A DNA stretch of 64,000 nt from positions 1,924 to 65,923 of the forward strand of contig CAVTFR010000012.1 in assembly GCA_963734025.1 (NCBI GenBank), given 5' to 3'. This stretch comes from an uncultured Thermoleophilaceae bacterium (GTDB lineage: Bacteria > Actinomycetota > Thermoleophilia > Solirubrobacterales > Thermoleophilaceae). Positions 1-64,000 of the stretch are shown piece by piece. Numbering within the stretch: position 1 is the first letter of the stretch; every line of letters begins with the position of its first letter. The translations under genes were made by a program, and so were the position numbers. The notes beneath the pieces are model-generated. The model was given only the letters and a program-made list of their open reading frames with translations, searched no databases and was not told the origin of the DNA.

Positions 1-130
1 GAGGATTTTCGGGCGCATGAACTCCCGGTCCGTTCGGTCACGATCCGGCCGAGGAGCACGCGAGCACGAGCGCCGAGCGGCTGAAGGCGGCGCTCGAGCA
101 GCTCTGGTTCGAACAGGTAGGCTCGGCGCC

Positions 131-688
131 ATGCCGAGCATCCAGGACATCGCCGACCAGATCGACGCGTCGCTCAACCAGCTCAACGCGAACACTGCCG
201 GCATCAAGACCGACACTACGGAGATCCGGACGGAGCTCTCACAGGTCGACGATCACCTGCAGGCCGGCGTTGGGACGCTGGCGGACGGGCTCTTCGCGAT
301 CCTCGAGCAGGAGCGGCGGGCCAACTCGATCGCGCTCCACCAGGTCGCTCAGAACGACGCGATCATCTGCTGGCTCGACAACATCGCCGAGCTGCTGTGC
401 GGGATGACGCGCAAGCTGACGCAGCAGATCGACCTGCAGGACCGCCTCGTGACGTCGGTCGACCGGCTCGAGGGCATCGTCGAGCTGGTGCACGCCCGCG
501 AGGCGGTCACATTTGACCGCGACCTGCAGCTCAAGGAGCAGATCGAGAAGTGCTGTCCGCCGGAGTTGCCCGCGCCGGAGCCATGTCCCGAGCCATGCCG
601 CTCGCCACGCCCGGACCTGCATGACCCGCGCGGCCAGGACTGGGACCCACCGGGCTCTCCGGGCACGCAGCCGGCACCCCCACAATAG
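131..688 (+). CDS. hypothetical coiled-coil protein with Cys/Pro-rich C-terminal tail
   Basis: Inside ORF 17..688, with ATG at 131 (MPSIQDIADQ). The N-terminal two thirds are heptad-like and the tail is EKCCPPELPAPEPCPEPC. It ends 15 nt before the next gene on the same strand. Confidence 0.45.
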   Translation: MPSIQDIADQIDASLNQLNANTAGIKTDTTEIRTELSQVDDHLQAGVGTLADGLFAILEQERRANSIALHQVAQNDAIICWLDNIAELLCGMTRKLTQQIDLQDRLVTSVDRLEGIVELVHAREAVTFDRDLQLKEQIEKCCPPELPAPEPCPEPCRSPRPDLHDPRGQDWDPPGSPGTQPAPPQ

Positions 689-703
689 GCGCCGGGCGGG
701 CCG

Positions 704-2131
704 ATGACGCTGTTCATCCAGAGCGACGCGACCGGAGCCGGCTCGGGGAACGTCGATCCCGCCGAGGCGTTCGTCAACCTCGCCATCATCGCGAACGGCG
801 ACACCGGCCTCGGCTTGACGAACCTGTCCCCGCGGATACAGCAGATCACCTACGCGCGCACGCTGACCGGGCCACCGCCCATCCGGCTCGACACGCTCGT
901 GAACACGTTCTTCGGCGTCAACCCGCAGAACGTGGACATCATCATCGTCCCGGTGCTCGAGAACTTCGTGCTCGGCGACGGCTCGCGCATGAACAGGCGA
1001 GGGATCACGCTTGCGCCGAACGGCTCGACCCTGCCCGGCGGCACCATCAACGGCACGACGTCGTGCCTCGTCGTCTACGACACGACGAACCGCAACGGGC
1101 TGGGCCAATGCCTCGCAAGAGACGGGACCGACGGCACCAAGGACCTCGGGATCTCGAACCCGGTGACGCTGTATCACGAGCTCTCGCACGCGTCGCGCAT
1201 CGTGACGAACTCGCTGCTGGAGGTGACGCCCGAATGCGATCCGGCCTCGCCGGAGGAGAGCGCCGCGATCGTCGAGGAAAACGACATGCGCACGCAGATC
1301 GCGAACGCGCTCGGCGTGGCGCCCGAGCTACGCGATCCGACCATCCACTGCGCACGGAGGGGATGCACCACGGGCGGCTGCTGCATCGTGGCCACCGTGG
1401 CGAGCGGCTCACACCTCTCGGCCGAGGTCGACGCGCTGCGGAGCCTCCGCGACGGCTACCTGCGCTGCAGCGAGGCCGGCTTCGCCTTCTTCGCCAGGCT
1501 GCACGAGGCCTACTACGGGTTCAGCCCCGAGATCGTGCGGCTGATGGCCGCCCACGCCGGGCTGCGAGATGTGGTCCTGGGCCGCTACGTGCGGCCCCTG
1601 GTCGTCGCGTTGCAGGCGATCGAGAGCTACACGCTGGGAGGGCTGCGCGGCGCGGAGCTCGCGCGGCAGATGTCCGAGCACAGCGGCGAGATCACCGAGG
1701 CAGAGCTCGCGCTGCTCGACGGAGACGGCACGGCGAGCGCGGAGCTTTCTGGCCCCGAGCGGGAGCTGTCAGCCACGCTGATCGCGCATGCGGGCCCCGA
1801 CCCGCATGTCCGCTGGGCCTTGATCGATCCGCTCTTCCTCCACATGACGGCACGGCGCGCCGCCGCCGCCGGGCGGCCGGACGAAGAGATCGGGCGCACG
1901 CTGGCCGCGGCGATCGACGAGTGGGCGGCGCGGCTGCCGATTGAGGACTTCTGGCCGAGCCTCACCCGCGCGGAGACCCGCAGCGAGCTTCGCTTCCTCG
2001 CGCGCTGCCTGCTCGTGACGCCGCCCGCGCGGCGGCGCTTCGGCACGCGGCTCGCGGATGCCTTCCCAGAGGCGCGAGCGATCCAGTCCGCGCTCGCGGA
2101 CGAGCCCGACTTCGGCGAGGAGCGCGAATGA
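704..2131 (+). CDS. HExxH zinc-metalloprotease-like protein with C-terminal Cys-rich CCIVATVASGS / LRSLRDGYL module
   Basis: ORF 704..2131. The LYHELSHA motif (HELSH at nt 1175-1189) is followed by an acidic EESAAIVEENDMR stretch. Nt 1349-1459 encode GCCIVATVASGSHLSAEVDALRSLRDGYL, then YYGFSPEIVRLM, which resembles the CFIATAAYGS...LRxFRD module seen in archaeal and bacterial surface proteins. Confidence 0.6.
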   Translation: MTLFIQSDATGAGSGNVDPAEAFVNLAIIANGDTGLGLTNLSPRIQQITYARTLTGPPPIRLDTLVNTFFGVNPQNVDIIIVPVLENFVLGDGSRMNRRGITLAPNGSTLPGGTINGTTSCLVVYDTTNRNGLGQCLARDGTDGTKDLGISNPVTLYHELSHASRIVTNSLLEVTPECDPASPEESAAIVEENDMRTQIANALGVAPELRDPTIHCARRGCTTGGCCIVATVASGSHLSAEVDALRSLRDGYLRCSEAGFAFFARLHEAYYGFSPEIVRLMAAHAGLRDVVLGRYVRPLVVALQAIESYTLGGLRGAELARQMSEHSGEITEAELALLDGDGTASAELSGPERELSATLIAHAGPDPHVRWALIDPLFLHMTARRAAAAGRPDEEIGRTLAAAIDEWAARLPIEDFWPSLTRAETRSELRFLARCLLVTPPARRRFGTRLADAFPEARAIQSALADEPDFGEERE

Positions 2132-2604
2132 CCGACGGCGGCCTGGACGCGCAGCTGCGCTCTGTACGCGAGCTCGACGGCTCGCTCGAGGTCGTCGTCG
2201 ACGTCGGCAACGACACAGACAGGAGCCTGCACTACATCGCCGAGGTGCGGGCGATCGACTACGACCCCGACACGCGCCGGCTCCGCCTGCGCCTATCGGA
2301 CCGCGGCCGCCAGCTTGTCATCGAAGCAGCGATGGTCGAGCCCACGTTCCGGACCGTCGAGCCCCACGGCGCGGCCTCGCTCATACTCTCGCTTCCGCCC
2401 ACGATCGTCCGGTTCGCGCCCCAAGCCGAGCCGTCGCCGGAGCCCCGCTTCGAGGAACACAGAATCGCCGACGCGACCGAGGTCGAGGTCGAGATCGGAT
2501 GGAGCCGCACGCCCTACTACGCCGACGTCCGTGCGCGGGCGGAGCCGCCCGCAGCCTGGGAGGAGGGCACCGCGCGCGCGGCGCTCACCGTCCGGCGGGA
2601 ATAA
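2128..2604 (+). CDS. hypothetical protein, translationally coupled to the HExxH gene
   Basis: ORF 2128..2604. Its ATG overlaps the upstream TGA (ATGA at 2128-2131). No recognisable motif. Confidence 0.45.
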   Translation: MTDGGLDAQLRSVRELDGSLEVVVDVGNDTDRSLHYIAEVRAIDYDPDTRRLRLRLSDRGRQLVIEAAMVEPTFRTVEPHGAASLILSLPPTIVRFAPQAEPSPEPRFEEHRIADATEVEVEIGWSRTPYYADVRARAEPPAAWEEGTARAALTVRRE

Positions 2605-2770
2605 CCGGCCCCGGCCGGGGTCCTTGGTGGAACAGCCGGGGTTCCTTCCCCGGGTCGCAGCTCGACGGAAGGCCGCAGATGCGCTCCAGTTGCCGAGGCG
2701 CCTTGGTGCCCTGTCGTGCTGATCAGACCGGTCAGTTGATCGGAACCAGCGAACGTCCGAAGGAGGCCGT

Positions 2771-2936
2771 GATGGGCCTGAAGCTGAGGACCGTGCCGGT
2801 CGTCGTGCTCCTGGGTCTTGGGGTGTCGGCTGGGCCGGCGGCGGCGGCGACGTTCACGGTCACGACGGTCAACGACAGCGCGGCGGAGGCGTTCGTCCAC
2901 GCGGCCGTCGCAATCGTTCCGGTGGAGGCCCTCCCC
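2771..2936 (+). pseudogene. 5' remnant of a secreted protein gene (signal peptide plus ATFTVTTVNDS start of a beta-helix-type exoprotein)
   Basis: GAAGGAGG lies 4 nt upstream of the ATG at 2771. MGLKLRTVPVVVLLGLGVSAGPAAAATFTVTTVNDS looks like a signal peptide plus mature N-terminus. The frame then runs antisense into the MFS pseudogene with no sensible sequence. Confidence 0.25.
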
Positions 2937-4535
2937 TCATGCGAGGGCCATCTCTCCGGCGTCCGATGGGGCGGGGTCGGGTCGGCGCATCATGCGGAAC
3001 CCGTTGAGCAGCCCGAGCAGGCCGGCGAGGATCGGGACGAGCAGCGCGACCTGCAGGGCGAGCGGCCGTGCGTCGGTGTTGATGCGGATGATCTCGTCCT
3101 GGATCTCCGGCCGGCTGACCGGCGAGCTGCTTCTCGAGCTGGGTGTTGCTCAGCACCTCCGCGTCGTCTTCGAGCGCCTGGGCGACCTGCTCCTGGGAGG
3201 CGGCCGGCAGCACGGTGCTGTCCTCGGCCATCTGGGTGAACGCGATCGAGAGCGTTGCGAGCATGATCGCTCCGGCGAACGCGAGCCCGAACGACAGCCC
3301 GAAGGACCCGGCGGCGGAGTTGACGCCGGCGGCCTCGCTGACGCGCTCGTCGGAGATCGGCGAGAGGGTGTAGTTGTTGAGCTGGGACACCAGCAGGCCC
3401 AGTCCCGCCCCGGCGATCATCAGCGGGATGACGAGCGCCCAGCCGGAGTCCGCACGCGGGACGATCGGGATGAGCAGCAGCATCCCGACGGTCAGCAGTC
3501 CCGATCCGAGCGCGGATGATGCTCGCGGGGCGTCGCCTGCCCGCCCGCTTGCCGGCGACGAGCGCCGTCCCGAACATCGTCAGCGACAGCGGCGCGAGCG
3601 TCAGGCCGGTCTCCAGGGCGTTGTACTCCAGGACCATCTGCAGGTAGATCGGCAGGGCGATCATCGCCCCTCCGAGCGCGATGTTCTGCAGCATCTGCGA
3701 CGAGATGCCCAGCCGGAACAGGTCGTGCTTGAAGAGGTCGGGATCGAGCAGCGTCGGCTTGCCCTCGCGCTTGCGCCGGACGAGCCAGCGGGCGAGCGAC
3801 CCGAGCGCGACCAGGCCGACCGCGATCAGGACGCCGACGAACTCCCCGCCCTCCTGCCAGACGAGGATGCCGATGACGACGCCGCCCATGCCGACGGCCG
3901 ACAGCAACGCGCCGACGACGTCGACGACACGCGGGCCGGTGTAGGGCACGTCATGGATCGAGCTTGAGGCCGCTGAGGACGACCGCGATCACGACGACCT
4001 CCAGCAGGAACCCGACGCGCCACGACAGGAAGGTCGTCAGGAAGCCGCCGATCAGCGGCCCGACGGCGGCGGCGATCGCCGCCGCGGCGCCCACCAGGGC
4101 GTAGGCCTTCTTCTGGGCCGCGCCCTGGAAGTTGCCGTGGATCAGCGACTGCATCGCCGGCAGCAGCAGCGACGCGCCGAGCCCGCCGACGATCGCCCAG
4201 AACACGATGATCGCCGTGAGGCCCTGAGCGAACGCCATCGCCAGGGCGCCCAGCGCGTAGCCGAGCAGACCGAGGACGAAGGCCCGCTTGCGCCCGATGA
4301 GGTCGCCGACCTTGCTCCCGATCAGGATGAACGCGGCCGACACGAGCGCCTCGAGCGCGATGGCGCCCTGCACCCCGCTGACGGTCGTGTCGAGGTCCTC
4401 GACGACCTTCGCGATCGACACGTTCATCAGCGACGTGTCGACGACGAGCACGAACATCGCCATCGCCAGCAGCACCGCCAGGCGCCGGCTGCCCGCCGCC
4501 CACTCCGGCTCTCCGGTGGCCGCGGGGCTGCTCAT
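2937..4535 (-). pseudogene. DHA2 (EmrB/QacA-type, 14-TMS) MFS efflux transporter, at least three frameshifts
   Basis: The N-terminus MSSPAATGEPEW...VVDTSLMNVSI is in ORF 3951..4739. The reading continues in ORF 2990..3949 (VPYTGPRVVDVVGALL...), then ORF 2869..3483 (LLLIPIV...NNYTLSPISDE...). A third frame follows (PEIQDEIIRINTDARPLALQVALLVPILAGLLGLLNGF...), ending at TGA 2937-2939. Frame breaks are near 3950, 3520 and 3115. Confidence 0.75.
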
Positions 4536-4593
4536 GGCCGACGATCCGCCACCGCGTCGCCGGCTGACTCGCCCGGGCTCATCCCGCCCTGCT

Positions 4594-4965
4594 TCAGTCC
4601 GAATCGGCGGCGAGCCAGGCCTTCGCCTCTGCGAGATCGCGGCCCCGGAAGCCCTTCGCCTTGCCCGGAAGCAGGAAGGACAGCGCGCGGAGCGCCGGGC
4701 GCATCCAGTCCTCATCGCTGACCACGGCGACGCGATCAAACGACGCGGCGTGTCGCGCGCGGAACCCCGTGTCGGCCTTCATGGCGTCGCCCTCGACCTC
4801 GCGCGTCCCCCGGCCCAGCACATAGAGCAGGCGCACCTTGCGCCCTTCGGCGATCTCCTGGCGAAGCACCGGCTCGACCGTGTCCTCCCAGTCATCGTCT
4901 TCGACCTCACCGACCGCTTCGAACCCGATCGTCCCGACCGGCATATCCGTCATCTGGCGCAACAT
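4594..4965 (-). CDS. STAS/SEC14-like (SpoIIAA-like, DUF3478-type) protein
   Basis: C-terminal part of ORF 4594..5382 (MLRQMTDMPVGTIGFEAVGEVEDDDWEDTVEPVLRQEIAEGRKVRLLYVL...DRVAVVSDEDWMRPAL). GGAGG lies 8 nt upstream of the ATG at 4965. Alternative starts are 4971 and 5058. Confidence 0.5.
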   Translation of the reverse strand: MLRQMTDMPVGTIGFEAVGEVEDDDWEDTVEPVLRQEIAEGRKVRLLYVLGRGTREVEGDAMKADTGFRARHAASFDRVAVVSDEDWMRPALRALSFLLPGKAKGFRGRDLAEAKAWLAADSD

Positions 4966-5621
4966 GAGCATGGCCTCCAGTTCGTCCTGCGACACCGAGC
5001 GTCCGGCGACCCACCGTCCGGCACGTCGCCGATCGTCAACGTCCTCAGTGCGACTCATCCCTTCTTGGCGAAGCCCGAAGGGTTTCGGGAGCAGCACTAA
5101 GGAATCGACCGAGCGCCCTTGTGAGAAGTCTCGCCGCCCTGGCCAGACACTGCGCCCGACTAGAAACTCGTCAAGAGCCTCCTGGATGGCCGAATCGGTC
5201 CAACGGGCTGGGGCGCATACCCGAGCGCCGCGCACCCCAAGGCCGAGGTCTGCGGCGAGGCCGTGCTCGCCGATGCTCTGGGCCGCATCGCCGATCGACC
5301 CGACCACCGTCTCCCGTCTGGTCTCGCGCCGCCGCAGCGGCCCAGGAATGACGAGCTTCCGGCCCGCGGCGGCAGCGACCAAGCGGCTTCATCGACGCGT
5401 GCACATCTTCGCATCCGGGGCGGCGTCTGCCCGAGGGCGAGCCCGCCGTTAGCCGTGTCACCGTTCCGGGTGATGACCGGACCCGCTTCGGGTAGCTGGC
5501 CTCGCGTACCGAACGATCGCTGGGCGTGGCAGTACTTTACGTTCGGGCTTCCGTCCTGAGTCCTCGATCCGACCGCGGACCGAGCCACTCGGGGCCACTT
5601 GCTTGTGCCATCCTCCTCTGG

Positions 5622-7280
5622 ATGGGGCGGGGGCGTGGCTCCCGGTCGGTCGGGGCCGTCAAGGCCGTCTTCGCTAACTTCGAGCTCCGGCGGGTCGAGC
5701 TCGCGTACCTCCTCTTCTACATCGCGAGGTGGGGGATGCGGGTTGCCATCCTCGTCTTCGCGTACGAGCGCGGGGGCGTTGCAGAGGCCAGCCTCGTCGC
5801 GGTGATCATGGAGGTGCCGGCGGCGATCGTCGCCCCGATGGCGTCGGTGATCGGCGACGAGGTCCGCCGGGATCGAGCACTGCTCGCCGGATACGTGGCC
5901 CAGTCCGTGGCCCTCGCGGGAACCGCCACTGCGATCTACGCGGACGCGCCGGTCGCCATCGTGTACGCGTTGACCGCGGTCGCGACGGGATGCATGACGC
6001 TGACGCGTCCGGTGCAGTCGGCGCTGCTCCCGGTGCTCGCGCACTCGCCCGATCAGCTCGTCGCAGCGAACGTCGTCGCCGGGTCGATCTCCGCCGCGAT
6101 GGCGTTCGTGGGCCCGGTCACATCGGGCGTCCTGCTCGGGCTCGGCGGAGCGGGGCTCGCGATGGCCGCTTTCAGCGGGCTGCTCCTGGCCTCCGCGCTG
6201 CTCGTCACCCGTCTCGAACCACATCCACCGTCAGCCCGGATCGGCGGTCACCCCTTCCACGAGGCCGCTGCCGGGTTCCGCGCGGTCGCTCGGGAGCCGG
6301 ACCAGCGTCTGGTGGTGGGCCTCCTCGTCGGCCAGTCGTTCGTCCGTGGGGCGGTGGACGTGTTGGTGGTCGTCGTCGCACTGGAACTCTTCGGGCTGCC
6401 GTCCTCGGCCGTCGGGTTCCTCGCGTCGGCGGTTGGGGCCGGGGGACTGCTCGGCTCGCTGTGGGGGCTGCGGCTGGTCGGCAGGCCCCGACTCGCCGCG
6501 GCGCTGGCGCTCGGTCTCCTCGTCTACGGGTTCGGGATCGCGGCCCTCTCGCTCGCGGTGGTGGCTGCGATGGCCTTCGCGATCCTCGTCGGCGCCGGGT
6601 CCGGGTATGCCCTCGCCGACATGTCCGGACGGACCCTCCTCCAGCGCATCGTGCCCGACGCGATCCTGGCCCGGGTGTTCGGCGTGCTCGAGGGACTCCA
6701 TCAGGTGGGCGTCGCCGCGGGGTCCGCCGTCGCGCCGCTCCTGATAGCCGTCTTCGGTATTCGCGGAGGAAGCCTCGTCGCCGGGCTCCTGCTGCCCACG
6801 GCGATCCTGATCCTGCAGGGGCGGATCCGCGGCCTGGACGATCGCGCGACGCCGATCCCCGAGCGCGAGCTCAGGGTCCTGCGTTCGGTGGACGCGTTCG
6901 CCTTGTTGCCCGCCCCTGAACTAGAGGGGCTCGCCGCCCGACTCACGGAGAAGACCGCGACGCCCGGCGCCGCCATCGTGCGGCAGGGAGCGACCGCCAA
7001 GCAGTTCTACGTCGTCGAGGAAGGCGAGGTGGAGGTCGTCCGAGACGGTCGGATCGTGGGCACGCTCGGCCCCGGCGACTACTTCGGGGAGGTCGCGCTT
7101 CTCCGACACCTCCCGAGGACGGCGACCGTGGTCGCGAAGACAGCGGTGACGGTCCTCGTGCTCGAACGCGAGGACTACCTCGAGGAGCTCACGCGTCACC
7201 CCGTCATGCGCGAGGTTGCCGACGAGACCGTCCGGGAACGCCAACCGAAAGACGAGGGAACCGCCCCGTCGCGGGACTGA
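5622..7280 (+). CDS. MFS transporter fused to a C-terminal cyclic-nucleotide-binding domain
   Basis: ORF 5526..7280 with an internal ATG at 5622. About 12 hydrophobic segments are followed by LRSVDAFALLP...FYVVEEGEVEVV...GPGDYFGEVALL...RTATVVA (cNMP-binding fold). Confidence 0.8.
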   Translation: MGRGRGSRSVGAVKAVFANFELRRVELAYLLFYIARWGMRVAILVFAYERGGVAEASLVAVIMEVPAAIVAPMASVIGDEVRRDRALLAGYVAQSVALAGTATAIYADAPVAIVYALTAVATGCMTLTRPVQSALLPVLAHSPDQLVAANVVAGSISAAMAFVGPVTSGVLLGLGGAGLAMAAFSGLLLASALLVTRLEPHPPSARIGGHPFHEAAAGFRAVAREPDQRLVVGLLVGQSFVRGAVDVLVVVVALELFGLPSSAVGFLASAVGAGGLLGSLWGLRLVGRPRLAAALALGLLVYGFGIAALSLAVVAAMAFAILVGAGSGYALADMSGRTLLQRIVPDAILARVFGVLEGLHQVGVAAGSAVAPLLIAVFGIRGGSLVAGLLLPTAILILQGRIRGLDDRATPIPERELRVLRSVDAFALLPAPELEGLAARLTEKTATPGAAIVRQGATAKQFYVVEEGEVEVVRDGRIVGTLGPGDYFGEVALLRHLPRTATVVAKTAVTVLVLEREDYLEELTRHPVMREVADETVRERQPKDEGTAPSRD

Positions 7281-7425
7281 CGCCACTCGGAGAGAGCTCG
7301 ACCGCCCGGACGGGTGTCGTCGTCCTTCCCGGCATGCCGAAACGGCCGGCGGGCACCCGGTGCAGCAGTCCCGGCGGTTTCCCAGGGGGCGCAGGGGGTG
7401 TTCCTCCCCACCGGCGGGGAGCAGC

Positions 7426-8206
7426 TCAGACGAACGTCACCTGACCGGCGAACTCCGGTAGGTCATCGCGCAAGCGGCGGGCGTACTCCTCCGGCAAGAA
7501 GATTCGGTACATCTCATCGACCGCGAACTCCACGTGTCCAAGGATGCGCCATTCACGTTCCATGTAGAAGTTCTGCGGATCCTCATCCGACGTGGAGGCG
7601 TCGAACGGCTTCAGGAACGCGAAGACGTGGAAGAAGAGGAAGTTTCGGAGGTCCGAGACCCGGAGCGAGTCGTGACTCTCTGTACCCCAGGGCGCACCGC
7701 GTTGACCGGACGGCCCGGCTTTTCCGAACTGAAGCTCTCGAAGCAGCTCAAGCGCGGCCCGCAGCCCGGTGTCGAATATCTGCTCGCGTGGGGCTCTCTG
7801 CAAAACCGAGCGAAGTCATCAGCGAATCGACGGGCGCTCGATCGTCCAGATAGAAGACCGGCCTTGCCCCGCGTGCGACGAGGAAATCCTTTCGGAAGGG
7901 AAAGGCCGAAGCGGCTGTACTTCGTGGTATGTATCCCGAGGTCCTCCACCGGGATATCGCAGAAGCACACACGGCTTGCCTGGACCTTCTCAGCCACCGA
8001 CTCGTCCGGGTTGATTCGAAGTTCGATGCCAGGCGGGATGGGAGTCCCGTCTTCCTCAGTCGCTCCGGTGACACTCCCCCTGGTGCCAACAGGGTTCCGG
8101 AACGGACGTTCTTGACGAGGGTGTCGTACTGCTCGGGTTCTGGCTTGCCCTGACCGGCGAAATGGGACAACTCCTTCGAGACGTACCGCTGCTGCAACGA
8201 GGTCAC
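7426..8206 (-). pseudogene. AbiGi-like abortive-infection protein, multiply frameshifted
   Basis: Pieces lie in three minus-strand frames:
- VTSLQQRYVSKELSHFAGQGKPEPEQYDTLVKNVRSGTLL (frame of ORF 7748..8275, GTG at 8206)
- INPDESVAEKVQASRVCFCDIPVEDLGIHTTKYSRFGLS (frame of ORF 7611..7997)
- FPFRKDFLVARGARPVFYLDD (back in the first frame)
- LRNFLFFHVFAFLKPFD...NFYMEREWRILG (ORF 7426..7803)
The CFCDIP, KYSxFG and EREWR motifs are typical of AbiGi-type proteins. Confidence 0.55.
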
Positions 8207-8475
8207 TGCGTCGCCATGCTGGCGAGTGCTCCGGCTGGACCTGCGTTCTCTGCGGAACCCCACCGAGGCGATCATGGTGAGCGCCGCGTCAGAGGGCGTG
8301 CGGCCGCCAGGACGGCCTGGCGCGGCGTCGGCCTTCCCTGCGGGCGAGAGTCCCCCCCGCCGCCGTCTACTCGACAGCCCCGTGACGGCGGCCTCATCTG
8401 CGTGTCGCCTCCCAACCGATCCCGCCCGGCTGCTCTAGCGGCCGCAGTTCCTCGGCGTCGTGCTGGCGCGTCGGG

Positions 8476-9099
8476 TCATCCTCGACATGCGGGTGTCGAC
8501 GCATCCAATCCCGGAATCGGCGTGGTCGGGACGACCCGCTCCCGCCACGAAGCCAGCACCTCCAGGGCGTCATCTGCCAGCCGGAGCGGGACGGGCTGTC
8601 GCCCGCGTCGTAGCCTGCGGTGGAACCACCCCTCGCTCCTCGCCATCGTCCGATAGGCGCGGATCTTCCGGCTCGCCTCGTCGCGGTACTCGCGAAGTGC
8701 CTGGCGCATCAGCCTTTGGATGCGATTCACGAACGCCCCGGAATACTCCTGCGATCCGGGCTTGATCCCCTCATCGAGCCGTCTCTCGACCTCGGGCTGG
8801 GCGACATCCTCGATGATCCCGAGTCGCGCCAGGTTCAGCGCCCGGTAGATCTCGGCGTTCAGCTGCTCCCCTCGGTCACGGACCCAGCGGATCAGGTCCG
8901 TGTTGAACGCCTCCGCTCTGGCGTCGTGATCGGCGACCTCGCCGGGGATCGCCGCCCCCCGGAGCGCGAGCCCTACTGCTACGCCGTCAGGATGGGGACC
9001 AATAGCTTGTCCCCCGCACAGGACACCGCCTCGGCTATGCAGAGCGCGCCCACGCGTTTCGTCCCCGCGTAAACCCCGCGCTCGGGTGAGGTCGCGCAT
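8476..9099 (-). CDS. hypothetical protein
   Basis: Inside ORF 8476..9306. The ATG at 9099 is preceded by AGGAG with a 5-nt spacer. No motif recognised. Same orientation as, and upstream of, the AbiGi-like pseudogene. Confidence 0.4.
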   Translation of the reverse strand: MRDLTRARGLRGDETRGRALHSRGGVLCGGQAIGPHPDGVAVGLALRGAAIPGEVADHDARAEAFNTDLIRWVRDRGEQLNAEIYRALNLARLGIIEDVAQPEVERRLDEGIKPGSQEYSGAFVNRIQRLMRQALREYRDEASRKIRAYRTMARSEGWFHRRLRRGRQPVPLRLADDALEVLASWRERVVPTTPIPGLDASTPACRG

Positions 9100-9160
9100 G
9101 GCGACTCCTAGCGTGTCGGCCGCGGCTGAGATAGGGTGACGCGTTTGGGAGTAGGCCGCC

Positions 9161-9976
9161 ATGGAACTCTGGCTTGCCGCGTTGATCATCCTTGGTGTCG
9201 CCGTGCTGAGCGCGGCCGGCATGCTCCTCGTCCGTCGGCGCGCGCCGGCGGGAACGTTCTTCAACGATCCGATTCCGGGTGGTGCCGTGTACACGGTGGC
9301 GGGCACCGCCTACATGGTGATCCTCGCATTCGTCTTCTTCATCGCATTCGAGAGCTACGGCGGCGCCAAGGCCGACGCCGAGGAGGAGGCGACCGCGACG
9401 CTCGCGATGTTCCACGCCGCCGGCGCCTTCGGCCCGGCGGCCCGCGCGGAGCTGCAGGGGCAGATGATCTGCTATGCGCGCGAGGTGATCTCGGACGGCT
9501 GGCCCGCGATGCGGGAAGGCGGAGGGAGTTCGGTAGTGGACGCGAGGGTCTCGGCGATGGAGGAGTCCGCCGAACAGATCCCGGTCAACGACGCTAAACA
9601 GGCCGCCGCGTTTGAACACTGGTTCGCGTTGAACGAGGAGCGGCGACATGGACGGCAGGGCCGGATCGGCGAAGCAGAAGGGTTGGTGCCCCCGGTTGTC
9701 TGGTTGATCCTGATCATCGGCGCGGTGGTGGTGATCGCCTCGGTCGCGCTTTTCGCGGATCGTGAGGAGGCCGCAGTTACGCAGGCAGCACTGGCCGCCG
9801 CGATCGCGATCATCGTCGTCTCGGGGCTGGTCCTGGTGCGATTTCTCGACAAGCCGTATGAGGACAAGAGCGGCAGCATCAAACCGACGGCGATGGAGAG
9901 GACGCTGGTGTCGATGGAGATGGAGCATCGGGAGCGCGGTGGAGCGGTCATCCGGTGCGGCGACCTAGCCGGCTGA
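9161..9976 (+). CDS. DUF4239-type (bestrophin-like) membrane protein
   Basis: ORF 9161..9976. It has an N-terminal TM segment, FIAFESYGGAKADAEEEATATLAMF..., CYAREVISDGWPAM, and two C-terminal TM segments, the pattern of the DUF4239 family. Confidence 0.6.
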   Translation: MELWLAALIILGVAVLSAAGMLLVRRRAPAGTFFNDPIPGGAVYTVAGTAYMVILAFVFFIAFESYGGAKADAEEEATATLAMFHAAGAFGPAARAELQGQMICYAREVISDGWPAMREGGGSSVVDARVSAMEESAEQIPVNDAKQAAAFEHWFALNEERRHGRQGRIGEAEGLVPPVVWLILIIGAVVVIASVALFADREEAAVTQAALAAAIAIIVVSGLVLVRFLDKPYEDKSGSIKPTAMERTLVSMEMEHRERGGAVIRCGDLAG

Positions 9977-10207
9977 GAGAGAACTGCGTCCCGACCGGCT
10001 AGCCGCACCGTGCATCCCGCGCGCGGGGGCTATACACAGGGTGTGGTCGGACGCTTCGCCTGACGCGCGGCCGCTTCCCCGGCCCCTGCTTTCCACGCAA
10101 AGCGGGCGTCCGCCGCACCGTCCCTTTTCGGCGATCAAGCACGCGATCGATGTCTCATCGGCGACGGCCTCGTCATCAGTGCGCCGGGCAGCGGGGTCCT
10201 ACAGGAC

Positions 10208-10528
10208 CTAGCGGGATTCGCTCTCGAGCCGCGTGAGGTACTTGTGCTCCCGGCACCAGGGCCGGCAGTAGTTCTGATCCTTACGGACCGGCGTGAACCT
10301 CTGGCCGCATGTGCGGCACGTGCGTTCAGGGAGGGGGTCGCGACGGCGGGCGGCGTTCAAGCGCTCACCGTGACGCTGCCGGTACTGCCGCTTGGCGAGT
10401 GCGAAGCAGTCGCGGCACCACCAGGTCCGCCCATCCGGAGACGCTCGGCGTCTTGCGAAAGCGTCAAGCGGCTTAGTCTCGCCGCACCTTGTACAGCGCT
10501 TCTCCGCCACCAGAGCGAAGTGTTCCAC
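10208..10528 (-). CDS. Cys-rich double zinc-ribbon protein (paralogue 1, intact)
   Basis: ORF 10208..10528. Motifs are KRCTRCGETKPLDAF...DGRTWWCRDC, then ERTCRTCGQRFTPVRKDQNYCRPWCREHKY. The first motif resembles the N-terminal ribbon of actinophage HNH-type proteins. A GGTCCTACAGGACC palindrome lies immediately 3' of the stop. Confidence 0.6.
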   Translation of the reverse strand: MEHFALVAEKRCTRCGETKPLDAFARRRASPDGRTWWCRDCFALAKRQYRQRHGERLNAARRRDPLPERTCRTCGQRFTPVRKDQNYCRPWCREHKYLTRLESESR

Positions 10529-10783
10529 CGCGACCCGAGGCGACGGGGGGCCAGCACGCCGAACAACCGCGGGTCACGACCGATCAGGCGACGGTTGCTT
10601 CGCATGGATAGTAGCAGTCTGCTCAGCTGCGACGTCGACTTGTGCAAGCAGGCGAAAGGAGGAGCGCATGTGAACGCCTTTCCTCCTGCGCAATCTGGGC
10701 CGGTGCGGTAGCACAGCGGCTCAGCGTCGCCCTCCGAAGCAACGATCGGCATTCTGCCGGGCCGTCCGCGCCGCGCGTCATCG

Positions 10784-11443
10784 TCAGGCCATCAGGGCTG
10801 CGGAGTCGACCTCGCCGGCGGCCTCGGGCGCCTGCACGCCGAAGAGCAGCTCGAGGTATTGGCGCAGGTGCGCGAGCTGGGCGCGCAGCGCGGTCGCGTC
10901 CTTTGTGGCGCGCGCGAGGATGAAGCCGCCCTCGAAGATGGTGAAGACCTGGTCGGCGAGCGACGGCAGGTCCACCTCGGCCGCCGGCGGGTGCGTCCGT
11001 GTGGCCGCCTCGAGCTTCGCGAGCAGGCGCGCGCGCCAGAGGCCGATCGAGTGGGCGATCAGGGCGTCGCTGTCCTCGCCGGCGAGCTCCCGCTCGTAGA
11101 TGAACGAGACGAAGAGGCAGCCGGGCTGGAGCTGCGGCAGATCGCCGGCCGCGACCTCGAACAGCCGGGCGAAGGCGACGACCTGCTCGGCAGGGTCATC
11201 AGCGATCCGCTCGGCCTCGGCCATGAACCAGTCGAGCGTGCGCGCGTCGGCGGCGGCGTAGCGCTCGAGCAGCGCGCGGCCGAGCGCGTTCTTGGAGCGG
11301 AAGTGGTGAAAGAACGCGCCTTTCGTCATTCCCGCCTCGGCGAGCACAGCGTCGACGCTCGTGGCGGCAAACCCGCGGTCGAGCACGAGCCGCTGGGCGG
11401 CGTTGAGCAGCTTCTCGCGCGTCGCGGTTCCGTCTCGAGGCAT
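10784..11443 (-). CDS. TetR family transcriptional regulator
   Basis: ORF 10784..11443, with the N-terminal HTH TREKLLNAAQRLVLDRGFAATSVDAVLAEAGMTKGAFFHHF. Confidence 0.85.
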   Translation of the reverse strand: MPRDGTATREKLLNAAQRLVLDRGFAATSVDAVLAEAGMTKGAFFHHFRSKNALGRALLERYAAADARTLDWFMAEAERIADDPAEQVVAFARLFEVAAGDLPQLQPGCLFVSFIYERELAGEDSDALIAHSIGLWRARLLAKLEAATRTHPPAAEVDLPSLADQVFTIFEGGFILARATKDATALRAQLAHLRQYLELLFGVQAPEAAGEVDSAALMA

Positions 11444-11466
11444 GTGTGCACGATATCACGTTACAT

Positions 11467-11480
11467 ACCGACTAGTCGGT
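11467..11480. promoter_or_regulatory. candidate TetR operator (perfect 14-bp palindrome ACCGACTAGTCGGT)
   Basis: Lies in the 53-bp divergent intergenic region between the TetR gene (start 11443) and the SemiSWEET gene (start 11497). Confidence 0.45.
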
Positions 11481-11496
11481 CTGGTATAACTCTCGC

Positions 11497-11802
11497 GTGA
11501 TGCTCGATCCCGTCCTCCTCGGCACCATCGCCACCTGCTACGGCTTATGCGGCGCGCTCTCCGCGCTGTGCCAGGCGCGCCAGATCCGGCGGCGGGGCAG
11601 CTCCTGCGACGTGTCGGCCCGCTTCTTCGCGATGTACGCCGGCGGGTATGCGATCTGGCTGATATACGGCGCGAGCATCGGCAGCGTGCCGCTGATCCTC
11701 GTCGATGCCGCCGGTCTAATCTGCGGCGGCATCACGCTCGCGGTGACGCTCAGCATGCGCGGCTCGCTCGCCCGGCCCCGCAGCTGGGGCCACTGCGCCT
11801 GA
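11497..11802 (+). CDS. SemiSWEET / PQ-loop family small transporter
   Basis: ORF 11497..11802 (GTG start), about 100 aa with three TM segments. LSALCQARQIRRRGSSCDVSARFFAMYAGGYAIWLIYG matches the PQ-loop pattern, with CQ in place of PQ. Confidence 0.6.
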   Translation: MMLDPVLLGTIATCYGLCGALSALCQARQIRRRGSSCDVSARFFAMYAGGYAIWLIYGASIGSVPLILVDAAGLICGGITLAVTLSMRGSLARPRSWGHCA

Positions 11803-11863
11803 CGCCGCACCACCGCTTTGAGGCAGAAGGGAGAGCGGCGGGCAGACGGACCCCGCTATCGAG

Positions 11864-12026
11864 TTGGACGACAGACAGGTGTCACGCGCGCGCGAGGCTG
11901 CGCTTTCGTTTTGCCCTGCCTAAGCGGGCGTGTTCGAGCGGGCCACTCAGACGCTCGCGCGTCGTCCAAAGCGGGCACCAGATCAGCGGCGACGCTGGCT
12001 CCCGCTCGCCGAGGTAAAGCAGGCGC
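11864..12026. repeat. left copy of a 163-bp inverted repeat pair
   Basis: It is the reverse complement of 13890..14052. The outer 104 bp (11864-11967) are identical, and I counted 7 mismatches in the inner 59 bp. Confidence 0.85.
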
Positions 12027-12086
12027 TCGGCGTCCCGCTATTGGCGAGCGGCAGGTGCACGGCAGTTCTTCCGTGCATCGGAGGTC

Positions 12087-12950
12087 TCAGGCCGTCACCG
12101 CGCCACCGAGCCGCTGGAAGCCGCCGGTGACCCAATCGACGATGAGACGGCCGTACTCGTCGGGCGCTTGCTCCCACGCAAAGTGGCCGGCATCCAATGG
12201 GTGGATCTCGCTGTTGGGCAGCAGGTCGGCGAGGTACTCGTTGTTGGACCACGGCACCAAGTCGTCTTCGCGTCCGGCGATGATCTGAGCCGGCGTGGTG
12301 ATCGTGGGCAACAGGCCGCGCAGCACCGGGTTCTGCTCGGGGTAGTGGCGGACAAAGCGAGCGGACTCGGCAAAGCGCCCGAGGTCGTACGCGCTGACGT
12401 AGTCCTCATGGACGTCGGGCTCGCTGTCGGCACCGGCCGCGGGCTCGACGGCGAACCCGATGTTGGTTCGGGCATCCAGCTGTCGGACGACGTCGAGGCT
12501 CGGGGCCTCGATGACATCCTTGAGCGCGCCGCCGGCCTCGATGGGAGCACGCACCGCGCCTCCACCGATGGTCAAGCTCGTGACGCGGTCTGGAGCGTTG
12601 GCCGCCAAGAACAACGCGGCGGCGGTGCCCACGTCCGGACCGACCACGTGCGGCGCGCCCAGGCCCCATTCCTCGATGAGGCGCGCAAGGAACGTGCCCA
12701 TCGCATCCGGTGCGATCAGCTCCGGGCGACCGTCTGAGTGGCCAAAGCCCGGCAGGTCGATCGCGACCACGCGCGCCGCCCCCGACACTCGGTCCCAGAT
12801 CCCTCGGAACGCCCAGAGGCTTTCCGGCCACGGGCTCAACATCAACACGGTCACTGCCGACGAGTCCGCTCTGTTGTCAGCAAACCGAATCCGCACCCCG
12901 TCGCAGACTCGAAAGAGCGGAGCGATGGGCGAATACCCTGCTGTATTCAT
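12087..12950 (-). CDS. alpha/beta hydrolase (Asp-nucleophile type, GPDVG)
   Basis: ORF 12087..12983. The ATG at 12950 is preceded by GGAGG with an 8-nt spacer. LPGFGHSD and VVGPDVGTAAAL (Asp at the nucleophile elbow, as in dehalogenase/epoxide-hydrolase-type enzymes). C-terminal DAGHFAWEQ. Confidence 0.8.
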   Translation of the reverse strand: MNTAGYSPIAPLFRVCDGVRIRFADNRADSSAVTVLMLSPWPESLWAFRGIWDRVSGAARVVAIDLPGFGHSDGRPELIAPDAMGTFLARLIEEWGLGAPHVVGPDVGTAAALFLAANAPDRVTSLTIGGGAVRAPIEAGGALKDVIEAPSLDVVRQLDARTNIGFAVEPAAGADSEPDVHEDYVSAYDLGRFAESARFVRHYPEQNPVLRGLLPTITTPAQIIAGREDDLVPWSNNEYLADLLPNSEIHPLDAGHFAWEQAPDEYGRLIVDWVTGGFQRLGGAVTA

Positions 12951-13029
12951 CGTTGTTGCCTCCGGATCGCTTTCCTCGCTCACTGGTGCGCTCCTTTGGG
13001 TGCTGAATCGATCGGGTTGAAGAGCAGCC

Positions 13030-13045
13030 GATGACGACTGTCATC
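13030..13045. promoter_or_regulatory. candidate TetR operator 1 (GATGACGACTGTCATC)
   Basis: Palindrome with 6-bp arms in the divergent hydrolase/TetR intergenic region. A near-identical second copy lies 37 bp downstream. Confidence 0.45.
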
Positions 13046-13066
13046 CGGCGGACGATATCAGACTCC

Positions 13067-13082
13067 GATGACGACCGTCATC
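13067..13082. promoter_or_regulatory. candidate TetR operator 2 (GATGACGACCGTCATC)
   Basis: Second copy of the same palindrome, 22 nt upstream of the TetR ATG at 13104. Confidence 0.45.
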
Positions 13083-13103
13083 GCGCCCAGATAGGCTGTC
13101 CCC

Positions 13104-13736
13104 ATGGACGCCCGGCAAGAGAGGTCGCGAACGAGCGGAAGCGGCGAGCAGCAGCCGGCCCGTGACCGCATCGTGCGCAGCGCCGCGGCGCTCGTTCGCG
13201 AGCGCGGTGTTCACGGCGTCGGCCTTCGCCAGATCGTTGCCCATGCCGACGGCCCTCGCGGGTCCCTCCAGCGCTACTTCCCGGGCGGGAAGACGCAGCT
13301 CATCACCGAGGCCCTCAAACTGGTCGGCGCCGAGGTACTCGACGACACCGAGTCACGGCTCAGCGAGGCCGCCACCCTGGCCGATGCGATCGACGCAATC
13401 TTTGCCCCTTGGCGCCACGTGCTCGTCGAGAGCAACTTCACGATGGGATGTCCCCTCGCCGCGACCGTCATCGATGCCGGCGGAGATGACCGGCTACGGC
13501 AAGAGGCTCGCGCTCTCCTCGACCAGTGGCGTGACTCCGTACACGCCACCTTGGTCAAATTCGGCGTCCAGGCGTCAACCGCAGAGGACGATGCCTCCGT
13601 CCTCCTCGCAGCTCTCGAGGGCGCCCTGATCTTGAGCCGAGCAAACCAAAGCACCCAGCCACTCGACACGGTGCAGCGCTTCTTCACAACGTCGCTGACG
13701 CCGGCCGCAGCCAACCCCGCCGCTCCCGCGCCATAG
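13104..13736 (+). CDS. TetR family transcriptional regulator
   Basis: ORF 13104..13736, with the HTH ARDRIVRSAAALVRERGVHGVGLRQIVAHADGPRGSLQRYF. Confidence 0.8.
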   Translation: MDARQERSRTSGSGEQQPARDRIVRSAAALVRERGVHGVGLRQIVAHADGPRGSLQRYFPGGKTQLITEALKLVGAEVLDDTESRLSEAATLADAIDAIFAPWRHVLVESNFTMGCPLAATVIDAGGDDRLRQEARALLDQWRDSVHATLVKFGVQASTAEDDASVLLAALEGALILSRANQSTQPLDTVQRFFTTSLTPAAANPAAPAP

Positions 13737-13889
13737 CCGGGGGCAGCTAACCGGATAGCCCCTTCCGTTCCGGAGCCGAAGCCTTGCACCCGAAGGTCGG
13801 CGCCGAGATCAGTCCTGCTTTCCGCGCGGTGCGCGTCTCGCTCCGCCGGTCGCGCCGGACCTGCAACGCGGGGAAGACAGGACGAGGCG

Positions 13890-14052
13890 GCGCCTGCTTT
13901 GCCTCGGCGAGCGGAAGCCAGTGTCGCCGCTGATCTCGTGCGCGCTCCGGACGACGCGCGAGCGTCTGAGTGGCCCGCTCGAACACGCCCGCTTAGGCAG
14001 GGCAAAACGAAAGCGCAGCCTCGCGCGCGCGTGACACCTGTCTGTCGTCCAA
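13890..14052. repeat. right copy of the 163-bp inverted repeat pair
   Basis: It is the reverse complement of 11864..12026. The identical 104 bp sit at the outer end (13949-14052). Confidence 0.85.
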
Positions 14053-14234
14053 AGCAGCAGCCGGCCCGTCGCCGGGCTCGGTGTTGCTGTTACGCGAGAG
14101 GAGGCGCCGGGCGCGTTGCCGGTCGCACGCCTTCGGCTGGCGGCATCGGCGCTCTTGTCGGCCGCGTCGTTGGACCTGTCGGCCGCCTGGCATGCAGACA
14201 ACTGCCGTGCCGGCAGTACCGACTCGGCGGCGCG

Positions 14235-15800
14235 TCAGCCGCGCGCGCCCTTGGACGCCGCCGGCGCCGGCGCGAACGTCGGTGGCCTGACCGCCGCAAC
14301 GCAGGCCGTGTTCGGCGCGCTCGGTGTCGCGAGGAACGACGCGAACACCTGTTGCGCGCAGGGCGACTCGAGCGTCACGAAGTGGCCGATCCCCGCAAAG
14401 TCGGCGGCCGTCGAGTTGGGCAGCGTCCGCGCCGCTATCCGCGCCCAGCTCGTCGGCGTGATGCCGTCGAAGCTGCCCGACAGCAGCAGGGTCGGGATCG
14501 TGCTCGTCGTTGCCGCCCGCTGCTCCGCGGGCGCCTTCGGAACCGGCCACACGCGGCAGGAGGCGGGCAGGTAGCTTACGTGTAGGGCCGGCGCGAGCAC
14601 CGAGTCCGGATAGGCCGGGAACGCGCGCCGGCCGATCGACAGCACCGAGCCCTGCTCGTAGGGGACCCACTCGGCGCAGCCCACGCCGAGGGCCAGCCCG
14701 TAGCCGAGAGCCCCCGGGGGCGTGGCCAGGATCGGCGCCGCGCGCAGGCTGGCGATGTTGCGCGGGTCGCCGTCGGCGAGCTCGGCGATCCAGGTCGGAA
14801 TATCGGGGTAGTGAGGCGTGTGGAAGGCCTCGTCGATGAGCCAGTTCACGAGCGCCCCGCCGTCGAGCACCACCTTCACCGCGGAACCGCCCGTTGGCGG
14901 CGTCACCTGCGCCGCGACCGGGTGTGCCTCGAGCCGCCGGACCAGCTTCGTGAACGTCTGCTCGATCCCGGGGCGGCGCGGCCAACATTGAGGCTGGGCC
15001 GTGCACGCACGGAACAGGCGGTCGAAGCCCTCGCGGGCGTTCGGCGCGAAGCTGCCGGCGGTCACCACCTCCGGCGGCTCGACCGAGTCGATCGTCACGC
15101 TGCGGATGCCCTGCGGGTGCTGACGCATCAGCGTCATCGCGAGATTCGTGCCGTAGGAGACGCCGAACACGTTCCACTCGGCAATCCCTAGCGCCGTGCG
15201 CAGATCCGCGAAGTCAGCCGCGTTCTCGGTCGTGTTGTACGCGCCGAGGTCGACCCCCGTCGCGACCAGGCGTCGGTTGCAGGCGCGTGCCGCCGCCACG
15301 GTCAGGCGCCGGTACCGCGACCCGTCAAGCGGGAGGCCGAGGCCGCGTATGCTGGCTAGGTCGACCTCCGGGCACGTCGGCGCCGGGTTTGGCGGGGAGT
15401 AGAGCGTCCCGCGCTGGCCCATGAGAATCAGGTCTCGGTCACGGTTGAAGCCGGCGTCGATCAAGGGCTGCGCCTCGCCCAGCGGGTAGCCGCCGGGGCC
15501 GCCGGCGAGGTACACGATCGGATCGGGCGCGGGCGTTGGCGACGCCGCCGGCACGATCCCGACCGTCAGGCGAATCGTGCGCCCGTTCGCCCTGGCCCGG
15601 TTCTCGGGCACGATGAGGAAGCCGCAGCGGGCGTCCGCCGGCAGGCTGGTTGGAAAGGGCTCGGTCGGGCACGCCGTTGGCTCGAACCTCGGCGCTGGGA
15701 GAGCCGACGCCGCACCCGAGGCGGCGCCAGCGGCCGGGATGGTGAGCAGCGCCACCGCAGCGCCAACCGCTATCACCTGCACCTTGCGTACGGCGGCCAC
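14235..15800 (-). CDS. secreted alpha/beta hydrolase, S33 tripeptidyl-aminopeptidase-like
   Basis: ORF 14235..15800. Signal peptide VIAVGAAVALLTIPAAGAASG, then YLAGGPGG, the GVSYG nucleophile elbow, and a C-terminal GIGHF. Confidence 0.8.
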   Translation of the reverse strand: MAAVRKVQVIAVGAAVALLTIPAAGAASGAASALPAPRFEPTACPTEPFPTSLPADARCGFLIVPENRARANGRTIRLTVGIVPAASPTPAPDPIVYLAGGPGGYPLGEAQPLIDAGFNRDRDLILMGQRGTLYSPPNPAPTCPEVDLASIRGLGLPLDGSRYRRLTVAAARACNRRLVATGVDLGAYNTTENAADFADLRTALGIAEWNVFGVSYGTNLAMTLMRQHPQGIRSVTIDSVEPPEVVTAGSFAPNAREGFDRLFRACTAQPQCWPRRPGIEQTFTKLVRRLEAHPVAAQVTPPTGGSAVKVVLDGGALVNWLIDEAFHTPHYPDIPTWIAELADGDPRNIASLRAAPILATPPGALGYGLALGVGCAEWVPYEQGSVLSIGRRAFPAYPDSVLAPALHVSYLPASCRVWPVPKAPAEQRAATTSTIPTLLLSGSFDGITPTSWARIAARTLPNSTAADFAGIGHFVTLESPCAQQVFASFLATPSAPNTACVAAVRPPTFAPAPAASKGARG

Positions 15801-16099
15801 GAAGGACCCCGTAGTCGACGAGTTCGTGCGAGTCCTTTCCAGCTACCGGTGGGCCCCAGTAGCTCCGTCGAACCTAGTCGCCCGAAAACTTCAAGTCAAG
15901 GCGACACGAGCCTCGACCGCCCGTGCCGGTTGCCAACCGATCCAGCCGACGGCATAAACACCCGCCCCGCACCGCGCACGCCGCCCCTTCGGTGCAGGCC
16001 CCACGCCTCCTTCGCGCGACGAGCAACAACGGCTCCGAGTCCAAAGCCGCGCGCGCACTCCTGCTTTCTCTTTGAAGGAGGGCCGGCTGTCAAGGTGGC

Positions 16100-17320
16100 G
16101 GGGCCCGGTTTTGGGTGCTCCCGGTTGGGTGGAGCGGGGTGCTCATTTCTCTTTCGGCGCTGGTTGCGCAGATTGTTCGTAGGAGCTGTCTCGGCTTCTC
16201 AATTCCATGCGGGGCCGTCAGGCGGCCAGAAAGCAGCTGGAGCTTGCCGAGACGTCGGTGCCGCTCGTCTGTGGGCGGGCCGGTTTGAAGGGTTGTTGGC
16301 GGTTGAGGATGTGCCAGCAGGCGATCAGGATCTTGCGTGCGACGGCGGACTTGGCGGGGTTCTTGCCGGCGCGCTTGGCAATGTCGCTGTAGAGGTGGTG
16401 CCAGGGGTTGGTCGGTCGCCAGGCGGCGTGGGCGGCCTCGACCGCCGCCCAGCGCAGCGTGCGTGATCCCGCCTTTGAGAGCGCGCCGGTGTGTGCGCGC
16501 TCGCCGGACTGGTGGACGCGCGGCGCGAGCTCGGCGTAGCCGATCAGCTTGCGTGGCGTCGCGAAGCGGGCGATGTCGCCGATCTCGCTGGCCAAGGTCA
16601 GGCCGAGCAGGTCACCGACGCCGGGGATCGTCTTGAGCAGCACGACGCGCGCGTCGACGGCGGCCGCCTGGCGCAGCTCGCGTTCGAGTGGTGCAACGCG
16701 CTCGTCGAGCAAGTCGATCACCGCCAGCGCCTCGGCGACCGACCGTCGCCACGTCTCGTCGACGCCGCGCTCGGCGAGCAGCTCCATGCCGTCCGCTGCG
16801 CGCAGCCGCTCGAGCGAGATCCGCAGGCCCCACTGCGTCAGCAGGCCGAAGATCCGGTTCATCGCCGAGGCGCGCAACCGGACCAGGTGCATCCGCCGCC
16901 GTAGTTGCTCGCGCAACGCGCGCTCTGCCAGCGGCGGCACCCAGAGCGCCGGCACCAGCTCGCGTCGGCAGAGCTCGGCCAGCACGCGCGCGTCGACCTT
17001 GTCGGTCTTGCACGCCAGCGGCGCGACATCGCGGACCTTGCCCGCGTGCGCGACCTGCACATCCCAGCCGGCCGCCGCCAGCCGATCGCGCACCCAGACC
17101 GCGCCGCTCATCATCTCCACACAGGCCCGAACGTCGACACCCAAGCGGAGCACGAGCCGCGCCAGCCCGTCCTCGTCCGCCGCCACGACACCCTCGTCGG
17201 CGGTCGCGCCGCTCTCCGACAACGCACACCACGACGCCCGTCGATACGCCCAATCGATCCCGTGCGCTAGCGGGATCCACCCTCGAGCCGGGTGAGGTAC
17301 TTGTGCTCCCGGCACCACGG
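16100..17320 (-). mobile_element. IS110-family insertion sequence (ends approximate)
   Basis: Contains the DEDD transposase ORF. The upstream boundary lies at or within a few nt of the stop codon (17267-17269) of zinc-ribbon paralogue 2. About 120 nt of non-coding sequence lies 3' of the transposase stop. No terminal inverted repeats were seen, as expected for this family. Confidence 0.7.
16218..17318 (-). CDS. IS110-family DEDD transposase
   Basis: ORF 16218..17318. Motifs are HGIDWAYRRASWC, ACKTDKVDARVLAEL, TIPGVGDLLGLTLASEIGDIARF and SGERAHTGALSKAGSRTLR. The only in-frame canonical starts (GTG 17318 or 17315) lie inside the 3' end of the upstream gene. Confidence 0.85.
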   Translation of the reverse strand: MVPGAQVPHPARGWIPLAHGIDWAYRRASWCALSESGATADEGVVAADEDGLARLVLRLGVDVRACVEMMSGAVWVRDRLAAAGWDVQVAHAGKVRDVAPLACKTDKVDARVLAELCRRELVPALWVPPLAERALREQLRRRMHLVRLRASAMNRIFGLLTQWGLRISLERLRAADGMELLAERGVDETWRRSVAEALAVIDLLDERVAPLERELRQAAAVDARVVLLKTIPGVGDLLGLTLASEIGDIARFATPRKLIGYAELAPRVHQSGERAHTGALSKAGSRTLRWAAVEAAHAAWRPTNPWHHLYSDIAKRAGKNPAKSAVARKILIACWHILNRQQPFKPARPQTSGTDVSASSSCFLAA

Positions 17321-17584
17321 CCGGCAGTAGTTCTGATCCTTACGGATCGGCATGAACGGTTGGCCGCAAGTACGACATGTGCGCTCGGGAATGGGGGCGC
17401 GACGGCGGGCGGGGTTCAGGCGGTCACCGTGACGCTCCCGGTACTCCCGCTTCGCGACCGGGTGGCAGGCGCGGCACCAATAGCTTCGATCGTCCCGAGA
17501 GGCTCGCCGTACCGGAAACTCAGCAACGGGCTTGACGTCCCGCCTTTCCCGCTGCGCTTCGCGGCCATCCGGCGAGAGTGTCAC
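17267..17584 (-). CDS. Cys-rich zinc-ribbon protein (paralogue 2, first CxxC knuckle lost; possibly a pseudogene)
   Basis: ORF 17267..17584. The C-terminal two thirds are near-identical to paralogue 1 (WCRACHPVAKREYRERHGDRLNPARRRAPIPERTCRTCGQPFMPIRKDQNYCRPWCREHKYLTRLE). The N-terminus reads REAQRERRDVKPVAEF where CTRCGETKPL is expected, and an alternative frame gives KRSGKGG. Confidence 0.5.
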   Translation of the reverse strand: MTLSPDGREAQRERRDVKPVAEFPVRRASRDDRSYWCRACHPVAKREYRERHGDRLNPARRRAPIPERTCRTCGQPFMPIRKDQNYCRPWCREHKYLTRLEGGSR

Positions 17585-17777
17585 GGCTGGCGCGTCCCTC
17601 GGGGGCTACACCCCCCCACGCGGCGGCTCACTCGTAGAAGAATTGCGTACGCGCACATGGCGGACCGCAGATCCCGCAATTTGCGGGAATCCACGATATG
17701 CGCCTAAGGCGGGCCTGATGCTTCGAACATAGCCTGGATCCCAACGGTCGCCGGGCGGTGCCTAGGACAGTGCAGAG

Positions 17778-18710
17778 ATGACACAGGTGAGCCAAGGCCG
17801 TGGTACGGGCGGCGCGGCGATCGGTCGCCGAAGCCGCATAGCTCTAGGTGCGCTCACCCTTGCTCTTGCCTTTGCGTTGCTGGCCCCGCCCGCATCTGCG
17901 CAGGTAAGCGGTGGCGGGACGGAACCAGGGGTTGCCTCGGCAACCCCCGTAGGGGCCTCAGCACCGGATACAAACCCGGAGCCGCCCGTTCTCGAGGTGC
18001 CCACCCTTACGCCTGAACCCTCCGCCACGCAGCCGGCGTCGGGTCCCGACACGCAGGCCCCGACACTCGAACCCACGCCTGTGCCGACCCAGGAGACAGC
18101 TCCCCAGCCGCCCGCCCCGTCACCTGAGACAACCGAGGTCGTCCAACCGCCGACCGAACCATCGGCCCCGTCCAGCGGCCCTCAGCTCCCCGCCGCGAGC
18201 GAGCCACCGCCCGTCGAGACCCGCGCGCCGCCGTCAGAGACCGCACCGGATTCGTCCGTGCTCGAGCTCCCTGGTCCGACCGCGGACGCGCCGGCCGAGG
18301 CGCTTCCCGAGCCGGTTGCCGGCTCCCCACTCCGGGCGGAGAGGGCAGCGGAGGCCATGCTCCCCGAGGCGCTCAAGCTGATGGGCGATCTTGCCGGGGT
18401 GAGAGGCGCGATGACCATGTTGGCGGCGGAGGATCAGGTCCCGGCTGCTGGCGTGTCGCCGTCGCGGCCGGATTCCGGCCCGGCCCCCGAAGATCCGTCA
18501 CCGGTGCCGTCTCCCGACCCACCTCCGCTGACCGCGGGTGCGGCGTCCGGAGCAGCGGGAGGCGTTTCCTCCGGTGGCGGATCCGCCGCCCTCTATGCGC
18601 TCCTGATGACCGTTGCCGCGTTCGCCCTCGGACTCTGGGGCCGGTTGCAATTGGTTCCCGTTCGCTGGCGTTCAGTGACAATCGTCGCTCTGAACGAACG
18701 GCCCGGCTAA
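17778..18710 (+). CDS. proline-rich secreted/anchored protein (low complexity)
   Basis: ORF 17778..18710. Signal peptide ALGALTLALAFALLAPPASAQ, a long P/E/T/A-rich region, and a C-terminal hydrophobic segment ALYALLMTVAAFALGLW. Confidence 0.5.
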   Translation: MTQVSQGRGTGGAAIGRRSRIALGALTLALAFALLAPPASAQVSGGGTEPGVASATPVGASAPDTNPEPPVLEVPTLTPEPSATQPASGPDTQAPTLEPTPVPTQETAPQPPAPSPETTEVVQPPTEPSAPSSGPQLPAASEPPPVETRAPPSETAPDSSVLELPGPTADAPAEALPEPVAGSPLRAERAAEAMLPEALKLMGDLAGVRGAMTMLAAEDQVPAAGVSPSRPDSGPAPEDPSPVPSPDPPPLTAGAASGAAGGVSSGGGSAALYALLMTVAAFALGLWGRLQLVPVRWRSVTIVALNERPG

Positions 18711-18916
18711 GGCCTCCAGGCCAGCCAGCCCGAGCCGGGTGCCGTAGGCGCCCGGTGCACCGTTCGATTCAGGAGTAGGACCGTGAAAGAGAGATACTGC
18801 GTGGGGGGCACCAAGTGGCGACCCTCCTGGGCTGCAGCCTACGACCGGCTACCGTCGGTCAGGCCTCCACGCATCCGAGCCGGGGAACCGGAACGGCGGC
18901 AATCCGGAGGTGCGGC

Positions 18917-19354
18917 GTGAAGCGGGAGAGATGGCTGCCGGCTAGGCCCGCCAGCGCCCAGGGCGCGCGTTCGATCGTGCGTGAGGCGGCCGCCGAGGCC
19001 GGTCTCGAGAGCGACTCCGCGTGGGATCTGATCGTCGCCTCGACCGAGGCGGTCACCAATGCCGTGCAGCACGGCAAGGCCTGGCCAAACGACTGCATCC
19101 TGTTCGCAACCGAGCCGTGCCCGCGTGGTCTGCGAGTGGAGGTCTGCGACCTCGGCAGGTTCGACAGCGCGCTCGAGCCCGCCCCGCTAGAGGCGACGTC
19201 TGGCCGCGGCATGCAGATCATCGCGGCGCTCGTCGACCGCCTCGAGGTGAGACACAGAGACGGGCGCACGCTCGTACGGTTCGAGAAGCACAGAGACCCG
19301 GCTCCCCGGCAGGCGACCGCAAGCGCGAGTAGGAGACGCGTGCGGGCAGCGTGA
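18917..19354 (+). CDS. RsbW/SpoIIAB-like anti-sigma factor serine kinase (HATPase_c_2-type ATP-binding protein)
   Basis: Inside ORF 18815..19354. The GTG at 18917 is preceded by GGAGG with a 6-nt spacer. N-box EAVTNAVQHG and G-box SGRGMQIIAALVD. Confidence 0.6.
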   Translation: MKRERWLPARPASAQGARSIVREAAAEAGLESDSAWDLIVASTEAVTNAVQHGKAWPNDCILFATEPCPRGLRVEVCDLGRFDSALEPAPLEATSGRGMQIIAALVDRLEVRHRDGRTLVRFEKHRDPAPRQATASASRRRVRAA

Positions 19355-19443
19355 ACGGGTGCCGCAGCTCACCCCGCGATCGACGAACACGCGGCCGGTC
19401 GGAGAGCGTCGAGCAGATTGAGCACTGGCGCTCATCCCCGGCC

Positions 19444-19662
19444 TTACACAGCCGCTACAAGCCGCCACACAGCCGGGCTAACGCGCGCACATCGAGGACC
19501 GAGCCAGGTTTCACCAGCTTGAGTCCCAACCTGCACATCCTCGAAGTCGTCCGCGTCGAGGAGCGCCTCGTGGAACTCCCGGCGCTGCCGGTCGTCCATC
19601 TCCGAGAGCGGCGGGTAGCCGACACCTTTCCCAACACGGCGGCTCAGCTCCGCGCTCGCCAT
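19444..19662 (-). CDS. small hypothetical protein (MASAELSRRVGKGVGYPPLSEM...EALLDADDFED)
   Basis: Inside ORF 19444..19782, with ATG at 19662. The N-terminal half resembles a small conserved actinobacterial protein, but the C-terminal third looks unrelated or degenerate. Its 5' end is repeated twice elsewhere in the window. Confidence 0.35.
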   Translation of the reverse strand: MASAELSRRVGKGVGYPPLSEMDDRQRREFHEALLDADDFEDVQVGTQAGETWLGPRCARVSPAVWRLVAAV

Positions 19663-19780
19663 TGGCAGAGCCTCGATCGAACGGGATACTGGGCGGGCGA
19701 GCCGGGTGCCGGCCGCTGTCGCGGAGTGCCGCATTCCGGATTGGGTCGGCTGATTATCCCCTGGCTCGAAGGAGGCCAGC

Positions 19781-20062
19781 ATGAGCGTCGTGGTTCGCTA
19801 CCACCCTGTGGCGTTGACCGCTGAGACGTACGACGCCACTACCAGCCGACTTGAGGAGGCCGGGGTCCAGTGGCCGCCGGACGGGCTCGACTATCACGTT
19901 TGCTTCGGCACGGATGGAAGCCTCAACGTCAGTGAGATTTGGGACTCGCGGGAGCAGTGGGAAGCTTTCGGCGAGCGCCTCATGCCGGTACTAAGCGATA
20001 CCGGCATCGAGTTCTCCAGCGAGCCTGAGGTGTTCGACATCCACAGCATTACCAGGCGCTAG
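19781..20062 (+). CDS. small alpha+beta (ABM/dimeric-barrel-like) protein
   Basis: ORF 19781..20062. GAAGGAGG lies upstream of the ATG. VSEIWDSREQWEAFGERLMPVL is typical of small monooxygenase-like barrels. Confidence 0.5.
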   Translation: MSVVVRYHPVALTAETYDATTSRLEEAGVQWPPDGLDYHVCFGTDGSLNVSEIWDSREQWEAFGERLMPVLSDTGIEFSSEPEVFDIHSITRR

Positions 20063-20397
20063 GAACTGGTCCCGTAACACCGAAATGAGGCTTAGGCTCT
20101 CGAAGCCGTGAGACCTGCGGGAGTAGGCGATGTCGCAGGAGAACGTAAGCGGCGGCTAGCTGACGACCTTCTCCACGCGGCGGCTCAGTTCCGCGCTCGC
20201 CGTTCGCGGAGCCTAACCCCCGGAGGGCGACCCACCCGGCGGTCTGGGCTGGGTGGCGCAGCTCACGGGCGACCGTCCCCCCCGGTGGATACAGGATCTA
20301 CTCTCTGGGAACGCTGCAAATTCCGTGAGGTCTCGGGCTCGAGCCGGGAATGCGCTTCCTCCGACTGGGAAACCGGTTCCTGAGAGGTGGCCTGCCC

Positions 20398-20703
20398 ATG
20401 CCAGCGATCGCACACATGATCTGTCACAGCTGCGGCGCTCACAGCGAGGGCTTGGCCTCCCGCACTGGATCTTCTGCAACTAGCTGTCCGTGCGGGGGTA
20501 GTCGCCAGGTCGTCCGGGTCGCTCGGCATCCGTGGGGCAGAGCCTCGGCGTCTCCGGAAGAACTCGAGCGCAGCTTCCAGGAGCGGGCAGACGATGAGAC
20601 GTTGACGCCGGCCCCCAAGGTTGCGCCACTTGCGCAAGGGGGTAGAGAAGCGGTGCGGCAGGAAGTCGACGCGGAGGAGGGACGGCGTGGCTGGATCGGA
20701 TGA
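20398..20703 (+). CDS. small hypothetical protein with CxxC...CPCG zinc-ribbon-like N-terminus
   Basis: Inside ORF 20350..20703. The ATG at 20398 is preceded by GAGAGGTGG (MPAIAHMICHSCGAHSEG...SCPCGG). It overlaps the next ORF by 17 nt. Confidence 0.35.
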   Translation: MPAIAHMICHSCGAHSEGLASRTGSSATSCPCGGSRQVVRVARHPWGRASASPEELERSFQERADDETLTPAPKVAPLAQGGREAVRQEVDAEEGRRGWIG

Positions 20704-20854
20704 TCGGCGTGGAATCGCAGGCATATCGCTCGGCGGCATCATCGTGATCGTCGGGATCGTCCTGATGTTCGTATGGAGCCTTTGGATCGGGCTGATCATC
20801 GTCTTGATCGGACTGATCGCCTTCGGCGGATTCGCACGCGGCAAGTGGTACTGA
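20687..20854 (+). CDS. small membrane protein (two TM segments)
   Basis: Inside ORF 20621..20854. The GTG at 20687 is preceded by GGAGGAGG with a 6-nt spacer (GISLGGIIVIVGIVLMFVWSLWIGLIIVLIGLIAFGGF). Confidence 0.45.
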   Translation: MAGSDDRRGIAGISLGGIIVIVGIVLMFVWSLWIGLIIVLIGLIAFGGFARGKWY

Positions 20855-20911
20855 GCGAAGCTCCCGTCGAGTAGCTCTGGGGATGCGAGGAGTAGGCGCC
20901 GCGGCAGTCCC

Positions 20912-21201
20912 TCAGCCCTCGATGCGAGCCAAATACCGATGCCTGCGGCACCACCGGGAGCAGTAGTTCTGGTCCGTCCGGACCTGCATGACGGCTGGCC
21001 GCATGTGCGGCACGTCCGTTCGGGAATGGGGTCGCGACGGCGGGCGGCGTTCAGGCGCTCGCGATGGCGTTGCCGGTACTCCCGGTTCGCCACTGCGTGA
21101 CAGGCGCGCCAGCCGCTCGGATCGTCCGTAGAGGCTCAGCTGACCGGAAACTCGTTGAGGGGCTTGACATCACCGCACTTCCCGCAGCGTTTGTGTGTCA
21201 T
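20912..21201 (-). pseudogene. Cys-rich zinc-ribbon protein (paralogue 3): in-frame stop plus frameshift
   Basis: MTHKRCGKCGDVKPLNEFPVS is followed by TGA. The sequence continues ASTDDPSGWRACHAVANREYRQRHRERLNAARRRDPIPERTCRTCGQP. A 1-nt shift is then needed to read VMQVRTDQNYCSRWCRRHRYLARIEG, ending at the stop at 20912-20914. Confidence 0.6.
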
Positions 21202-21315
21202 CCCGCCGACGACCCTTCTCGACGCGTCGGCATAGATCTGCGCTCGCCATTGGCAGAGCCTAGATCGAGCAGGTCCAGGGCTATCAAGAACAGAGCTGGT
21301 CGGACTGCTACTTCG

Positions 21316-21685
21316 CATGGAGGCTGTTGCACAAAGCCATCTCGGAAAAGGCGCTGCACGATCGCGGAAGTACACGCCAGGGCTGCCGTGCGCGTCGACG
21401 TGGCGACGGACGCTCTGCGTGCGACGGACGAAATGGCCGTTTTCAGAGCCCGCCCTTAGAAACGATCCAGCGAGCTCGCCGGGGGTTTGTGCGACAGCTC
21501 CATGGTGGCTGTTGCATAAAGCCGTCTCGGAAAAGCAGCTGCGCGATCGCGGAGATGGCCGCCAGAGCGGCTGGTTGTGACGACCTCGGGACGGACGCAC
21601 CTCGCATGCCTGATGCGATGGCCGATTCAGAACCCGGCCTTAGAGACGATCCAGCGGCCTCGCCGAAGGTTTGTGCAACAGCCAC
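21316..21685. repeat. two tandem 185-bp units, each with terminal inverted repeats (GGCTGTTGCAYAAAGCC ... GGTTTGTGCRACAGC)
   Basis: Unit 1 is 21316-21500 and unit 2 is 21501-21685. A third unit starts (CATGGA at 21686) but does not continue. The unit ends are well conserved and the centres are diverged. The inverted repeats are at 21322-21338/21484-21498 and 21507-21523/21668-21683. Confidence 0.8.
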
Positions 21686-21938
21686 CATGGAAAGCAGGAG
21701 TGCTGGTCGCTACCTGGCCTCGGAGCCGGTGCTGCTCGTCGTGCGTTGCGATTCGCGCTATTTGCGGTTTCTTCAGGAGGGCCGCCGACGGCCGCTTGCG
21801 TCTGGCTGGTTGTATTTGGGTGTCCGTTTTGCCTCAACCCTCGGCGAACGGGACTCTCCGGCTCCGACACTCGGTCGGTGTATGGGCGTAGCGACCTGAA
21901 ACGGGTCTGCGTCATGACGATCAACGTCAGGAGCCCTC

Positions 21939-23180
21939 ATGTCTGTCGTAGCCGAAAAGACAGCGGACGCCACAGCGATCCGTCCGTTCACGATCGAGTT
22001 CCCCGACGCGGACCTCGAGGACCTGCGCGCCCGCATCGCGGCCACGCGCTGGCCTGAGAAGGAGACCGTCGACGACGCGTCGCAGGGCGTGGAGCTGGCG
22101 ACGATGCAGGCGGTCGCGCGCTACTGGGAGACCGAGCACGACTGGCGCAAGTGCGAGGCCAAGCTCAACTCGGTGCCCAACTTCATCACCGAGATCGACG
22201 GGCTGGACATCCACTTCGTCCACGTTCGCTCCAAGCACGAGGACGCGCTGCCGCTCGTCGTCTGCCACGGATGGCCCGGCTCGGTGATCGAGCAGATGAA
22301 GATCGTCGACCTGCTCACGGACCCGACTGCCCATGGCGCGAGCGCCGCGGACGCCTTCGACCTCGTGATCCCCAACATGCCGGGCTACGGCTTCTCCGGC
22401 AAGCCGGCCGAGACCGGCTGGGACCCGATCCGCATGGGGCGCGCCTACGTCGAGCTGATGAAGCGCCTCGGCTACGAGCGGTTCGTGGCGGCAGGCGGCG
22501 ACTACGGCGCTCTCGTCGTCGACTACATGGCCGGCGGGCGCGACGCCCCCTCCGCCCCTGAGCCGGCGCCGCCGGAGCTGCTGGGGATCCACACCAACTT
22601 CCCCGGCGTTTTCCCGCTTGACGTCGACACGGCGATCAAGACCGGCGGCGAGCAGTCGCCCGATCTCTCAGCCGACGAGCGACGCGCGGCCGAGCACCTC
22701 GGGGCCGCGTACAAGCATGCGGCGTACGCCGTGATGATGGGGACGCGCCCGCAGACGATGTACGGGCTCAACGACTCCCCCGTCTTCCTGGCCGCCTACA
22801 TGATCGACCACGACTCGACGAGCTACGCGACACTGATCGCTCCCGCCTTCGTGGACGGGGACGAGCGCGGCCTGACCCGAGACGACATCCTCGACAACAT
22901 CACCATGTTCTGGCTGACCAACAGCGGGTTCTCTGCGGCGAAGTCGTACTGGGAGTACCTGGGGTACGGCAGCTTCGCCAACGTCCGCAACGTCACCATC
23001 CCGGTGGCCGTGAGCGTCTTCCCCGACGAGCTCTTCCGGGCCCCGCGGAGCTGGACGGAGAAGGCGTACCCGAACCTCGTGCACTACAACGAGGTCGACA
23101 AGGGCGGGCACTTCGCCGCCTGGGAGCAGCCGGAGCTGTACGCCGCCGAGCTGCGCACCGGATTCCGATCGCTTCGCTAG
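21939..23180 (+). CDS. epoxide hydrolase (microsomal/EHN-type alpha/beta hydrolase)
   Basis: ORF 21939..23180. IRPFTIEFPDADLEDLRARIAATRWP is an epoxide hydrolase N-terminal domain. HGWPGS and GGDYG (Asp nucleophile) are present, with a C-terminal GGHFAAWEQP. Confidence 0.85.
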   Translation: MSVVAEKTADATAIRPFTIEFPDADLEDLRARIAATRWPEKETVDDASQGVELATMQAVARYWETEHDWRKCEAKLNSVPNFITEIDGLDIHFVHVRSKHEDALPLVVCHGWPGSVIEQMKIVDLLTDPTAHGASAADAFDLVIPNMPGYGFSGKPAETGWDPIRMGRAYVELMKRLGYERFVAAGGDYGALVVDYMAGGRDAPSAPEPAPPELLGIHTNFPGVFPLDVDTAIKTGGEQSPDLSADERRAAEHLGAAYKHAAYAVMMGTRPQTMYGLNDSPVFLAAYMIDHDSTSYATLIAPAFVDGDERGLTRDDILDNITMFWLTNSGFSAAKSYWEYLGYGSFANVRNVTIPVAVSVFPDELFRAPRSWTEKAYPNLVHYNEVDKGGHFAAWEQPELYAAELRTGFRSLR

Positions 23181-23787
23181 GGATGACCGTGTTCGAACGG
23201 GTGCATATGCCCTCGTTCGCCGGCGCGACCGGGCGGCTCAGTTCCGAGCCGCTCGGCCCCGGCGGGCTGCGCGGCCGCGTCGTGCTCGTGACCTTCGCGT
23301 TCGCGTTCGGGTAGCCGAGGTGGACGACTGGGTCCCAGTCAAGGTCGCCGGTAGCTAGGCCGAGGCCCAGCTGCTCTGCTCGGTCTTGCGTGGCGCCGGC
23401 ATCGAGTGCCTGCCCCGGTTGACCAACAGCGGGGCCGGGGCTGGAGACGGGCTAGGCACCGTGGGGGCGCACGACATCATGGTCAGCCCGCAGGACGCGC
23501 AAGACGCACGCGAGCTCCTGCACGAACCCCGATGAGCCACAGGGAATGACAGCTCAACCGAACCAAGCGTCGGCCGTACACGCCTTAGCGCGATTGCTTT
23601 GGAGGAATTGCGGAAGCGCCACGTGAAGTGCGCACGGCTCTTGGCTTCGGCGAATAGCGCCAGGCCGGCGCGAATCAACCGTGTGCACCAGCAACGCCGA
23701 ACGGCAGGCTGACACCGGGGGAGTCGGGCGGAGCGCGGTGTGTTGATACCACCGGATCGGGGAAACGTCAGTAAGACCTTCGGGATC

Positions 23788-24393
23788 ATGAGTTCCCGCG
23801 AGACACAGCATCTGCGCGTGCTCATCGCCAACGAGAGGCGCGATCGACTCGCCCTCGTCGCCGCGATCGTGGCTGCCCTCGGACACGAGGTGATCGCGCG
23901 CGAGATCGACGTCGACGAGGTCGGGCCGGTCACCTCACGAGAGCGGCCGGACGTGGCGCTCGTGGGACTCGGCGAGAGCTCCCAGCATGCACTGCACCTG
24001 ATCGAGAGGATCGTCAGGCAGGCCTTCTGCCCGGTGATCCTGCTGATCCATGAGGCGAATCCCGGCTTCGTCCGCGAGGCGTCGCGGCGCGGCATCTTCG
24101 CCTACATCACCGATGGCGAGCACGAGCACGAAGCATCGGACTGGCAGAGCTCGATCGACATCGTGCTGCGCCGCTTCGCCGAGTACCACGAGCTGGAGGG
24201 AGCGTTCGGCCGGCGCGCGGTCACCGAGCGAGCCAAGGGAATTCTGATGGAGCGCCACGCCGTCGGCGACGACGCGGCCTTCGATCTGCTTCGGAGCCAC
24301 GCTCGAACAAGCAACCGGAAGCTCCTCGACGTCGCCACCGCGGTCGTCGACGGGCACGCGCTGCTGCCCAAGCAGGCCGCGCCGGCCGACTAG
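23788..24393 (+). CDS. ANTAR-domain RNA-binding antiterminator with AmiR-like pseudo-receiver
   Basis: Inside ORF 23740..24393, with ATG at 23788. The receiver-like fold lacks the acidic pocket (VLIANER in place of DD, VALVGL in place of the phospho-Asp). The C-terminal GRRAVTERAKGILMERHAVGDDAAFDLLRSHARTSNRKLLDVA is an ANTAR domain. Confidence 0.8.
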   Translation: MSSRETQHLRVLIANERRDRLALVAAIVAALGHEVIAREIDVDEVGPVTSRERPDVALVGLGESSQHALHLIERIVRQAFCPVILLIHEANPGFVREASRRGIFAYITDGEHEHEASDWQSSIDIVLRRFAEYHELEGAFGRRAVTERAKGILMERHAVGDDAAFDLLRSHARTSNRKLLDVATAVVDGHALLPKQAAPAD

Positions 24394-24659
24394 CACTGGC
24401 TGCCACGGGCGTGGGGCAATCGTGCACCGGATCGGCCTCGCCACCCTTGCGCTGCTCCCATCCCTGCAAAGGAGCCGTCTCGGCGCACCGGTGCGACCGT
24501 CCGCTCACTGTCGCAATGGACGAAAAGCGAGTGTCATCGGCGTCCGCGCCCGCGAGCTTCCGCTTTGCATGGGAAGCACAAGTGCGTCCTGTGGAGTTGC
24601 CCCGTTTTGGAGGACACTTGAGCGCTTCCGGTCGTAGGCCGGGGGAAGTGAGGTTTCAG

Positions 24660-24956
24660 GTGCCAAGGACGAGGCCGCCGTATCCGGAGGAGTTCCGTCG
24701 GGAGGCGGTCCGGCTTGCGTTGCTGGGCGACAAGCCGCAGCGCCAGCTGGCGAAGGACCTGGGGATCTCCGATGTCACCCTGCGGAACTGGATCAAGCTG
24801 GAGAAGGCCGAGCGGGGCGAGCGTCCTGGCGGCCTGAGCGGCGACGAGCGCGAGGAGCTGCAGCGGCTTCGTGACGAGAACGCGAAGCTGCGGATGGAGC
24901 GGGAGATCCTGGCAAAAGCAGCCGTCTTCTTCGCCAAGGAGAGCGACGGGCGGTAG
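24660..24956 (+). CDS. IS3-family transposase OrfA (HTH)
   Basis: Inside ORF 24411..24956, GTG at 24660. PYPEEFRREAVRLALLGDKPQRQLAKDLGISDVTLRNWIK is followed by a leucine-zipper-like ELQRLRDENAKLRMEREILAKAAVFFAKE. Confidence 0.85.
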   Translation: MPRTRPPYPEEFRREAVRLALLGDKPQRQLAKDLGISDVTLRNWIKLEKAERGERPGGLSGDEREELQRLRDENAKLRMEREILAKAAVFFAKESDGR

Positions 24957-25009
24957 GCGAGGCGTTCTCGTTCATCGCCGCGGAGAAGACCAACTATCCC
25001 GTCGCCGCG

Positions 25010-25855
25010 ATGTGTCGTGTGCTTGGCGTCAACCGCACCTCGTTCCACGATTGGGAGCGCCGGCCGCCGTCCGACCGGGCGCTGGCAGACGCCTGGCTGA
25101 GCGAGAAGATCAAGCAGATCCACCGCGACAGCCGGGGCGTGTACGGCGCGCCTCGGATCCACGCCGAGCTGCGGCTCGAGCACGGGATCCGTGTTGGTCG
25201 CAAGCGCGTCGCCCGGTTGATGAAAGCCGCCGGTATCTCAGGGATCAGGCCGCGCAAGCGGTGGCGGACCACGATCCGCGTGCCCGGCGTCGAGCCCGCG
25301 ACGGACCTCGTCGAGCGCGACTTCCGACGCGACGGGCCGAACGTGCTGTGGGTGGCGGACATCACCTACTTGCGGAGCGGGGAAGGGTGGCTCTACCTGG
25401 CCGCGGTGCAGGACACGTACTCGCGGGCGATCGTCGGCTGGTCGATGGCCACCCACATGCGCTCGGCGCTCGTCGTCGATGCGCTCCGGATGGCGCTCGC
25501 ACGCCGGCGCCCCGGGCCCGGGCTGACCCATCACTCCGATCAGGGCTCGCAGTACGTGAGCCTCGCCTTCGGCCGCGCCGCGCGCCAGGCCGGGATCGCG
25601 ATCTCGATGGGCTCCCGCGGCGACGCCTACGACAACGCGGTCGCCGAGACGTTCTTCGCCACGCTCAAGAAAGAGCTCGTCAACCGCCGCACGTGGCCAT
25701 CCCGACACGAGCTCCAGTCCGCGGTGTTCGAGTACATCGAGGCCTTCTACAACCGCCAGCGCCGCCACTCCACGCTCGGCATGGTCTCCCCGGCTGAGTA
25801 CGAGCAGACCCAGACAACCACGACATCAAGCAAAATCAAACAACCAACTACCTAA
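25010..25855 (+). CDS. IS3-family transposase OrfB (DDE integrase core)
   Basis: ORF 25010..25855, in the -1 frame relative to orfA. That frame is open upstream of 25010 (AFSFIAAEKTNYPVAAMCRVLG), consistent with OrfAB fusion by programmed frameshift. The only A-run candidate for slippage is at 24914-24917. Motifs are WVADITY, HSDQGSQY and YDNAVAETFF. Confidence 0.85.
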   Translation: MCRVLGVNRTSFHDWERRPPSDRALADAWLSEKIKQIHRDSRGVYGAPRIHAELRLEHGIRVGRKRVARLMKAAGISGIRPRKRWRTTIRVPGVEPATDLVERDFRRDGPNVLWVADITYLRSGEGWLYLAAVQDTYSRAIVGWSMATHMRSALVVDALRMALARRRPGPGLTHHSDQGSQYVSLAFGRAARQAGIAISMGSRGDAYDNAVAETFFATLKKELVNRRTWPSRHELQSAVFEYIEAFYNRQRRHSTLGMVSPAEYEQTQTTTTSSKIKQPTT

Positions 25856-25977
25856 CAACCCCGTGTCATCCGAACCGGGGCAGGTCCACCGGGTCAGATC
25901 GCGCTCGTGCTGTCAGGCGAAAGCGATAGTGAGCCGGGCTGGGTTTCGCGGAGACCGGATTGGTTGGGTCCCTCTGT

Positions 25978-26864
25978 TCATGTGAGGGAGATTTCCAAGG
26001 TACTGGGCTGGCTCAGCCTTTCGAACTCAGACGGTGGGAGGTCGTCGAGCGCCTGGTGGAGGCGGGTGTCGTTGAACCAGCCGATGTACTCGACGACGGC
26101 GAGCTCGAGCTGGGCGCGTGAGCGCCAGACGCGATCGCAGATCAGCTCGGTCTTGAAGCTGTCGACGAAGCTCTCTGCGAGCGCGTTGTCGTAGGCGTCG
26201 CCGACCGACCCGACCGAGGCGAGCACACCGTGATCGGCCAGGGTCTGGGTGTAATCGATCGACGTGTATTGACTGCCGCGATCGCTGTGATGCACCAAGG
26301 CGACGTCGGCGCCGGGCCCGCGCTGCCAGAGCGCCATCCGCAGTGCGTCGAGGACCAAGGTGGTGCGCATGTGGGCGGCGAGCTGCCAGCCCACCACCTT
26401 GCGGCTGTAGGCGTCGAGCACGAACGCGAAGAACACCAGCCCCTCCCAGCAACGCAGATAGGACAAGTCGGCGACCCAAAGCAGGTTCGGCCCGCCGGCG
26501 GTGAAGTTGCGCTCGACAAGGTCGGGCCGGCGCGACGCCTCGGGATTGGACCGGGTGCTGCGCCACGGCTTGCCCCTGCGCTTGGCGCCCTGGATGCCGT
26601 GGGTTCGCATCAGCCGCTTGACCCGGTCGCGACCGACCTGCACGCCCTCCCGCCGAAGCGCTTTCCAGCTGCGCCGGTAGCCGTAGGCGTGATAGTTGGC
26701 CGCCTGCAGCCGCTCGATCCTTCGAGCAGCCGCTCGTCCTCGACCCGACGCGCCGAGCGCGCGCCGGTCTTGCGCTGGTAGTAGGCGGACGCCGACACGC
26801 CCAAGGTCCGGCAGATCGGCTCAACCCCGAAACGGCCGCGGTGCTCATCGATATACGCGGTCAC
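25978..26864 (-). pseudogene. IS3-family transposase OrfB with an extra (non-programmed) frameshift
   Basis: ORF 26610..26864 (TAYIDEHRGRFGVEPICRTLGVSASAYYQRK...VEDERLLE) must shift by 1 nt near 26715. It then joins ORF 25978..26643 and its upstream open frame (RIERLQAANYHAYGYRRSWKALRREGVQVGRDRV...WVADLSY...HSDRGSQY...YDNALAESF). Confidence 0.75.
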
Positions 26865-27163
26865 TTCGGACGGTCTGGGTCGAGCTCGCGCGCGAAAAAC
26901 AACGACGCCGACTTCAAGATCTCGTTCGCGCGGCGCAGCTCATAGTTCTCCTTGCGCAGCCGCCGGATCTCCTCGCGCTCCTGACTGGCCAACAGATCCG
27001 GACGCTTGCCACTGTCGGCCTCGAACTGGCGCACCCTCTTGCGCAACGTCTCGGGGTGCATGCCGAGATCAGCAGCGATGTGAGCGATCGGCCGCTCCGA
27101 CTCCATCGCCAACCTAATCCCGCGCTGAATCAGCTCATCGGGATACTTCTTCGGACGTGCCAT
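26861..27163 (-). CDS. IS3-family transposase OrfA
   Basis: Inside ORF 26861..27220, ATG at 27163 (MARPKKYPDELIQRGIRLAMESERPIAHIAADLGMHPETLRKRV...ELRRANEILKSASLFFARE). A T5 run (AAAAA on the plus strand, 26895-26899) near the end is a candidate slippery site. Confidence 0.8.
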   Translation of the reverse strand: MARPKKYPDELIQRGIRLAMESERPIAHIAADLGMHPETLRKRVRQFEADSGKRPDLLASQEREEIRRLRKENYELRRANEILKSASLFFARELDPDRPK

Positions 27164-27772
27164 AGCCGCGGAGCGTCTCCTCTCCCGAGGACAGAATCCT
27201 CGAAACGAGATCTCCGTCAAACCCAGCCTGGCTCAGGCAGGTAAGGCAGACAGGGTTGGGTGCAAGGCAAGGCAATGAGCTGGGTTGTGGAGCTGTTGGG
27301 ACGGTGTGGGGGGAAGAGTTGGATGTGTGCGGTTCGGTAGGCGGGGTCGGGTGGCGTGAGCGGGGCGGGTTAGGCGGATAGCGGTGATGTAGCCCGGGTT
27401 GCGTTTGGTGGGCGGGGACTGTTGCGCCGTCAGGGGGCCATCTTTGCGTTTGCGCCCTCTCTCATACAGAACCATGTTCTTGACGTCCGCCAGCTCCAGC
27501 GCCTGCTCTGGCTCGGTGCCGCACCCGGCGCGCTGTACCCCTTGGCCCGGTGCCGCGACACGGAGCTGCGCCGGCGTCACGGTCGCGCGGCCGGCGCACC
27601 GCCGGCGTGGGCAGCGCCTACCGCCCGCCGCAACTCGGGGGGCCAAAACGACGCCCAGGCCGTCCTCACAAGTAGAAGCCATGCAACCGCCCGCCGCCCA
27701 GCCGGCCCATCCCAAGCCTCCCTCGCTCGCAGGTACCACCGCCCGTGCGCAGCGCCCGGGTCTCGGCGCGAC

Positions 27773-28102
27773 ATGAGCGATCGCCGATACGAACAGCCGG
27801 TGGCGGACCTGGCCTCAGTCGTCGCCATTCCCGGGCAAATCAGCCTGCCGGTTGACGCCCGCGCGCCCACACCAAGAAGCCCGAGTCGATCCGAAGGTTC
27901 GACGCGCGCGTCGGGTACGCCTCGTCTTGCCGTCACTCGAGCCGAGGCGGCTCGTGCGCTCGGGATGTCGGTCAACTCCTTCGAGCGCCACGTACAGCCG
28001 GAGCTCCGAATCGTGAGGCGAGGCAAGCTGCGCCTGATACCCGTTCGTGAGATTGAGCGTTGGCTCGAGGTCAACGCAGAGTCGACGGTAGAGCGCCTTT
28101 GA
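27773..28102 (+). CDS. excisionase-like helix-turn-helix DNA-binding protein
   Basis: Inside ORF 27422..28102, ATG at 27773. The C-terminal LAVTRAEAARALGMSVNSFERHVQPELRIVRRGKLRLIPVREIERWL resembles the Xis/MerR-type HTH. It sits directly upstream of the integrase. Confidence 0.55.
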   Translation: MSDRRYEQPVADLASVVAIPGQISLPVDARAPTPRSPSRSEGSTRASGTPRLAVTRAEAARALGMSVNSFERHVQPELRIVRRGKLRLIPVREIERWLEVNAESTVERL

Positions 28103-28150
28103 CGACGCGATTACGCTCCCGGCGACTCAGGACCACAAAGGAGAGCACTC

Positions 28151-29313
28151 ATGTCGAAGCGCCTCCCAGAGGGCATCTCCCTCCGTCACGCGCGCTCGTG
28201 TCCGAGCCGGTCGGGTGACCGCTGTCGCTGCACGCCTCGCTACCAAGCTCAGGCTTGGAGCCCGCGCGATCGCAAGCGCCTCACTCGCACCTTCCCGACG
28301 CTTGCGGCGGCCAGGAGCTGGCGCTACGACGCGCTCGTCGGCCTCCGACGCGGCACCCTGCGTGCCGCCGGCGGTGTCACCCTCAACCAGGCTGCCGACG
28401 AGTGGCTCAGCGCCGCGCAGGCGGGTCTCGCGCGCAACCGATCAGGCGATCCCTACAAGCCGTCCGCCCTGCGCGGCTACGAGCAGTCGCTGCGTGCCCG
28501 GCTCCTCCCCGCGCTCGGCGGCGCAAAGCTCAGCGACATCCGCCGCTCGGACGTTCAGCGGCTCGTCAATCGGATGATGAGCGACGGCCTTGGCGCGAGC
28601 ACTGTCCGCAACTCGTTGATGCCGCTGCGAGCGATCTACCGGCAGGCGCTCGCGCTCGACGAGGTTGCCGTCAACCCGACAAGCGGCGTCCAGCTCCCCG
28701 CCGTCCGCGGCAAGCGGGAGCGGATCGCTTCACCGACCGAGGCCGAGCAGCTCATCGCCGCCCTCCAGCCGCGTGACCGCGCTCTGTGGGCCACCGCCAT
28801 GTACGCCGGCCTGCGCTCGGGCGAATTGCAGGCGCTCACGGACGAGCTCGTCGACCTCGATGCCAACCTGATCCGGGTCCACTGGAGCTGGGACCCCAAG
28901 GAGGGACGCGTGGCGCCCAAGAGCCGCTCCGGGCGTCGCACAGTCCCGGTGCCGGCCGCCCTCCGCAAGCACCTGCTCGAGCACCGGCTCGCCCGCGGGC
29001 GCCGCGGCGGCCTCTTCTTCAGCCGGCCCGACGGCCGGCCGTTCTCGAACCAGGCACTCAGCCAGCGAGCAGCGAGGACCTGGCGAGCGGCCGATCTTCG
29101 AGCCGATCGGCCTCCACGAATGCCGCCACACCTTCGCCTCACTGATGATCGCCGCAGGCGTCAACGCCAAGGCCCTCTCGACCTTCCTCGGTCACGCCTC
29201 CGTGACCATCACGCTCGACCGCTACGGGCACCTCTTTCCCGGGCTCCGAGCAGGAGGCCGCGGGACTCCTCGACGGCTATCTCGAACGCTCGGTCAGAGG
29301 GGTCGAGCAATGA
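28151..29313 (+). pseudogene. tyrosine recombinase / phage-type integrase with two frameshifts
   Basis: ORF 28151.. encodes the N-terminal SAM-like domain and half the catalytic domain (ALWATAMYAGLRSGELQAL...SRSGRRTVPVP). After AARTWRAA a shift near 29095 is needed to read EPIGLHECRHTFASLMIAAGVNAKALSTFLGHASVTITLDRYGHLFPG (ORF 29145..). A second shift near 29245 gives SEQEAAGLLDGYLERSVRGVEQ and the stop at 29311-29313. Confidence 0.8.
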
Positions 29314-29317
29314 GGGT

Positions 29318-29347
29318 GCGCTGCACGTGCGCTGCACTGCGCTGCAC
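29318..29347. repeat. three direct copies of GCGCTGCAC (spacers of 2 and 1 nt)
   Basis: The copies are at 29318-29326, 29329-29337 and 29339-29347. They lie directly after the integrase stop, between int and the tRNA, and could be arm-type recombinase or Xis binding sites. Confidence 0.6.
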
Positions 29348-29441
29348 AAAACGGGCCCTTTCTGGGGTCGAGAGGGGCCGCCTGGGGCCGAGCGACGCCA
29401 CCCAAACGGCCCGCAAACTTCCTGCAAATCAAGCACTTCTA

Positions 29442-29530
29442 CGGAGGGGGAGGGATTCGAACCCTCGGTGGACCGTAAGGCCCACAACGGTTTTCGAGAC
29501 CGCCCCGTTCAACCGCTCCGGCACCCCTCC
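29442..29530 (-). tRNA. tRNA-Ser (anticodon CGA)
   Basis: The minus strand reads GGAGGGG-TG-CCGGAGCGGTTGAACGG..., with the anticodon stem-loop CGGTC-TCGAAAA-CCGTT (CGA centred). It has a long variable arm GTGGGCCTTACGGTCCAC, a T arm GAGGG-TTCGAAT-CCCTC, and acceptor 3' strand CCCCTCC plus discriminator G. CCA is not encoded. Confidence 0.9.
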
Positions 29531-29603
29531 GGGGCGTCAATCGTAGAGGGCGCGCGCGGCCCGGCGGCGCTCAGCTGCCCGGGTAAACGCGGACGCGCCG
29601 CCA

Positions 29604-30098
29604 CTAGCGCAGGATCTCGATCAGCAGCACCCAGGCGTTCGCCACGGCGCCGCTGATTGCGAGCACGAGGCCCGCCGCGATCCAGTAGAGCCCGCCGCCG
29701 GCCTCGGCGAGCAGGCTCACGGAGCCCACCAGCAGCGGGACGGTGCCGAGCGCGACCATGAGCCAGTGACTAAGGAGGTGCGAGAGGCTGCGGTCGTAGG
29801 CGGCCCGGCCGGGGCTCGTGAGCCAGAAGATGAGTCCGCCGAGCAGCAGCGAGACGCCGAGCAGCTCGAGGGCCAGCGCCGTCGTCGTCTGTCCCGGCAG
29901 CAGGCCTATCAGCGAGACGAGCACCACGCTCAGGAGCAGCAGGACCGTCGCGAGCGCGCGCTCGGGCAGCCCCTTGAACTGCAGGATCCGCTCGACGTTG
30001 ATCGAGACCGCCACGAACACGAGCCCGGCAAGCGCGGCCGACGCGCCGGCGCCGGCCACGAAGAAGTCGGTCCACTCGCTTGCTTCGTAGGCGGTCAC
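29604..30098 (-). CDS. hypothetical integral membrane protein (about 5 TM segments)
   Basis: C-terminal part of ORF 29604..30704, GTG at 30098 (VTAYEASEWTDFFVAGAGASAALAGLVFVAV...). The upstream part of that ORF is Arg/Gly-rich nonsense that overlaps the GGDEF-EAL gene. Confidence 0.5.
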   Translation of the reverse strand: MTAYEASEWTDFFVAGAGASAALAGLVFVAVSINVERILQFKGLPERALATVLLLLSVVLVSLIGLLPGQTTTALALELLGVSLLLGGLIFWLTSPGRAAYDRSLSHLLSHWLMVALGTVPLLVGSVSLLAEAGGGLYWIAAGLVLAISGAVANAWVLLIEILR

Positions 30099-30133
30099 GG
30101 GTCCGCGGCTGACCCTAACCCCCCGAGCCTCCG

Positions 30134-31855
30134 TCAGAGCGGTAGCCCCGCCTCGAGCAGCTCGTCGAGCTCCTCGGGCGGCAGCGGCCGCGCGAACAGG
30201 AAGCCCTGGCCGATCGGGCACGCCAGCTCGCGGAGCGAGGAGGCCTGTTGCTCCGTCTCGATCCCCTCGGCCACGACGTCCATGCTGAGCGCCCGGCCGA
30301 GCGCCAGCGCTGCGGCCACGAGCGCCGTGTCGGATGACTCGGGCGCGATGCCCTGCACGAAGGAGCGGTCGATCTTCAGGATGTCCGCCGGCATCTTGCG
30401 CAGGTGGTCGAGCGACGAGTAGCCCGTGCCGAAGTCGTCGATCGCCACCCGCACGCCGGCCATGCTGAGGTCGGTCAGGGCGCGGAAGCCAGAGGTTCGG
30501 TCGGCGATCGCGGTGCTCTCCGTGACCTCGATGCAGAGCGAGGCGGCGTCTATGCCGGCGTTGCGCACCGCGCCGAGGACGGTGGCGACGATGTCCGGAT
30601 GGGTCAGCTCGCGAGCGCCCAGGTTCACGGACAGCTGCAAGTCCTTGGAGACGCCGCGGCGCTGCCACTCGCTGAGGCGTCGGCACGCCTCGCGCACGAC
30701 CCATGCACCGATGTCGACGATCAACCCGCTCTCCTCGGCCACCGGCAGGAACGCCGCCGGCGGGAGCAGGCCGCGCTCCGGGTGCTCCCAGCGCAGCAAT
30801 GCCTCGGCGCCGGTCAGGCGCCCGCTCATGAGGTCGACCTGGGGCTGGTAGAAGAGCCGCAGCTCGCCGCGCTCGAGCCCGCGCTGGAGCTCTTGCTCGA
30901 CGGTCATCGCCTCCACCGCGCTCTCGCGCATCGCCGCGTCGAACAGCTCCGCGCGTGCCCCGCCGCGCTCCTTCGCGCGATACATCGCGGCATCGGCGTC
31001 CTCGATCAGGCGCTCGCCCATGGCCCGCTCGCCCGCCTCGGCGAGCGCGAAGCCGATGCTGGCGCTGAGGCGCAGCTCGGCCCCGCCTGCGGTGATCGGC
31101 TCCGAGATCGGGCGCTGCAGCCGGTCCGCCACGCTGACGGCCTCGAACACGCCGCCGACCGACTCGCAGAGAATCGTGAACTCGTCCCCGCCGAAGCGGG
31201 CAACCGTGTCCTCGGGGCGAAGCGCGCTCTGCAGCCGGCGCGCGACCTCACGCAGCACCTCGTCGCCGGCGGCGTGGCCGAGGCTGTCGTTGATGCGCTT
31301 GAAGCGGTCGAGGTCGACGAAGTAGACGGCGGTGACACTCGTCTTGGCGCGCCTCTCGAGCGAGTGGCTGAGGCGGTCGGTGAAGAGGGCGCGGTTGGGG
31401 AGCCCGGTTAGCGGGTCATAGAGAGCGAGCCGCTCGAGCTCGGACTCCATTCGCTTGCGGTCGCTCACGTCGAGGAAGACGCCATAGAAGAGCGGGTCGA
31501 GCTGATCGCCCGGGCCGCGCACCACCGTCATCTCGTCGCGGATCCAGATCCAGCGATCGTCGGCCGTCCGGAGGCGGTACTCCTGGACGAGTGTCTCGCC
31601 GGAGCGTGCGCACTCCGCCTCGGCGGTCGTCACCCGGACGAAGTCGTCCGGGTGCACGCTCTTGTCCCACATCGTCTGGTCCGCCATCCACTCCTCGCGC
31701 GTGTAACCGAGCACCCGCTCGACCGACGGGCTCACGTATAGACAGCTTCCGTGCAGCCCCGGCTCGTAGATGTAGGCGACGGACGGCAGCCCTTCGGGTA
31801 GGGGGCGGTAGCGATCTTCGATCTCGCGCAGCACGCGCTCCCGATCAGGCGCCAT
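30134..31855 (-). CDS. PAS-GGDEF-EAL signalling protein
   Basis: ORF 30134..31855. It has a PAS-like N-terminus, then DPLTGLPNR...RFGGDEFTIL (GGDEF), then LFYQPQVDL...EALLRWEHPERGL...ELTES...IAIDDFGTGYSSL (EAL). Confidence 0.9.
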   Translation of the reverse strand: MAPDRERVLREIEDRYRPLPEGLPSVAYIYEPGLHGSCLYVSPSVERVLGYTREEWMADQTMWDKSVHPDDFVRVTTAEAECARSGETLVQEYRLRTADDRWIWIRDEMTVVRGPGDQLDPLFYGVFLDVSDRKRMESELERLALYDPLTGLPNRALFTDRLSHSLERRAKTSVTAVYFVDLDRFKRINDSLGHAAGDEVLREVARRLQSALRPEDTVARFGGDEFTILCESVGGVFEAVSVADRLQRPISEPITAGGAELRLSASIGFALAEAGERAMGERLIEDADAAMYRAKERGGARAELFDAAMRESAVEAMTVEQELQRGLERGELRLFYQPQVDLMSGRLTGAEALLRWEHPERGLLPPAAFLPVAEESGLIVDIGAWVVREACRRLSEWQRRGVSKDLQLSVNLGARELTHPDIVATVLGAVRNAGIDAASLCIEVTESTAIADRTSGFRALTDLSMAGVRVAIDDFGTGYSSLDHLRKMPADILKIDRSFVQGIAPESSDTALVAAALALGRALSMDVVAEGIETEQQASSLRELACPIGQGFLFARPLPPEELDELLEAGLPL

Positions 31856-31887
31856 CCGGACCTATATCGGCAGCAAATCGCGCGCTG

Positions 31888-32346
31888 TTAGCGCCGCGAC
31901 GCAAAGAACGCGCGCAACAGGCCCGCGGACTCATCGGCGAGCAGTCCCCCGGCGGCCTCCGGCCGGTGGTTGAGACGGGGCTCGGCGAGCACGTTCATGA
32001 CGCTTCCGGCAGCCCCGGCCTTGGGGTCGTCGGCTGCCCACACCACCCGCGGCACCCGCGCCAGCACGATGGCGCCCGCGCACATCGCGCACGGCTCGAG
32101 CGTCACGTACAGCACCGTGTCGAGCAGGCGCCAGCCCGACAGCGCGGTCGAGGCCTCGCGCAGGGCCAGGATCTCGGCGTGCGCGGTCGGGTCGCCGCGC
32201 AGCTCGCGCTCGTTGCGGGCCGCGGCGATCACCTCGCCCCCGCGCACGACGACGGCGCCGATCGGCACGTCGTCGTTCTCGAGCGCGCGTTCTGCCTCGC
32301 GCAGGGCGAGCCGCATGTAGTACTCGTCGCGCGGGAAGAAGCTCAC
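31888..32346 (-). CDS. tadA: tRNA adenosine(34) deaminase
   Basis: ORF 31888..32346. It has the HAEILALREA and TLEPCAMCAGAI zinc-binding motifs. Its GTG start overlaps the stop of the upstream SDR gene (GTGA). Confidence 0.9.
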   Translation of the reverse strand: MSFFPRDEYYMRLALREAERALENDDVPIGAVVVRGGEVIAAARNERELRGDPTAHAEILALREASTALSGWRLLDTVLYVTLEPCAMCAGAIVLARVPRVVWAADDPKAGAAGSVMNVLAEPRLNHRPEAAGGLLADESAGLLRAFFASRR

Positions 32347-33449
32347 GGCGCCACGAGCCTCCGGCCGACCCGCCGCTCGGCGGCGCGCAGCGGCTCGAGC
32401 AGCCCGGCCCGTCCCGCCAGCCTGACGCCGAGCGCCGCGAGCGAGAGCGGCGACGGGGACCCGTCCGCGAGCCGGCCGCTGTCGATCAGCTCGAGGTACC
32501 AGTCGATCGTGTCCGCAAGCGTGCGATCGAGCGGGCGCGGCCGGTAGCCGAGCTCGCCGCGCGCCTTGCGTGACGAGTAGCGCCAGCCGGCGCCCATCAG
32601 CACGAAGCCCTCGGCTCGGACCAGCAGCGGCAGCCCAAGCTCCTCGAGGGCGCGCGCGACGTCGCCCGCCTCGGGCGGCAGCACCACGACCGGATGGCGG
32701 ACCCCGGACAGCTCAGCCACGCGCTCGAGCAGGTCGACCCAGCTGAGGTCGTGCCCGCCGAGCACGTAGCGTTCGCCAGGCTTGCCACGCTCGGCTGCCA
32801 GCACGTGCCCCTTCGCGACGTCGCGGACATCCACGACGTTCGTCTCGCCGTCGACGATCGCCGGCAGCCGACCGCGCAGGTAGTTGCCGATCATCCGCGT
32901 GGACGTCTCGCCGGGCGTGTCCCTGTCGAGCGCCGGCCCGAACACGTAGGACGGATTGACGATCACGACCTCGATCCCGTGACGGGCACCCGCGGCGAGC
33001 GCCTCCGACTCGCCCTCGTGCTTGGCGTCCGGGTAGGTGAGCCCGAGACCGCCGCCGCGATAGACGTCGTCCTCCGTGCCGGGCCGGCCGGGAGCGCCCG
33101 GGCCGATGCCGGCCACGCTCGAGGTGACGACGACGCGCCGGACCTTCTCGGCGGCCGCCGCCTCGACGACGATGCGCGGCGCCAGGGCGTTCATCCTCCA
33201 GACGAGCTCGGCCGGGCGCGCCGCCACCAGGCCGGCGCAGTGGATGACCGTGGTGCAGCCGCGGAAGGCCCGGCGCAGCGCCGCGCGGTCCAGCACATCG
33301 GCCCGCACCAGCTCCGCCTTGGTCCCGGCCAGCCGCGCGAGCCGGCCCTCGTCGCGGTAGGTCACCCGCACCGGCCCAATCCGCTCGGACGCAAGTTTTG
33401 CGACGTGCGCACCGATGTACCCAGTGGCGCCCGTGATGCAGACGCTCAC
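32343..33449 (-). CDS. NAD-dependent epimerase/dehydratase family (extended SDR) protein
   Basis: Inside ORF 32343..33509, GTG at 33449. It has the ITGATGYIGAHV Rossmann motif and YPDAKHEGE (YxxxK). Confidence 0.8.
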   Translation of the reverse strand: MSVCITGATGYIGAHVAKLASERIGPVRVTYRDEGRLARLAGTKAELVRADVLDRAALRRAFRGCTTVIHCAGLVAARPAELVWRMNALAPRIVVEAAAAEKVRRVVVTSSVAGIGPGAPGRPGTEDDVYRGGGLGLTYPDAKHEGESEALAAGARHGIEVVIVNPSYVFGPALDRDTPGETSTRMIGNYLRGRLPAIVDGETNVVDVRDVAKGHVLAAERGKPGERYVLGGHDLSWVDLLERVAELSGVRHPVVVLPPEAGDVARALEELGLPLLVRAEGFVLMGAGWRYSSRKARGELGYRPRPLDRTLADTIDWYLELIDSGRLADGSPSPLSLAALGVRLAGRAGLLEPLRAAERRVGRRLVAP

Positions 33450-33508
33450 AACTTCCTTCTCCGGCGGTTGTTTGTGTCTCCATACACTGCGACGCGCACC
33501 GTAGACCA

Positions 33509-34810
33509 ATGCCGACCCGCCTCCTCGTCACCGCACTCGCCCTGGGCGCCCTTGCTCTTCCCGCATCCGCGGCGGCGAGCGGCTACGTCCCCGGTGAGGT
33601 GATCGTCCGTTACGAGGACGGTGCTACGGCGGGCGTCGCGGCGGCGGCCCAGGACGACACGGGCACGGCCATCGAGCAGACGCTCCCCGGCGGGTCCGAG
33701 CAGCTCGCGATCGAGGATGGCGAGTCGGTGCGTGAGACGATCGCCGAGCTCGAGAACGATCCGAACGTCGAGTACGCGGTGCCCAACTGGAGGGCGCACG
33801 CTGCCCAGCTGCCGACCGACGACCCTGGCGCGCGGCGCCAGTGGAACCTGTTCCAGCCCTGGGGCATCAACGTGACGGAGGCGTGGACGCTGGCGGCGCA
33901 ACTCGGGGCGCCGGGGGGCCGCGGAGCGGTCGTCGCCGTGCTCGACAGCGGCGTGGCCTATGAGAGCCGCGGGCGCTTCAGGCGCGCCCCCGATCTCCGC
34001 CATTCGACCTTCACGAGGCCGTTCGACTTCATCGACAACGACCGTCACCCGAACGACTCGTTCGGCCACGGGACCCATGTGGCGGGCACGATCGCGCAGA
34101 CGACCGGCAACGGCCTGGCCACCTCCGGGATCGCCTTCAACGCGAAGATCATGCCGCTGCGGGTGCTCGACGACCAGGGCTCCGGCGACTCGGCTGCGAT
34201 CTCGCGCGCCATCCGCTGGGCCGCTCGCTACGGCGCCGACGTGATCAACCTCTCGCTCGAGTTCCCTGCGGAGGTGCGGGCCGCCGAGATCCCCGACGTG
34301 ATCGGCGCGCTGCGCTACGCCCGCCGCCACGGCAGCCTCGTGGTCGGCGCCGCCGGCAATCAGGCCGACTTCACGGTCGCGTACCCCGCGCGCGCCACGT
34401 CCGTGCTGGCCGTGGGCGCGACCACCATCACGGGCTGCCAGGCGGACTACTCGAACTCGGGCCGTGACCTCGACGTCGTCGCCCCGGGCGGCGGCGCCGA
34501 CGCCCCCAACAGCGACAGCGTCTGGGACAGCCAGCACTGCAACCCCGACGGGTTCGGGAAGCCGATCTTCCAGCAGACCTTCGTGTCGAGGGGCCTGCGC
34601 CGCTTCGGCCTGCCGGGCGGCTACGAGGGCACCTCGATGGCTGCCCCACACGTGTCGGCGATCGCGGCGCTCATCGTCGCGACGAAGCGACTGGGAGCGA
34701 ACCCGTCACCGGAGGCAGTGGAGGCACACATCGAGGCGACCGCCCGGCCGACGGACCGCCCGGACCGCTACGGCGCGGGACTGGTCGACGCCGGGGCCGC
34801 CCTGCGCTAG
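33509..34810 (+). CDS. secreted S8 (subtilisin-family) serine peptidase
   Basis: ORF 33509..34810. It has a signal peptide and an I9-like propeptide. The catalytic residues are in VAVLDSGV (Asp), HGTHVAGTI (His) and GTSMAAPHVSA (Ser). Confidence 0.85.
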   Translation: MPTRLLVTALALGALALPASAAASGYVPGEVIVRYEDGATAGVAAAAQDDTGTAIEQTLPGGSEQLAIEDGESVRETIAELENDPNVEYAVPNWRAHAAQLPTDDPGARRQWNLFQPWGINVTEAWTLAAQLGAPGGRGAVVAVLDSGVAYESRGRFRRAPDLRHSTFTRPFDFIDNDRHPNDSFGHGTHVAGTIAQTTGNGLATSGIAFNAKIMPLRVLDDQGSGDSAAISRAIRWAARYGADVINLSLEFPAEVRAAEIPDVIGALRYARRHGSLVVGAAGNQADFTVAYPARATSVLAVGATTITGCQADYSNSGRDLDVVAPGGGADAPNSDSVWDSQHCNPDGFGKPIFQQTFVSRGLRRFGLPGGYEGTSMAAPHVSAIAALIVATKRLGANPSPEAVEAHIEATARPTDRPDRYGAGLVDAGAALR

Positions 34811-34838
34811 CCCCCTGGACCGGCCAGTTCGCCCGGGT

Positions 34839-34858
34839 CCGGGGGCGCGAGCCCCCGG
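34839..34858. terminator. GC-rich hairpin between convergent genes (CCGGGGGC-GCGA-GCCCCCGG)
   Basis: An 8-bp perfect stem with a 4-nt loop lies between the S8 peptidase stop (34810) and the USP stop (34869). There is no T-tract, so it is a stem-loop candidate only. Confidence 0.45.
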
Positions 34859-34868
34859 CTGACATCAC

Positions 34869-35327
34869 CTACGTCGTCCGGATGATCATCACGCTGCAGG
34901 GAGCGTGATGGGAGACCTTGTTCGGGACGCTGCCGAGCAGGAAGCGCTTGGCGCCCGTCATCCCCTTGTTGCCGACCACGATCAGGTCGGCGTCCTGCTC
35001 CTCGGCCACGTCGAGGATGGCGTCGGCGGGGTCGCCCTCGCGGGCATGGGTCTCGACATCGATGCCGGCCGCGCGCAGGACCTCGGCCGCGCCCTCGAGG
35101 GTCTGGCTCACGTCCTCGCGCGGGTTGACCATCCACTGGAGGTCGCCCGGCACCTGCTGGCGCTCCTCGCGCAGGCGTCCCTCGGAAACCGGCTCGTACG
35201 CGCTGACCAGATACACCTTGGATCCGAGCTTGGCCGCCAGCTCGGTCGCCTGGCGAACGGCTTCGCCGGCCGTCTCCGACCCGTCAGTTCCCACCACTAT
35301 CGAACCGAACAAAGGTCCTCCTCGCAC
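34869..35327 (-). CDS. universal stress protein (UspA family)
   Basis: ORF 34869..35327 (IVVGTDGSETAGEA...DLIVVGNKGMTGAKRFLLGSVPNKVSHHAPCSVMII). Confidence 0.85.
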   Translation of the reverse strand: MRGGPLFGSIVVGTDGSETAGEAVRQATELAAKLGSKVYLVSAYEPVSEGRLREERQQVPGDLQWMVNPREDVSQTLEGAAEVLRAAGIDVETHAREGDPADAILDVAEEQDADLIVVGNKGMTGAKRFLLGSVPNKVSHHAPCSVMIIRTT

Positions 35328-35398
35328 ACGGGTCCCAAAAAAGCATGCTGATCATAAGTCGTTGGCCGAATAGACAAATTGGCATTAACCTAGCCGGG

Positions 35399-36025
35399 AT
35401 GTCCACCACCGTCAGGTGTCTGGCTGTGGACGATCACCCGACTGTGCGGCAAGGACTCGGCCACATGTTCGGGCAGGCGCCCGACCTGGAGCTAGTCGGG
35501 ACGGTCGAAAACGGCGAAAGCGTGATCGACGCGTGCAAGAAGCTGCGCCCGCGGGTCGTGATCATGGACGTCCGCCTGCCCGGAATCGACGGCATCTCCG
35601 CCATCAAGCGGATCGCCGAATCGTGCCCGGACGTCGAGACGGTCATGTACTCGGCCTACGGCGACAAGCGCCTGCTGTCCGACGCGATCGCCGCCGGCGC
35701 CCGCGGCTACGTGATGAAGGGCTCGCCGCCCGAGGACCTGCTGCGCGCTGTGCGCACGGTGACCACCGGGAAGCCGTTCGTCGACCCGTCGCTGTCGCCG
35801 ACGCTCTTGATGTCGGCCGTCGGCCCGGACGCTCCGCTATCCGAGCGCGAGCGCGAGATCCTGCAGCTGCTGGCCGAGGGGCTTCACACCGAGGAGGTCG
35901 CCCGCCGGATCGGCCTCTCGGTCGAGACGGTCAAGTCGGACACCAAGCGCGCGATCCTCAAGCTCGAGGCCGACACGCGCGTGCACGCCGTGGCGATAGC
36001 ACTTCGCCAGGCGATGATCGAGTAG
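35399..36025 (+). CDS. NarL/LuxR-family two-component response regulator
   Basis: Inside ORF 35345..36025, ATG at 35399. The receiver has VDDHP and VVIMDVRLPGIDG. The C-terminal LuxR HTH is LSEREREILQLLAEGLHTEEVARRIGLSVETVKS. Confidence 0.85.
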   Translation: MSTTVRCLAVDDHPTVRQGLGHMFGQAPDLELVGTVENGESVIDACKKLRPRVVIMDVRLPGIDGISAIKRIAESCPDVETVMYSAYGDKRLLSDAIAAGARGYVMKGSPPEDLLRAVRTVTTGKPFVDPSLSPTLLMSAVGPDAPLSEREREILQLLAEGLHTEEVARRIGLSVETVKSDTKRAILKLEADTRVHAVAIALRQAMIE

Positions 36026-36035
36026 AACCTCACGG

Positions 36036-36131
36036 GTGCAGGAAATCCCGCGCTTCTGGATCGTCGTCCAGGTCCTGATCGTGATCTTCACCCTGATCGG
36101 CGCGGTGATCGCGATCACGAAGCTGGTCTGA
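36036..36131 (+). CDS. candidate 31-aa hydrophobic micro-protein
   Basis: A GTG at 36036 opens VQEIPRFWIVVQVLIVIFTLIGAVIAITKLV, ending at TGA 36129-36131. Nearly every codon ends in G or C, like genuine genes here. It is not in the ORF track because it is under 60 aa. It overlaps the convergent AI-2E gene end by 17 nt. Confidence 0.35.
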   Translation: MQEIPRFWIVVQVLIVIFTLIGAVIAITKLV

Positions 36132-37248
36132 GCGGTTTCGCCTCGCCCTCCCCGGGGCCCAGCTCCGTCTCGAGCGACTCGGGCAGGTCGATGTCGGGCC
36201 GGCTTCGCTCGGCGTGCGCGTCCTCGACCGGCTTGACCCAGAACTCCTCGACCGCGATCACGACGAGCGACAGGATCGGCACAGCCACGAACAGGCCCAC
36301 GAAGCCGAACAGCTGGCCGACGACGACCACGCCGATGGCGACCACGGCCGGATGCAACCGGACCCGTTGCGCCATCACCACCGGGATCGTGACGTTGCTC
36401 TCGACCTGCTGAACCAGCACGTACGCGCCGAGCACGATCAGCGCCTTTCCGGGCGAGTCGGTGAGGGCGAAGAGCGTCGGCGGTATGGCGCCGGCGATCG
36501 CGCCGAAGTAGGGCACCACCACGAGCAGCGCCGACAGCACGGCGAAGAAGATCGCGAAGTCGAGCCCGATGATCGTGAGCGCGACGAGCAGCAGCACGAA
36601 CGTCAGCACCATGTCGATCGCGACGCCCTCCATCCAGCCGACCCAGGCGCCGCGTAGCCGGTTGAGGACCTGCCGGACGTGAGCGCGGCGGCTCGGCGGC
36701 GCGAGCCTCAGGAGCCCGTTGACCAGCGGCTCTGGCCGCACGGCCATGTAGTAGGCCGTGATGAGGATGAGCACGAGCGCGGCGGCGATGCCGGCGAGGT
36801 TCAGCCCGATCGAGGTGATCGGGCCGATCAGGCGGTCCGGGTCGTCCGTCAGCCGCTCCGCGAACTCTTCGACCTGATCGCCGACCTCGCCGGAGTCCTG
36901 GCCGGTGAGGTCCGCGTACATCTCCTCGAGGTTCGTGATGATGCCCGGCACGTCGTCCACGAACTGCTCGGTCTGGTCGACGAAGGGCGGAATCAGCAGG
37001 TAGACGATGAGCGCGATCGCCCCGACGCCGGCGAGCAGCGCGAGGAGCGTGCCGATCGGACGCGGGACGCGGTAGCGCTCGAGCCGGTCCGCCACCGCGG
37101 CCAGCGGAATGGCCACGATCACGGTGATCAAGATCGCCAGCAGCAGCGTCACGAGCTGGCGGAAGAGCAGACCGAAGAGGAGCAGGCCGGCGGCCAGGAG
37201 AACCGCGCGGTAGACGACCTGCGGCGTGTTTGTCCGATGCTCCTCCAT
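36115..37248 (-). CDS. AI-2E family (PerM/YhhT-like) transporter
   Basis: ORF 36115..37248. It has about 8 TM segments with the typical layout (LLLAILITVIVAIPL..., VPYFGAIAGAIPP..., VESNVTIPVVM). Confidence 0.85.
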   Translation of the reverse strand: MEEHRTNTPQVVYRAVLLAAGLLLFGLLFRQLVTLLLAILITVIVAIPLAAVADRLERYRVPRPIGTLLALLAGVGAIALIVYLLIPPFVDQTEQFVDDVPGIITNLEEMYADLTGQDSGEVGDQVEEFAERLTDDPDRLIGPITSIGLNLAGIAAALVLILITAYYMAVRPEPLVNGLLRLAPPSRRAHVRQVLNRLRGAWVGWMEGVAIDMVLTFVLLLVALTIIGLDFAIFFAVLSALLVVVPYFGAIAGAIPPTLFALTDSPGKALIVLGAYVLVQQVESNVTIPVVMAQRVRLHPAVVAIGVVVVGQLFGFVGLFVAVPILSLVVIAVEEFWVKPVEDAHAERSRPDIDLPESLETELGPGEGEAKPLRPAS

Positions 37249-37306
37249 CGGGCCCTACGGTACGTCAGCCGGGAGCTTGGCGCCCCCGGCGATCAAAGGC
37301 AGAGGC

Positions 37307-37495
37307 TCAGGTGCGCCGCTCGAGGTCGGCGACCTCGTCCGACTTCTCGTCCACCCGCTCCTGGGCATCGGCAAGCTTCTCCTTCTCCTCGCCCTTGCGC
37401 TCCTCACGCCGGCCCTGCTGGCGCAGGCCGGCGTCGCCGGTCAGGTCGCCGGCGGCCTTCTTGCCGCGGCCCATGATCTTGTCGAGGATGCTCAT
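37307..37495 (-). CDS. CsbD-like general stress protein
   Basis: Inside ORF 37307..37633, ATG at 37495 (MSILDKIMGRGKKAAGDLTGDAGLRQQGRREERKGEEKEKLADAQERVDEKSDEV). Confidence 0.7.
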   Translation of the reverse strand: MSILDKIMGRGKKAAGDLTGDAGLRQQGRREERKGEEKEKLADAQERVDEKSDEVADLERRT

Positions 37496-37584
37496 TGCGG
37501 TCCGCCCCCTTGGGTCGTTGTTCCCGGCGCGGCTACCCGGCGCCCGAGGCCGGAAACGCGCCGCCGGCGATAGCGTCACGTCTC

Positions 37585-38319
37585 GTGACGAACGAGGAGG
37601 CCAACCGCCTCGCACGCGACAAGGGGGTCTCACGCGCGCTCTACGCGCTGGCCCGCGCCCTGCTCGTTCCGTTCATGCGCATCTACTTCCGCATGCACAT
37701 CGCGGGCGCGGAGCACATCCCCGCCGAGGGGCCGGCCATCGTGGCGCCGAACCACAAGAGCTTCTATGACTCCTTCTTCATCGCCGTGTGCACCCGCCGG
37801 CCCGTGCGCTTCATGGCGAAGAGCGAGCTGATCGACGCCCGCTACGGGCGCCTGCTCGTCAGGCTCGGCGCGTTCCCGGTGCGGCGCGGGCAGTCGGACG
37901 CCGAGGCGCTCGAGACCGCGCGCACGATCCTGCGCCAGGGCGGCCTGCTCGCCCTCTTCCCCGAGGGCACCCGTGTACGCGATCCGGAGGGCCTTGGCCA
38001 CCCTCACCGGGGCGCGGGCCACATCGCGCTCGAGACCGGCGCCCCACTCGTCCCCTGCGCGATCACCGGCACGGAAGCGCTCTTCGCCGGGCCGTTCCCG
38101 AAGCCGCGCCGGGTGCAGGTGGCGTTCTCGGAGCCGATCCCGGTGGAGCAGCTGCCGCCCACCCCCGAGGGCGCCGGCGAGCTGATCGAGGGCAAGCTGT
38201 GGCCCGAGGTCGAGGGCGAGTACCGGCGCCTGCGAGCGCGCCCGACGCTGATCGCGGCGGGGCTCGCCGCGCTCGGAATCGGTGCGGGCGCGCTCATCCG
38301 CAGCCGCCGCAGGCGCTAG
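37585..38319 (+). CDS. 1-acyl-sn-glycerol-3-phosphate acyltransferase (PlsC family)
   Basis: Inside ORF 37495..38319, GTG at 37585. It has the NHKSFYDS (HX4D) and FPEGTR motifs. Confidence 0.8.
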   Translation: MTNEEANRLARDKGVSRALYALARALLVPFMRIYFRMHIAGAEHIPAEGPAIVAPNHKSFYDSFFIAVCTRRPVRFMAKSELIDARYGRLLVRLGAFPVRRGQSDAEALETARTILRQGGLLALFPEGTRVRDPEGLGHPHRGAGHIALETGAPLVPCAITGTEALFAGPFPKPRRVQVAFSEPIPVEQLPPTPEGAGELIEGKLWPEVEGEYRRLRARPTLIAAGLAALGIGAGALIRSRRRR

Positions 38320-38657
38320 ACAGGCGCGCCGACCCCGCGCTCCACGGGAAGGCCCGCCTCGATCCAGTCGGCGATCCCCTCGGCGTACTCGCGCACGTCG
38401 GTGTAGCCGAGCGCGAGGAGACGGTTTGCCGCGATCTCCGAGTTGGCGCACGCCAGGTTCGCGCAGTAGGTGACGATCCTGGCGTCCTTGTCCGGCAACC
38501 GCTGCGGCGCCTGTTCGGCGACGCGCTCGTGGTCGAGCTGGATCGCACCGGCGATGTGCTCCCTGCGGAAGTAGAGCTCCGGCAGCGCGTGGACGAGCGT
38601 CACCTCGCCGTGCTCGATCAGCTCTCGAAGGTCGTCGCGCGTGATCTTCTGGGCCAT
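38316..38657 (-). CDS. rhodanese-like domain protein
   Basis: ORF 38316..38657. It has the active-site loop VTYCANLACANS and the REHIAGAI motif. Confidence 0.8.
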   Translation of the reverse strand: MAQKITRDDLRELIEHGEVTLVHALPELYFRREHIAGAIQLDHERVAEQAPQRLPDKDARIVTYCANLACANSEIAANRLLALGYTDVREYAEGIADWIEAGLPVERGVGAPV

Positions 38658-38677
38658 CCCGATCTCCTCTCGGATCT

Positions 38678-38697
38678 ATCCGGACTAACGTCCGGAT
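38678..38697. promoter_or_regulatory. candidate TetR operator (ATCCGGAC-TAAC-GTCCGGAT)
   Basis: Perfect 8-bp arms, in the divergent rhodanese/TetR intergenic region. Confidence 0.45.
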
Positions 38698-38718
38698 ATG
38701 GTTTCTCGCCGAGTCTAG

Positions 38719-38732
38719 CGGACCGTAGTCCG
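38719..38732. promoter_or_regulatory. second related palindrome (CGGAC-CGTA-GTCCG)
   Basis: It shares the CGGAC/GTCCG half-sites with 38678-38697 and lies just upstream of the TetR start. Confidence 0.4.
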
Positions 38733-38748
38733 GTTGACGTGGGAGCCC

Positions 38749-39366
38749 ATGCCTGCTTACGGTGAGCCCGTGGATCTCCCAGTCTCCGGCCGGCCGCGCG
38801 AGCGGAGCGACGCCGCTCGCAACCGCGAGCTGATCCTCGCGGCGGCCCGCCGCCTGTTCGACGAGGAGGGCCCGGCGGCCGTCTCGATGGATCGCGTGGC
38901 CGAGCAGGCGGGTGTCGGCAAGGGGACGCTCTATCGCCGCTTCGGCGACCGCGCCGGCCTGGCACTGGCGCTGCTCGACGCGCGCGAGTGCGAGTTCCAG
39001 GAGCAGGTGATCCGCGGTCCCGCCCCACTCGGACCCGGCGCGCCGCCGGTCGAGCGCGTAGTCGCCTTCGGGAACGCCTGGCTCGACATACTCGACACGC
39101 ACGGCGACATCGTGCTCGCCGCGGAGAGCGGGCCGGTCGGCGCGCGCTTCCGCGGGAGCGTCTACGCGAGCCACCGCACCCACCTCGAGCTGCTGGTCGC
39201 GGAGGCGGACCCGGAGGCGGACGCCGGCTACCTCGCCGACGCCCTGCTGTCAGCGCTCGACTCCCAGCTGGTCCTCTTCATGCGCACCGACCGCGGCCGT
39301 TCGCTCGACGAGATCAAGGCGGGCTGGGAGCAGCTCGTGCGCCGGGCTGTCCGGGCGCCGGTCTAG
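38749..39366 (+). CDS. TetR family transcriptional regulator
   Basis: ORF 38734..39366 (TTG), with the first ATG at 38749. The HTH is ARNRELILAAARRLFDEEGPAAVSMDRVAEQAGVGKGTLYRRF. Confidence 0.8.
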   Translation: MPAYGEPVDLPVSGRPRERSDAARNRELILAAARRLFDEEGPAAVSMDRVAEQAGVGKGTLYRRFGDRAGLALALLDARECEFQEQVIRGPAPLGPGAPPVERVVAFGNAWLDILDTHGDIVLAAESGPVGARFRGSVYASHRTHLELLVAEADPEADAGYLADALLSALDSQLVLFMRTDRGRSLDEIKAGWEQLVRRAVRAPV

Positions 39367-39376
39367 CTTGCCCCGC

Positions 39377-40045
39377 GTGCGTCTGCTCGTCGCCCGCTGC
39401 GAGGTCGTCTACACCGGCCGGTTGACCGCGCTGCTGCCGGAGGCACTGCGGCTCGTCATGGTCAAGGCGGACGGCTCGGTGATGGTCCACGCCGACAGCG
39501 GCGGCTACAAGCCGTCCAACTGGATGACCGCGCCGACGATCATCGAGGAGGAGCCCGGCTCGATGACGGTCCGCAAGCCGGGCACCGAGGACCGGCTCGA
39601 GATCCGCATCGCCGAGGTGATCTCGGACACGAGCCATGACATGGGCGAGGCGGCCGCGCTCGAGAAGGAGGGCGTCGAGCGCGACCTGCAGGAGCTGCTG
39701 GCCGACGCCCCCGGCTGGTGCGGCGAGGGGATGCGGCTCGTCCGCCGCGAGTGGCCCACGGACATCGGACCGGTCGACCTCATGTGCCTCGATGCAGCGG
39801 ACGACTACGTGGCGGTCGAGATCAAGCGGATCGGGACGATCGACGCGGTCGAGCAGCTCACCCGCTACCTGGAGCGCATCCACACGGCCCCCGGCCTCGG
39901 GCGCTGCCGGGGAGTGCTGGCCGCCCAGGTCGTGAAGCCGCAGGCGCGCGTGCTCGCGGAGTCGCGCGGGATCGCATGCGTCGAGGTCGACCTCGCGGTG
40001 CTGAAGGGCGAGCGCGAGCCGGACCTCACGCTGTTCGCCGCGTAG
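39377..40045 (+). CDS. nucS: endonuclease NucS (EndoMS mismatch-specific nuclease)
   Basis: ORF 39368..40045; the GTG at 39377 gives the typical VRLLVARCEVVYTGRL N-terminus. The RecB-like core is GPVDLMCLD...YVAVEIKR...AVEQLTRYLE. Confidence 0.9.
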   Translation: MRLLVARCEVVYTGRLTALLPEALRLVMVKADGSVMVHADSGGYKPSNWMTAPTIIEEEPGSMTVRKPGTEDRLEIRIAEVISDTSHDMGEAAALEKEGVERDLQELLADAPGWCGEGMRLVRREWPTDIGPVDLMCLDAADDYVAVEIKRIGTIDAVEQLTRYLERIHTAPGLGRCRGVLAAQVVKPQARVLAESRGIACVEVDLAVLKGEREPDLTLFAA

Positions 40046-40057
40046 CGGCGTCGCGTG

Positions 40058-40876
40058 TCAGAGCAGCTCGGTGTACGCGTCGAGCTGGCGCTCGACCGCG
40101 TCGGGCTCCTGCGGCTTCAGGTAGATGTAGGCACGATGGACGCCGACGGCGGCGAGCCGCTCGAGGAAGCCCGGATCCGGCTTGGCGCCGAACACGGACA
40201 CGGGCACGCGCCGCCCGGCGCGCTCGCGCAGCTCCTCTATGCGCGTGCCGAGCGCATCGGGATCGGTCACCCGGTTCGGCATCCACTCGTCGCCATAAGC
40301 GAGCACCCGGTCCAGCACCTTCTGCCCCGTGCCGCCGACGAGCACCGGCGGGTACGGCCTCTGGACCGGCTTGGGCCAGCACCAGATCGGGTCGAAGTCC
40401 ACGTGCTCGCCGTGGTACTCGGCCTCGTCCTCGGTCCAGATCGCCTTCATGGCCTCCACCCGCTCGCGCAGGATCGAGAAGCGGCGCCGCGGGTCGGTCC
40501 CGTGGTTCGCCATCTCCTCGCGATTCCAGCCGGCACCCACGCCGAACAGGACGCGCCCGTCAGAGAGCGCGTCGATCGAGGCGATGGCGTTGGCGGTGAT
40601 GATCGGATCGTGCTGGATCACGAGGCAGACGCCGGAGCCGACCTTGATCCGCTCGGTCACGGCGGCGGCCATCGCCATGGCGACGAACAGGTCGTGTGTG
40701 TGGCTGTACTCGGGCGGCAGCTCCCCGCCGCCCGGGTAGGCCGTCGCACGGCTCACCGGTATGTGGGTGTGCTCGGGGAAGAGCAGCGAACCGAAACCGC
40801 GCTCCTCGGCCAGCTGCGCGACGCGCGCCGGTGCCATCGTGTAGTCGGTGGGAAACAGCGCCAGGCCTATGTCCAT
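40058..40876 (-). CDS. LLM-class F420-dependent oxidoreductase
   Basis: ORF 40058..40876. It begins MDIGLALFPTDYTMAP and has FPEHTHIP and LFGVGAGWNREEM, the pattern of the probable F420-dependent Rv2161c-like family. Confidence 0.8.
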   Translation of the reverse strand: MDIGLALFPTDYTMAPARVAQLAEERGFGSLLFPEHTHIPVSRATAYPGGGELPPEYSHTHDLFVAMAMAAAVTERIKVGSGVCLVIQHDPIITANAIASIDALSDGRVLFGVGAGWNREEMANHGTDPRRRFSILRERVEAMKAIWTEDEAEYHGEHVDFDPIWCWPKPVQRPYPPVLVGGTGQKVLDRVLAYGDEWMPNRVTDPDALGTRIEELRERAGRRVPVSVFGAKPDPGFLERLAAVGVHRAYIYLKPQEPDAVERQLDAYTELL

Positions 40877-42117
40877 CTGATCGGAAGCCTCTCCAGTCCG
40901 TAGATGCCGTGGATCGAGCCGAGCTCCGGCTCGCCGTCGAGGGCCAGGCCGGGCATTCGCTGCGGCAGGAAGCCGAGCGCCTCCTGCAGCTCGGCCCGAG
41001 CGAGGTTCGCACCGAGGCAGTAGTGGATGCCGGCGCCGAAGGTGAGCGGCTTCGCGTCGCCGCGCTCGGCAGTGATGTCGAACGCCTCGGGGTCGCCTTC
41101 GACGCCGTCACGGTTTCCCGTGAACGAGGAGACCATCACGATCGTGTCGGCGGGGAAGGTCACGTCGCGGTACTCGATCTCCTCGTGGAGGATGCGCGCC
41201 GTGAACGGCGTGATCGGCTCGTAGCGGAGCAGCTCCTCGACCGCCGCGGCGGCGCGCTCGGGCTGCCCGGCGAGCAGCTCCCACTGGTCGGGGTGAGCGG
41301 CGAACACCCGCAGCCCGTGCGCGAGCTGCGCCTGCGTCGTGTCGACCCCGCCGACGAGGACGTTCAGGACGAGGTTCATGCACTCGGCTTCCGACAACCG
41401 GTCGCCGTTCGACTCCGCACCCTGCGCAGCCGGCCGAGCCGGCTGCTTCGGGCCCCCAGCGGCGATCAGCGTCGAGATCAGGTCGGCACCGGGGTCACCG
41501 CGGCGCTTCTCGATCAGCGCCTCGGCCCACTCGTAGAACTCCTCACAGGCGCCCTCGATGAGCTCGCGTTCATTCATCAGGCTGGCCGGGTCGAACTGAC
41601 GCTGGATCAGGTTCGACCACCTGTGCAGCTTCGGCGCGTCCTCCAACGGCGCGCCCATGACGGTCGCGATCGTCAGCGACGGATAGGGCTTCGCGAACGC
41701 CTCGACGAACTCACACGAGCTCGCGTCCGCGAGAGGCGCCCATAACCGCTCGAGGAACCCGCGCATCGCGGGACGCCAGCGGTCGGCGGCTCGCGGCGTG
41801 AAGGCCGGGTTGACGAGATTGCGCAGACGCCGGTGAGCCTCACTGTTGATATGGAGGATGTTGCGCCGCATCTGCTCGAGCAGCGCCCCCTCTGGCACCT
41901 CGAACATCTCCGCGATCCGCATGCCCGGGAAGGTCGCGCTCTTCGTGCGCAGGAAGAAGGCTGCCGCCTCGCGGTCGAGCACGATGAACCCGATCGGCGA
42001 GCTCGCGAGCCAGCTGTGCTCGCTGAGCTCGCGCATCGTGTCGTGGAAGTGCTCGCCCTTCAGGTCGGGACCGAGGTAGTCGAGCACCGGAAGCTCGAGA
42101 TCCGTAACGAGGGCCAT
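40867..42117 (-). CDS. cytochrome P450
   Basis: ORF 40867..42117. It has the heme loop FGAGIHYCLGANLA, the EELLRY (ExxR) motif and an I-helix GGVDTT. Confidence 0.9.
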   Translation of the reverse strand: MALVTDLELPVLDYLGPDLKGEHFHDTMRELSEHSWLASSPIGFIVLDREAAAFFLRTKSATFPGMRIAEMFEVPEGALLEQMRRNILHINSEAHRRLRNLVNPAFTPRAADRWRPAMRGFLERLWAPLADASSCEFVEAFAKPYPSLTIATVMGAPLEDAPKLHRWSNLIQRQFDPASLMNERELIEGACEEFYEWAEALIEKRRGDPGADLISTLIAAGGPKQPARPAAQGAESNGDRLSEAECMNLVLNVLVGGVDTTQAQLAHGLRVFAAHPDQWELLAGQPERAAAAVEELLRYEPITPFTARILHEEIEYRDVTFPADTIVMVSSFTGNRDGVEGDPEAFDITAERGDAKPLTFGAGIHYCLGANLARAELQEALGFLPQRMPGLALDGEPELGSIHGIYGLERLPIRWT

Positions 42118-42144
42118 TGACGCGGGACACTAACCTCAACAGGT

Positions 42145-42801
42145 ATGGCCTTCCTCTTCCGCAACAAGACCGATATGCCCGAGCGGGGCGACGCCCTGCC
42201 GGGCCGCGACACGCGCCCCTTCGAGGTGCCCGACACGCACTTCGTGCTCGGCACGCCGCTCGAGCCGCCCTTCCCGGAGGGCGTCGAGACGGTCGTGTTC
42301 GGGCTCGGCTGCTTCTGGGGCGCCGAGCGCAGCTTCTGGCAGGCGCCGGGCGTCTACACGACCGCCGTCGGCTACGCGGGCGGCTACACGCCCAACCCGA
42401 CGTACGACGAGGTCTGCAGCGGGCGCACCGGCCACAACGAGGTGGTGCTGGTGGCCTACCGCCCCGAGGAGATCTCCTTCGACGAGCTCCTGCGGCTGTT
42501 CTGGGAGGGCCATGACCCGACCCAGGGGATGCGCCAGGGGAACGACGTGGGGACGCAGTACCGCTCCGGTATCTACGTGACCTCGGACGCCCAGCGCGAG
42601 GCAGCGCTCGCGTCGCGCGAGATGTACCAGCTGAAGCTGCGCGAGGCCGGCTACGGCGAGATCACCACCGAGATCGTCGACGCGCCCGAGTTCTTCTACG
42701 CCGAGGACTACCACCAGCAGTACCTGGCGAAGAACCCGAACGGCTACTGCGGGCTGGGCGGCACCGGCGTGTCCTGCCCGGTCGGCGTCACAAGGGCCTA
42801 G
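42145..42801 (+). CDS. msrA: peptide-methionine (S)-S-oxide reductase
   Basis: ORF 42145..42801 (GLGCFWGAE...[26 protein letters not shown]...[18 protein letters not shown]). Confidence 0.9.
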
Positions 42802-43459
42802 CGGCCAGCATCCGCGCCATCATCTTGAGTCGCTCGTCCGCCTCGGCGGGCCAGCCGTCGACGTCCGCGGGCCACCAGGCCCAGTCGTCGTGCTCGGCGT
42901 CAGGGACGGGCTCCGCGCCCTCGGGCACGACCGCGAGGCCGACGAGCATCGTCATGCCGTTCGGCAGCCCGACGAGCGCCTCAACCGACAGCCGCTCGGG
43001 CTCGAGCGCCCACTCCTCCCCGAGCTCACGCGTGAGCGTGAGCGCGGGGCTCTCGCCCAGGTCCACCGCGCCACCGGCCCCGAGCGCCCAGCGGTTCGCC
43101 CACACGGACACCCAGCCGGCGCGCCTTCCCGCCAGCCAGCGGCCGTCGGCCGAGCGCACCACGCAGAGCGCTGTCAGGCTGTCGCAGGCGCCGCCCTCGA
43201 GCAGGCGCAGCGCCCAGCGCACCGGCTGAAGCTCGAGCTGCAGCCGCCCGCCGTCGTCGCGCCAGTCGGCGAGCCGGGTGGCCATGCCGTCGTGCGCGGG
43301 CGAGCCGCGCTCGCGCAGCTCGTCGACGGCCGCGTCCGCCCTGCGCTCGATCTCGGGGGGCGGCTCGTAGGCGTCCTCGCGCCAGTGGGCGTCGACCTGC
43401 TCGGGCTGCCAGGGGCCGAGGGCGAGCAGGCCGGAACGGGGGCTTGTCACGCCCTTCAA
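42788..43459 (-). CDS. NUDIX hydrolase
   Basis: ORF 42788..43459, with the Nudix box [24 protein letters not shown]. Confidence 0.8.
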
Positions 43460-45147
43460 TCTAGTGTCGCGACGACCAGCGTTTCCTGCTCCGCATCGAA
43501 GCGGCTCAGCACCGACAGGAACGCCGCCACGACGCGCGGGTCGAACTGGCTGCCGGCGCAGCGGAGCAGCTCGCCGCGCGCGGCGCGGTCACCGATGCCG
43601 GGCCGGTAGACGCGGTTCGCCGTCATCGCCTCGTAGGCGTCGCCGACGGCGAGGATCTTCGCCTCGAGCGGGATCTGGGCCTCCTTCAGGCCGAGCGGGT
43701 AGCCGCGCCCGTCCGGGCGCTCGTGGTGGGCCATCACCCAGGCGCGCAGGTCCTCGAGCCCACGACCGCTCAGGATCTGCCCGCCGATCTCGGGATGGGT
43801 GCGGATCTCGGCGAGCTCCGCCTTGCCGAGCTTGCCGGGCTTCTGGAGGATCGCGTCCGGCAGGCCGATCTTGCCGATGTCGTGGAGGATGCCGGCGATC
43901 TCGATGCGCCGGATCCGCTCCGGCGCGAGGCCGAGCTCGCGCGCGATCATCGCGCAGTAGCGGCCGACGCTGCGCGAGTGGTCGGCGGTGCCCGTGTCGC
44001 GCAGGTCGAGCGCCTCCGCCAGCGAGAGCAGCGTCGCGAGCTGCACCTCGTCGGCGCTCCGCCCCGCCTCCGGGGCGAAGATCGCCGCAATCTCCCGGTT
44101 GAAGATCACGCAGCGGTTGCGGCCCAGTGCCTTGGCCGCGTAGAGCGCCTGGTCGGCGGCCTCGAGCACCGCGTCGGCGGAGCGGCCGTGCTCGGGGTAG
44201 GTGGCAACACCGAACGAAAACGTAAGCGCCGCCAGGTGGTCGTGGAACTCGCGCTGCACCGCCGCGCGCAGGCGCTCGGAGACGAGGTACGCCTCGTGCT
44301 CGCTCGCGCCCGGCAGGAGGATCGTGAACTCCTCGCCGCCGGTGCGCGCGATCGAGTCGCCCGCACGCCGGTGGCGCTCCAGGATGGCGCCGATGCGCAC
44401 CAGCGCCTCGTCACCCGCGCGATGGCCGAGCCGGTCGTTGACCGACTTGAAGTGGTCGAGGTCGCCGATCACCACGCTGAGCGGCTCCTCGGCCCGCAGC
44501 GCCCGCTCGACCTCGGCGGTCAGCTGCTGGTCGAGCGACAGCCGGTTGTTGAGTCCGGTGAGCGCGTCCGTGAGGGCCGCCTCGGAGAGGCTGCGCACGA
44601 GCTGCGTGACGCCGTCGCGCACCACGCGCAGGAGCCCTGCGGCGGGTAGCAGGGTGCCGGCGAGCGTGACCCAGCTCGCCGCCACCGCATCGGGAGGCGC
44701 AGACGCGAGCAGCACGACGAGATAGGCGCCGGTCATCAGGGCGAGCTGGCCGGCCGCCTCGCGCGCGGGGAAGAAGTAAGCCACGTAGAGCCCGAGCCAG
44801 ACGTAAAGCAGCTCGCCCGAGAGCGTCGAGCCGCCCCCCCATTGCCAGGCGTGCACGGAGACGAGCAGGGTGCCGAGCGCGACGCTCAGCTCGAGCCACG
44901 GAAGCGTCATCCGGTCTGCGAACAGGTGCAGCAGCACCGCGACGACGGCGCAGATCGCCGGGATGACGATGCGCGACTGCGACCAGGCATTTGGGTTCGG
45001 GAGCGCCGCCACCGCCAGGAGCACGGCGGCCTCGCCGCCGAAGATGCCCGCGGCCACGCGCGCGGCGAACCGGGTGCTCGGCTCGACCGACGTGAATGCA
45101 GGGGCGGGGCGCTCCCCCCGCTGTCCCGGGACCGGGGGCATGAGCAT
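43456..45147 (-). CDS. membrane-anchored GGDEF (GGEEF) diguanylate cyclase fused to an HD-GYP phosphodiesterase domain
   Basis: ORF 43456..45147. It has about 5 N-terminal TM segments. These are followed by DALTGLNNR...RTGGEEFTILLPG, then HSRSVGRYCA...ILHDIGKIGLPD...HHERPDGRGYPLGL. Confidence 0.85.
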   Translation of the reverse strand: MLMPPVPGQRGERPAPAFTSVEPSTRFAARVAAGIFGGEAAVLLAVAALPNPNAWSQSRIVIPAICAVVAVLLHLFADRMTLPWLELSVALGTLLVSVHAWQWGGGSTLSGELLYVWLGLYVAYFFPAREAAGQLALMTGAYLVVLLASAPPDAVAASWVTLAGTLLPAAGLLRVVRDGVTQLVRSLSEAALTDALTGLNNRLSLDQQLTAEVERALRAEEPLSVVIGDLDHFKSVNDRLGHRAGDEALVRIGAILERHRRAGDSIARTGGEEFTILLPGASEHEAYLVSERLRAAVQREFHDHLAALTFSFGVATYPEHGRSADAVLEAADQALYAAKALGRNRCVIFNREIAAIFAPEAGRSADEVQLATLLSLAEALDLRDTGTADHSRSVGRYCAMIARELGLAPERIRRIEIAGILHDIGKIGLPDAILQKPGKLGKAELAEIRTHPEIGGQILSGRGLEDLRAWVMAHHERPDGRGYPLGLKEAQIPLEAKILAVGDAYEAMTANRVYRPGIGDRAARGELLRCAGSQFDPRVVAAFLSVLSRFDAEQETLVVATLD

Positions 45148-45207
45148 CTTGTCGGCTCCGCGGGGCTCCGCCCACAGCGGTATGGACGGATGTCCAGGTG
45201 CCGCGCC

Positions 45208-45927
45208 TCAGGCGCCGAGCTCGCGCCGCAGCTCTTCGAGGCCCTCGCGCAGCTCGGCGAGCTCGCGCTCGAGCCGCTCGACGCGCTCCACGAGCCCGTC
45301 CGCGGGGGCCGCCGCGGGCTCGGGCGCCGCGGGCTCGGGCGCCGCGGGCCCCTCGGCGGGCTCCGAGACGACCGCCTGGGCCGGAGCGATCGCCGGGGCG
45401 GGAGCGACCGCCGCCGCCGGGGCGCCCTCGCCGCCCTCCTCCAGGCCACCGCCGAGCAGCTGGCGGTAGCGCTCCTCGCGCTGCCCGGGCCGGCGCCCGA
45501 GCCGCTCGGCGAGCTCACGCCCGATCAGCCGCTCGAGCGTCTCCTCGAGCTCGCCCGCGTCGGCGAACCGGTGCAGGCGCTCGGTCCGCGTCCGCAGCTC
45601 GCCCGATGTCTGCGGGCCGCGCAGCATCAGCACGCCCAGCAGCGCGAGCTCGGCGTCATCGAGACCGATGGCCCGGTCCAGCGTGTGGCGGTACTTCATG
45701 GTCCGCCGGTTCGCCCAGCTGGCGAGCGTCGCCCACTTTCGCTGGACGAGCCGGTCGAGCGCGCGCCGCACGGTGCCGTCGTCGTAGTCGACGACCGGGT
45801 CGCGGTTGGTCGACTGGTTGCAGGCGAGCCGCAGCGAGTTGAGCGTCAGCGGGTAGACGTCGGGCGTCGTGCGCTGCTTCTCGATCAGGCAGCCGAGCAC
45901 CCGGATCTCGACGGCGTCGGGCTCCAT
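45208..45927 (-). CDS. YceH-like (DUF480/UPF0502) winged-helix protein
   Basis: ORF 45208..45927. EIRVLGCLIEKQRTTPDVYPLTLNSLRLACNQSTNRDPV and GPQTSGELRTRTERL, with a C-terminal coiled coil. Confidence 0.8.
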   Translation of the reverse strand: MEPDAVEIRVLGCLIEKQRTTPDVYPLTLNSLRLACNQSTNRDPVVDYDDGTVRRALDRLVQRKWATLASWANRRTMKYRHTLDRAIGLDDAELALLGVLMLRGPQTSGELRTRTERLHRFADAGELEETLERLIGRELAERLGRRPGQREERYRQLLGGGLEEGGEGAPAAAVAPAPAIAPAQAVVSEPAEGPAAPEPAAPEPAAAPADGLVERVERLERELAELREGLEELRRELGA

Positions 45928-46226
45928 GGGGCTAGTGCATCATCTGCAGTCCGCCGGCGTCGGGGTCTTCTTCAGCACGCGCCCCCCACGACGAAGGTGA
46001 TCGGCACCTGGAAGGCGACCATGCCGGGTCCGGGCGAGGCGCCGCCGAGGATCCACGCGGCGGCTCCCGCGATGCCCGGCGCCAGGTCGATGCGCGGCGC
46101 CAGTTCGTGGAAGCGGTCGACGGCCGCCCGCTGGAACGGCCACCATCGCGGCGGCGATGAGGGCTCGCAATGGCGTCCTGGTCACGGCGCGTCAAGCTAA
46201 CAGGAGCGACGTGCAATGCTCAGCGG

Positions 46227-47426
46227 GTGGGGGTCTACGGGAGCATCCTGCGCGTGCCGGGCGTCGCCGCGATCGTGCTGGCGACGCTGATCGGCCGGCT
46301 TCCGATCGGCATCACCGGGCTCGCGATCCTGCTCTACGTCGAGGACGTGAGCGGCTCGTTCGCCTCGGCCGGAATCTGCGCCGGCGCGCTGGCGCTCGGC
46401 AGCGCCGCGGGCGCGCCCTTCCAGGGCCGGCTCGTCGACCGGCGCGGCGACGGCGTGCTGCTCCCGCTCGCGCTCATCCACGCCGGCGGCCTCTTGCTGA
46501 TCTGGCTGCTAGGCGCCGCGAGCGCGCCCGTGGCGCTGCTGGCGCTCGCCTCGCTCGTGACGGGCGCGGCGCTGCCGCCGCTCTCGTCGGTGCTGCGCTC
46601 GCGCTGGCCGTACCTCCTCGAGGGGAAGCCGCAGCTCGTGGCGAGCGCGTACGCGCTCGACTCGGTGATGATCGAGTTGATCTTCGTGCTCGGGCCGCTG
46701 CTGACGACGGTCGCGGTCGCGCTGGTCGGCGCCCAGTACGCGCTCGTCGTGTCGGCGGCCTGCGTGCTCACGGGCACGGTGACGATGCTCGCCGGACTGC
46801 GCGCCTACCGCCATCCGGAGCGGACCGCCGAGGGCACCCGCGCGCTCGGCCTCGGAGCGCTGGCGGCGCCAGGGTTGCAGACGCTCGTGCTCGCCTCGCT
46901 GCCGGTGGGGTTCGCGCTCGGGACGATCGAGGTCGTGCTCCCCGCCTTCAGCGCCGACGAGGGCTCGAAGGAGCTCGCCGGGGTGCTGCTGGCGATCTGG
47001 TCGCTCGCGAGCGGCGCGGCCGGGCTCGCCTACGGCGCGAGGCCGGCCCGCGAGGGGCTCACGCGCACGCACATGCGCTTCGCGCTGCTGCTGCCCGCGG
47101 GCTGCGCGGTCCTGTTCGTCGCCAGCTCGCCGGGGACGATGGCGCTGCTCGTGATCCTCACCGGCCTCCCGATCGCGCCGCTGATCGCCTCGCGCAACCA
47201 GCTCGTCGAGCGCGTCGCGCCGCGCGGCACGGCGACCGAGGCGTTCACCTGGCCGCTGACCGCGCTCGTGGCCGGCGTGTCGCTCGGCGCGGCGACGGCC
47301 GGCTCGCTGGTCGAGTCGTACTCGTGGAGCGCCGGGGTCGTCGCCGCGGTGGTGGGGTCCTCGCTCGGCGCGCTCGTGCTGCTCGCGCGCCGGGACACGC
47401 TGAGCGCGCAGCCGCTGGCCGCCTGA
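46227..47426 (+). CDS. MFS transporter
   Basis: ORF 46170..47426 with 12 hydrophobic segments. The start is uncertain (ATG 46170 or GTG 46227). Confidence 0.7.
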   Translation: MGVYGSILRVPGVAAIVLATLIGRLPIGITGLAILLYVEDVSGSFASAGICAGALALGSAAGAPFQGRLVDRRGDGVLLPLALIHAGGLLLIWLLGAASAPVALLALASLVTGAALPPLSSVLRSRWPYLLEGKPQLVASAYALDSVMIELIFVLGPLLTTVAVALVGAQYALVVSAACVLTGTVTMLAGLRAYRHPERTAEGTRALGLGALAAPGLQTLVLASLPVGFALGTIEVVLPAFSADEGSKELAGVLLAIWSLASGAAGLAYGARPAREGLTRTHMRFALLLPAGCAVLFVASSPGTMALLVILTGLPIAPLIASRNQLVERVAPRGTATEAFTWPLTALVAGVSLGAATAGSLVESYSWSAGVVAAVVGSSLGALVLLARRDTLSAQPLAA

Positions 47427-47441
47427 CGTAGGCTCGCCGCC

Positions 47442-47894
47442 ATGGGAAACATCAGTGGTGAGCGCAGTGTGGAGATCGACGCCCCGATCGAGCGCTGCTT
47501 CGCGATCGCCGCGGACATCGACAACGCGCCGGACTGGCAGGGGTCGCTCAAGGACGTCGAGGTCCTCGAGCGGCACCAGGACAAGCGCGCGTCCCTCGTC
47601 GAGACCGAGTCCGACGCGAAGGTCAAGACGGTCAGGTCACTGCTGCGCTTCAGCTACGAGGAGCCGACCGCGATCCGCTGGGTGCAGGAGAAGGGCGACA
47701 CGAAGTCACTGGTCGGCTCGTGGACGTTCGAGGACCTCGGCGACGGGCGCACGCGCGCTACCTACGCGCTCGACGCCGACCCGGGCCGGATGCTCGGCAT
47801 CCTGCTGCGCGGGCCGGCCGAGGGCAAGGTGCGCGACTTCCTCCTGGGCGATGCCGCCGCAGGGCTGAAGGAGCGGGCCGAGAGCGAGGGCTAG
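47442..47894 (+). CDS. SRPBCC (polyketide cyclase/dehydrase-like) family protein
   Basis: ORF 47442..47894 (ERSVEIDAPIERCFAIAADIDNAPDWQ...). Confidence 0.7.
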   Translation: MGNISGERSVEIDAPIERCFAIAADIDNAPDWQGSLKDVEVLERHQDKRASLVETESDAKVKTVRSLLRFSYEEPTAIRWVQEKGDTKSLVGSWTFEDLGDGRTRATYALDADPGRMLGILLRGPAEGKVRDFLLGDAAAGLKERAESEG

Positions 47895-47900
47895 GGGCTC

Positions 47901-48296
47901 ATGGCCGACTACACCGTCGTCAACCTCAAGCGCGACGTGGAGGACATGGCGCCCAAGTTCGAGCTCGCTCCCGGGCTCGAGTCGCGCTTCGCGCGCGTGC
48001 CGCTCGGGCTCGCCAACTCCGGGGCGAGCTACTTCAAGATCGCCCCGGGCTTCCGCGTTCCGTTCGGGCACCGGCACAGCGAGCAGGAGGAGGTCTACGT
48101 CATCGTCTCGGGCGGCGCGCGGCTGAAGCTCGATGACGACATCGTCGAGCTCGAGCAATGGGACATGGTGCGAATCGCGCCGGGCGTCTGGCGCGGAGTC
48201 GAGGGCGGCCCCGACGGCACCGAGCTGATCGCGTTCGGCGCGCCCAACACGGAGAACAAGGACGCCGAGATGCAGCCCGGCTGGTGGAGCGACTAG
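47901..48296 (+). CDS. cupin domain protein
   Basis: ORF 47901..48296 (GHRHSEQEEVYVIVSGGARLKLDD...WDMVRIAPG). Confidence 0.7.
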   Translation: MADYTVVNLKRDVEDMAPKFELAPGLESRFARVPLGLANSGASYFKIAPGFRVPFGHRHSEQEEVYVIVSGGARLKLDDDIVELEQWDMVRIAPGVWRGVEGGPDGTELIAFGAPNTENKDAEMQPGWWSD

Positions 48297-49060
48297 GGCC
48301 GGTTCGCAAGCGTCGCCGGATAGTCGCCGCGCGCGAGCAGGGTCGCGGCCGCCTCGCCGAGTGACGCGTACGCGACTCCCATCGGACCCGGCCCGAAGCT
48401 GACGCGCGCCACTCCGGCGCCGGCGAGCTCGCTCAGCGGCGGCGACACCGGCAGCGCGAGCACGTTGACGGGCGCCCCGCCCAGCTCCTCGACGAGCCTG
48501 CGCGTGTCGCCCAGATCGACGAGGCCCGGGATGAAGAAGCAATCGGCGCCGGCGTCAAGGTACGCGCGCCCGCGCGCGATCGCCTCGTCGAGCCGGCGCT
48601 CGCCGAGCAGGTACTCGTCCGAGCGCCCGTTGATCACGAGCGGCACCCCCTCGCGCTCGCCGCGCTCGCGTACGGCGGCGAGGATGGCCGCGTGCTCGCC
48701 GGCAGGCCGCAGGCGATCCTCGAGGTTCACGCCCACCGCGCCCGCCGCGATCACCGCGGCCACCGTGTCGGAGACCGCGGCCGCCGTGTCGCCGAACCCG
48801 GCCTCGATGTCGGCGGTCACGGGCAGCTCGACCGCCGCGGCAATCCGCTCGATCGCCGCGAGCATCAACTCGAGCGGGATCTCCTGACCGTCGGCGTATC
48901 CGTGCGCGGCGGCGATCGACCAGCTCGCCGTCGCGATCGCGCGGCAGCCCTCGGCGGCCGCGACCGTGCGGGCGCCCGCCACGTCCCACACGTTCACGAG
49001 GATGAGCGGATCGCCGGGGCGATGGAGCTCGCGCAGGAGGTTCGCCTTGCCGGCGGTCAT
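48293..49060 (-). CDS. isocitrate lyase / PEP mutase superfamily enzyme
   Basis: Inside ORF 48293..49144, ATG at 49060 (LILVNVWDVAGAR...VTADIEAGFG...GVNLED...ADCFFIPG). Confidence 0.75.
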   Translation of the reverse strand: MTAGKANLLRELHRPGDPLILVNVWDVAGARTVAAAEGCRAIATASWSIAAAHGYADGQEIPLELMLAAIERIAAAVELPVTADIEAGFGDTAAAVSDTVAAVIAAGAVGVNLEDRLRPAGEHAAILAAVRERGEREGVPLVINGRSDEYLLGERRLDEAIARGRAYLDAGADCFFIPGLVDLGDTRRLVEELGGAPVNVLALPVSPPLSELAGAGVARVSFGPGPMGVAYASLGEAAATLLARGDYPATLANRP

Positions 49061-49152
49061 CGAGCCGCACAGTACCCCGGGCGCAGCCGGGTCGGCCGCA
49101 GGTGCCACGACTTTGTCACCTATAGCGGTACAAAGTCGTGGCACCCGGCCTG

Positions 49153-50640
49153 TCAGGCGGCCTCGGAGTAGGCGGGCTCGGCCTCGCCGGCCTGCTCGAC
49201 CTCGACGGCCACCGGCGCGCGCAGTACCGTCACCGCCACCACGAGCGCCGCGAGCACGAGGCCCGCCGCGACCACGAAGGCCAGCTGGTAGCCGTCGGTC
49301 AGCGCCGACGCGCTGGAGCTACCGCCCGCCAGCGCGTCGTCCGTGCGGGTGCTCGCGAGCGTGGCCAGCACGGCCAGCCCCAGCGCGCCGCCGACCTGCA
49401 TGGTCGTGTTGATGAGACCCGAGGCGAGCCCCGAGTCCTCTGGCGTCGCGCCCGACATCCCGAGCGTCATCAGGGCCGGGAACGAGACGCCGGCTCCGAC
49501 GCCGATCAGGATCATCGAGGGCAGCACGTCGGTGACATAGCTGGCATCCACGGGCACGCGTGAGAACAGCAGCAGGCCGGCCGCGATCAGGCCCACGCCG
49601 GGCAGCAGCGTCGCCCGCGCGCCGAAGCGCGCCATCAGCTTGGCGGAGAAGCCGAGCGACAGCACGCCGATGCCGACCGAGACGGGCAGGAAGGCCAGGC
49701 CGGTCTCGATGGCGTCGTAGCCGAGCACGCCCTGCAGGTAGAGCGCGCCCAGGAAGAACATCCCGAACAGGCCGGCCACCATCAGGATCTGGACCAGGTT
49801 GGCGCCGGTCACGTTGCGCGAGCGGAAGATCCGGAGCGGCACGAGCGGCGTGCCCGTGCGCGCCTCGCGCGCGACGAAGCCGCCGAGCAGCGCAAGCGAG
49901 ATCGCCCCGAGCACCAGCGTGCGAGCAGCGCCGAAGCCGTACTCGCTCGCCTGCACGATCGTGTAGACCATCAGCATCAGCGCGCCCGTGATCAGCGACG
50001 CGCCCAGGACGTCGGCGCCGCGCCGCAGCCCGATGCCGGGCACGCGGTCGACCAGACGGAGCGCGAAGAGCGCGGTGGCGATTCCGATCGGAAGGTTGAC
50101 GAAGAAGATCCAGTGCCAGCTGATCGCCTGGGTGAGCGCGCCGCCCGCGAGCAGTCCGATCGAGGCGCCGGCCGAAGCCACGAAGCTGTACACGCCGATC
50201 GCCTTGGCCTGATCCCTCGGCTCGGGGAACATCGTCACGATCATCCCCAGGATCACGGCCGAGGTCAGCGCGCCTCCGGCGCCCTGCACGAAGCGCGCGC
50301 CGATCAGCACCTCCTGGCTCTGCGCGACCCCGCACAGGAGCGATGCCAGCGTGAAGACGGCGAGGCCGATCATGAAGACGTCCTTGCGCCCGACGAGGTC
50401 ACCGATCCGGCCGGCCAGGAGCAGCAGTCCGCCGAAGGCGATCAGGTAGGCGTTCATCACCCAGGCCAGGTCCGACTGCGTGAAGCCCAGGTCGTTCTGG
50501 ATCGCGGGCAGGGCCACGTTCACGATCGTCGAGTCGAGGATGATCATGAGCATCCCGACGCAGAGCACGTAGAGCGCCATCCAGCGCCTCCGGTCCGTGG
50601 CCTCCGTCTGTCCGCTGAGCACTGCCCCGATCTCGGTCAT
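49153..50640 (-). CDS. DHA2 (EmrB/QacA-type) MFS efflux transporter, intact
   Basis: Inside ORF 49153..50661, ATG at 50640 (LDSTIVNVALPAIQNDLGF...GRIGDLVGRK). It has 14 hydrophobic segments and lies downstream of a MarR gene. Confidence 0.85.
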   Translation of the reverse strand: MTEIGAVLSGQTEATDRRRWMALYVLCVGMLMIILDSTIVNVALPAIQNDLGFTQSDLAWVMNAYLIAFGGLLLLAGRIGDLVGRKDVFMIGLAVFTLASLLCGVAQSQEVLIGARFVQGAGGALTSAVILGMIVTMFPEPRDQAKAIGVYSFVASAGASIGLLAGGALTQAISWHWIFFVNLPIGIATALFALRLVDRVPGIGLRRGADVLGASLITGALMLMVYTIVQASEYGFGAARTLVLGAISLALLGGFVAREARTGTPLVPLRIFRSRNVTGANLVQILMVAGLFGMFFLGALYLQGVLGYDAIETGLAFLPVSVGIGVLSLGFSAKLMARFGARATLLPGVGLIAAGLLLFSRVPVDASYVTDVLPSMILIGVGAGVSFPALMTLGMSGATPEDSGLASGLINTTMQVGGALGLAVLATLASTRTDDALAGGSSSASALTDGYQLAFVVAAGLVLAALVVAVTVLRAPVAVEVEQAGEAEPAYSEAA

Positions 50641-50671
50641 TGCCGGACCGTAGCAGATCATCCTGTCTCAG

Positions 50672-50691
50672 ATCATCCGAATCCGGATGAT
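50672..50691. promoter_or_regulatory. inverted repeat ATCATCC-N6-GGATGAT between marR and the MFS gene
   Basis: It has 7-bp arms. A direct repeat of CAGATCATCC lies immediately 5'. It is a candidate MarR binding site or intercistronic hairpin. Confidence 0.3.
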
Positions 50692-50703
50692 TTAACGCAC
50701 TAT

Positions 50704-51186
50704 CTACAGCTTCGCGGTCGGCCCGTCGGTCACGAGCCGCATGAGGCCGCTGAGCATCCCCTCGCGCTCACGCGCCGGGAGCCGCGCGAGGACGTCCGCC
50801 TGCACCTGGTCGATCACCTTGCGCGCCTCGCCAACCTTCGCCTCGCCGGCCTTCGTCACCGCGATCACGCGGACCCGCCGGTCCAGCTTCGAAGGCCGGC
50901 GCTCCGCGAGACCGGCCTCCTCCAGCGCGTCGATCGTGGCGACCATGGTCGTCTTGTCGAGCCCGACCAGGTTGGCCAACTCGATCTGGGTGCGGTCCTG
51001 TCCGAGGGCCGTCGCGAGCACGCAGTAGCGCCGCGAGGAGAGGCCGAGCGGCTCGAGCGCAAGCGCCAGCTCGGCGGCGAGCGCGTGCTCGGCGCGACCG
51101 AGGAGCCAGCCGAGGTTCTTGCTGAGACAGTCGGCCGTGGCGGCCGGGGCCGCGTCCTCCGCGACGCTTCTGAGCTTGGTCGCCAC
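50704..51186 (-). CDS. MarR family transcriptional regulator
   Basis: ORF 50704..51186 (TQIELANLVGLDKTTMVATIDALEEAGLAERRPSKLDRRVRVIAVTKAG). Confidence 0.85.
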   Translation of the reverse strand: MATKLRSVAEDAAPAATADCLSKNLGWLLGRAEHALAAELALALEPLGLSSRRYCVLATALGQDRTQIELANLVGLDKTTMVATIDALEEAGLAERRPSKLDRRVRVIAVTKAGEAKVGEARKVIDQVQADVLARLPAREREGMLSGLMRLVTDGPTAKL

Positions 51187-51207
51187 ACCAGTGATGCTAG
51201 CCGCAGC

Positions 51208-52320
51208 TCAAACCGACGGCTCGAAACGCACCCGCCGCTCCGCCGCATCCGGCGCCACGAATGCGAGCAGGCGCGCGCCCTCGGCGCCGATCTCGTCGAC
51301 CACGTCGGGCGCGTCCGCCGGCGCCCGGGCGAAGCGGTCGACGGTCAGTGTGGCGACTCCGTCCTCCTCGGTGATCTCCCAGTAGGCACGGAAGAAGCCG
51401 TCCAGCATGACTTGCCCGATCCACTTCCCGGTCGGGTACGGGAGCCCCGGGCCGAGCCCGCACAGCACGCGCGAGCGGTCGGCATGCGCGAGCAGCAGGT
51501 TGTCGTACTCCGGGAGGAAGCGGACGGGCGCCGGGACCTCCGGATCGGCGAAGGCGCCGTCCGGCACGTCGAGGAGCTCCTTGCCGTTCTCGTCCCTGAA
51601 GCTGCGGAGCTGCGGCCGCAGCCGCGCGACGACCTCGCGCAGCCCAGTGATCCCCGACCAGGTGCGGATGTCCGCGACGCTCGCCGGGCCGAAAGCGGCC
51701 AGGTAGCGGAGGACGAGCGCATCGACCGACGGGCGCGGCTCGATCTCACCGCCGAGCCACTGCTCCGCCGGTGCCCAGGTGGCCTGGCACGTCTGCCCCC
51801 ACAGGCCGCGCGGCGTCGTCTGCACGAGCGGCGCGTGGAGGGTCACGGCGTAGGCGAGCGAGAGCGGCTCCGCGTCGGGAAAGAGCTCGGCCAGGTGCTC
51901 CGAGAGCTGGGCGCGCGTCCGCGGCGCCTCGCCGAGCAGCTCGAGTCCCGCGGCGACCACCGCGTCGACGTCGGCGCCGTTCAGCTTCGCCGCGAACGGG
52001 CTGCGGAAGGTCTTGCCGAGGATCGGCAGTGTCAGCGGATGGATCGCGAGGCAGTCGCGCGCCGAGACGAGGTGGAGCGTCGAGCGCATCAGCCCCGCGC
52101 GCACGGCCTCGCGCTCCGCGATCAGGTCGCTCAGCTCCTCCGGCCGGAAGCCCTCGATGCGCGACCAGAGCGCCACATACGGGTTCTCGGGCACTTGCGC
52201 CTGCATGCCGACGAGCCGCTCGATCATCTCGATCGCCGGCGTGCGCGAGCGCTCGAGGAGGCCCTGGCGCTCGAGCAGGGCGCGCCCCAGCGCCCGCTGG
52301 CTCAGGACCGGCTCCGCCAC
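51208..52320 (-). CDS. winged-helix DNA-binding protein of the YcaQ/AlkZ-like (DUF1006) family
   Basis: ORF 51208..52320 (LLERQGLLERS...ERLVGMQAQVPENPYVALWSRIEGF...MRSTLHLVSARD). Confidence 0.7.
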   Translation of the reverse strand: MAEPVLSQRALGRALLERQGLLERSRTPAIEMIERLVGMQAQVPENPYVALWSRIEGFRPEELSDLIAEREAVRAGLMRSTLHLVSARDCLAIHPLTLPILGKTFRSPFAAKLNGADVDAVVAAGLELLGEAPRTRAQLSEHLAELFPDAEPLSLAYAVTLHAPLVQTTPRGLWGQTCQATWAPAEQWLGGEIEPRPSVDALVLRYLAAFGPASVADIRTWSGITGLREVVARLRPQLRSFRDENGKELLDVPDGAFADPEVPAPVRFLPEYDNLLLAHADRSRVLCGLGPGLPYPTGKWIGQVMLDGFFRAYWEITEEDGVATLTVDRFARAPADAPDVVDEIGAEGARLLAFVAPDAAERRVRFEPSV

Positions 52321-52322
52321 GG

Positions 52323-53147
52323 TTAGGCGCGCAGCTCCGGCGCGGTCTCGCCGAGTGCCGCGATGAACCCAAGCGGGTCGTCGTCCGGAAGCGAGAAGAT
52401 CAGCGCATCGAAGCGGAGCCGCCCGGCGAGGTCCGCGACGCGGTCCGCGTCGGGGCCGTCGCCGGCGCTCCCGAGCCCGACGTTGAGTGCCCGGACGATG
52501 TCCGCAGGATCTCGGCCCGCCGCGCGGGCGGCCTCGTCGATCACCTCGTGGCGAGCAGAGATCTCCCCTTCGGGGAGGTTGCCGAGGCTCAGCAGCCAGC
52601 CGTCCCCGAGCCGCCCGGTCAGGCGCAGCATCCGCGGCCGGTAGGCGCCGACCCAGAGCCCGATCCGGTGGACCGGCGCCGGCCCCGGCTTGGCCCCAGC
52701 GGCCCGGTAGTAGCGGCCGTCGAGCCGAACCGACTCCTCCATGTCGAGATAGGAGCGAATGATCCTCATCGCCTCCTCGAGCGCATCCACCGACTCGCCG
52801 GGCGACCGGCGCGGTCCGCCCATCGCCTCGACGGCGTCCCAGAAGGCCCCCGCCCCAAGGCCGAGCTCAACCCGGCCGCCGCTCAGGACGTCGAGCGAGG
52901 CGGCGGCCTTGGCGAGCACGGCGGGCTGGCGCAGCGGCAGGTTGATCACGTCAGGCAGCAGCGTGATCCGCTCCGTGCGCGCCGCGACGTACGAGAGCAG
53001 CGTCCAGGTGTCGAAGAAGCGGCGCTGGTACGGGTGGTCCTGGATACCGACGAGGTCGAGCCCGGCCCGGTCGGCGGCCACGATTCGCTCGATCGTCTGC
53101 TCAGGGTCGCGGGCGTCCGGGACGACGAAGACGCCGAGCTTCGTCAC
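52323..53147 (-). CDS. LLM-class flavin/F420-dependent oxidoreductase
   Basis: C-terminal part of ORF 52323..54608. The GTG at 53147 overlaps the upstream stop (GTGA). VTKLGVFVVPD...VGIQDHPYQ...LSGGRVELGLGAGAFWD. Confidence 0.75.
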   Translation of the reverse strand: MTKLGVFVVPDARDPEQTIERIVAADRAGLDLVGIQDHPYQRRFFDTWTLLSYVAARTERITLLPDVINLPLRQPAVLAKAAASLDVLSGGRVELGLGAGAFWDAVEAMGGPRRSPGESVDALEEAMRIIRSYLDMEESVRLDGRYYRAAGAKPGPAPVHRIGLWVGAYRPRMLRLTGRLGDGWLLSLGNLPEGEISARHEVIDEAARAAGRDPADIVRALNVGLGSAGDGPDADRVADLAGRLRFDALIFSLPDDDPLGFIAALGETAPELRA

Positions 53148-55708
53148 CTCAGAGCCACCGGGTCCGCGGCCGGCGCACGCGCGCGTGCCCACTCCGGCGG
53201 AGCCGGAAGCATCCGTGCGCTTGCCATCAGGCGGGCCGCGAACAGCCCAAGCTCGTAGCCCATCACCGCGCCCACGAGCACGTCGATCGGGAAATGGGCG
53301 CCGAACAGCACACGCGTGAACGCGATCATGACGACATAGGCGAGCAACGGCCTGCGCAGGACGGGAATCGCCGAGGCGGCCGCCGCTGCCATGGCGGCGG
53401 TCACGATCAGATGGCCGGACGGGTACGAGGCAAGATGGCCCCAGCTGCGCCCCTCCGCGAGCAGCACCTGGGCGCCCAGGACCTCCTCCGGCCGGGCGCG
53501 CTCGACGAACAGCTTGATGACCTCGATCGTGGCGCCGGCGAGGTACGCGGCCAGCACCACACCGAGCGCAGCGCCGATGACGTAGCGGGGCCGGCGCAGG
53601 ACGACGACGCCGGCTACCAGCGTGGTGAGGAGGAGAAGGATGTAGTTGCGCGTGTGCGGGTCGAGCGCGTCGTAGAGCCGCTCGGGCCCGTCCCCCAAGC
53701 CGTTGACGCCAAGGAAGAGGGCGTTGTCGAGCGGCTGGAAGATGGGCAGCGCGAGCCCGAGCGCGATCGCCGCGAGCAGCCCGGTCGAGAGCCGTGGCGC
53801 CCACGCGCGCAGAACCACCAGCGCGTCCGCCGCGCTGCCCGTGCCGACGGTGCCGGGCGGGGTCGCCACGATGGCCTTCGCAACCCGCGCGGTGTCCGCC
53901 AGCGGGCGGAAGCCGCTCGGCTCGCCGTCGTAGATGGTCGGGATCTCGACGGAGCCGACGTGACGACCCGAGGCGAGCAGCGCCCGGAGGTGCTTGGTCT
54001 CGGCCTCGTATCCACCCGCCGGCAGCGGGATCTCGCGCAGCGCCGCCGCGCGGAACAGGCGCATGCCGTTCTGCGTGTCCGGCACCCAAGCGCGCGCCCT
54101 GACCGCCAGGAGCAGGCTGGCCAGCCGGTTCGCGAGCCGCCGCTCGAACGGCATGGCGCGGCGATCGCGACGGTGGCCGATGACCACATCGCTCGTTTGG
54201 GCGGCCTCCACGAAGGCCGGGATGCGCTCGGGGTCGTGCTGGCCGTCGGAGTCCAGGACGACGATCGCCTCGGGTGGCCGCGGCTCGTCGAGCAGCAGCT
54301 CGATGCCCGCGCTGACCGCGCTGCCCTTGCCGCCATTGTGCTCCAGCCGAAGAACGCGCACTCGCTCGTCGGCGGCGACCGCCTCGAGCGAGGCGGCGAT
54401 CGCGGCCGGTGCGCCGTCGTCGACCAGGACGAGCTCGTCCACGTGGCGGAGCGCCGCGCGAGCCACCTGCGCCGCCCGGTCGGATGCGAAGACGGGGACC
54501 ACCGCCGCCACCGTCGACGGCCGCGGCAGCGCGAGCGCGGGACGGCCCGCCCCGCGCTCGGCGAGGGTCAGCGGGACAAGCGCCACGAGCGCCGCCGCCC
54601 CGAGCCACAGGACCGCGTCGTAGCCGCCGCTCGCCTCGACGGCGAGGCCGGCGAGCGGAAGCGCCGCCGTGGTGGCGACGGCGCGCCCGGCGAAGAACAG
54701 CCCGCTGTAGCGGCCGGCCTCGCCGTCGGGCACGAAGCGCGCGAAGTAGGGGAATCCGAGCGCGGTCACGAGTCCCGCGCCGAGCGCGGCGACGGCGAAA
54801 GCGGGCGCCGCGGACCGGATCGCGTCGGCCGGCGCGGCGGCCAGGATGCCGGCCCCGAGCATGGCCGCGCCGGCGAGCAACAGCGGTCGCACCTGCTCGG
54901 GGCGAGCGCGGGCGCCGATCAGCATCCCCAGAGCCGTGAGCACGCCGAAGCCGAGCGGCAGCAGCCCCGCGGCCGCAACCGAGAGCCCGAGGCTGTCCTC
55001 GGCGTATAGGACGAAGAACGCGGGCAGCGCCGCATAGGCGAACACCCAGAGGGTCTGGGCCAGGAGCACCTCGCGCGCGCCGTTGCGCCGCAACGCATCT
55101 CGCAAGAGCGCCCGCTCGGGGCGTGTGCCGCCGGCAGGATCGCGTTCGCCGAGCCCGAGCCGCCGCCCCACCGTGAGCGTCGGCAGCGCCGCCAGCCCGA
55201 CGACGACGGCCGCGAGCGCAAAGGCGGCAGCGGGCGCGGGCTCGATCAGCGCGCCGCCGATCGCGACCGCGACCACGGCGCCAACCAGCCCGGCGCCCTC
55301 CTGCGCGCTCGTGGCAGCGGGCCGGCGCGCGTCCTCGACGTCGTCCGCGACGATCGCCCGGTGGGCGGTCGTCAGTGCGTTCAGGCCCGTGTAGACGAGC
55401 CCCGCGGAGACGGCGAGCGCGAGATACGAAGTGCCGTTGCCGAGCCCGATCGCGGCGAGCCCTCCGACCGTCACCACGGCACCGCCCGCGATGAACGGGA
55501 GGCGGCGCCCGCGCCGGTCCGACCAGACGCCTGTCGCGATCGGGATCGCGAAGCCCGCGAGAGCGTTCACGGTCATCACGGCCCCGATCAGCGTGGGCGC
55601 GTCGTCGATGCGCTCGAGCAGCACGGGCAGGTACGTCGTGGTGAGCGCCCGTCCCGCTCCCGCGCCGACCGCGGCCAGCGAGAACACGATCAGGAGCCGC
55701 GGGCTCAC
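53144..55708 (-). CDS. three-domain fusion: MFS transporter - GT2 glycosyltransferase - PAP2 phosphatase
   Basis: Inside ORF 53144..55885. The GTG at 55708 overlaps the upstream stop (GTGA).
- MFS-like 10-12 TM region: about nt 55708-54551.
- GT2: about nt 54514-53861 (VVPVFASDR...VLVDDGAP...NGGKGSAV...VLDSDGQHD...PDTQNGMRLF).
- PAP2: about nt 53788-53216 (KLFVERARP, YPSGH, TRVLFGAHFPIDV). Confidence 0.75.
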   Translation of the reverse strand: MSPRLLIVFSLAAVGAGAGRALTTTYLPVLLERIDDAPTLIGAVMTVNALAGFAIPIATGVWSDRRGRRLPFIAGGAVVTVGGLAAIGLGNGTSYLALAVSAGLVYTGLNALTTAHRAIVADDVEDARRPAATSAQEGAGLVGAVVAVAIGGALIEPAPAAAFALAAVVVGLAALPTLTVGRRLGLGERDPAGGTRPERALLRDALRRNGAREVLLAQTLWVFAYAALPAFFVLYAEDSLGLSVAAAGLLPLGFGVLTALGMLIGARARPEQVRPLLLAGAAMLGAGILAAAPADAIRSAAPAFAVAALGAGLVTALGFPYFARFVPDGEAGRYSGLFFAGRAVATTAALPLAGLAVEASGGYDAVLWLGAAALVALVPLTLAERGAGRPALALPRPSTVAAVVPVFASDRAAQVARAALRHVDELVLVDDGAPAAIAASLEAVAADERVRVLRLEHNGGKGSAVSAGIELLLDEPRPPEAIVVLDSDGQHDPERIPAFVEAAQTSDVVIGHRRDRRAMPFERRLANRLASLLLAVRARAWVPDTQNGMRLFRAAALREIPLPAGGYEAETKHLRALLASGRHVGSVEIPTIYDGEPSGFRPLADTARVAKAIVATPPGTVGTGSAADALVVLRAWAPRLSTGLLAAIALGLALPIFQPLDNALFLGVNGLGDGPERLYDALDPHTRNYILLLLTTLVAGVVVLRRPRYVIGAALGVVLAAYLAGATIEVIKLFVERARPEEVLGAQVLLAEGRSWGHLASYPSGHLIVTAAMAAAAASAIPVLRRPLLAYVVMIAFTRVLFGAHFPIDVLVGAVMGYELGLFAARLMASARMLPAPPEWARARAPAADPVALR

Positions 55709-56673
55709 GGTGCCGCCACCCTCAGGCGCGCGTGGTCGACGGTCACCGTGGCCGTCGTGACACCGAGCGGGACGGAATCGGCCACGAGCGGCAGCGGCTC
55801 CATCACGCGGGCGAAGCTGGCACTCAGCCGGCGCACACCGCGCCTGCCGATGTGGCGGCCGCGCCGGGCCGCCGCGAGCAGCCATAGGAGCCGTCGCCGC
55901 GTGCGCGCCTCGATCGCGATCGCCTCGAAGCGGCCGTCGGCGGGGTCCGCACCGGGGGCGACCTCGAAGCCGAAGCCGAAGTAGGGCAGGTTCGAGAAGA
56001 AGAGCTGGGCCGCGATCCGCGAGCGCAGCACGCCGCCCGGGAGCCGGACGACCGCGGCGTAGGTGTGAAAGCGCGCCACGGCGCGCAGGAAGGCGCGCGC
56101 CCCCTGGCGCAGGTCCGCGGAGTTGTCCGAGTCGTAGCCGGCGCGCGCCTCGGCCTGGAAGCCGGCACTGACCGACTCGACGGCGTACACGAGGCGGTCG
56201 GGCGTCACGACCCGCAGGGCGTCGAGCGGGCGCGCAGGCCTGCCGGCGGCAACCGAAAGCGCGGCCGCCGGCTCCACCGGGATGCCAAGCGCGCGGGCGA
56301 TGTTGTTGGCGCGGCCGGCCGGCACCAGTGCGAGCTCGGGCAGGCGCTGCAGCGGCGCGTTGGCGGCCGCGTGCAGCGAGCCGTCGCCGCCCACGAGCAC
56401 CACCCGCGTACCGCGCTCGGCCGCCCGCCGCAGCACAGCCCAGAGCTCCTCCTCGCCGGCCGTGACCATCGCCTCGGCGTCGGCGCCGCTCCGGCGGGCG
56501 AGGCCGGCGAGCTCAGCGGCGGTGCGGCGCGGATCCGCGATCCCGCTCGCCTGACCGTTGACGACGATCAGCAGCGGCGCCCGCCGCTTGCTAGCGTCCG
56601 CAGTTCTCGGGCGATGGCTTTCCTGCTCGACCTTGACCGTGCCCTCATCGAGGCCGCTCCGGCCTTCGAGCAC
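55705..56673 (-). CDS. diacylglycerol/lipid kinase family protein (YegS/LCB5-like); start uncertain
   Basis: C-terminal part of ORF 55705..57204 (APLLIVVNGQASG...VVLVGGDGSLHAAAN...VPAGRANNIARALG). The nearest in-frame canonical start upstream of the conserved N-terminus is GTG 56673. That start would overlap the divergent PAP2 gene by 60 nt. Confidence 0.65.
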   Translation of the reverse strand: MLEGRSGLDEGTVKVEQESHRPRTADASKRRAPLLIVVNGQASGIADPRRTAAELAGLARRSGADAEAMVTAGEEELWAVLRRAAERGTRVVLVGGDGSLHAAANAPLQRLPELALVPAGRANNIARALGIPVEPAAALSVAAGRPARPLDALRVVTPDRLVYAVESVSAGFQAEARAGYDSDNSADLRQGARAFLRAVARFHTYAAVVRLPGGVLRSRIAAQLFFSNLPYFGFGFEVAPGADPADGRFEAIAIEARTRRRLLWLLAAARRGRHIGRRGVRRLSASFARVMEPLPLVADSVPLGVTTATVTVDHARLRVAAP

Positions 56674-57153
56674 CCCTGGCTGACTGCCGTCTTCATCGTG
56701 CTCTCCGCGTGGTGGGTCAAGGGGCCGCTGCTCGTGGGGCTTGGGCTGTGCTCCGACCTGCGCCGCCGGCGCCTGCCGCTCGCCTTCGCTGCGGCCGCGG
56801 TTGCCGTGGGTGCCGCGTCGCTCGCGTCCGACCTGCTCAAGCAGGCCTTTGACCGCGCCCGCCCGCCCGAGCTCGATCCCACGCTCGGATCGCTCACGGC
56901 GCTGCCCGACAACGCCTCGTTCCCGTCCGGCCACAGCGCCACCGCCTTCGCGGCCGCCACCGCCGTGGCCATCATCAGCCCGCGCCTGCGCTTCTGGGCG
57001 CTCGGGATCGCCGCCGCCGTGGCGCTCTCGCGGCTCTACCTGCGCGTGCACTTCCCGCTCGACGTCGCGGCCGGGGCCCTGCTCGGCGCCGGCCTCGGCG
57101 CCCTGTGCGCGCTCGTCGCGCTGCGCCTCGTCCGGCCCCCGGCCACCTCCTGA
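56614..57153 (+). CDS. PAP2-family lipid phosphate phosphatase (stand-alone)
   Basis: Inside ORF 56065..57153, ATG at 56614. It has all three PAP2 motifs: KQAFDRARP, FPSGH and SRLYLRVHFPLDV. Confidence 0.75.
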   Translation: MAFLLDLDRALIEAAPAFEHPWLTAVFIVLSAWWVKGPLLVGLGLCSDLRRRRLPLAFAAAAVAVGAASLASDLLKQAFDRARPPELDPTLGSLTALPDNASFPSGHSATAFAAATAVAIISPRLRFWALGIAAAVALSRLYLRVHFPLDVAAGALLGAGLGALCALVALRLVRPPATS

Positions 57154-57261
57154 CCGCAGCCCCCTCTCGATGAGGCGCTGTCGGCTGTTGCGGATCCGTT
57201 CCATCGTTCGAGGGTTATCGAAGTGTTAGCTACCGAGGTTAGTCACCGCTTGGCGTAGGTT

Positions 57262-58302
57262 GTGTGCGCCGTGTCACTCAACTTCGGCGTAACCGTCCTG
57301 CCCGACCCGCCCTATCAGCGCCTGATCGAGCTGCTGCAACTGGCTGAGCGCGAGGGCTTCGAGTACGGCTGGACCTACGACTCGCACGTCCTATGGCAGG
57401 ACTCGATTCCGACGCTGGCGCTGGCCGCGAAGGCAACCGAGCGAATCAAGCTCGGGCACATGGTCACGAACCCCGGCACGCGCGAGCCGACCGTCGTGGC
57501 GAGCGCCTACGCGACGCTCCAGGACATCTCCGAAGGGCGGATGGTGATGGGCATCGGGCGCGGCGACTCGGCGCGGCGCTACATCGGCCAGCAGCCGGTG
57601 AAGGTCGCTCGCTTCGAGGCGGCGCTACGGATGATCAAGCCGTTCATGAACGGCGAGAAGGTGCACTGGAACGACACGGACATCGAGCTCGCCTGGGTGC
57701 GGCCCGAGCTGCCGCCGATCGAGATGCACGTGGCGGGCTACGGGCCGCGGGTGCTAGCGGTGGCGGGACGGGTCGGCGACGGTGTGATCATCCAGCTCGC
57801 CGACCCGGACATCATCCGCTGGACGATGGAGACCGCGCGCGCGGCGGCCGCCGAGGCGGGCCGCGACCCAGCCGCGCTCAAATGCATCGTCTGCGCGCCG
57901 AGCCACATCTCGAACGACCTCACGGCCGCCCGGGAGCAGGTGCGCTGGTTCCCGGCGATGGTGTCGAACCACGTTCGCGACCTGATCGCCCGCTACGGCG
58001 CCGACGGGCAGGTCGTCCCGCGCGCGCTGACCGATTACGTGCCGGCCGAGACGGGCTACGACTACGACGAGCACTCGCGCGTCGGCGCCCGCCACGGCGC
58101 GTTCGTGAGCGACGAGATCTGCGACCGCTTCTGCGTGCTCGGAACGCCCGAGCAGGCCGCCGCGAAGCTGGCCGAGCTCGAATCGATCGGCGTCGACCAG
58201 TTCAACATCTATCTCATGACAGAAGGCCAGGAGCGCACGCTCGAGACCTACGGGCGGGAGATCATCCCGCGCTTCGCCGGCGTGACTGGAGGTACAGAAT
58301 GA
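57262..58302 (+). CDS. LLM-class (putatively F420-dependent) oxidoreductase of the type found next to hydantoinases
   Basis: ORF 57262..58302 (GTG start). FGVTVLPDPPYQRLIELLQLAEREGFEYGWTYDSH...VTNPGTREPTV...MGIGRGDSA. Confidence 0.8.
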   Translation: MCAVSLNFGVTVLPDPPYQRLIELLQLAEREGFEYGWTYDSHVLWQDSIPTLALAAKATERIKLGHMVTNPGTREPTVVASAYATLQDISEGRMVMGIGRGDSARRYIGQQPVKVARFEAALRMIKPFMNGEKVHWNDTDIELAWVRPELPPIEMHVAGYGPRVLAVAGRVGDGVIIQLADPDIIRWTMETARAAAAEAGRDPAALKCIVCAPSHISNDLTAAREQVRWFPAMVSNHVRDLIARYGADGQVVPRALTDYVPAETGYDYDEHSRVGARHGAFVSDEICDRFCVLGTPEQAAAKLAELESIGVDQFNIYLMTEGQERTLETYGREIIPRFAGVTGGTE

Positions 58303-59684
58303 GGACGCTCATCCAGGGCGGAACGGTGGTCGGAGCCGACCACGAGACGAGTGCCGACGTGCTCATCGACGGCGAGGAGATTGCCGCCGTAGGGGCGCTC
58401 GGCGAGGTGGAGGCGGAGGTCGTCGACGCGAGCGGCTGCTACGTCCTGCCCGGCCTGATCGACAACCACACCCACATGGCGATGCCGTTCGGCGGGACGG
58501 TCTCGATCGACAACTACGACACGGGCACGCGCGCAGCCGCGGCCGGGGGCACGACCTGCATCGTCGACTTCGTAATCCAGCAGCACCCGGGCGGCCTGCG
58601 CTCCTCGCTCGAGGAATGGCAGGAGCGCGCCGCCGGCGCCGCGCACGTGGACTACGGCTTCCACGTGGCGATCACCCAGGCCGACGACGCCACGCTCGAC
58701 GACATGGGGCCGATGGTCGAGGAGGGCATCTGCTCGTTCAAGGTCTTCCTCGCCTACAAGGGCGCGATCATGGTCACGGACGACCTGTTCTTCCGCGTGC
58801 TCGAGAACACGCGCGACCTCGGCGCGCTCACGATGGTCCACTGCGAGAACGGCTGGGCGATCGACGTGCTGGTCGAGCGCGCGCTGGCGGCCGGCCAGAT
58901 CGAGCCGATCTACCACGCTCACACTCGGCCGGAGGAGCTCGAGGCCGAGGCGACGAGCCGCTCCGTGCGCTTCGCCGAGCTGACCGGCGCGAGCGTCTAC
59001 ATCGTGCACGTGACCTGCGGCCTCGCTGCCGACGAGATCGCGGCGGGCCAGGCGCGCGGCGTGGACGTCTCGGCAGAGACCTGCCTCCAGTACCTGACCA
59101 ACACGGTCCAGGACCTCGAGCGACCCGACTTCGAGGGAGCGCGCTACGTGTGCTCGCCGCCGCTGCGCGACGCGCATAACCCGGAGCTGTTGTGGGCTGC
59201 GCTGAAGCGCGGCGTGCTTGAGAGCGTCTCGACCGACCACTGCCCGTTCAACAGCGAGCAGAAGGCGCTCGGGCGCGACGACTTCTCGAAGATCCCCAAT
59301 GGCCTCGCGATGATCCAGCACCGGCTCGTCAAGCTGTGGGACCTGGGGGTCGACGGCGGGCGGCTCACGCCCAGCGAGCTCGTCGACCTCACCTCGACCA
59401 CTATCGCCCGCCGCTTCGGGCTGTCGCGGAAGGGTGCCGTGGCGCCCGGTAAGGACGCCGACCTCGTGATCTTCGACCCGGCCACGCCGTTCGAGTTCTC
59501 AACTCGGACCTCGCACATGAACGTCGACTACGACCTGTTCGAGGGCGAGCGCTCCACGGGCAGCGTGCGCCAGACGTACTGCCGCGGCACGCTCGTCTAT
59601 GACCGCGGCGAGATCAAGACGCAGCCCGGGCACGGCCGCTTCGTGCCGCGCTCGCTCGGCGCGCCCGCACCCGTGGCTTCGTGA
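58299..59684 (+). CDS. dihydropyrimidinase / D-hydantoinase
   Basis: The ATG at 58299 overlaps the upstream stop (ATGA). VLPGLIDNHTHM...FKVFLAYKG...MVHCENG...VHV...STDHCPF are the metal ligands and carboxylated-Lys context of cyclic amidohydrolases. Confidence 0.9.
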   Translation: MRTLIQGGTVVGADHETSADVLIDGEEIAAVGALGEVEAEVVDASGCYVLPGLIDNHTHMAMPFGGTVSIDNYDTGTRAAAAGGTTCIVDFVIQQHPGGLRSSLEEWQERAAGAAHVDYGFHVAITQADDATLDDMGPMVEEGICSFKVFLAYKGAIMVTDDLFFRVLENTRDLGALTMVHCENGWAIDVLVERALAAGQIEPIYHAHTRPEELEAEATSRSVRFAELTGASVYIVHVTCGLAADEIAAGQARGVDVSAETCLQYLTNTVQDLERPDFEGARYVCSPPLRDAHNPELLWAALKRGVLESVSTDHCPFNSEQKALGRDDFSKIPNGLAMIQHRLVKLWDLGVDGGRLTPSELVDLTSTTIARRFGLSRKGAVAPGKDADLVIFDPATPFEFSTRTSHMNVDYDLFEGERSTGSVRQTYCRGTLVYDRGEIKTQPGHGRFVPRSLGAPAPVAS

Positions 59685-60932
59685 CGGCTATGGACGCGGA
59701 CCTCGTTCTCGCGGACCTGCGCGAGCTGGCCCGGCTGACCGGCGGGCCCGACGGCGCACGGCGCGTCTGCTGGACGGACGAGTGGGTCAGGGCGCGCGAC
59801 TTCCTACGCTCGCGGCTCGAGGAGCTGCCGGTTGAGATCGAGGTCGATCCTGCCGGCAACCTCTGGGCCGACCTGCCGGGCGACGGCGAGGGCTTCGTGA
59901 TCGTCGGCTCGCACATCGACTCCGTGCCGGCGGGCGGCTGGCTCGACGGCGCGCTCGGGATCCTCAGCGCGGTGGGCGCGCTGCGCGCGCACGCCGATGG
60001 GCGCCCGCCGGTACGCCTGCGGCTCGTCGACTGGGCCGACGAGGAGGGCGCGCGCTTCGGCCGCAGCCTGTTCGGGTCGTCCGCCTGTGCGGGCACGCTC
60101 GAGGTCGACGATGTGCGTGATCTGCGCGACCGCGACGGCGAGCGGCTCGAGGACGTGGTCGCCCGCCACGGCGTCGAACTCGACCGGGTGCACGAGTCCG
60201 GCGGCCCAGCTGCGCGGGGCCTGCGCCTACCTGGAGCTCCACATCGAGCAGGGGCCCGTGCTCGAGAGCCGCGGCGAGCCGGCGGCGACGGTGCTCGGCA
60301 CCTGCGGCGTCGAGCGTCACGTAGCGGTCTTCACGGGCCAGGCCGCGCACGCCGGCGCCACCCCGATGGAGCTGCGCCGCGACAGCTTCGCCGCCACGGC
60401 CCAGGCCGCGCTCGCGATCCGCGAGATCGGCCTCAGCCACGAGGGCGGCGTGTGCACAGTCGGCGGGGCGACGAGCGAGCCGGGCGTCGTCACGGCGGTC
60501 GCGGGCCGGACCGAGATGCTGCTCGACCAGCGCCACCTCGACCCGGACGAGCTCGCCACGATGCTCGCCGAAGCGCGCCAGGCGTGCGAGCAGGCCGCCG
60601 CCGACCAGGGCTGCGAGGTCGAGCTGCGTCACCTGTGGTCGATCCCGCCGATCCCCTTCGATGAGCGCCTGATCGCCTCCGCGCGCGAGGCCGTGCAGGA
60701 ATCGGGCGGCACGGACACCGCCATCCCGAGCGGGCCGCTCCACGACGCCGCCGAGATGGCGCGGCTGATCCCGACCGTGATGATCTTCTCGTCCTCCTCG
60801 CCGCCGGTGTCGCACACGAAGGAGGAGGACACGCCGGAGGCCGACCTGCGCGTGGCGATCGAGGCCTACGGCCGCACCGTCGACGCCACGCTCGGCCGCG
60901 CGGCCGCGGGCGAGCTCACGCCGCACGGGTGA
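59681..60932 (+). pseudogene. N-carbamoyl-amino-acid / allantoate amidohydrolase (M20 family) interrupted by one frameshift
   Basis: ORF 59681..60664 reads well up to ...GVELDRVHESG (GSHIDSVPAGGWLDGALG, WADEEGARFG). The sequence then continues in ORF 59997..60932 from AAQLRGACAYLELHIEQGPVLE...GQAAHAGATPM...HDAAEMA. The break is in the GGCGGCCC run near 60195-60205. It could be a sequencing indel. Confidence 0.8.
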
Positions 60933-62200
60933 GGGCGCTCCAGGAGCAGCTCGAGTACCTCGAGGCCGCGAGCCCGTTCTACCGCGAGCGCCTGCGCGGA
61001 GTGCGCGAGCAGGTGCGCGAGCCGGCCGACCTCGCCCGGCTGCCGTTCACCACCAAGGAGGAGCTGCGCGAGGGCCAGCGCGCGCAACCGCCCTTCGGCC
61101 CCCAGCTGTGCGCCCCGCCCGAGCGACTGGTGCGCATGCATGTGACCTCCGGCACGACAGGCGAGCCGGTGGCGGTCGGCTTCACGCGCGCCGACCACGA
61201 GGCCAACAGCGCGGTCGGCGGCGAGGCGTTCCGGATCGCCGGCGTGCGGCCCGACGACGTGGTCGCGCACTGCCTCAACTACGCCCTCTACGCCGGTGGC
61301 ATCGCCGACCACATGGCGCTCGAGTCGAGCGGCGCGACGGTGGTGCCGGTCGGCACCGGCCAGTCGCGGCGCCTGCTCGACCTGATTCCGCGGCTCGGCA
61401 TCACGGCGCTCTTCGGGACGCTTTCGTTCCCGGCCTACCTGGCCGGGCGGGCGCGCGAGGAAGGCATCGAGCCGCGCGAGCTCGGGCTGCGTCACATCGT
61501 CACCGCCGGCGAGCCGGGCGCGGGGCTCGCCGCCGTCCGCGCGGAGATCGAAGAGGCCTGGGGCGCGAGCGTGGCGGACACGTTCGGCATGTCCGACGTC
61601 TGGTCGACGATGGGCGGCGCTTGCGGCGAGGGCGAGGGCCTCCACCTGACCACCGCCGGGCACGCTGTACCCGAGCTGGTCGACCCGGTCAGCGGCGAGT
61701 CCCTGCCGCTCGAGGACGGGGCGGGCGGCGAGCTGGTCTGGACGCACCTGAGGCGCGAGGCCTCGCCGCTCCTGCGCTACCGCTCCGGCGACCTCGCGCA
61801 GGTCTGGACGTCGCCCTGCAGCTGTGGCCGCGAATCGCTGCGCATCCGCGTCGACGGACGCCGCGACGACATGTTGCGCGTCCAGGCTGTGAACGTCTAC
61901 CCGCAGGCGATCGCCGCTCTGCTGGAGGCCGATGCCCGCTTCGGCCGCCACTGCGTGGTCGCCCACGGCGACCCCGTCGTGCCACCGGTCGAGGTCTACG
62001 TCGAGGCGGCGCGGGAGGTCGAGCTCGACGGCCTCGCCCAGCGCCTCCACGAGGCGCTGCGGGTGCGCTTCGCGGTCACGCGCCTCGACCCCGGCTCTCT
62101 GCCCGTGGCCGAGCAGAAGACACGCATCATCCACCGGACCGCACGCGGCGACGAGCTGCCGCCTGCGGTCGAGAGCCTGAGGAGAGAGACAGCCCCATGA
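60929..62200 (+). CDS. phenylacetate-CoA ligase-like (PaaK / F390-synthetase family) adenylate-forming enzyme
   Basis: ORF 60929..62200. The GTG overlaps the upstream stop (GTGA). LPFTTKEELRE...MHVTSGTTGEP...YRSGDL...GRRDDML. Confidence 0.8.
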   Translation: MRALQEQLEYLEAASPFYRERLRGVREQVREPADLARLPFTTKEELREGQRAQPPFGPQLCAPPERLVRMHVTSGTTGEPVAVGFTRADHEANSAVGGEAFRIAGVRPDDVVAHCLNYALYAGGIADHMALESSGATVVPVGTGQSRRLLDLIPRLGITALFGTLSFPAYLAGRAREEGIEPRELGLRHIVTAGEPGAGLAAVRAEIEEAWGASVADTFGMSDVWSTMGGACGEGEGLHLTTAGHAVPELVDPVSGESLPLEDGAGGELVWTHLRREASPLLRYRSGDLAQVWTSPCSCGRESLRIRVDGRRDDMLRVQAVNVYPQAIAALLEADARFGRHCVVAHGDPVVPPVEVYVEAAREVELDGLAQRLHEALRVRFAVTRLDPGSLPVAEQKTRIIHRTARGDELPPAVESLRRETAP

Positions 62201-62952
62201 CCGTGACCACGAGCGATCAGGGCGCCGCGAGGGTCGTCAGCTGGGACCGCCAGGAGCGCCGCAACGCCTGGGACCTCGAGACGATGACCCAGGTCGCCGA
62301 TGCCGTGGAGGCGGCGGGCGCCGACGCGGCGGTCCGCTGCGTCGTCCTGCGTGGCGCCGGCGAGCACTTCTCCGCGGGCGACGACCTGCAGGCGGCGATC
62401 GAGGCCGACAGCAGCGCCTGGGCGGCCACGATCGAGGCGTTCCAGCGCATGACCCGCGTCGTCCTCGCCAGCCCGCTGCCCGTGATCGCGGCGGTGGACG
62501 GCGTCTGCGTGGGCGGCGCTCTCGAGTTCGCGGCGAGCTGTGACGTCCGCCTCTGCACCGACCGCATCCGCGTGCTCACCCCGGAGGTCGGCATCGGTCT
62601 CGTGGCAAGCAACGCCGGCACGCTCTTCCTTCCGGAGGTACTCGGCGAGACCGGGGCCCGCGAGCTGCTGCTCGGCGGGCAGGAACGCGACGCTGCCTGG
62701 GCGCGGAAGCGCGGCTTCGCCACGGAGATGGTCGCGCCCGACGAGCTCGACGCGCGCATCGCCCACTGGGCCGAGGTCTTCGCGGGCAACTCCCGCGACG
62801 CCCTCGCGGCGACGAAGGCGATGCTGAACGAGCGCTTCGGCGATCTGGTCGGCGCGGCAATGGAGCGCGAGACGCACCACTGCGTGCGCCTCTTCGACGA
62901 GCCCGACGCGCGGACGGCGCTCGGCGAGTTCGCGAATCGCCGCCGGGTCTAG
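62197..62952 (+). CDS. enoyl-CoA hydratase/isomerase (crotonase) family protein
   Basis: The ATG at 62197 overlaps the upstream stop (ATGA). VVLRGAGEHFSAGDDL...IAAVDGVCVGGALEFAASCDVR. Confidence 0.85.
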   Translation: MTVTTSDQGAARVVSWDRQERRNAWDLETMTQVADAVEAAGADAAVRCVVLRGAGEHFSAGDDLQAAIEADSSAWAATIEAFQRMTRVVLASPLPVIAAVDGVCVGGALEFAASCDVRLCTDRIRVLTPEVGIGLVASNAGTLFLPEVLGETGARELLLGGQERDAAWARKRGFATEMVAPDELDARIAHWAEVFAGNSRDALAATKAMLNERFGDLVGAAMERETHHCVRLFDEPDARTALGEFANRRRV

Positions 62953-63446
62953 ACGACGTACTCCATCAGCAGCTCGTCCTCCCACTCGCCCCTGACCTCG
63001 TTGAGGTTCGACCTGCGCGTGACGCCGACCGCGCGAAAGCCGACCTTCTCGTAGACGCGGATCGCGCGCACGTTGTCGACCGCGGTCGAGAGCGTGATCC
63101 GGTGGTGGCCGCGCTCCTCGGTCAGGTGCCGCACGATCAGCCGCATCGCCTCCGTGCCGAGGCCGCGGCCCTGGTGCTCGGGGCCGAGGAAGATGTCCAC
63201 GTCCGCGTAGCGGCTGCCGGGATCGGTCTCCTCCCAGAACTGGATTGCGCCGACCGGCTCGCCGTCCACGGTGATCGCGAAGCGCTCGATGTCGGGCTCG
63301 GGCCCGAGCGGCCAGTTGTCGGGAGGCGGGTCCCACCAGCGCGCCACCTCAGGATCGGCACGGAGCTCGCGCAGGCGCTCGGCATGCTCGGGCCGGACCG
63401 GCTCGACCTGGAGTCGCCCACCGCTCACCGGGTACCTTGAAGACAT
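62949..63446 (-). CDS. GNAT family N-acetyltransferase
   Basis: Inside ORF 62949..63611, ATG at 63446. EHQGRGLGTEAMRLIVRHL...AVDNVRAIRVYEKVGF. Confidence 0.8.
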   Translation of the reverse strand: MSSRYPVSGGRLQVEPVRPEHAERLRELRADPEVARWWDPPPDNWPLGPEPDIERFAITVDGEPVGAIQFWEETDPGSRYADVDIFLGPEHQGRGLGTEAMRLIVRHLTEERGHHRITLSTAVDNVRAIRVYEKVGFRAVGVTRRSNLNEVRGEWEDELLMEYVV

Positions 63447-64000
63447 GGCCGACAACGTAAACCGACTGCTAGAGATCGAGGCCTTCGGGCAGGCGATCTG
63501 GATCGACAACCTGAACCGCCAGCTGCTCGACGACGGCGGGCTCGAGCGGCTGATCGCCGAGGACGGCCTCACCGGCGTGACTTCGAACCCCACCATCTTC
63601 GAGAAGGGCATGGGCCACTCGGACCGCTACGACGACGCCTTCCGCGAGGCCGCCCGCGAGACGGACGACCCGCAGGAGATCTTCGAGCGGCTCGCCTACG
63701 AGGACGTCCGCGACGCGGCCGACCTGCTGCGGCCCGTGTTCGAGGAGACGAAGGGTCAGGACGGCTACGTCTCCTTCGAGCTGCCGGCGTCGCTCGCCTT
63801 CGACAGCGAGGGCTCGGTCGCCGAGGCTCAGCGGCACCGTGAGGCGATCGACCGTCCGAACGTGCTGATCAAGGTGCCCGGCACCGAGCCGGGCGTGCGC
63901 GCGTTCTGTGAACTCACCGCGCTCGGGGTCAACGTGAACGTCACGCTCCTGTTCGCCGTGCAGCGCTACCGCGAGATCGCGGAGGCGTTCCTGCGCGGGC
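63445..64000 (+). CDS. tal: transaldolase (actinobacterial long type), 3' end cut by the window
   Basis: My own translation from the ATG at 63445 reads MADNVNRLLEIEAFGQAIWIDNLNRQLLDDGGLERLIAEDGLTGVTSNPTIFEKG...GYVSFELPA...NVLIKVPGT. It is absent from the ORF track because no stop occurs before the window end. Confidence 0.85.
   Translation, partial: MADNVNRLLEIEAFGQAIWIDNLNRQLLDDGGLERLIAEDGLTGVTSNPTIFEKGMGHSDRYDDAFREAARETDDPQEIFERLAYEDVRDAADLLRPVFEETKGQDGYVSFELPASLAFDSEGSVAEAQRHREAIDRPNVLIKVPGTEPGVRAFCELTALGVNVNVTLLFAVQRYREIAEAFLRG

Follow-up and report, generated by a model that had tools for sequence, protein, structure and literature searches.

The window analysed here (the whole 64,000-nucleotide stretch of DNA) contains a pair of divergently transcribed genes, for an alpha/beta-fold hydrolase and a TetR-family regulator, which are the only genes between two inverted sequence arms. 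The arms lie in opposite orientations in two convergent intergenic gaps, one on either side of the gene pair. A SemiSWEET-like gene ends 61 nt before the left arm and a TAP-like hydrolase gene ends 182 nt before the right arm, each in the same orientation as the arm that it precedes. The features are as follows.

11497..11802, + strand: SemiSWEET-like membrane protein gene (Pfam MtN3_slv)
11864..11969, + strand: left arm, conserved core of the dispersed repeat (TTGGACGAC...GTCGTCCAA); positions 1-104 equal the right-arm core
11970..12026, + strand: left arm, variable tail; five of the seven arm mismatches fall here
12065..13713, no strand assigned: module common to relatives at 90-95% nucleotide identity (blastn of the window against loci L001-L005)
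12087..12983, - strand, probable ATG start at 12950: alpha/beta-fold hydrolase with a GPDVG elbow (Pfam Abhydrolase_1, Abhydrolase_6)
13030-13045 and 13067-13082, no strand assigned: two GATGAC-N4-GTCATC palindromes in the divergent promoter region, presumed TetR operators
13104..13736, + strand: TetR-family regulator with an LmrA/YxaF-like C-terminal domain (Pfam TetR_N, TetR_C_13_2)
13890..13946, - strand: right arm, variable tail (arm comparison)
13947..14052, - strand: right arm, conserved core of the dispersed repeat (arm comparison, nhmmer, covariance model)
14235..15800, - strand: secreted TAP-like alpha/beta hydrolase gene (Pfam Abhydrolase_4, Abhydrolase_1)

Geometry of the inverted arms

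A repeat search and direct comparison placed the arms exactly where the original prediction had put them: positions 11864-12026 and 13890-14052 are reverse complements of 163 nt each, 96% complementary and 1863 nt apart. Recomparison also returned the predicted counts. The outer 104 nt are identical, and all seven mismatches (unit positions 105, 106, 111, 116, 131, 138, and 152) fall in the inner 59 nt (unit positions 105-163), which are 88% identical between the arms; the chance of 7/7 mismatches landing in 59 of 163 positions is 6e-4. Arm similarity ends abruptly at both edges. Longer arms are ruled out, as the 100 nt past either edge align no better than shuffled sequences. No third copy of the arm was found in the 64-kb window by blastn, by nhmmer with the --max option, or by a covariance model with its filters off; the marginal covariance-model matches at 53141 and 57993 (53-57% identical) represent background.

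The TetR-hydrolase module and its relatives

Pfam and open reading frame (ORF) analysis agree with the earlier description of the segment as holding a GPDVG hydrolase gene and a divergent TetR gene. The Asp of the GPDVG elbow is the probable nucleophile, since it aligns with the nucleophile of the best solved relatives, Cif-like epoxide hydrolases and haloalkane dehalogenases. The hydrolase has 3772 homologues at E<=1e-20, and the best 120 of these 3772 are 79-97% identical to it. Exactly two copies of the palindrome lie between the genes, as had been stated, and they are the only two in the whole window, against an expectation of 0.

The hydrolase gene recurs in five other contexts at 90-95% nucleotide identity. 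In two of them (L001 and L004) it is accompanied by the TetR gene and both palindromes, while the palindromes are absent in the three without the TetR gene (L002, L003, and L005). The operators thus travel with their presumed regulator, in agreement with the proposal of a self-contained regulated module. The repeat was absent from all five of these neighbourhoods. Module homology stops short of the arms by 38 nt on the left and about 176 nt on the right, leaving window-specific spacers at 12027-12064 and 13714-13889. Judged from these comparisons, the TetR-hydrolase pair appears to be a horizontally exchanged, self-regulated module that is independent of the repeat.

A dispersed repeat with a conserved core and a variable tail

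The outer ~104-106 nt of each arm form a core of the type (T)TGGACGAC...GTCGTCC(AA). This ~106-nt core is closed by a short, 9-bp terminal inverted repeat (TTGGACGAC/GTCGTCCAA), of which 7 bp remain in both the right arm and L017; this repeat does not stand at the ends of the 163-nt unit. A search for solo copies, as had been suggested, recovered the core at four other loci on soil-metagenome contigs, with 90-97% identity (L017, 97%; L018, 91%; L021, 90%; L019/L020, 90.6%), unrelated flanks, and a sharp 5' edge in each case. These additional copies were reached by searching translated arm sequences, which matched spurious ORFs holding the core. A translated-core profile run against 1.84 billion proteins returned 18 further representatives, of which six have E<1e-10. 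Among the representatives is a diverged subfamily whose best-conserved parts are the two core ends. The dispersed copies tallied therefore comprise two in the window, those at four other DNA loci, and 18 translated traces.

Between loci, the core is 88-95% identical and the tail only 51-71%, versus ~52% for shuffled sequences; the same comparison of the two arms in the window gives 100% for the core and 88% for the tail. The tail of the window is 51-60% identical to the tails of the other loci, which is about the shuffled level, and its first ~20 nt resemble the tail of a degenerate copy at L017. The pattern of perfect outer and decaying inner ends, which had been taken as a mark of transposon ends, is better explained by this contrast between a conserved core and a fast-diverging tail, since it extends across the whole family. 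The full 163-nt unit (the core with the tail of the window) was found in this window only, in searches of GTDB, JGI, and the retrieved loci. An exact scan with a 22-nt end gave no match in GTDB representative genomes or JGI metagenome contigs, a pattern of 21 specified bases from the core hairpin gave none in JGI contigs, two core patterns gave none in IMG/VR, and blastn gave none among PLSDB plasmids and INPHARED phages.

The element is short (core 106 nt, whole 163 nt) and non-coding. Substitutions are mostly non-synonymous in every open frame, and the copy at L021 has a stop immediately after the sole candidate start. A coding role for the arm itself was rejected: all seven arm differences are non-synonymous in the sole frame with a coding-like GC pattern. 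In another open frame, three of the seven differences are synonymous.

By sequence comparison, the core of each arm belongs to a dispersed repeat family whose members occur singly in unrelated contexts, and the family is best described as a small, non-coding, previously unannotated repeat of uncultured soil Actinomycetota. Inverted pairs of copies around a gene recur, because L017, like the window, has a second copy, degenerate and inverted, across a glyoxalase gene from the first. The original prediction had offered, as one option, inverted copies of a MITE-like or structured-RNA element that captured the genes between them; the arms do fit a dispersed element, and the capture would be a further, conjectural step.

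Signs of mobility and other element classes

The absence of a target-site duplication at the outer edges was noted correctly. The left flank reads ...TATCGAG and the right flank AGCAGCAG..., with only the dinucleotide AG in common, and no duplication was found around the whole 2.19-kb unit. Six copies were checked at every plausible boundary, and none showed a consistent duplication. An adjoining direct repeat of 11-14 nt is present at L018 alone. Direct repeats 143 nt apart around the L018 and L021 copies, and the 8-nt repeat CCCGCTAT that brackets the left arm, were rejected as target duplications, being within or near the shuffle range and inconsistent in position.

Transposases of the IS110, IS3, and IS256 types occur nearby in the window and in related loci; the cassette has an IS110 transposase at a distance of 2.2 kb and IS3 copies at 11 kb. 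Among the IS110, IS3, and IS256 elements of the window and the fetched loci, none has core-like ends, so that the suggested search for a transposase with matching ends came back empty. There is no transposase between the arms, and the ORFs scanned around the cassette, some of them without a family match, yielded no identified serine or tyrosine recombinase.

Several other classes were considered and set aside. Integron attC sites have the order R''(RYYYAAC)...R'(GTTRRRY), with an integron integrase nearby; the motifs of the core stand in the reverse order, (G)TTGGAC...GTCCAA(C), and no integrase was identified. A template/variable pair of a DGR is contradicted by mismatches that are not adenine-specific and by the lack of a reverse transcriptase. 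An IscB/TnpB guide RNA or an IS110 bridge RNA was rejected in view of the lack of any Rfam match and of any likeness to IS110 ends.

Origin of the arm pair

The favoured explanation, to which a probability of roughly 0.6 is assigned, is that a TetR-hydrolase module shuffled by horizontal exchange lies between two mutually inverted copies of a new intergenic repeat of the MITE/ERIC-like kind and that the whole is not a dedicated transposon. Each arm would be one complete copy of a small non-coding element, made up of the ~106-nt core with its 9-bp closing repeat and then the fast-diverging tail, 163 nt in total in this genome. The element may have spread in the manner of MITE or ERIC sequences, as a selfish or recombination-prone repeat, and the 104 identical bases could reflect either constraint on the core or its homogenisation. 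Two insertions of one discrete element are expected to give sharp edges, and the sharpness of both 163-nt edges supports this explanation. The main consequence of the pair would be 104 bp of perfect inverted homology, which could permit RecA-dependent inversion or exchange of the 1.86-kb segment; such inversion, or composite-transposon behaviour, is possible. The lack of a consistent duplication, the lack of a matching IS in the window or the fetched loci, a terminal inverted repeat of just 9 bp, and the negative pattern scans of GTDB representative genomes, JGI contigs, and IMG/VR weigh against this explanation. So does proximity, given that the only two copies in 64 kb lie 1.9 kb apart and bracket a mobile gene pair; two random sites would fall as near to each other in ~6% of cases by chance, and such closeness around the cassette suggests that the arms may really be connected with it.

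In a rival explanation, the two outward-facing copies would be the ends of a composite or non-autonomous transposon of the MIC/IMU type, and the whole 2.19-kb unit, TetR-hydrolase cargo included, would be moved by a transposase acting in trans. The perfectly identical, inverted outer ends would suit such a unit, as would the placement of the only two copies in the window around a gene pair that is clearly horizontally exchanged, the precedent of MITE pairs in composite-like structures, and the transposases close by. The missing duplication is weak counter-evidence, because the solo copies lack duplications too. However, the arms are absent from 5/5 cassette relatives, where homology ends inside the arms, the examined IS elements do not share the ends, and the whole unit was not seen at any other locus; the transposon is thus judged unlikely, and the original reading of the arms as its terminal inverted repeats is not upheld. 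A one-off local inverted duplication of 163 nt, perhaps at the acquisition of the cassette and with later gene conversion of the outer 104 nt, would accommodate the restriction of the full unit to this window, and the polar mismatch pattern could be a conversion tract. It is nevertheless very unlikely: four other loci show the element as a discrete unit, and the outer edge of the duplication falls exactly on its 5' edge, which would have to be a coincidence, both edges are sharp, and the family-wide contrast between core and tail accounts for the polarity without conversion. The geometry of an inverted repeat around a short segment also recalls a programmed switch in which a site-specific recombinase flips the segment. 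Besides the lack of an identified recombinase among the scanned ORFs, single copies of the repeat that forms the arms occur elsewhere, and flipping would alter nothing obvious because both promoters and the operators lie within the segment, which makes a switch exceedingly improbable.

An RNA-level role is considered rather doubtful. The ~106-nt core would then be a structured RNA, either a small RNA or an element associated with a 3'-UTR or terminator, with the 9-bp terminal repeat as its P1 helix, and the arms would be two RNA genes or elements of this kind, one downstream of the SemiSWEET gene and one downstream of the TAP gene. In its favour, the closing helix coincides exactly with the conserved block and the variable part lies downstream of it, a conserved hairpin resembling a terminator, with a T-rich run behind it, is present in each arm, and the element lies downstream of a same-orientation gene in the window, at L021, at L019/L020, and in the degenerate L017 copy. 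This polarity is inconsistent, however, as the element's 5' end at L017 and L018 points towards the start of the adjacent gene. Pairing is kept in 215/222 cells on the unit strand versus 205 on the opposite strand. Among five distinct sequences, the unit strand shows one compensatory pair within the core helices, where CG has become UA in L018 and UG stands in L020, together with several changes that G-U pairing would tolerate; these changes weigh against a repeat-only reading and leave room for an RNA role. Most helix substitutions are nonetheless uncompensated, the copies are few and closely similar, and covariation support for a structured RNA is negligible. The ends of the diverged subfamily are conserved as sequence and not as pairs, the folding energy of the arms is unremarkable (z-scores of -0.8 to -1.6), and no Rfam match over the arms was obtained at the gathering score or even at E<=10.

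Relation to known repeats

REP/BIME elements are RAYT-mobilised, 20-40 nt long, and usually highly repeated. They resemble the present family as GC-rich palindromic repeats between genes, often convergent ones, but its unit is 106-163 nt long and no RAYT gene was seen. ERIC/IRU and Correia (CREE) elements are imperfect palindromic intergenic repeats of 100-155 bp in enterobacteria and Neisseria, the Correia elements having inverted repeats of 26 bp and a TA duplication. Common features are the size, an intergenic position in either orientation, ends that pair with each other, lack of coding capacity, a probably low to moderate copy number, and possible RNA-level effects, whereas the phylum is another one, the sequence is unrelated, and the present family has a variable tail on one side only. 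The MIC231-type mobile insertion cassettes of Bacillus cereus have IS231 inverted repeats as ends and target duplications flanking the unit. They share with the window the passenger genes between inverted ends and the absence of a transposase; here, in contrast, neither known-IS ends nor target duplications were found, and each arm is a free-standing element. MITE pairs flank genes in composite-like structures; examples are a 439-bp MITE of Acinetobacter that brackets class 1 integrons and MITE-297, which brackets a mer region (PMC6382973). Two short non-coding copies likewise bracket a cargo with no transposase inside, but the arms of the window lack a target-site duplication and a known parent IS, their terminal inverted repeat is 9 bp, and the cargo also occurs elsewhere without repeats.

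Implications

The analysis replaces an appealing but unsupported transposon call with a concrete, checkable object, an unannotated small repeat family from soil Actinomycetota for which metagenomes are almost the only source. Gene calling is misled by such repeats (every extra copy sat inside a spurious ORF), which also offer portable homology to inversion and gene exchange. Were the repeat linked to the gene-sized mosaicism observed here, it would point to a cassette-exchange mechanism in a phylum largely without integrons. A more far-reaching proposal, improbable at present, is that the core represents a functional element of a new class in uncultured soil Actinomycetota. It would be a structured RNA or else a non-autonomous mobile element that has one fixed end and carries variable adjacent sequence, and its inverted pairs, as in the window and around the L017 glyoxalase gene, would package single genes or gene pairs into exchangeable or flippable cassettes. 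Such packaging, if true, would explain why many genomes contain the hydrolase and TAP genes while homology does not extend past the gene itself. For the TAP gene, homology to its relatives in two MAG loci (L006 and L012) spans just 14177-15904, with no synteny beyond the gene.

Arms and the Genes Between Them

The two arms (11864–12026 and 13890–14052) are inverted copies of 163 nt, 96% complementary and separated by 1863 nt, and an independent comparison confirmed the identical outer 104 bp and seven inner mismatches described in the original prediction. Counted from the outer edge inward, all seven mismatches lie at unit positions 105, 106, 111, 116, 131, 138, and 152, which leaves the outer 104 nt identical; the probability of finding all of them within the inner 59 positions by chance is 6e-4. 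Both arm edges are sharp, the adjacent 100 nt, outward or inward, aligning only at the level of shuffled sequence. For this reason, the simplest account of the arms is that they are two copies of one discrete element.

The arms and their outer neighbors frame the following genes:

SemiSWEET-like gene, inward-pointing, ending at 11802
12087–12983, minus strand, α/β hydrolase (Pfam Abhydrolase_1 and Abhydrolase_6)
13104–13736, plus strand, TetR regulator
Secreted TAP-like hydrolase gene, inward-pointing, ending at 14235

As had been described, the inter-arm segment holds two divergent genes, a hydrolase with a GPDVG elbow and a TetR regulator, together with two palindromes. The hydrolase probably starts with the ATG at 12950. 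Among solved structures, its nearest relatives are the Cif-like epoxide hydrolases and the haloalkane dehalogenases, with whose Asp nucleophile the Asp of its elbow is aligned. Two GATGAC-N4-GTCATC palindromes occur in the window (0 expected), both in the cassette promoter region. As both outer genes point inward, each arm lies between convergent gene ends, and each is co-oriented with its outer neighbor.

A Family of Conserved Cores and Variable Tails

Further copies of the 163-bp unit were searched for, as originally proposed. No third copy was found in the window by blastn, nhmmer at maximum sensitivity, or an unfiltered covariance-model search; two marginal covariance-model matches were discarded, their 53–57% identity being background for DNA of 70% GC. 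An exact scan with the 22-nt arm end gave 0 matches in GTDB representative genomes and JGI metagenome contigs. Since gene callers would be expected to have made spurious ORFs over such copies, open-frame translations of the arms were searched against a protein collection, revealing four spurious ORFs over further core copies. The loci carrying solo cores (L017–L021) are given with their identity to the arm core:

L017, 10751–10856, minus strand, core copy, 97%
L017, ~11922–12008, plus strand, degenerate second copy
L018, 8582–8687, minus strand, core copy, 91%
L021, 867–972, minus strand, core copy, 90%
L019, 591–696, and L020, 574–679, plus strand, core copies, 90.6%

In L017, an IS256-type transposase fragment (12075–12710) lies beyond the degenerate copy.

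Aligned, the copies form a discrete block, (T)TGGACGAC...GTCGTCC(AA), with a sharp 5′ edge and unrelated flanks. This block matches the "perfect 104 bp" of the arms, and its own ends form a closing 9-bp inverted repeat. A profile of the translated block found 18 carriers (6 at E<1e-10) among 1.84 billion representative proteins, including a diverged subfamily in which both block ends are best conserved and the middle is variable.

Judged from the alignments, the element consists of a conserved core and a variable tail, because core identity between loci is 88–95%, while the next 59 nt reach 51–71% versus ~52% for shuffled sequence. In lenient alignments, tail homology extends to ~150 nt in L017, L018, and L021, and the first ~20 nt of the window tail resemble the tail of the degenerate L017 copy. 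The window arms repeat this contrast (core 100%, tail 88%). The pattern of perfect outer and decaying inner parts is thus real, but its reading as transposon-end decay is not upheld, since the contrast recurs family-wide. The differences between the arms would have accumulated where the repeat family tolerates change; a conversion tract over the core is another possible source of the perfect outer part.

The Cassette without Repeats

Hydrolase homologues number in the thousands, the best 120 listed having 79–97% identity. Five long hydrolase-encoding contigs from soil metagenome assemblies (L001–L005) were compared with the window. The 90–95% nucleotide identity starts at 12065/12091 and stops at 12949/12996, except in the two contigs that have the TetR gene as well (L001 and L004), where it runs on to 13707/13713. 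The hydrolase neighborhoods differ in 6/6 cases (the window and the five contigs). All five contigs lack a flanking inverted repeat, and searches including nhmmer found no arm copy in any of them. L001 and L004 have both palindromes and L002, L003, and L005 have neither, which places the palindromes exactly where the TetR gene is, so the proposed self-contained regulated module is real. The hydrolase/TetR pair moves independently of the repeats. In the long-read assemblies (ENA ERZ250395xx) behind L001–L005, L017, and L018, hydrolase calls are inflated (426–502 aa vs 287 aa in the window) and several neighbor genes are split, which fits frameshift errors and calls for caution with ORF-based context.

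Nature and Role of the Repeat

We file the element among the small intergenic repeats, as a new member of that class, leaving aside its mechanism of spread, on the balance of two readings. A MITE/ERIC-like repeat agrees with its small size, lack of coding capacity, dispersed copies with unrelated flanks, sequence-conserved ends, and terminal instability. However, the copies have no consistent target duplication, the terminal repeat is just 9 bp, and no IS with matching ends, as sought in the original prediction, was present among the elements examined. Alternatively, the core may have an RNA role. Among five distinct DNA copies, the helix that closes the core, a single compensatory pair (with a G-U intermediate), slightly better pairing of the unit strand, and a conserved hairpin that leads into a T-rich run point this way, whereas an Rfam match is absent, folding energies are unremarkable, helix changes occur without compensation, and polarity to neighbor genes is mixed (in L017 and L018, the element points its 5′ end toward the start of a gene).

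The 5′ terminus is prone to tandem duplication: at L017 10844–10865 an 11-nt unit (GTCTGTCGTCC, or GGACGACAGAC in element orientation) occurs twice at the element 5′ end, and protein P0126 has about nine tandem 8-residue (24 nt) repeats directly after the core (residues ~160–235).

The earlier interpretation is partly supported: the arms as MITE-like copies fit, and nothing supports gene movement by the arms. Composite mobilization of the cassette by the arm pair is possible: the two copies are suspiciously close together, with a mobile gene pair between them, solo copies likewise lack duplications, MITE pairs have been documented in composite-like structures (PMC6382973), and in L017 a glyoxalase gene (10990–11781) lies between the intact and degenerate inverted copies, though with 5′ ends inward. 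Against terminal repeats of a transposable unit with passenger genes, the outer edges share only AG (no target-site duplication, as originally noted), the cassette occurs elsewhere without arms, its homology ending 38 and ~176 nt before them, arms occur without the cassette, and the arm–cassette–arm unit was seen only once.

Perfect inverted identity over 104 bp is an adequate RecA substrate, so the 1.86-kb inter-arm segment may invert. Inversion would have little regulatory effect, since both promoters lie inside the segment; it is the sole consequence of the arm pair that follows from established recombination biology.

Mosaic Surroundings

Around the cassette, the genome is a patchwork of gene-sized imports, and IS110 and IS3 elements lie close by. 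L006 and L012, both MAGs of uncultured Actinomycetota, share the TAP-like gene with the window at ~90% nucleotide identity, over 14177–15904 only. Single-gene sharing (hydrolase, 12065–12996; TAP-like, 14177–15904) occurs at 90–95% nucleotide identity among different uncultured Actinomycetota; homology in L001–L006 and L012 breaks off no more than tens of bases from the ORF ends, and all neighborhoods differ. No mechanism behind this exchange was identified in the window or these loci. Third-position GC is lower at ~7.3–29 kb than elsewhere in the window, suggesting that this stretch is an acquired island. Other features are:

10208–10528, 17267–17584, and ~20918–21201, all minus strand, three CxxC-rich paralogues of ~105 aa (weak Stc1-like Pfam match)
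16063–17262, IS110-family "RNA-guided transposase" element (transposase ORF 16218–17318, minus strand; NCBIfam NF033542, 193 bits)
25930–27235, IS3-family element with 25-bp inverted ends (TGAGCCGGGCTGGGTTTCGCGGAGA)
29441–29531, tRNA-Ser(CGA)

The IS110 element, its extent defined by 81% homology to L003 2500–3687, directly follows the stop codon that ends the second Cys-rich copy; Rfam reported no bridge-RNA family for it. An internal stop and a frameshift mark the third Cys-rich copy as a pseudogene. A further, separate repeat of 67 nt has copies at 19607, 20148, and 21195, and the IS3 element adjoins a second IS3 OrfB (25010–25855) in opposite orientation.

Follow-up and report, generated by a model that had tools for sequence, protein, structure and literature searches.

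A probable two-module operon joins a candidate F420-dependent pyrimidine reductase to a ligase-crotonase gene pair in Thermoleophilaceae

Which enzyme reduces the pyrimidine ring in a bacterium whose operon encodes a dihydropyrimidinase and a carbamoylase, and does every gene of that operon serve one pathway? Both questions were raised by five overlapping genes in a 64,000-nucleotide stretch of DNA (the window) from an uncultured soil actinobacterium of the Thermoleophilaceae. The canonical Pyd pathway consists of PydA or PreT/PreA, the dihydropyrimidinase PydB and the β-ureidopropionase PydC, and its extended form adds a β-alanine aminotransferase and a semialdehyde dehydrogenase or reductase. 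The operon resembles this pathway in its second and third steps, which are ordinary family members. It differs in having no DHODH-like Fe-S flavoprotein dehydrogenase, the place of which is held by a TIM-barrel F420-class LLM enzyme unrelated in fold and cofactor, and in lacking an aminotransferase and a dehydrogenase while being joined to genes for a CoA ligase and a crotonase. The preliminary description proposed that the LLM enzyme supplies the ring reduction and that the last two enzymes carry the released amino acid onward as a CoA thioester.

Gene order, junctions and a frame break

The ORF map and profile searches placed five plus-strand genes at positions 57262-62952 of the window, with the coordinates first given for them. 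These encode an LLM-class F420-dependent oxidoreductase of the TIGR03842 family (57262..58302; LLM), a dihydropyrimidinase/D-hydantoinase, that is, a PydB-type cyclic amidohydrolase (58299..59684; HYD), an M20 hydantoinase/carbamoylase-family amidase that lies in two frames and is a PydC-like β-ureidopropionase or N-carbamoyl-amino-acid amidohydrolase (59681..60932; CARB), a PaaK/F390-synthetase-family adenylate-forming acid-CoA ligase matching Pfam AMP-binding (60929..62200; LIG) and a crotonase-fold enoyl-CoA hydratase (62197..62952; ECH). HYD scored 533 bits against the TIGR02033 equivalog (cut-off 393), with residues 4-451 on model positions 2-454, and is the single copy in the genome above that cut-off. 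PydB and PydC functions are thus adjacent (genes 2 and 3), the latter of the M20 and not the CN-hydrolase type.

All four junctions proved, when read directly, to be the 4-nt start/stop overlaps described previously (ATGA 58299-58302, GTGA 59681-59684, GTGA 60929-60932 and ATGA 62197-62200), and both ATG starts are preceded by GGAGG/AGGAG Shine-Dalgarno-like runs. The five-gene arrangement is conserved in ∼35 related Thermoleophilaceae genomes, and among relatives the 4-nt overlap is kept at 31 of 33 loci for LLM/HYD, 23 of 33 for HYD/CARB, 34 of 37 for CARB/LIG and 61 of 77 for LIG/ECH. A four-base overlap is the usual junction in compact operons of this genome. The strict co-translation earlier read into these overlaps goes too far; they point to one transcription unit and to possible translational coupling. 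The only non-coding room for a promoter of the five genes in the ORF map is a less G+C-rich spacer (56976..57261) toward a divergent lipid-kinase cluster. Scans of 56900-63400 for sigma-70 and terminator consensus sequences and for inverted repeats returned nothing, a result that is uninformative for such a high-G+C lineage. We infer that the five genes are co-transcribed as a single unit.

The third gene has the coordinates and overlaps first assigned to it but not the single open frame, which is broken by a one-base insertion. Read from 59681, it reaches a stop at 60664; the frame that closes at 60932 does not open before 59997. Alignment with four relatives (L009, L016, L010 and L011) gave a single-column gap in all four and located the extra base in GAGTCCGGCGGCCCAG, at ∼60203-60205, a +1 frame break within GGCGGCCC (60197..60207). 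The N-terminal part (59681 frame) and the C-terminal part (60932 frame) match consecutive stretches of TIGR01879 and NF006771; on TIGR01879 they scored 102 and 155 bits in different frames, below the cut-off of 204 bits for a full-length match in one frame. Relatives with 94-98% identity carry an intact gene. Because frame breaks within the five-gene operon concentrate in the 'MFD' MAGs (∼9 of 22 loci, compared with 0 of 11 loci of other MAGs), this one is probably a long-read assembly indel.

The LLM enzyme and the missing dehydrogenase

The preliminary description reported no classical dihydropyrimidine dehydrogenase, and this held for the whole genome: its only DHO_dh-family genes are a quinone PyrD (class 2) and a PyrD-1B with PyrK, and neither PydA nor PreT/PreA was found in the assembly (93.7% complete), where the best PreA score was 112 bits against a cut-off of 335. 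The first gene of the operon scored 417 bits against TIGR03842 (cut-off 295), covering model positions 1-328 of 329, and 203 bits against Pfam Bac_luciferase. Since the profile match starts only at residue 7, the true start may be GTG 57271 and not 57262. NCBIfam labels TIGR03842 a 'hypoth_equivalog', and we know of no enzyme activity for any of its members. The genome is F420-competent, with a CofD at 286 bits (cut-off 257).

The nearest solved relatives of LLM are F420-dependent Mer enzymes (methylene-tetrahydromethanopterin reductases). They share its fold and cofactor class, and like them LLM would use F420H2 as hydride donor, with a carbon attached to a ring nitrogen as acceptor. However, the match is distant (131 bits to 1f07), the Mer equivalogs are far from reached (165 vs 276 and 153 vs 349 bits), and the gene context of LLM is pyrimidine catabolism. 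To our knowledge, Actinomycetota do not use methanopterin.

We surveyed 401 Actinomycetota genomes, each at least 90% complete; the sample includes related genomes, so the counts are not independent. TIGR03842 occurred in 88 of the 401 genomes and dihydropyrimidinase in 122, and 85 of the 88 TIGR03842 genomes also had dihydropyrimidinase; the three that did not are assemblies of 350-600 contigs each. A PreA-type dihydropyrimidine dehydrogenase was present in only 2 of 401. CofD was found in 84 of the 88 TIGR03842 genomes, compared with 156 of the 313 others, and the remaining four TIGR03842 genomes had none at E≤1e-60. Neither TIGR03842 nor PreA was present in 37 of the 122 dihydropyrimidinase genomes (G521 excepted), and therefore other solutions, or other roles for the hydantoinase, exist. 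At the level of gene clusters, dihydropyrimidinase lay within 8 kb of LLM in 18 of 20 fetched TIGR03842 loci (17 families). Recurring partners at the 20 loci were a CN-hydrolase or M20 carbamoylase, a class-III aminotransferase, a CoA-acylating methylmalonate-semialdehyde dehydrogenase (MMSDH) and an NCS1 or ABC transporter; in other Actinomycetota the neighbours of the same LLM include the extended Pyd pathway's aminotransferase, MMSDH and nucleobase permease. At 18 of the 20 loci the cluster encodes every reductive pyrimidine step except a reductase.

Given this co-occurrence, these reductase-lacking clusters and the near-absence of PreA, the proposal that LLM is the ring reductase is likely. 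LLM is the foremost candidate for the role of F420H2-dependent uracil/thymine reductase, an activity and a cofactor use that we infer from the same evidence. Where the cluster includes an aminotransferase, malonate semialdehyde could be the substrate that LLM reduces instead.

A literature search found no description of an F420-dependent pyrimidine reductase or of TIGR03842 in that role. Two systems are alike in role, although they act in different pathways on different substrates and the catalytic activity of both enzymes is putative. In a Chloroflexota uric-acid cluster, which concerns a purine-derived ring, a putative F420 luciferase-family reductase was noted near cyclic amidohydrolases, taking the position of the DPD-like reductase YgfK/UacX (PMC12507026). 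In the biosynthesis of the nucleoside antibiotics mureidomycin and napsamycin, genetics shows that an F420/FMN-type oxidoreductase (SSGG-03002/NpsU) is needed to reduce C5-C6 in mureidomycin's uracil ring; here too, a deazaflavin- or flavin-type enzyme substitutes for a DPD-like reductase on a uracil-like ring (PMC10714638).

The assignment bears on a gap in Actinomycetota, in which the dehydrogenase expected to feed dihydropyrimidinase is so much rarer than dihydropyrimidinase itself; the F420-class LLM fills 70% of these cases. If confirmed, it would give F420 a role in central nitrogen scavenging of Streptomyces-, Mycobacterium- and Microbacterium-like bacteria, provide a widespread 'hypothetical equivalog' family with a name and yield a new oxygen-insensitive, Fe-S-free uracil reductase for biocatalysis.

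The ligase-crotonase pair and its history

LIG scored under every NCBIfam equivalog cut-off. A true PaaK was rejected on score (236 vs 700 bits for NF041878 and 193 vs 646 for TIGR02155) and on context, with no paa ring-oxygenase genes in the operon or among the annotated neighbours of 11 LIG-ECH loci. F390 synthetase, a tempting identity beside an F420 enzyme, was also rejected (94 bits; cut-off 459). The best solved relatives were 2-hydroxyisobutyryl-CoA synthetase (HCL; 6hdw, 182 bits) and PaaK (2y4o, 178 bits), with which LIG shares the short adenylate-forming ligase family; unlike their genes, it has no paa ring-oxygenase or acyl-CoA mutase genes nearby. That its partner is a CoA-ester enzyme speaks for CoA-ligase chemistry. 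A large protein search with LIG returned close relatives alone, and its N terminus is ∼27 residues shorter than in relatives of 40-50% identity. ECH scored 127 bits against Pfam ECH_1 and fell under all NCBIfam equivalog cut-offs; among structures, many enoyl-CoA hydratases matched at 80-90 bits and none stood out. Its translation has GGALE and TPE motifs at the expected places, which we take from rat ECH to hold the two catalytic glutamates.

Ligase-crotonase modules of two genes are familiar, as in feruloyl-CoA synthetase with hydroxycinnamoyl-CoA hydratase-lyase and in acrylate ligase with acryloyl-CoA hydratase. LIG-ECH resembles these in that the ligase is followed directly by the crotonase and the pair is mobile among contexts; LIG comes from another ligase subfamily.

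LIG and ECH stood side by side in virtually all of the 80 loci that carry LIG relatives, and did so too in Gaiellaceae, Ktedonobacteraceae, Chloroflexia, Rokubacteria and alphaproteobacteria. At least 33 loci had the pair without the other three genes, and LIG was present with TIGR03842 absent in 5 of 16 congeneric genomes. The neighbours of the pair were unrelated (EamA, BBE oxidase, FtsH, ArsA-like, inositol-phosphate synthase, LeuRS and GltB), with an acyl-CoA dehydrogenase and an HMGL-like lyase in another neighbourhood. No consistent third partner was found among these loci; a BBE-type FAD oxidase occurred twice, and the acyl-CoA dehydrogenase with HMGL-like lyase once. Conversely, LIG-ECH was missing from all 20 other TIGR03842 clusters sampled, where an aminotransferase and MMSDH take the downstream place.

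In a LIG tree, all 32 five-gene copies fell inside one clade of 43 (SH-aLRT 95), and every deeper lineage was a stand-alone pair. The five-gene clade also held six stand-alone copies and one CARB-LIG-ECH remnant (locus L037). It thus appears, from the tree and gene order, that a three-gene cassette was inserted once upstream of an older LIG-ECH pair. Phylogenomic co-occurrence, suggested earlier as a check on a joint pathway, gave a divided answer: the five genes do occur together, but their union is confined to one genus. The alternative named at that time, an unrelated downstream operon with its own promoter, fits in evolutionary terms, but the overlap leaves no space for a separate intergenic promoter. 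The idea that ligase and hydratase were a designed continuation of the pathway does not agree with a pair that so often stands alone and is absent from the other clusters. The 4-nt CARB/LIG overlap is stable across more than 30 species, a pattern that a genuine functional link would yield too.

One pathway or two modules

With moderate confidence, we favor a composite operon of two modules, pyrimidine ring opening with LLM as its first step and an autonomous LIG-ECH pair. The first module (LLM, HYD and CARB) would be a compact version of reductive pyrimidine (or dihydropyrimidine/hydantoin) ring opening. LLM would most likely act first, making the 5,6-dihydropyrimidine by adding a hydride from F420H2 at C6 of uracil or thymine, a reaction for which PydA/PreTA, an unrelated dihydropyrimidine dehydrogenase, is the usual enzyme. 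The hydantoinase would then open this ring, and the carbamoylase would release NH3, CO2 and β-alanine or β-aminoisobutyrate. The second module would convert a carboxylic acid to its CoA thioester and then hydrate or dehydrate it. In an ancestor of one Thermoleophilaceae genus, the first module would have been placed directly upstream of the second, and since then all five genes would have been passed down together as a single transcription unit whose stops and starts overlap. The fusion would then exemplify a catabolic cassette grafted onto an existing operon, and it cautions that a tightly overlapped operon need not equal one pathway.

A rather unlikely reading is one integrated five-step pathway, in which LIG makes β-alanyl-CoA or β-aminoisobutyryl-CoA from the carbamoylase product and ECH eliminates ammonia and/or hydrates acryloyl- or methacrylyl-CoA, replacing aminotransferase and semialdehyde dehydrogenase. 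LIG-ECH does sit where those genes sit elsewhere, in an operon that has neither, and the genome lacks a close orthologue of the aminotransferase found in those clusters (best 35-36% identical). The CARB/LIG overlap is kept despite many different flanks, L037 retains CARB-LIG-ECH after loss of LLM-HYD, the best solved LIG relative acts on a small aliphatic acid (2-hydroxyisobutyrate), and the top ECH matches include 3-hydroxypropionyl-CoA dehydratase. Against this reading, LIG-ECH is older than the cassette and persists without it, the other TIGR03842 clusters do without the pair, and a bona fide MMSDH (593 bits) is encoded elsewhere in the genome. Each genome has a single LIG copy, and the branch leading into the five-gene clade is not long (0.071), so LIG shows no sign of re-specialisation. 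We know of no crotonase-fold β-aminoacyl-CoA ammonia-lyase; the β-alanyl-CoA ammonia-lyase route of the Clostridium propionicum type uses an Acl-family lyase with a β-alanine CoA-transferase, and ECH differs in fold from that lyase. A CoA route for β-alanine via LIG-ECH is possible. The complete aminotransferase-free sequence of F420H2 reduction, ring opening, activation by LIG and CoA-level deamination/hydration by the crotonase is unlikely; if true, it would bring a new crotonase-fold β-aminoacyl-CoA ammonia-lyase as well as a new F420-dependent dihydropyrimidine dehydrogenase.

Two further readings give LLM another task. It is improbable that the operon is a Hyu-like hydantoin-utilisation cluster that handles 5-substituted hydantoins or some other cyclic ureide instead of pyrimidines, in which LLM would modify a side chain or have an unrelated substrate. 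D-hydantoinases and dihydropyrimidinases do form one family, the M20 amidase scores about equally against the allantoate amidohydrolase, L-carbamoylase and ErtE models without reaching any cut-off, and the operon has no transporter or regulator that would name the substrate. However, LLM-hydantoinase pairs elsewhere are accompanied by β-alanine-type downstream enzymes and NCS1 nucleobase permeases, a hydantoin racemase was not seen in the operon, and the tight co-occurrence of hydantoinase with LLM is left unexplained if the hydantoinase has no dihydropyrimidine source. Most improbable is that LLM is a downstream or accessory redox enzyme (an F420H2-dependent malonate-semialdehyde or methylene-folate-type reductase) while a moonlighting dihydroorotate-dehydrogenase-family enzyme reduces uracil, even though alcohol/carbonyl and Mer-type reductases make up most of the characterised F420 LLM enzymes and the genome encodes PyrD of both classes. 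LLM is retained here and in L112 and L113, two related class-level clusters, although none of the three has a semialdehyde-making aminotransferase, and PyrD-1B sits beside PyrK and close to pyrC in the pyr region, a biosynthetic context.

Gene content and reading frames of the operon

The five genes at 57262-62952 all lie on the + strand, in a part of the window with 70-75% G+C, and were assigned with Pfam and NCBIfam to a luciferase-like oxidoreductase (LLM; TIGR03842, 417 bits against a cut-off of 295), a dihydropyrimidinase (HYD; TIGR02033, 533 bits against 393), an M20 hydantoinase/carbamoylase-family amidase (CARB), a PaaK/F390-family adenylate-forming ligase scoring under all equivalog cut-offs (LIG) and a crotonase (ECH). 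The four start/stop overlaps named in the preliminary description were confirmed, with junction bases reading ATGA, GTGA, GTGA and ATGA in gene order, and among relatives they are kept at 31 of 33, 23 of 33, 34 of 37 and 61 of 77 loci, respectively. One point has to be amended: CARB is divided over two reading frames, and alignment revealed one surplus base in GGCGGCCC near 60203-60205 that is missing from four relatives. Apparent frame breaks in the operon occurred at ∼9 of 22 loci from 'MFD' MAGs (L018, L020, L021, L025, L029, L047, L049, L085 and L087), compared with 0 of 11 loci from other projects (L014, L015, L017, L019, L030, L034, L036, L039, L040, L043 and L086). This pattern points to systematic indel errors in the 'MFD' assemblies, which probably also affect the genome of the window (4.27 Mb, 21 contigs, 93.7% complete; nearest relatives, soil MAGs labelled Thermoleophilaceae). 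Because the breaks are confined to 'MFD' MAGs, we read the carbamoylase break as a probable assembly indel. Downstream, a GNAT acetyltransferase gene (62949-63611, - strand) converges on ECH, with 4 nt common to both gene ends; it resembles Streptomyces-type AAC(6') at 145 bits, under the cut-off of 250.

LLM as a candidate pyrimidine reductase

A PreA/PydA-type dihydropyrimidine dehydrogenase was not found in the source genome, where the top PreA score was 112 bits against a cut-off of 335, in agreement with the preliminary description. The only two DHO_dh-family genes are of PyrD type, a class 2 quinone-dependent dihydroorotate dehydrogenase and a class 1B PyrD with a PyrK partner in the pyr region (G000, the window's own genome, C15:251219-252115 and C15:289799-290638). 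The genome also encodes the F420-synthesis marker CofD, and therefore F420 can be made.

Across 401 Actinomycetota genomes, each at least 90% complete, TIGR03842 scored above cut-off in 88 (48 of 254 genera), dihydropyrimidinase was present in 122, CofD in 240 and PreA in 2. Cross-tabulation by hand placed dihydropyrimidinase in 85 of the 88 TIGR03842 genomes, the other three being assemblies of 350-600 contigs, and CofD in 84 of the 88 versus 156 of the remaining 313. Included in these tallies are a small number of genomes marked as unpublished (G237, G168, G268, G316, G371, G394 and others from the CofD set); none of them contributed a fetched locus, and without them the counts would change by no more than a handful. 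Four genomes of one family, f21 (G274, G333, G479 and G510), carry TIGR03842 and dihydropyrimidinase with no CofD at E <= 1e-60; either their CofD is divergent or unassembled, or F420 is not strictly needed by the enzyme.

Gene neighbourhoods followed the same association. At 20 TIGR03842 loci from 17 families, a dihydropyrimidinase homologue lay within 8 kb of LLM in 18, often directly adjoining. Recurrent partners were a CN-hydrolase (14 of 20) or, as an alternative, an M20 carbamoylase; a class-III aminotransferase (11 of 20); a CoA-acylating methylmalonate-semialdehyde dehydrogenase (MMSDH; 9 of 20; TIGR01722, 681 bits); and an NCS1 nucleobase permease or ABC importer. With these partners, all steps but the first of an extended reductive pyrimidine pathway therefore have a conventional candidate, and LLM is the sole conserved oxidoreductase left without a role. 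At two loci from class-level relatives (L112 and L113), whose LLM is 76% identical to that of the window, a conserved protein of 378-380 aa without an NCBIfam match (L112:6811-7947 and L113:9042-10184) is encoded between carbamoylase and LLM.

The nearest solved relatives of LLM are F420-dependent Mer reductases, and hydride transfer from F420H2 to uracil C6 would be ordinary chemistry for F420. Partial precedents are a Chloroflexota uric-acid cluster in which a putative F420 luciferase-family reductase replaces a DPD-like enzyme (PMC12507026) and the uracil C5-C6 bond of mureidomycin, reduced by an F420/FMN-type oxidoreductase according to genetic evidence (PMC10714638). In M. smegmatis, the dihydropyrimidinase MSMEG_3996 and the neighbouring carbamoylase MSMEG_3995 are GlnR-bound and induced under nitrogen limitation (PMC3662644). 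TIGR03842 is still named only 'hypothetical equivalog' in NCBIfam, literature searches returned no account of pyrimidine reduction by an F420-dependent enzyme and, as far as they showed, such an LLM stand-in is undescribed. We conclude that comparative genomics (85/88 co-occurrence, 18/20 loci) lends good support to the earlier proposal that LLM supplies the ring reduction, as a candidate F420-type replacement for dihydropyrimidine dehydrogenase. The operon would be a variant of a known pathway and not a new kind of system.

Independence of the ligase-crotonase pair

The second half of that proposal, that LIG and ECH extend the pathway, fared differently. Among 80 loci of LIG relatives (63-91% identity), a crotonase lies directly 3′ of LIG in essentially all, and LLM-HYD-CARB is upstream in only ∼37. 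The remaining pairs have unrelated neighbours, including an EamA transporter with a BBE-type FAD oxidase, FtsH, an ArsA-like ATPase, inositol-phosphate synthase with lipid genes, and a carboxyltransferase. The same arrangement, a crotonase gene directly 3′ of LIG among otherwise unrelated neighbours, was seen for more distant LIG relatives (40-50% identity; Gaiellaceae, Ktedonobacteraceae, Chloroflexia, Rokubacteria and alphaproteobacteria). Within an order-level sample of 151 genomes, LIG orthologues (E <= 1e-90) were confined to the window's genus, where 16 of 17 genomes had one, and were missing from the 54 other genera sampled. TIGR03842 was present in 11 of the 17, ∼3.6 kb from LIG wherever both were on one contig, and five congeneric genomes had LIG with TIGR03842 nowhere in the genome. 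The complete five-gene set occurs in one clade only, and the pair is common without the cassette.

It is unlikely that LIG acts, as first envisaged, on the beta-amino acid product of the carbamoylase. The pair does stand where aminotransferase and dehydrogenase stand in other TIGR03842 clusters, and one locus (L037) retains the carbamoylase together with LIG-ECH; however, LIG-ECH does not depend on the cassette, none of the 20 TIGR03842 clusters from other parts of the phylum contains the pair, and a bona fide MMSDH is encoded elsewhere in the source genome. Score and gene context rule out PaaK as the identity of LIG, and NCBIfam scoring rules out F390 synthetase. Because its top solved relatives, 2-hydroxyisobutyryl-CoA synthetase and PaaK, score alike, both small aliphatic and aryl-acetic acids are possible substrates. 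ECH keeps both catalytic-glutamate motifs and matches many hydratases equally well. The assignment goes no further than activation of a carboxylic acid by the pair, with hydration or dehydration of the resulting CoA ester.

Where the cassette is missing, the start of the pair overlaps the stop of whichever gene precedes it, as with the EamA transporter (L056:7108-7998/7995) and FtsH (L082:6031-7986/7983), and LIG-ECH seems habitually to ride on a neighbour's transcript. A BBE-type FAD-linked oxidase adjoins the pair in two distant lineages, one Solirubrobacteraceae-labelled (L056:9996-11378) and one from Chloroflexia (L121:8140-9546), and at L126 an HMG-CoA-lyase-like gene and an acyl-CoA dehydrogenase gene precede it; these neighbours are possible clues to its substrate.

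History of the fusion

A quick-search LIG tree placed all 32 five-gene copies within one clade of 43 (SH-aLRT 95), with all deeper lineages stand-alone. Six copies nested in this clade stand alone, and one further locus, L037 (CAVTGV010000003.1, ∼6751-10009), is a CARB-LIG-ECH remnant that lacks LLM and HYD, shares its flanks with two loci having only LIG-ECH (L041 and L042) and looks like a half-decayed cassette. At L057 the cassette is absent, and the upstream flank is that of L035 and L040. In the simplest history, a single insertion would have put the three-gene cassette upstream of a LIG-ECH pair that already existed, and the genes would then have been inherited vertically, with a few losses. 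The LIG-ECH extension is most plausibly an operon graft limited to one genus. The clade has a short basal branch (0.071) and each genome has one copy, and these features give no hint of re-specialisation of the pair. Two MAGs each carry two diverged five-gene operons (L024 and L087 in CAWBLN01; L039 and L040 in JBEVKF01), with LIGs 80% and 86% identical to that of the window; either the copies are true duplicates or the bins mix two strains.
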